Below, one piece after another: positions 1 through 18,078 of a stretch of DNA of 18,078 nucleotides (position 1 is its first letter; the number at the start of each line of letters is the position of its first letter). The stretch comes from Candidatus Micrarchaeota archaeon (lineage in GTDB: Archaea > Micrarchaeota > Micrarchaeia > Anstonellales > Bilamarchaeaceae): contig JAGVWJ010000028.1 of assembly GCA_018304385.1 (NCBI GenBank), positions 1-18,078 on the forward strand, written 5' to 3'. The translations under genes were made by a program, and so were the position numbers. The notes under the pieces were generated by a model. That model was not told where the DNA came from. It did not search any database and was given only the letters and a program-made list of their open reading frames with translations.

Positions 1-1254
1 TATCGCTATCCATATTCCAATCTCTCTAAGTTCTAGAAAATAAGCAAATATCATTATCGCAGGTATGCCAATTACAAAAAATCTAAGAAATGCAAACATA
101 AGGGATAAATGCGCTTTAGCCAAACCTTGTAAAACCGAGCCAGATATTATAGCTACTGCGGTTGCTGCATATGCGATTGCAGTAATTCTCAAGTAATAAG
201 ATGTACCAACAATTACCTCTTTATCCGTTGTGAATATTCCAGCTAAATTATCTGCGAATATAATTACTAGCAATATTGATGCTGTTAGAAATTTTATAGA
301 ATATTCTATCGCCTTTTTATAAATTTCCATAACTCGCTCTATTTTTTTAGCTCCGAAATTTTGGCCAACAAGAGGAACAACAGCGGTTGCAATGCCTATA
401 GCAGGTAGAATAACCAATTGGTCAACTCTCGTGCCTATGCCAAAAACTGTGATTGCATTTATCCCAAAATCGCTTACGAATTTGGTTATTATTAAAAATC
501 CAAGCGAGACGGATGCATGTTGTATTGTTACGGGTATTGCCTGGAATGATATTTTTATCCATGTGTTTATATTCGGTATTATGTTAAAGGCAAGCAAATC
601 TCTTTTTAGTACCTGGTAAAATAAAACTAGTGTTACAATTATCTGTGTTATTACTGTAGCAAGCGCAACACCTGCAACACCCATTGCAGGAAACCCAAAC
701 CAACCATACATAAACAACGGATCTAGGAATATATTAAGAAAAAAACCAAGGACTAGCGCATAACCAAATGTTTTTGTATCGCCTACTGAATTTAGAACTC
801 CGTTTAGAGCCATGGTTAAAAAGAAAAATATTAAACCATAATATATTACATTCATGTACTCTACTGCCAATATATTTAGCTCACCTTTTGCACCAATTAC
901 ATCAAATACTGATTCAGAAGTAGCAACTCCAATAATTCCTGCAATGATAGATAAAAATATTGTGAAAAAGATACTTTGCATTGCAATATTCTTTGCCTGT
1001 TCAATATTCTTCTCGCCACGCGCCTTTGCTGCTAGTGCGTTTGCAGCTATACCTAATCCCATTCCAATAGAGAGAATTAGAAAATATATTGGAAAAGATA
1101 TGGATACAGCTGCGAATGCAGTCTTAGAGAGCTGGCCCACATAATAAGCGTCAGTAGCATTATACATTGCTTGGAAGAATAATCCTATTGCTGCAGGCAA
1201 AGCCATTTTTTTAATTAGCTCTGGAATTGAACCTTCTGTGAGATCAGGTTTCAT
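1..1254 (-). CDS. MATE family efflux transporter (3' end runs off the window; absent from the ORF track)
   Basis: Manual translation from ATG at 1254: MKPDLTEGSIPELIKKMALPAAIGLFFQAMYNATDAYYVGQLSKTAFAAVSISFP...GDTKTFGYALVLGFFLNIFLDPLFMYGWFGFPAMGVAGVALATVITQ...LVGQNFGAKKIERV. These are typical MATE motifs (DLTEG, N-I-x-LDPLF, G-V-x-G-x-A-L-A-T, GQNxGA). The stretches I translated are open and no stop is reached before position 1. Confidence 0.93.
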   Translation of the reverse strand, partial: MKPDLTEGSIPELIKKMALPAAIGLFFQAMYNATDAYYVGQLSKTAFAAVSISFPIYFLILSIGMGLGIAANALAAKARGEKNIEQAKNIAMQSIFFTIFLSIIAGIIGVATSESVFDVIGAKGELNILAVEYMNVIYYGLIFFFLTMALNGVLNSVGDTKTFGYALVLGFFLNIFLDPLFMYGWFGFPAMGVAGVALATVITQIIVTLVLFYQVLKRDLLAFNIIPNINTWIKISFQAIPVTIQHASVSLGFLIITKFVSDFGINAITVFGIGTRVDQLVILPAIGIATAVVPLVGQNFGAKKIERVMEIYKKAIEYSIKFLTASILLVIIFADNLAGIFTTDKEVIVGTSYYLRITAIAYAATAVAIISGSVLQGLAKAHLSLMFAFLRFFVIGIPAIMIFAYFLELREIGIWIAI

Positions 1255-1278
1255 GTTATCCTTTCCCTATAAATACTC

Positions 1279-1298
1279 TTTATAAATTATATTATAAA
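1279..1298. promoter_or_regulatory. Candidate archaeal TATA boxes in the divergent MATE/TPR intergenic region
   Basis: TTTATAAA at 1279-1286 and TTATAAA at 1292-1298 lie between two divergent starts. The region is AT-rich, so the call is weak. Confidence 0.4.
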
Positions 1299-1318
1299 TC
1301 TATTAATATGGTGATAAT

Positions 1319-1900
1319 ATCGCAAGTTCCAAAGCTGTTGTTTATTTTATAGATGGTCGTGCAAATATGGATAAAGGGGATTATAAAGGTGCAATTCAAT
1401 GCTTTGACAAGGCAATTGAGTTAGACCCAACAGTAGCACAACAATTCAACCTTAGGGGCTATTCTAAAAATGCTCTAAAAGATTATAATGGCGCGATAGA
1501 GGACTATACAAAAGCCATTGAATTGAATCCGTCCTACGCTAAAGCATACAATAATAGAGGTATGTCTAAAATTGGAGTAAGGCAATTTGAAGAAGCTATA
1601 AATGACCTTGACAAATCAATTGAACTAGATCCTTCCTACTCTAAGGCTTATAATAATAGAGGGATGGCTAAATTTAATATGGGCAATTACAAAGATGCAG
1701 TAAGAGATTTTTCTAAAGCCATTGAACTTGATGCTAGTTATGTCAATGCTTATTACAATCGAGCATTTGCGTTAATGAGATTGCAGGAATATAAAGCTGC
1801 AATTTTAGATTTTAATAAGCTAATCGAATTAGATCCAAATCTTGCACCTGGGGTTGGTCCACTTATAAAAGAAACAGAAGAAAAAATTAAAAGAAAATAA
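1319..1900 (+). CDS. Tetratricopeptide repeat protein, 5 TPRs (first ATG at 1367; frame and SD point to 1319)
   Basis: 34-aa repeats such as AKAYNNRGMSKIGVRQFEEAINDLDKSIELDPSY. Helix A of the first repeat (AVVYFIDGRAN) is encoded in frame upstream of ATG 1367, and GGTGAT at 1310-1315 precedes ATC at 1319. Confidence 0.88.
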   Translation: MASSKAVVYFIDGRANMDKGDYKGAIQCFDKAIELDPTVAQQFNLRGYSKNALKDYNGAIEDYTKAIELNPSYAKAYNNRGMSKIGVRQFEEAINDLDKSIELDPSYSKAYNNRGMAKFNMGNYKDAVRDFSKAIELDASYVNAYYNRAFALMRLQEYKAAILDFNKLIELDPNLAPGVGPLIKETEEKIKRK

Positions 1901-1903
1901 AAA

Positions 1904-3931
1904 TTACTGGTCCAAGAAGAACTGTGGAGTAGGTGGATCTGGTTTATCTCCTTTTCTTTCACGAGTCTGTTTAACTATTTTTAGCAATAATTCTCTTGGT
2001 ACTAGCTCGTAACCAGCATACTCTTGATACCATATTGCTCTGCCTTGTGTTACACCACGTAGATCATTACTGAAACCAAACATTTCTGCAACTGGTAAAA
2101 CAGTTGTAATCGATGCATTTTCTCCTTCTTGCTGCATATCAAGTAGTTGACCACGTCTACCATTGGTCATGTTGATTACATCTCCCGCGTAATCCTGTAA
2201 TGTATTAATAAGTACTTTTTGTTTTGGTTCGAGCATTTGCACGCCGGCAATAAGCATTGCTGCGTATATTGGATTTTTGGTTGTAGGAATCATTTGTGCT
2301 GGGCCACGATGTATATTGTCTTCATGAAGTACTGCATCATCTAATGTTACTTTTACACCAGTTACCTTTTCTTTAGCAAGTGGTCCTTTATTCATTGCCT
2401 CTTCAAATCCTTGTATCATAAGTTCTTCTATTTCATTAAGATACTGTATACCTTTTGTTCCATTAACAAGCATATTTCCTTTGTAAATATGGTAAATATT
2501 TCTTACTTCGTTTCTTTCCATGCCCAATTCAACAAGCTTTTCCCATAATTCCTTTCTAGGTTTTCCTTCTGGGATTTCTCCTTCATCCATTGCCTTTAAT
2601 ACTGCAGGTAGAACTGGTTCTACAATAAATTTAAGCTTATTATGCTTATTTGGAGATTTTCCTTCTATTGGCCCTGCCTTTCCAGTAATAGTTTCTCTGT
2701 AAACAACTAATGGCGGAGATGTCACTATTGGCACTTTCTTTTCATTTACTATTTTATATTCTATTATCTCTAAATGCAATTCACCATTTCCACTCATTAA
2801 GTGCTCTCCAGTTTCTTGATTTAGTTCGATTTTTATTGTTGGATCTTCTTTTGAAATACTTCTTAACGCATCAATTAATTTTGGAAGGTCTTTTTGGTCT
2901 TTTGCTTCTATACTTTTAGTAATAACCGGTTCGCTGTAGTGTTTTATCTGTTCGAATGGCTCAATTGGTTCGCTGCTTAATGTTTCACCAACATAAACAT
3001 CCTTTACTTCCCCAGCGTGTTCATCATAAACTATACCGAAGACTACTCCTACTACCATGCCTTTTGCATCGCATGCAAGCATTGTTTTTCCATGCTCAGT
3101 GCTAACATCACCATTTTTCCATAATACCGGGATTCTATATTGTTGTGCAGTTTTTGGGCTTGGGAGATTTACAATAATCATTTCTAGTAATACTTCATCT
3201 AGCGGACTCTTTTCAACAAGATACTTGTGATCACCTGCGATACACTTATCATAAATATCCTTGAATGAAATATTGAACTTTTTCATCGAATTTATTGATA
3301 GCGCCCATTTGTTGAACGCAGTTCCGAATGCAACGTTTCCTTTGTTTACTTCGATCATCCATAGGTCTTTTTTATCAGCTGGTGCATTTGCTTCGATAAT
3401 TTTGTTAACCTGTGTTATAATTTTTATGAATCTATCCTGCATTTGTTTTGAGTCAAGTTTTAATTCGTTGATGAGCCTGTCGATTTTATTGATAAATAGA
3501 ATTGGTCTCGCTCTTTCTTTCAATGCCTGTCTAAGATTCGTTTCTGTCTGAGGCATAACGCCTTCTACGCTGTCTATTACAAGGCATACACCATCTACTG
3601 CGCGCATCGCTCTTACGACATGGAAACCAAAGTCTACATGTCCAGGGGTATCAATTAAATTAATAAGATAGTCTTTACCATGGAAGTTGAAACCAAGAGA
3701 AATATTTGCTGATTTAATAGTAATTCCTCTTGCCTGTTCTTGCGCATCAAAATCCATGACCCGTTGTTCGCCAGCGAGTTCTTTGCTGATTAAGCCTGCG
3801 CGCGCTACGAGCGAGTCTGTAAGTGTGGTTTTGCCATGATCTACATGCGCAACTATTGCAACATTCCTTACTTGATCAGCATTATCCATTAATCTTTGAA
3901 CTTCTTCAACTACAAATTCCTTTCTAACCAT
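1904..3931 (-). CDS. fusA: Archaeal translation elongation factor 2 (aEF-2) with an apparent in-frame deletion in domain II
   Basis: Motifs AHVDHGKTT, RGITI, DTPGHVDF, NKID and the diphthamide loop HEDNIHRGPAQ. Start moved to ATG 3931 because GGTGAT lies 6 nt upstream (3938-3943), giving 675 aa. Confidence 0.96.
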   Translation of the reverse strand: MVRKEFVVEEVQRLMDNADQVRNVAIVAHVDHGKTTLTDSLVARAGLISKELAGEQRVMDFDAQEQARGITIKSANISLGFNFHGKDYLINLIDTPGHVDFGFHVVRAMRAVDGVCLVIDSVEGVMPQTETNLRQALKERARPILFINKIDRLINELKLDSKQMQDRFIKIITQVNKIIEANAPADKKDLWMIEVNKGNVAFGTAFNKWALSINSMKKFNISFKDIYDKCIAGDHKYLVEKSPLDEVLLEMIIVNLPSPKTAQQYRIPVLWKNGDVSTEHGKTMLACDAKGMVVGVVFGIVYDEHAGEVKDVYVGETLSSEPIEPFEQIKHYSEPVITKSIEAKDQKDLPKLIDALRSISKEDPTIKIELNQETGEHLMSGNGELHLEIIEYKIVNEKKVPIVTSPPLVVYRETITGKAGPIEGKSPNKHNKLKFIVEPVLPAVLKAMDEGEIPEGKPRKELWEKLVELGMERNEVRNIYHIYKGNMLVNGTKGIQYLNEIEELMIQGFEEAMNKGPLAKEKVTGVKVTLDDAVLHEDNIHRGPAQMIPTTKNPIYAAMLIAGVQMLEPKQKVLINTLQDYAGDVINMTNGRRGQLLDMQQEGENASITTVLPVAEMFGFSNDLRGVTQGRAIWYQEYAGYELVPRELLLKIVKQTRERKGDKPDPPTPQFFLDQ

Positions 3932-4011
3932 GTTTATATCACCGGCTCTAAACAAATAGAATTTTTCCTAACTAAGACTAAAATTAGGTAATATTAATTA
4001 TGTAGAAAAGA

Positions 4012-4017
4012 ATATAA
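4012..4017 (-). promoter_or_regulatory. Candidate TATA box (TTTATA) upstream of EF-2
   Basis: The minus strand reads TCTTTATATT about 80 nt upstream of the EF-2 start, within a ~118-nt non-coding gap. Confidence 0.35.
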
Positions 4018-4049
4018 AGATTTAGCTATTGATGCAGCATCCTAAAGAT

Positions 4050-4547
4050 TTACAAAGAAACAGCCACACTACGCGCTGCTCGAGCTGCTGGTTTAGTCGC
4101 TGGAGTTCGTGCTGCCTGCATACGCCTTAAAAGCGCATATCCTTCGCCCATACTGCTCCATGTAAATAAATGTAATTGATCTGGTGAGCCAGTAGTTTTT
4201 CTTTGTAATTTGCCGCAATCTATTAATGCTTGTTCTGCTTTTTCTTTAACTCCTTGACTTTCATCAGTTCTCATTGATCTTCTTAAAACAGCAATTGTAT
4301 GTTCTGGTATTAGAACAAGATATTTAGCAGCCCTACCTATTGCTTCTGCACAGCGTTCTCTTACATACCCATCTTGATCGCTAAGTGCATTTGTTAATGC
4401 TGCAATTGCTGGTTCAGATTGAACCTTACCATAATTTATAGAAGTACATAATGCTTTTGCTGCAACTCTTCTATGATTTACATCATTACTTTCCAGTAAA
4501 GCAATAGCATTACTTAATTTTTGGTCTGTGTCTATTATACCAATCAT
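4050..4547 (-). CDS. HEAT-repeat protein
   Basis: HEAT-like units LESNDVNHRRVAAKAL, LSDQDGYVRERCAEAIG and DESQGVKEKAEQAL, followed by an Ala/Arg/Pro-rich basic tail. Confidence 0.75.
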   Translation of the reverse strand: MIGIIDTDQKLSNAIALLESNDVNHRRVAAKALCTSINYGKVQSEPAIAALTNALSDQDGYVRERCAEAIGRAAKYLVLIPEHTIAVLRRSMRTDESQGVKEKAEQALIDCGKLQRKTTGSPDQLHLFTWSSMGEGYALLRRMQAARTPATKPAARAARSVAVSL

Positions 4548-4549
4548 AT

Positions 4550-5152
4550 TTATCCTACCCTTGCTACTGCACGTTTTGGTGCTGCACCAGCAACATCTCG
4601 AGCGGGTAGCCTTTCTGTTCTAACCTCTCTTGCATCTTTAGCATTCAAAATTTGCGTAGCCATTTCTCTTACTCTATGAGGCGTATCTTTTTCAGTTTTA
4701 TATATACCTAATTTTTCTACTATTTCTCCTGTTAGTTTATCCCCACCAGCTGCATTTATCAGTGCATCTAATGCCTTTTTTATATTGCGCATATCTGAAT
4801 CATAGTGTATAATTTCTAATAGAAACTCTTGCGCCCTTTCTCTTACCCAACCTTTACTATCATCTGCTTTTTGATCTAGGGCTAATATAACTATCGCATC
4901 TAAAGTAGTATTACTTATTGCTATCTTAGAATAAGCCATTCTTATTGCTTCAACGCAGCGTTCTCTAACATAAACATCAGAATCATTTGCTGCTTTATCT
5001 AATATTACTGGTATTGCTAGTTCAAATCCTATTGTTTGGTATCTATTAATATAGCTTAATTGTCTTCCTGCCTCTCTTCTTTCAGCTACATCTTCACTTT
5101 GCAATTGCTGCATTGTAGCATCTAACTGTTCAGGATTTTCAATTCTGTTCAT
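4550..5152 (-). CDS. HEAT-repeat protein, paralog of 4050-4547
   Basis: Units LQSEDVAERREAGRQL, DSDVYVRERCVEAI and SKGWVRERAQEFL. Start chosen at ATG 5152 (GAGGT 7 nt upstream); the ORF-track start at 5293 overlaps uS7. Confidence 0.75.
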   Translation of the reverse strand: MNRIENPEQLDATMQQLQSEDVAERREAGRQLSYINRYQTIGFELAIPVILDKAANDSDVYVRERCVEAIRMAYSKIAISNTTLDAIVILALDQKADDSKGWVRERAQEFLLEIIHYDSDMRNIKKALDALINAAGGDKLTGEIVEKLGIYKTEKDTPHRVREMATQILNAKDAREVRTERLPARDVAGAAPKRAVARVG

Positions 5153-5258
5153 GTGTGATACCTCTCTTTTAAATTTATATAGTACATTCTGACTGGTCAA
5201 AATCAAATACACGTAATTATATTTATATGCACAAGTGTTTATAAACCTATGTAATACA

Positions 5259-5867
5259 CTATCTTGCACTTCGTGCCATTCTCTCTGTTTCATCCCGCTT
5301 TTTCATTGCGTAGCTGTTCTGTTGGTCTCCCTTTCCAGTAAATATCAGTTCATGAGCAAGGCTTTGTGACATACTCTTGCCCTTGTTAAAGCTTCCCATA
5401 ATTGCAGCTAATGTTATATTTCTAAGTGCCATGTCTAATCTGCGTGTTGCTGATAAATCAACTGCTATCTGATAACTTACGCCACCATATTGCACGCGTG
5501 TAGTATCCTCTCTCGGTGCTGAGAATTCTAATGCCTTTACAAGCACTTGTACTGGGTTTTCTTTTGTTTGTTCTGCGACAATATCAAATGCCTTTTCAAC
5601 AATTTTCAATGCCTTTAGTTTTTTGCCCTGCATTCTGCCATGCGTGCGAATTACCTTACCAGATGTTTTCTCTCCTGTTCCACCGCGCATTAGCTTGTTC
5701 GCTAGGCGTTCGACAACATTGAGATTTATCTTTCCCAATGGTTTCTTTGCATGCCTTCCAAACGTATGCGGCACAGTTATTCCTTTGAAAGATACTGTTT
5801 GTGCTAAGCTTTTATCTTTTATTTGAATATTTTCAAGATCATACTTTCCGAATAGTTTTTCTGTCAT
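5259..5867 (-). CDS. rpsG: 30S ribosomal protein uS7 (archaeal type)
   Basis: Motifs VVERLANKLMR, NPVQVLVKALE, APREDTTRVQYGG, AVDLSATRRLD and ERMARSAR; lies directly downstream of uS12. Start may be ATG 5867 or GTG 5876. Confidence 0.96.
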   Translation of the reverse strand: MTEKLFGKYDLENIQIKDKSLAQTVSFKGITVPHTFGRHAKKPLGKINLNVVERLANKLMRGGTGEKTSGKVIRTHGRMQGKKLKALKIVEKAFDIVAEQTKENPVQVLVKALEFSAPREDTTRVQYGGVSYQIAVDLSATRRLDMALRNITLAAIMGSFNKGKSMSQSLAHELIFTGKGDQQNSYAMKKRDETERMARSAR

Positions 5868-5892
5868 ATTACTCACAACCCATTACCCATAA

Positions 5893-6321
5893 CTATCGTT
5901 TCGCTTTCTCCTTCCTTCCTTTTCTAAGCATCTGTAAATCAATATTGTTTACTGCTACTACTTTGTAGCGGACACCAGGGATTGAACCCATTTGACCACG
6001 TTGCGAACCGCCCAAGCCTGCTATAGTTATCTCATCATGTTCATCAATAAATGTAATTGCCTTATCACGAACTGCGTGTGCGGTAACTATCTTACCATTT
6101 TTAATAAGCTGAACCTTTACGCATTTAATTAATCCAGAGTGTGGCTGCTTTTGCTCAAGTACTATCTTTTCTAATACAATTCCTCTTGCTTGCGGCCCAC
6201 CTTCTAATGGATCGAACTTATTCTTTAATCTAAGCGTTCTTCTTTTCCACTTTTTACTTAGCCATCGCTGACCCTTTCGCTTTCGCACCAAATTGCGTCC
6301 TGCAAACTCTCCATTAGCCAT
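5893..6321 (-). CDS. rpsL: 30S ribosomal protein uS12 (archaeal/eukaryal type)
   Basis: Motifs [36 protein letters not shown] and [16 protein letters not shown] at 6331-6336 precedes ATG 6321; the ORF-track GTG at 6333 lies inside the SD. Confidence 0.96.
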
Positions 6322-6369
6322 CGACTTTTGCACCTCTTCAGCTCTAGCACTAATAGAATTCTAATATGA

Positions 6370-6409
6370 GGCGTGAGACTCCCCTTCGCTTCGCGAAGGT
6401 ACTCCCGCC
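6370..6409 (-). promoter_or_regulatory. GC-rich hairpin upstream of uS12 (candidate 5' leader structure)
   Basis: CCTTCGC/GCGAAGG 7-bp stem (6383-6399), extended by GAG/CTC and GGCG/CGCC pairs. A minus-strand TTTATA lies at 6439-6444. Confidence 0.45.
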
Positions 6410-6514
6410 AACCGTTTAATAGATTCTAAGAAGAATAATATAAATAGGCGAAGAAGGGTTTAAAAAGATATTACCCTCTGCCTTTAGTCTTGATGTATTG
6501 AAATTTCAAGTAAT

Positions 6515-6695
6515 GCCTCATGGGGGGTTGGAACCCTCAAGGGGGCAGAGAAGTATGGCAGAGCGAGTGATCGAGAAAAATGTAATTTTTCGAGAGTTTT
6601 GTCCGAAAGGACAAACAGATTCGAGAGTTTTGTCCGAAAGGACAAACAGAAGCACGCACGTGCTGGAACGAGCGGGTCATTGCCCCCTTATGGGC
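6515..6695 (+). ncRNA. Candidate structured non-coding RNA or element of unknown family
   Basis: Closing stem GCC(U)CAU/AUGGGC; hairpin 6523-6538; 9-bp AAGGGGGCA/TGCCCCCTT helix; four further internal hairpins. Two G-U pairs favour the + strand. TTTAAAAA lies upstream at 6459-6466. Confidence 0.45.
6589..6650 (+). repeat. Perfect tandem duplication of a 31-nt unit containing a GAAA-tetraloop hairpin
   Basis: TTCGAGAGTTTTGTCCGAAAGGACAAACAGA occurs at 6589-6619 and 6620-6650; each copy forms TTTGTCC-GAAA-GGACAAA. Confidence 0.95.
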
Positions 6696-7012
6696 TTGTG
6701 CCTTAAGCTATGGGTAGCGACTATAACTAGATAGCTAACAACTACTCCAATTACGTTCATTCCTACATCAATAATATCAAACACTCGATACGGAAGCGCT
6801 AATTGAATAGTTTCCATAATTATCGAGAATATTAATAGTCTTACTAATCTCACTTTATCGAACAAAAACAAGTGCGCAAATTCAACTATTGTGCCAAGTA
6901 AAAAGAACATTAGAAAATGCGAAACAGATGCAGTTTTTTCAGTTCCATATCCTTCTTCAAATGGCAAAGGCGCAGTTAATAGTATTATAACTATTGCAAT
7001 ATAAGTCCACAT
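6677..7012 (-). CDS. VanZ-like family membrane protein
   Basis: Motifs SHFLMFFLLG and METIQLALPYRVFDIIDVGMNVIG match the VanZ-like pattern (HF...E..Q...P.R...D...N..G). Start is ATG 7012 or 7048. Confidence 0.8.
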   Translation of the reverse strand: MWTYIAIVIILLTAPLPFEEGYGTEKTASVSHFLMFFLLGTIVEFAHLFLFDKVRLVRLLIFSIIMETIQLALPYRVFDIIDVGMNVIGVVVSYLVIVATHSLRHKPIRGQ

Positions 7013-7049
7013 TATATGAAATCTAAATTTAATTAGAAGATTAAACATC

Positions 7050-7862
7050 TTACGTCCCTAATCCAGCGACAGCTAGTGCAATTACTCCAAGATAGAGTAT
7101 TACTAAAAGAAGCCCAAATATTATTACAACAAGACGCATAGAATTAAATGTTTGTCCTATTGCTTCCTTTGCACTAACTAGATCATTCTTCTGTTTTATT
7201 ACATTCCCACGCATTGCGCTTATTTTTTGCTTTAGATCAGATAAGCCAATATTCTGTTTTTCAATATTTTTCTCTACTTCTCCTAAGCTGTCTGTTGTCA
7301 ATATGAAGCTATTACCTGCATTTTTCATCTTTGTTGAATACTGGCTTAATCCTGCCAAGGGCCCCAGACTTATGCCATCCACTGCATCTCCAAAGTCTAT
7401 TAATGCCTCACCAGTATTCTTAAAACCTGACTTCATTCCAGTAATGGTTGTTCCAAAATCCTTAATGCTTTTATTAAACGTATCTAATTGACCTTCTACA
7501 TTAACTACTCCTGCCTCTAGATTACCAATAAGTCCTGTAATATCTTCTATTTGTGTGGTAATAGGTACCTCTATATTATCTATTATCGGAAAAGATAAAA
7601 GCACTAGAATTATTGTTCCTATTATCCCAAATACCCCAAATGCTATTGCAAGTAGATACATGGGCATTTTTATCTTAGAGAGTGTTTCTTTTAAGTTAAA
7701 TTCTGGTTCTTTTACCTCAGTTTTCTTCTCTTTTTCTGGTTTGGGTTTCTTTTGCTCATTGCCCAATGCTGAAGGCCCACTGCCTTTTACCTGCTTTTCT
7801 TTTTTTTCTTGTAGAATTACTACGGCCTTGGCTGCCTCTATTTTGTTCTCTTCCTCTCCCAT
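7050..7862 (-). CDS. Hypothetical membrane protein: charged N-terminus, TM helix, long helical/coiled-coil region, C-terminal TM helix
   Basis: Hydrophobic segments LLAIAFGVFGIIGTIILVLLSF and VVIIFGLLLVILYLGVIALAVAG flank about 150 aa with a heptad-like pattern. Start placed at ATG 7862 because the longer ORF runs into the 7909-7988 hairpin. Confidence 0.7.
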   Translation of the reverse strand: MGEEENKIEAAKAVVILQEKKEKQVKGSGPSALGNEQKKPKPEKEKKTEVKEPEFNLKETLSKIKMPMYLLAIAFGVFGIIGTIILVLLSFPIIDNIEVPITTQIEDITGLIGNLEAGVVNVEGQLDTFNKSIKDFGTTITGMKSGFKNTGEALIDFGDAVDGISLGPLAGLSQYSTKMKNAGNSFILTTDSLGEVEKNIEKQNIGLSDLKQKISAMRGNVIKQKNDLVSAKEAIGQTFNSMRLVVIIFGLLLVILYLGVIALAVAGLGT

Positions 7863-7908
7863 ATGAAACTTGTTACACCAATGTATTAAAAAGATTAGCA
7901 AAGATATT

Positions 7909-7988
7909 TCAACTGCCATGAGCCTTCAGCCATGAGCCTTGAGCCAATGTTTGCTCATTGCTCACTGCCCATTGCTCAAGGCAGTTGA
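7909..7988. repeat. Inverted pair of heptamer tandem arrays forming an ~80-nt periodic hairpin
   Basis: Four 7-mers of ATGAGCC/TTCAGCC/TTGAGCC type (7918-7945) face four 7-mers of TTGCTCA/CTGCCCA type (7951-7978), closed by TCAACTGCC/GGCAGTTGA. Confidence 0.85.
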
Positions 7989-7993
7989 TAACT

Positions 7994-8833
7994 ATGTCCT
8001 TTGATTTTTATGTTATTATTGTAACATTAGCTGCCATAACGTATTCAGCTATTGCCAAGGTAGTTCAAGAAAAACTTACGAATAAGAAAGAAATGGAAGG
8101 AATACAATTGGAGTCTAAGAAACTTGGCGATGAATATAAGGAGGCATCCAAGAGAAATGATAAGATAAAAATAGATGAGATAACAAAAAAGCAAATGGCT
8201 CTATTTCCAAAAATGACTGGTATGATGTTTGGCCAGTTAAAGGTTCTAGCAGTTGTCCTTCTAGTTTTTTTTACTTTTTCTTGGGCGGTTGGTTATTTTG
8301 ACCCTACTGTAAAGGATGATATAAATCTGGATCTTAATGACAATGGACAGGATTGCGATGAAACAAAGGATGGGGTTTTTAGCGGATGTTATAAGTTAGA
8401 TGGCGGTGCTGAAGGAGAGTGGAATGCAAAGGTAGAAGCATTTCAATCACAACAAAAGTCTTCAGACAAGTTGCTTTATTTTTTCTTTAATAAAAATAGC
8501 AATTCGCTTCAAAAATCCAGTGGTAATTTAGATGCCAGCTTGCAAAAAGAGTTGTATACTACAGGTGAGGTTCTAAAAATAATTGCAAAGCCAGAAAAAG
8601 CGGATAGTGTAAAAGCGATACTTGATAGCGGGACTACATTTTACGTTGACCTTCCCTTTACAATCCCAATAGTTGAAGTTAAAAGAATAAGCGGTAGCTA
8701 TTGGTGGTTTATCTTTGTTTCAGTTATATCTAGTTTAGTATTTTCTTTTATAATCTCGAGGATAAGAAAAAGGCAGCAGAAGCAAGTGCCAGGGGCAAAA
8801 GCCCCTAGCGCAACCCCTAAACAGGATGAATAA
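7994..8833 (+). CDS. DUF106 / EMC3-TMCO1 (Oxa1 superfamily) membrane protein with an inserted soluble domain
   Basis: TM1, charged coiled coil (KKEMEGIQLESKKL...KKQMALF...MMFGQLK), TM2, then FYVDLPFTIP and YWWFIFVS. Position directly before cmk-eL14 matches the known archaeal DUF106 neighbourhood. Confidence 0.85.
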   Translation: MSFDFYVIIVTLAAITYSAIAKVVQEKLTNKKEMEGIQLESKKLGDEYKEASKRNDKIKIDEITKKQMALFPKMTGMMFGQLKVLAVVLLVFFTFSWAVGYFDPTVKDDINLDLNDNGQDCDETKDGVFSGCYKLDGGAEGEWNAKVEAFQSQQKSSDKLLYFFFNKNSNSLQKSSGNLDASLQKELYTTGEVLKIIAKPEKADSVKAILDSGTTFYVDLPFTIPIVEVKRISGSYWWFIFVSVISSLVFSFIISRIRKRQQKQVPGAKAPSATPKQDE

Positions 8834-8835
8834 AT

Positions 8836-9351
8836 ATGATAATTGCGATATCTGGTTTAACAGGAAGTGGAAAAAATACACTAGGCGAACAGCTTGCAAA
8901 AGCACTAGGGTTAAAGCTAGTATGTCCGACATTTAAAGACCTAGCAAAACGCGAAGGAATTTCATTAATGGATTTTCAAAAGCGTGCGGAGAAAGACCCA
9001 AATATAGATAAAAAATTTGATGCAGAACTCAAAGTGCAAGCTAAAGGAAACTGTGTTGTAACTACATGGCTCGGGCCATGGATGGTTAATGCTGATCTGC
9101 GCGTTTATGTATTTGCACCATTGGATGTTCGAGCTGAACGTGTTGCAAAACGTGATGGTATTTCAGTTAAGGATGCAACAAAACACATAATCGAAAGGGA
9201 TGAGCGTAATAGAAAAAGATATTTGAAAGTTTATGGTATTGATATATACGATACTTCCAATTTTGATGTATGTATTAGTAATGAGACCTTTTCTAAGGAA
9301 CAGACACGTGACGCGATATTGGAAATAATAAAGATAAGAGAATTGAAGTGA
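8836..9351 (+). CDS. cmk: Archaeal cytidylate kinase
   Basis: MIIAISGLTGSGKNT P-loop, FKDLAKREGISL, IDKKFD, APLDVRAERVAKRDG and RYLKVYGIDIYDTSNFD; lies upstream of eL14. Confidence 0.9.
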   Translation: MIIAISGLTGSGKNTLGEQLAKALGLKLVCPTFKDLAKREGISLMDFQKRAEKDPNIDKKFDAELKVQAKGNCVVTTWLGPWMVNADLRVYVFAPLDVRAERVAKRDGISVKDATKHIIERDERNRKRYLKVYGIDIYDTSNFDVCISNETFSKEQTRDAILEIIKIRELK

Positions 9352-9360
9352 GGTGAAAAT

Positions 9361-9534
9361 ATGCACGGTGCGATAAAGGTTGGTGCTGTTTGTAAAGTTA
9401 AAACAGGCCGTAGAACTGGACAAGAAGTTACAATTGCAAGGGTTGAAGGAAATTTTGCATTTGCGAAAACTGCTAAAGGAAAAGAGAGAAAATTTAATAT
9501 ATTATTTTTAGAGCCAACTGAAAAGAAAAACTAG
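9361..9534 (+). CDS. rpl14e: 50S ribosomal protein eL14, short 57-aa form (absent from the ORF track)
   Basis: Manual translation: MHGAIKVGAVCKVKTGRRTGQEVTIARVEGNFAFAKTAKGKERKFNILFLEPTEKKN. KOW-like G-x-V-C-x-x-x-x-G-R and LEPT motifs, SD GAGGTGA at 9350-9356, canonical position after cmk. Confidence 0.85.
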   Translation: MHGAIKVGAVCKVKTGRRTGQEVTIARVEGNFAFAKTAKGKERKFNILFLEPTEKKN

Positions 9535-9543
9535 GAGAGATTT

Positions 9544-9825
9544 ATGTCTATTAAGATTCCTTTTTACCCAAATAAAAGCGTGTCTTCATTTGATGTTATC
9601 TCCTCTATCCTAGTAGGCTTAATTTTTTGTCTTTTAGGGGGTATGATGTTATATGGGTTTATTCTTAATGAAGCAGTAGGTGGCAGTGGTTTTCCCCCTC
9701 CATCTTTTACCGATAATCCAATAGTTCAAATAGCAAATAGGTTGATGGGGGTGCTCACTATACTTGTAGGTCTTTATGTTTTATATTATGGAGTAGGGAG
9801 TTTTTATTTAAAAAATAAGAAATAG
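9544..9825 (+). CDS. Hypothetical small membrane protein (2 TM helices)
   Basis: Two long hydrophobic segments; AGGAG SD upstream; co-oriented and tightly packed with neighbours. Confidence 0.65.
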   Translation: MSIKIPFYPNKSVSSFDVISSILVGLIFCLLGGMMLYGFILNEAVGGSGFPPPSFTDNPIVQIANRLMGVLTILVGLYVLYYGVGSFYLKNKK

Positions 9826-9835
9826 AGTTGTTTTT

Positions 9836-10261
9836 ATGAATGAAGAAAGTCCAAAATGCTTGTATGGAGGGGCGTTAGTTGGAACCAAATTTCCGTTGCC
9901 TGATGACCAAAAAATTTATTACAAAGATAAAGACAAGCTGATTGGTTGCAATAGATTATATTGCTCAAATTGCAAATCATTTGTCAAAAATTGGGCAGGC
10001 TACAAAATTAATAAAGAAGCTGTTGCTGCTGAAAAAAATAAATTTGCTGGCACGGGCTCTCAACTAAAAAATAATGAAGATATAGGAAGTATATACAATA
10101 CAAAAAACCCAGAAAAGCAGCCTTTATTTACTAAAAATGGCGATTATAGAGTTTATTCGTGTAATTGCTCTTTTTTTGAGATCCAATCAGTGTATGAATT
10201 ATCTTTAGGCGATTGGGCTGATGTCGATACATGGGCATGCGCTGGCCATTCACAAAAATAA
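9836..10261 (+). CDS. Hypothetical Cys-rich, probably metal-binding protein
   Basis: Motifs KCLYGG, GCNRLYCSNC, YSCNC and WACAGH; operon-like spacing of about 10 nt on both sides. Confidence 0.7.
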   Translation: MNEESPKCLYGGALVGTKFPLPDDQKIYYKDKDKLIGCNRLYCSNCKSFVKNWAGYKINKEAVAAEKNKFAGTGSQLKNNEDIGSIYNTKNPEKQPLFTKNGDYRVYSCNCSFFEIQSVYELSLGDWADVDTWACAGHSQK

Positions 10262-10270
10262 GTTGAAACT

Positions 10271-11122
10271 ATGGATTTTGACAATTCCGTTATTATAATT
10301 AACAAGCCTCCAAAGATAATTAGCCATGAGCTTACTACTTGGGTTAAGAAAATTACTGATTCAAAGCGTGCTGGTCACGCTGGAACGCTTGATCCACAGG
10401 TAAGCGGTGTTTTGCCAATTGCATTAGGTAAGGCAACAAAATTACTTACATATATTGCGCCAAAGGATAAAATTTATGTTGGAATAATAAAATTCAAGCG
10501 CATTTTGAATCGAGAAGAAATAGAAAAACTATTCCAAAAATTTACGGGTGAGATTGAGCAAACCCCTCCAAAACAAAGCGCTGTACGCAAGGTTAAGCGT
10601 AAGAGAAAGGTTTACTATATAAAATTTTTAGAGCAGAGTAAAGAAAATCCAAGACTAGTTTTATTCGAGACTAAAGTTGATGCTGGCACTTACATCAGAG
10701 TATTGTGCGAGCAGATAGGCAAGCTTTGTGGTGGCGCGCGCATGGAAGAGCTGCGCAGGATTGCAGTTGGTGAGATTACAGAGCAACAAGCATTTACTAT
10801 TTATGATTTAATAGATGCAATTTGGCTCTGGAAGAATAAGAATGATACTTCTAAATTGGAAAAAATGTTGCACAAGCCAGAAGAATTTATTAGTTATCCA
10901 AAAGTCTTTATAAAAGAAAGCGCAATAAACTCAATTGCATCTGGTGCGCAGATAATGTATCCCGCTGTTAAGTCTTTGGAAAATGTAAAAAAAGATGGAT
11001 TGGTTTCGATTTATTCTGAAAATGGAAAGTTTGTTGGCGTAGGACGAGCTTCAGTAAGCAGCGAAGATTTTAAGGACTTGGAAACTGGGTTGGTTGTGAA
11101 ATTGGAAAGGGTTCATATTTAA
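10271..11122 (+). CDS. cbf5: H/ACA RNA-guided pseudouridine synthase Cbf5 (TruB family, PUA domain), N-terminally short
   Basis: Motifs INKP, GHAGTLDPQVSGVL (catalytic Asp), PPKQSAVR, AGTYIR and ELRR; PUA-like C-terminus KVFIKESAINSIASGAQIMYPAV. Confidence 0.93.
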   Translation: MDFDNSVIIINKPPKIISHELTTWVKKITDSKRAGHAGTLDPQVSGVLPIALGKATKLLTYIAPKDKIYVGIIKFKRILNREEIEKLFQKFTGEIEQTPPKQSAVRKVKRKRKVYYIKFLEQSKENPRLVLFETKVDAGTYIRVLCEQIGKLCGGARMEELRRIAVGEITEQQAFTIYDLIDAIWLWKNKNDTSKLEKMLHKPEEFISYPKVFIKESAINSIASGAQIMYPAVKSLENVKKDGLVSIYSENGKFVGVGRASVSSEDFKDLETGLVVKLERVHI

Positions 11123-11177
11123 TTATTTACCATAAAACATATACCTTTTTATTAATTCTTAAAGAAGCTCTTATTAC

Positions 11178-12431
11178 ATGAATTATAAATTCGCAATTAT
11201 TTTCTCATTTTTAATCCTTCTATTCGGGTGTGCTAGTAATACTCCTGATAAACAAAATGGAGCGCCAGTTGCGAATCCTCCTGCTAATCCACAAGATAGC
11301 GGAACACCTGATACAAACCCGCCTATAACCCCTCCAGTATCTCCAGAACCTAAAATAACAAAATGGGAACCGCCACAAGAAACCGAAACTCCTGAAATTG
11401 AAGTTCCACCTGCTCCTAAATTCATTGATACGGTCTATGCATTTGATCTAGATAGAAATTCAAAACCACTTGGTCGTGCCTTAGTTTCAGGAAAAACATA
11501 CGAATTAATCGCGGAGAATAAAGATCCATTCAAGGATTATGTTCGTTTTACTGTTCTAGTTGACGGTGTAGAAGTTGATTCAGTAGAAGCAAGATGCCCA
11601 GAATCATGTGCTAATGAAAAAATGTATTCAGTGCCGCTTACAGTTTCAGAAGGTGAGTATACAGAAATCATAGTACAAGTAGAAGATGGCAGTGGTGCAA
11701 AAGGCAACAGCGTTTCATATCGTTATGCTAAATCAGTTTCAGAAGCAGAATATATGGCTGAGACTTGCACTGTTGACGCAACTGTCACGCAATATCCAAG
11801 TGTATCAAAAAGCGGCCCAGAATTTGTTTCTTATGGCGGAACCATTACAGAAGGTTGGCCAGAAGGAACAGGAATAACTCCTTATAATATATCTACTGAT
11901 TACTCGGATATATGCGCATATATTCATTCTAACGGAATTCGTACTAGTGGAGGTAGATTTTTCGCTGCAACACGGTGGGAGTATAAATATGCATACGACC
12001 AAGATGTTACTCCAGTACCCGATCGAGTTGCATGCACGTGTAAGTGTACATCTGCACCCACAAACATAGATATTGGGGTTACTACTTCAGTAGAGTTTCC
12101 AAACTGGCTTGGTTACGATAGCGCCAACCAATGTCAAAAAGATCATTGGGATGAGTTTATGATCAATCTTAAAACCCATGAAGAAGGTCATGTTCTTATT
12201 TGTAATGATGGGGTTAATATAATTAAGCAGATAGTAGATAGTCCTTCGTTTACTGCAGAGGCAGCCACATGTCAAGCAGCATGCGATGAAGCAGTACAAA
12301 AAACAGATGCAGAATTCGAAAGAAGATTTGACGAAGGTCAAAAAGAAGTATCGAAAAAACAAAAAGATTATGACCGTAATACAGAACACGGGAAGACGCA
12401 AGGCGCAGTATTAGATTGTGCTGCGTGTTGA
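11178..12431 (+). CDS. Lipoprotein with Pro-rich linker and C-terminal DUF922-like putative zinc peptidase domain
   Basis: Signal peptide ending in LLFG-C, a P/T/E-rich stretch, then AATRWEYKY, FPNW, LKTHEEGH (HExxH) and QKDYDRNTEHGKTQG. Confidence 0.72.
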   Translation: MNYKFAIIFSFLILLFGCASNTPDKQNGAPVANPPANPQDSGTPDTNPPITPPVSPEPKITKWEPPQETETPEIEVPPAPKFIDTVYAFDLDRNSKPLGRALVSGKTYELIAENKDPFKDYVRFTVLVDGVEVDSVEARCPESCANEKMYSVPLTVSEGEYTEIIVQVEDGSGAKGNSVSYRYAKSVSEAEYMAETCTVDATVTQYPSVSKSGPEFVSYGGTITEGWPEGTGITPYNISTDYSDICAYIHSNGIRTSGGRFFAATRWEYKYAYDQDVTPVPDRVACTCKCTSAPTNIDIGVTTSVEFPNWLGYDSANQCQKDHWDEFMINLKTHEEGHVLICNDGVNIIKQIVDSPSFTAEAATCQAACDEAVQKTDAEFERRFDEGQKEVSKKQKDYDRNTEHGKTQGAVLDCAAC

Positions 12432-12464
12432 TGTATTTTAATTCTTATTTATCTAATTAACTTT

Positions 12465-13367
12465 ATGGATTCACAAACTGCCAGCGCTAATCGTATACCA
12501 ATTACTATTATTACTGGATATTTAGGCTCAGGCAAAACCACATTGCTAAAGCACATTCTTGAAAAATCAAACAAAAAATTAGCAATTATAATGAACGAAT
12601 TCGGTGAAATCGCAGTTGATGCAAAAATAATCGAAGGAAAGAATGTGAAAATGGCTGAACTGGCAGGTGGATGTGTTTGTTGCTCAATGACTGGTGAGTT
12701 TGAGGCAGCTATTCGTGAAGTGCTTGAAAAGGCAAATCCAGAATGGGTTATATTAGAAACAACTGGTGTAGCTGAGCCAACAGCTATTGCTTTTGATATA
12801 GGGCAAAGCATGCCTGAGATTCGTTTGGATGCAGTAGTTACAATAGTTGATTGCGATGCAATGTTTCGTTTTCCTAGTTTGGGCCATACTGGCAGAGAGC
12901 AAATTGAAATGGCAGATATCATAATCCTAAATAAGATAGATCTTGTTGATGAAAACCAGGTAGCTAAAGTTGAGGACAGACTAAGAGAATTAAATCCCCG
13001 CACAATAATTATAAAAGCACTCCGTTCAAAGGTTCCGCCAACATTTTTATTTGGTTTAAATAAAGAGCATAAAGTAGAAAAACATAAGGTCCATGAAATT
13101 GAAAGTGAAGTGTTTGTTTTTGAAAGCGACAAAACTTTTGATAAGGAGAAATTTACTGAGTTTGCAAATAACCTGCCAAAGGAAATTTACAGAAGCAAAG
13201 GATTTATTCGCTGCGAAAATAAAGAAGGATACCTATTCAATTTTGTCGCAGGTCGTTTCGATTTTGAGCCATTTGAAGCTGACAAAACAGAGCTTGTGTT
13301 CATAGGGAAGGATATTTTAAAGTTGGAAAAGAAAATAAAAGAAAAATTAGATGGATGTGCTACTTAG
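12465..13367 (+). CDS. COG0523 / CobW-family G3E GTPase (putative zinc metallochaperone)
   Basis: Motifs GYLGSGKTT, NEFGE, GCVCC, ETTG and NKID; CobW_C-like C-terminus (YRSKGF...FNFVAGRF...LVFIG). Confidence 0.92.
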   Translation: MDSQTASANRIPITIITGYLGSGKTTLLKHILEKSNKKLAIIMNEFGEIAVDAKIIEGKNVKMAELAGGCVCCSMTGEFEAAIREVLEKANPEWVILETTGVAEPTAIAFDIGQSMPEIRLDAVVTIVDCDAMFRFPSLGHTGREQIEMADIIILNKIDLVDENQVAKVEDRLRELNPRTIIIKALRSKVPPTFLFGLNKEHKVEKHKVHEIESEVFVFESDKTFDKEKFTEFANNLPKEIYRSKGFIRCENKEGYLFNFVAGRFDFEPFEADKTELVFIGKDILKLEKKIKEKLDGCAT

Positions 13368-14247
13368 GTTGAGGGCAAAACTGTGTTGCACCCATTGGTA
13401 GAGCAGCGTGTTCTGACATGAATATCTCCATTGTTGCTGTTGACCCAGGTCTGCAATCTACGACTGCCTTTAATCCACCATTTTCATCAACCTCGAGTCT
13501 TAATGGCATTGAAAAGTACCCTGCTTTTTCAAATACAAATTCTGTATTAACGTTGATCTTTCTATCCAATGTAACCCTTTGGCCGTTTATATCCAACACA
13601 ATCTCATTGTCCCTTTCTTCAACTACAGTTGCATTTGCATATTCGCCATTTGGAATATTTACAGTAATTAGAAACTCTCCCAATTGTTGTATCCCTAATT
13701 TTCCCAGGACAACTCTGATGCCTTCAAGGGCTTTTGAAATCTTATCTGCTTCTTCTCTGGAAATTTCAGAATAGTCCACTAATTCTGGTTTGCAGGACGC
13801 ATTAAACAATGCTTCTACTTCATTCAGTGGAAGTGTTCTATCTTTAATTTTGAATGTAACTGATAAAATATTTATTGCAGGCAATGGTGCTGATACTGAA
13901 ACTAAAATATTAACACCTATATTCTCATCGGTTACGTTGGTTACTTGTATCCCAGTCATACTTCTAAATGTTCCACCAAACCAAGTAATATCTCCGACCG
14001 ATAATCTAGTGGATGAATGTCTTCTGCAATCAGTACCAAATTGGTCTGTTCTTCTAGGGTTAGTACTCTTTGGTCCTAGGATCGCAGGTGCCATTGTCCA
14101 GCCATTTATTCTTTCATCTTCTCTTGGTGCACCAGTGCATCCAGCTAAACCAGCAACAAGAACAGCGCTCGCAGCAGTATTAAAACGTCTAGCTTTATTA
14201 TCTCTAACAGAATTGGAATTTACTACGCAAGAATAGTTTAATCTCAT
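13360..14247 (-). CDS. Hypothetical exported protein / lipoprotein
   Basis: 295-aa ORF with a basic N-region, hydrophobic stretch and LAG-C lipobox-like motif; beta-rich body. It overlaps the convergent GTPase by 8 nt. Confidence 0.65.
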   Translation of the reverse strand: MRLNYSCVVNSNSVRDNKARRFNTAASAVLVAGLAGCTGAPREDERINGWTMAPAILGPKSTNPRRTDQFGTDCRRHSSTRLSVGDITWFGGTFRSMTGIQVTNVTDENIGVNILVSVSAPLPAINILSVTFKIKDRTLPLNEVEALFNASCKPELVDYSEISREEADKISKALEGIRVVLGKLGIQQLGEFLITVNIPNGEYANATVVEERDNEIVLDINGQRVTLDRKINVNTEFVFEKAGYFSMPLRLEVDENGGLKAVVDCRPGSTATMEIFMSEHAALPMGATQFCPQPK

Positions 14248-14348
14248 CCAACCACCTATTTATTACTATTATAACCTCATATTAAAAAATGTATGTACTT
14301 TATATTTGTAATCTTATTACTCTAGTTGTAATACTAAGATGTGATTAA

Positions 14349-14780
14349 ATGGCATATAAATTCTACGATGATGTTGCAATAGCAGATGTTGCATACGAGG
14401 CAACAGGCAAAACGCTTGCTGAAATGATGGAAAGTGCAGGACTCGCACTTACCAATACAATGGTCAAAGATATTAAAGCTGTAAAAACCCCGGAAGAAGT
14501 AGTGTTTGAATTAAAAGCAGATAAAGCAGATAAATTATTGCACGAATTTTTACAGGAATTAATATTTTATAAAGATAAGGATCTTGTGCTTCTGACAAAA
14601 TTTAAAATAAGAATAACCTCACTCGCGACTGGTTATCGCGCGCAGATTCGAGCGCGTGGCGATAAAATCAATATGAAAAAGCAGGAGTTGCTCGTAGACG
14701 TAAAGGCAGTTAGCTGGCACATGTTCAAGGTAGAACAAACAAGAGACGGCTGGCGAGCTTTTGTAATTTTGGATGTTTGA
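14349..14780 (+). CDS. Archease (RtcB tRNA-ligase cofactor family)
   Basis: Motifs YKFYDDVAIADVAYEATGKTL, LLHEFLQELIF, DVKAVSWH and terminal FVILDV; 143 aa. Confidence 0.9.
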   Translation: MAYKFYDDVAIADVAYEATGKTLAEMMESAGLALTNTMVKDIKAVKTPEEVVFELKADKADKLLHEFLQELIFYKDKDLVLLTKFKIRITSLATGYRAQIRARGDKINMKKQELLVDVKAVSWHMFKVEQTRDGWRAFVILDV

Positions 14781-14840
14781 TTTACTATACCGTTGTAGAG
14801 CGGTAACAGTGATATATACTAATTATTAGTAACTAGCATT

Positions 14841-16439
14841 ATGGATTCTGCTACCTACTCAGCACTAAATAAAGCCTGGAAAGCCACCACAAAGGTCCTT
14901 TTCGGAACAGAGCTGGGCGAACTAAAATACTATGAAGAATGGCTAATGGATGATCTTCCAAAAATTGGGAAAAGAACGTCTCTTTCTGGCAAGGAAATAA
15001 TACTTGCAAATGACAGTTATTCAGAAAACTCAAGATTCATTTCTTCTGAAGAGGCTAAAGAAAAATTATTTGAACCATTGTCAATTGATGAAATAAAAGA
15101 TATTGATTCTATTCTTGGGGGATTATCAGAAAGATGGGAATACGCTGGCAACAAAATACTTGGTAATTCGAGTTTTGTTGAATCATCGGACATGGTATTT
15201 GATTCTCAAAACATCCTCTCTTCATCAAACATCCAGCAATGTAGCAATTTGTTTGGATCCTCCCTTTCAAGATTAGGTACCAAGTATGGTTTTGGTTGCA
15301 TCTTTTTTGGGATGGCTGAGTTCGTAATCAAGTCCCATGTAAATTACAATGTAAAAAGAGTATTTGGGAGTTATTTCATAGTTGACAGCTCTGATGTGTA
15401 CCTGTCAAATCACTGCATTGGTTGCAACGAGGTATTTTTTTCATTCTTTCAAAGAGCCAAGCAATACTGCATTGGAAACCTTCAATTACCCAAAGATAAA
15501 TATTTTGGTCTAAAGAAAAAACTTGTAGGTGAAATTGTAGAAGAACTAAAAAAGTCCAAAAGTTTTCCCTCTCTTTTCAGCCTGGTTCCAAATAAAAAAC
15601 CTGAATCATCTATAAATATAAGAAATCAAGTAATGAAAGAGGATAAAAGCCAAATCGAAAAGGCATTTTCTTCAACATTTAAAATCATCTTTAAAAAAGA
15701 ACCAGAAGATATAGACAATTACGAAAAAATGCTTACAAAGCACGGAATGAAGATTTATACAATAAAGTCTCCTTTTGGAAACAAAACATACAGTGTTGAA
15801 TATCCTGAGTTTTCATTTCTTTCTAAATTTCCTAAAAACCGTCTTGTATCGCAAGAAGAAGGATTAAAACTTGGAGCGCAAACCCTTAATGAATCTGAAA
15901 TAGGTTCTATTAAGAAAATAGTTGACAATCTTGATAAGATAGGTTACTTTACAGTTGAATTGTTTAGCGGTAATAATGAGAATTTTATTGACTCGCCTTT
16001 GGTTTTCTATGCTTCAAATCTCTATAAAACATACGATACTACTCGTGGTAAATATACTGGCATCACTTGCCAGGCTTTAGATTCAAGTTATATTTTTGGG
16101 GGCAATAGATTAGTAAATTCAGAATTTTGTATAAATAGTTATAATTCCATGTATCTTAACCGATGTTTTGAAGTTGACACATCAAGAAAATGCTCTGACT
16201 GCCTGTTTTGCCACAACTGTGAAGGCCTGGCCGAATGTATGTTCTGTTTTAATCTAAAATCTAAGAGGTATGCTATTGGAAATTCCTTATTAGAAAAGGA
16301 CAAGTATACCAAAATTAAGGATTCTCTAATGGAGCAAATGGCTGATGAGATTATCAAAACTAAGAATCTTTCAATTGATATTTTCAATATAGGTGAAAAG
16401 AGGTCAAAACTATGGTACTCACAACTTATGATATCTTGA
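14841..16439 (+). CDS. Uncharacterised Cys/Ser-rich repeat protein with two tandem homologous domains (subtype A fused to subtype B)
   Basis: The N half starts LNKAWKATTKVLFGTELGEL and ends YCIGNLQLPKDKY. The C half starts EKAFSSTFKI and ends CSDCLFCHNC...CMFCFN...YAIGN...DIFNIG. Confidence 0.85.
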   Translation: MDSATYSALNKAWKATTKVLFGTELGELKYYEEWLMDDLPKIGKRTSLSGKEIILANDSYSENSRFISSEEAKEKLFEPLSIDEIKDIDSILGGLSERWEYAGNKILGNSSFVESSDMVFDSQNILSSSNIQQCSNLFGSSLSRLGTKYGFGCIFFGMAEFVIKSHVNYNVKRVFGSYFIVDSSDVYLSNHCIGCNEVFFSFFQRAKQYCIGNLQLPKDKYFGLKKKLVGEIVEELKKSKSFPSLFSLVPNKKPESSINIRNQVMKEDKSQIEKAFSSTFKIIFKKEPEDIDNYEKMLTKHGMKIYTIKSPFGNKTYSVEYPEFSFLSKFPKNRLVSQEEGLKLGAQTLNESEIGSIKKIVDNLDKIGYFTVELFSGNNENFIDSPLVFYASNLYKTYDTTRGKYTGITCQALDSSYIFGGNRLVNSEFCINSYNSMYLNRCFEVDTSRKCSDCLFCHNCEGLAECMFCFNLKSKRYAIGNSLLEKDKYTKIKDSLMEQMADEIIKTKNLSIDIFNIGEKRSKLWYSQLMIS

Positions 16440-17182
16440 ATGGTGCGTGGAAGGCAACTTCAAAAATACTGTTTGGCGAAGAGCTAGGAGAACTTAGGGA
16501 ATTTGATAGCTATTTTAGAAATGCAGCCATAGGCAAAACTGCAACATCTTTATTCTCAGGCCTGCCAGTATGGGTTGCATCAGAGCAATATTCAGATAAG
16601 GCCAAATTCTTTGACTATAGTAATGAACTTGATCAATATAATCGATTAATCTCTCAATCTATAGATATAAATAACATAAAAGATATCGATTCTATAATTC
16701 AATCGATTGGTGAGAAGTTCGTATACGCTGGCAATAAAATACTTGGTAATTCAAAAAATATCGAGAATTCAGATGCAGTAGTTGATAGTACTGCTGTACT
16801 TAACTCATCGATAGTAGAAAAGAGCAAGTATGTAGCTTACGGTTACCTTGTTCGAGAATCTGAAAACTATTTTGCTTCTATGTCTAGTGGTCAGTCTTCT
16901 CATATAGTTCGTTGTTTCTATAACAATACTCTGAGGAGGTGTTTTGAGGTTTCTACTTCCATTGGTTCTTCTGACTGTTACTTTTCTTATAATTTACTCA
17001 ACTGTACCGACTGCATTTTTACATTTAATTCTCGAGCAAAAAGATATACAATTGCCAATACTCAACTTACAAAGGATAGCTATTCAAAGTTAAAAACAAA
17101 ATTGATTGCTGAAGTGGCAGATGAACTTAAAAGAAAAAAGAAATTTGATTTTTCCATTATTGAAATTATGGATAGAGCGTGA
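16412..17182 (+). CDS. Uncharacterised repeat protein, subtype A
   Basis: Motifs LNGAWKATSKILFGEELGEL, IKDIDSI and YAGNKILGNS are shared with the N half of 14841-16439. SD GAGGT at 16400-16404. Confidence 0.85.
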   Translation: MVLTTYDILNGAWKATSKILFGEELGELREFDSYFRNAAIGKTATSLFSGLPVWVASEQYSDKAKFFDYSNELDQYNRLISQSIDINNIKDIDSIIQSIGEKFVYAGNKILGNSKNIENSDAVVDSTAVLNSSIVEKSKYVAYGYLVRESENYFASMSSGQSSHIVRCFYNNTLRRCFEVSTSIGSSDCYFSYNLLNCTDCIFTFNSRAKRYTIANTQLTKDSYSKLKTKLIAEVADELKRKKKFDFSIIEIMDRA

Positions 17183-17186
17183 TAAT

Positions 17187-17963
17187 ATGATAGAAATGGA
17201 AAAGGCATTTAGGGAAACAACCAAACTTCTATTAGGCGGAGAGCTTAGTCATATTGATAGTTATGCAGATTGGCTCGGAAGGAGCGTACCATTACCAACT
17301 TTGGCAGAATCAGTATTAAGTGGCAAGGATGTATGGATGCCACCACCACTTAATTATCTAAATACTGCTTTTAACAAATCAAAAATTATTTCTATGGATG
17401 AAATGAATAGTCTAAATGCCTCTAAATTCACAGTAAAAGATATAGAAAACACATCGCTGGATAAACTTATTACAAGATTTATAAAACCAATTGCCTATTT
17501 TTGTGGTAATTTCAGGTACCAAAATTATGAAAATTTTGAGAAGGTAAGCGGCGGAGGCGGAGGTCGAAATGTTTATATGGCGGAAGACGCTTATCTTGGC
17601 GTAAAGAATATTGCTTTCTCTAACTACACACTTTTCTGCGAAAATATGTTTGGTTGTTATGGTACTACTCATTCTCAGTTCAATATCCATGTTTATCGCT
17701 CAGTTGCACTTTCACGATGTTTTGAAGTTGATAGTAGTTCTAACTGCAGAGACCTTTTATTCTGTCATAATTGCGAAAATGTAAACGATAGCATGTTCTG
17801 TTTTAATGCAAAAAATCTTAGGCACGCAATAGGTAATATCCAGCTGCGGCCAGACCAATATAGATTAATCAAATCAAAAATTCTAGAAGAAATTGTAAAA
17901 GAGCTTAACGAAACTAAAAGTTTGCAATATGATATATTCAACATAGGTGATCGTGATGGATAA
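17187..17963 (+). CDS. Uncharacterised repeat protein, subtype B
   Basis: Motifs EKAFRETTKLL, RCFEVDSS, LFCHNC, MFCFN, AIGN and DIFNIG are shared with the C half of 14841-16439. Start placed at ATG 17187, just after the upstream stop. Confidence 0.85.
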   Translation: MIEMEKAFRETTKLLLGGELSHIDSYADWLGRSVPLPTLAESVLSGKDVWMPPPLNYLNTAFNKSKIISMDEMNSLNASKFTVKDIENTSLDKLITRFIKPIAYFCGNFRYQNYENFEKVSGGGGGRNVYMAEDAYLGVKNIAFSNYTLFCENMFGCYGTTHSQFNIHVYRSVALSRCFEVDSSSNCRDLLFCHNCENVNDSMFCFNAKNLRHAIGNIQLRPDQYRLIKSKILEEIVKELNETKSLQYDIFNIGDRDG

Positions 17964-18078
17964 GATAGCATACGAGCAGCTAAATCGTGCATGGAAGAGC
18001 ACTTGTAAAGTGCTTACAGGTGAAGAAGTTGGTGATTTACTAGATTTTCGTGATTATCTGAAGAAATATACAGATCCA
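17956..18078 (+). CDS. Uncharacterised repeat protein, subtype A (runs off the right edge; absent from the ORF track)
   Basis: Manual translation: MDKIAYEQLNRAWKSTCKVLTGEEVGDLLDFRDYLKKYTDP. SD GGTGAT at 17946-17951. Confidence 0.85.
   Translation, partial: MDKIAYEQLNRAWKSTCKVLTGEEVGDLLDFRDYLKKYTDP

Follow-up and report, generated by a model that had tools for sequence, protein, structure and literature searches.

A 165-nt in-frame gap in the elongation factor 2 gene of a Micrarchaeota metagenome-assembled genome is probably a local assembly error

Introduction

Could an archaeon translate with an elongation factor 2 (EF-2) that lacks the β-barrel of domain II? The G domain and the domain II barrel form the core common to all translational GTPases (trGTPases; Atkinson 2015, PMC4342817; also PMC5207388). 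The question is raised by an 18,078-nt window, which is the whole stretch of DNA analysed here and the entire contig C65 of a Micrarchaeota (DPANN) metagenome-assembled genome (MAG, G000) of 1.53 Mb in 65 contigs, estimated as 89% complete. A preliminary description of this window had noticed that about 55 residues of domain II were missing in frame from its EF-2 gene, and had offered two options, namely a true truncated elongation factor or an in-frame misassembly or deletion. To our knowledge, a working EF-2 without the domain II barrel would be unprecedented, and the prior for a functional truncation is therefore very low. A true and tolerated deletion would break the rule that domain II is needed by every translational GTPase, and almost no room was left for that by the comparisons reported below. 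Coordinates without a contig name are window positions.

Results

The assembled EF-2 gene lacks most of domain II

The closest named homologues of the 675-aa product were EF-2 proteins of Candidatus Micrarchaeota from the Bilamarchaeaceae, and its best match in the PDB was the archaeal EF-2 5h7j (phmmer, E 4.5e-231). The length of 675 aa agreed with the open reading frame (Table 1), and the typical value of about 730 aa, against which the preliminary description had set it, agreed with the EF-2 lengths of relatives (~730-770 aa). An in-frame TTG at 3955 represents an alternative upstream start, from which the product would have 683 aa. The match to P. horikoshii EF-2 (5h7j) fell into two pieces, with query residues 2-311 aligned to 5-313 and query residues 309-670 aligned to 366-729, leaving ~52 residues of the 5h7j chain without counterpart. 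Pfam analysis detected GTP_EFTU, EFG_III, EFG_IV and EFG_C, with PF14492, PF03764 and PF00679 all over the cut-off, and detected neither GTP_EFTU_D2 (PF03144) nor EF-G_D2 (PF22042) in this protein. The G1-G4 motifs (AHVDHGKT, DTPGH and NKID) were kept, and the loop HEDNIHRGPAQ, the diphthamide acceptor at the tip of domain IV, aligned with the same loop of 5h7j and 6q2d; the diphthamide residue His541 (2309-2311) lies within the intact domain IV/V region. No frameshift or stop codon was found within the EF-2 frame of the window, and the earlier statement that the GTPase motifs, the diphthamide loop and the frame were intact was borne out.

Genes for S12 (5893-6333) and S7 (5259-5876) and then two HEAT-repeat genes precede EF-2, which places it at its str cluster position. 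The two HEAT-repeat genes occupy the interval from S7 to EF-2 (4050-5293) as an insertion. On the downstream side, EF-2 is separated from a MATE transporter gene by a TPR gene on the opposite strand (1367-1900). EF-2 is not followed by an EF-1alpha gene, for which the likely frame (439 aa) is located on contig C24.

Table 1 Coordinates of the EF-2 gene, its domains, the gap junction and the tandem duplications of the MAG
Feature	Position	Strand	Remarks
EF-2 (aEF-2) gene	1904..3931	(-)	675 aa; ATG start; stop codon 1904-1906; only EF-2 gene in the MAG as assembled
G domain, intact	3164..3874	(-)	residues 20-256; PF00009, E 1.6e-54
Domain II remnant	2966..3064	(-)	about residues 290-322; left of the barrel: strand one, three residues of strand two, and the final strand
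Junction of the 165-nt gap	3004..3007	(-)	coding strand GAAG-TA-AAGG; intact allele L030:10952-11116
Domain III, intact	2720..2935	(-)	residues 333-404; PF14492
Domains IV and V, intact	1988..2563	(-)	residues 457-562 (PF03764) and 566-648 (PF00679)
Exact 31-nt x 2.0 tandem duplication	6589..6650	.	unit TTCGAGAGTTTTGTCCGAAAGGACAAACAGA, with a hairpin inside; private to this assembly
Eleven further duplications of the MAG	C1:375, C2:17454, C8:2169, C11:411, C11:10630, C12:53439, C14:394, C20:484, C31:396, C43:6167, C55:1334		

DNA alignment with two congeners and with contigs of the same strain showed that the EF-2 gene of the window lacks exactly 165 nt, or 55 codons, in frame, which makes the earlier estimate of about 55 residues exact. 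Across 3010-3001 the protein reads ...YDEHAGEV/KDVYVGET... (slashes mark the break). The sole microhomology between the two sides of the junction is the 2-nt TA at 3006-3005, and because it is common to both sides the break may be placed at 3007/3006, 3006/3005 or 3005/3004, a range that includes the position 3005/3004 proposed earlier. The cut falls inside a codon (GT/A), yet the frame is preserved. The two break sites of the intact allele are GGGGAAGTA/GCAGTTGT on the left and GTCGGATTA/AAGGATG on the right, and the sequence spanning the deletion in the window is GAAGTAAAGG. No N run, duplicated overlap or repeat of k-mer length was present at the junction. Repeat-mediated collapse was considered and rejected, since the nearby 8-nt repeat GCAGTTGT with a spacing of 150 predicts a 150-nt loss and a different sequence, not a loss of 165 nt. 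With homology of 2 nt only, and neither a fitting repeat nor a bulge-helix-bulge (BHB), the junction itself gives no positive clue to the mechanism.

The missing sequence, which the preliminary description had not found in the open reading frames of the window, was absent from the whole MAG as well: when the 165 nt, the 55 aa and the complete domain II were used as queries, blastn and tblastn returned chance-level matches only. Nor was there a second EF-2 in the MAG, as the protein search of G000 gave only distant GTPases.

Other assemblies of the same strain carry the intact gene

The 165 nt were present in every one of the 12 contigs obtained from other assemblies (ENA, Logan and JGI; 19 on record), with flanks 99.7-100% identical in DNA. 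The 55 residues are present in the proteins P0121 (738 aa from TTG; 17 contigs from ENA and Logan) and P0122 (one JGI contig), which fall in the same neighbouring 90% cluster and are 100% identical to the window protein on both sides of the gap. A third protein, P0002 (one contig), is the same as the window protein outside the gap except for four residues. For these three proteins 11 contigs (L028-L038) from at least ten different samples were fetched, and their DNA was 99.7-100% identical to window positions 1-3006. From 3005 on, four of the 11 matched without gaps at 100% over 2.2-3.5 kb, and the others differed by a few mismatches or spacer indels. The gene order S12-S7-HEAT-HEAT-EF-2 was identical throughout L028-L038. 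In a multiple alignment of ~7 kb, the 165 nt were found in all 11 same-strain contigs, with one SNP inside, and were absent from the window alone. The intact and the window genes share locus and flanks and are therefore allelic rather than paralogous. Relative to L030 the window EF-2 has no private substitution, and the multiple alignment revealed no other private difference in this gene; there is thus no sign of decay or adaptation. These comparisons show that the gap is private to this assembly and that an intact gene occupies the same locus in the same strain elsewhere.

The truncated product was equally isolated in protein collections. Among ~15 billion proteins, it formed a cluster of one member from one contig; the junction occurred in no other protein, full-length or fragment, of a collection of 5.8 billion clusters, and an exact-sequence look-up gave no other contig. 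Exact-pattern scans for the junction in metagenome_contigs and genome_contigs returned zero matches, but these zeros carry no weight, as the intact-allele control also returned zero in metagenome_contigs despite a known JGI carrier.

Some variation among the same-strain contigs lies away from the junction. The spacer between S7 and the first HEAT-repeat gene (window 5203-5207) has a short allele in the window, L028, L033, L036 and L038 and an allele with 55 extra nt in L031, L032 and L035, and the scaffolds L029 and L030 have a 100-N gap exactly at this position. In L028 (ERZ4903185 k141_4151150), a cluster of five base changes (three G>T, one C>A and one C>G) at the equivalent of window 2972-2992, just 3' of the junction position, turns VGETLSS into FFETLRR, and three more are found at window 2548-2573. 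These substitutions look like errors of that MEGAHIT contig and are the reason why P0002 differs from P0121.

The lost segment is conserved among related genomes

A search of 30 related genomes, of which two share the genus, 16 the family and 12 the order, found the segment in every one; the query matched as two blocks with ~153 unmatched bases between them. Presence of the segment in all relatives and in reassemblies, which the preliminary description had named as grounds for refutation, is thus what was seen for these 30 genomes and for the 12 fetched contigs. Most relatives have a single open EF-2 frame of ~730-770 aa; in a few, a frameshift or contig break interrupts it. The congeners carrying the segment showed 95% and 83-89% amino-acid identity, the closest being G002, at 93-95% in protein. 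Both PF03144 and PF22042 were present in all 119 other listed homologues. Within the lost segment, an alignment of 58 Micrarchaeota EF-2s contained 14 invariant and many near-invariant positions.

The EF-2 gene of G004 (L007 = G004:C45, about 2545-2560) is split by the loss of 1 nt in a T run at PFEQ, just past domain II, and that of G008 (L013 = G008:C15, contig end) is cut by a contig break ~9 codons beyond the junction position. The troubles in G004, G008 and L028 lie close together, which suggests that a conserved stretch is hard to assemble in these communities. A trouble spot in domain II was nevertheless rejected as the cause of the 165-nt loss, as the errors in G004, G008 and L028 are of other kinds.

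Structure prediction indicates that the domain II remnant would not fold

AlphaFold modelled the intact protein with a mean pLDDT of 81.8 from an alignment of 59 sequences; in this model, domain II consists of ten strands at residues 302-382, and the blocks covering it had pLDDT values of 71-94. The deletion (318-372 in the numbering of this model) takes seven of the ten strands whole and the greater part of an eighth. When the 675-aa protein was modelled, two 3-residue strands were all that was left of domain II, the other domains being unchanged; mean pLDDT over the blocks of residues 291-330 was 58, 28, 48 and 60, with residues 299-316 and 329-332 below 50. The predicted structures confirm that the remnant would be unable to form a barrel. 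Structure prediction of this kind cannot tell an artefact from a real allele.

Join errors occur elsewhere in the same MAG

An exact tandem duplication of 31 nt (6589-6650; Table 1) lies 3.6 kb from the EF-2 gap. Each of the seven other contigs covering this position has one copy, and contig C42 of the MAG begins with the same sequence. Abutting of two contig ends with their overlap unmerged is the classic cause of such an exact duplication; we interpret this one likewise, which makes it a second faulty join in contig C65. The duplication falls inside a candidate structured RNA of ~180 nt (6515-6695), whose true sequence is 31 nt shorter and has one hairpin instead of two.

The MAG as a whole contains ten N runs of 4-94 nt, from which it follows that it was scaffolded with estimated gap sizes. 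It also contains twelve tandem duplications (21-88 nt), each an exact repeat in 2.0 copies, and in five cases the site is roughly 400 nt away from where a contig begins. Several of the eleven outside this window break reading frames, and at eight of the twelve an open frame becomes longer once one copy is dropped (for example, from 236 to 409, 705 to 814 and 197 to 289 codons). The duplications of 40 nt in C2, 41 nt in C11 and 67 nt in C12 are present as exactly one copy, within coding sequence, in the congener G002, and in the MAG these three break reading frames. All four duplications tested were therefore single-copy elsewhere (the 31 nt of C65 against seven contigs; C2, C11 and C12 against G002), and as artefacts they indicate that the pipeline of this MAG joined contigs at wrong offsets.

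Discussion

We consider it probable that the 165-nt gap arose as a local error in this single draft assembly and is not a biological feature of the organism. Of the two options raised by the preliminary description, misassembly or deletion is the one that stood, all 12 fetched contigs and all 30 relatives being intact at this place, and the true truncated EF-2 did not hold up. Most likely, a scaffolder or gap-closer would have abutted two contig ends, omitting 165 nt and writing no N, although we infer the exact route; a join across a positive true gap with no N written would yield exactly the picture seen in EF-2. As the best explanation of the sequence comparisons, the real EF-2 of the organism would be an ordinary protein that includes all of domain II and has 730 aa (738 aa from the upstream TTG). 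Several points count against misassembly: no N and no repeat long enough for de Bruijn-graph collapse mark the junction; the loss is exactly in frame, though chance alone gives this in one case of three; and the other errors demonstrated in the MAG are duplications, none a deletion. Furthermore, reads containing the junction are a prerequisite for a pure k-mer assembler, and such reads would indicate a real or chimeric molecule.

Alternatively, the assembler would have followed a real but rare, very recent defective EF-2 allele in the population of one sample, for example in a dying lineage or on one chromosome copy of a polyploid cell. This explanation is possible but unlikely. It draws on the 2-nt microhomology, typical of real deletions, on the lack of an N or a k-mer repeat, on the junction-spanning reads that k-mer assemblers normally require, and on flanks identical to the common allele, as a fresh mutation predicts; it is opposed by the absence of the junction from the other 12 contigs retrieved, which come from many samples of this population, by the exact-sequence look-up, which gave no further contig encoding the 675-aa product, by the proven join errors in the MAG, one of them 3.6 kb away, and by the lack of a complementing second copy in the MAG. 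That the deletion is a real allele of living Micrarchaeota, which would translate with a barrel-less EF-2 or be complemented by other chromosome copies or by the host, is very unlikely. For a functional EF-2 without the barrel, representing a reduced translocase of a genome-reduced DPANN symbiont, one could cite the kept frame, the intact G domain, domains III-V and diphthamide loop, and its standing as the sole EF-2 of an 89%-complete MAG. We nevertheless find it extremely improbable: the full gene exists in the same strain elsewhere, domain II is kept by all 30 relatives and the 119 other listed homologues, the lost segment has 14 residues invariant in the lineage, the remnant is unfolded in the AlphaFold model (pLDDT <50 at 299-316 and 329-332), and the G domain with domain II is the universal trGTPase core (PMC4342817). 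An origin at the RNA level, whereby the archaeal bulge-helix-bulge splicing endonuclease would have cut 165 nt from the mRNA and a read derived from cDNA or RNA would have been assembled, is barely conceivable, since a scan for bulge, 4-bp helix and bulge gave no candidate with cuts at matching offsets from both junctions, and the minimum-free-energy fold leaves the junctions unpaired.

If the gap is a local assembly error, it carries little weight as biology, as the organism would have an ordinary EF-2. Its practical value is that of a warning on the local accuracy of this MAG. Both a public protein database and a species-representative genome now contain a wrong 675-aa EF-2. Because EF-2 is often used as a phylogenetic marker, a hole of 55 columns can disturb alignments. 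With at least twelve gene-breaking duplications from unmerged overlaps, oddities of this MAG such as apparent frameshifts, split genes and the candidate RNA at 6515-6695 call for comparison with independent assemblies ahead of any interpretation.

For MAGs, Chen et al. (2020, Genome Res, PMC7111523) described local errors of this type and noted that incorrect gene sequences reach public databases through them. The present case resembles the errors described there in that the change is private to one assembly, that unmerged overlaps and N gaps occur in the same contig or MAG, and that the outcome is a wrong protein sequence in a public database. Unlike the usual faulty joins, the EF-2 junction has no N run or duplicated overlap, its sequence is missing rather than doubled, and the frame was kept by chance. 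As in archaeal EF-2 (P. horikoshii 5h7j/5h7l; Methanoperedens 6u45), the G domain, domains III-V, the diphthamide loop and the S12-S7-EF-2 neighbourhood are retained. In contrast to 5h7j, the window copy has no counterpart of residues 314-365, the core of the domain II β-barrel, and this is the segment that the same-strain assemblies possess.
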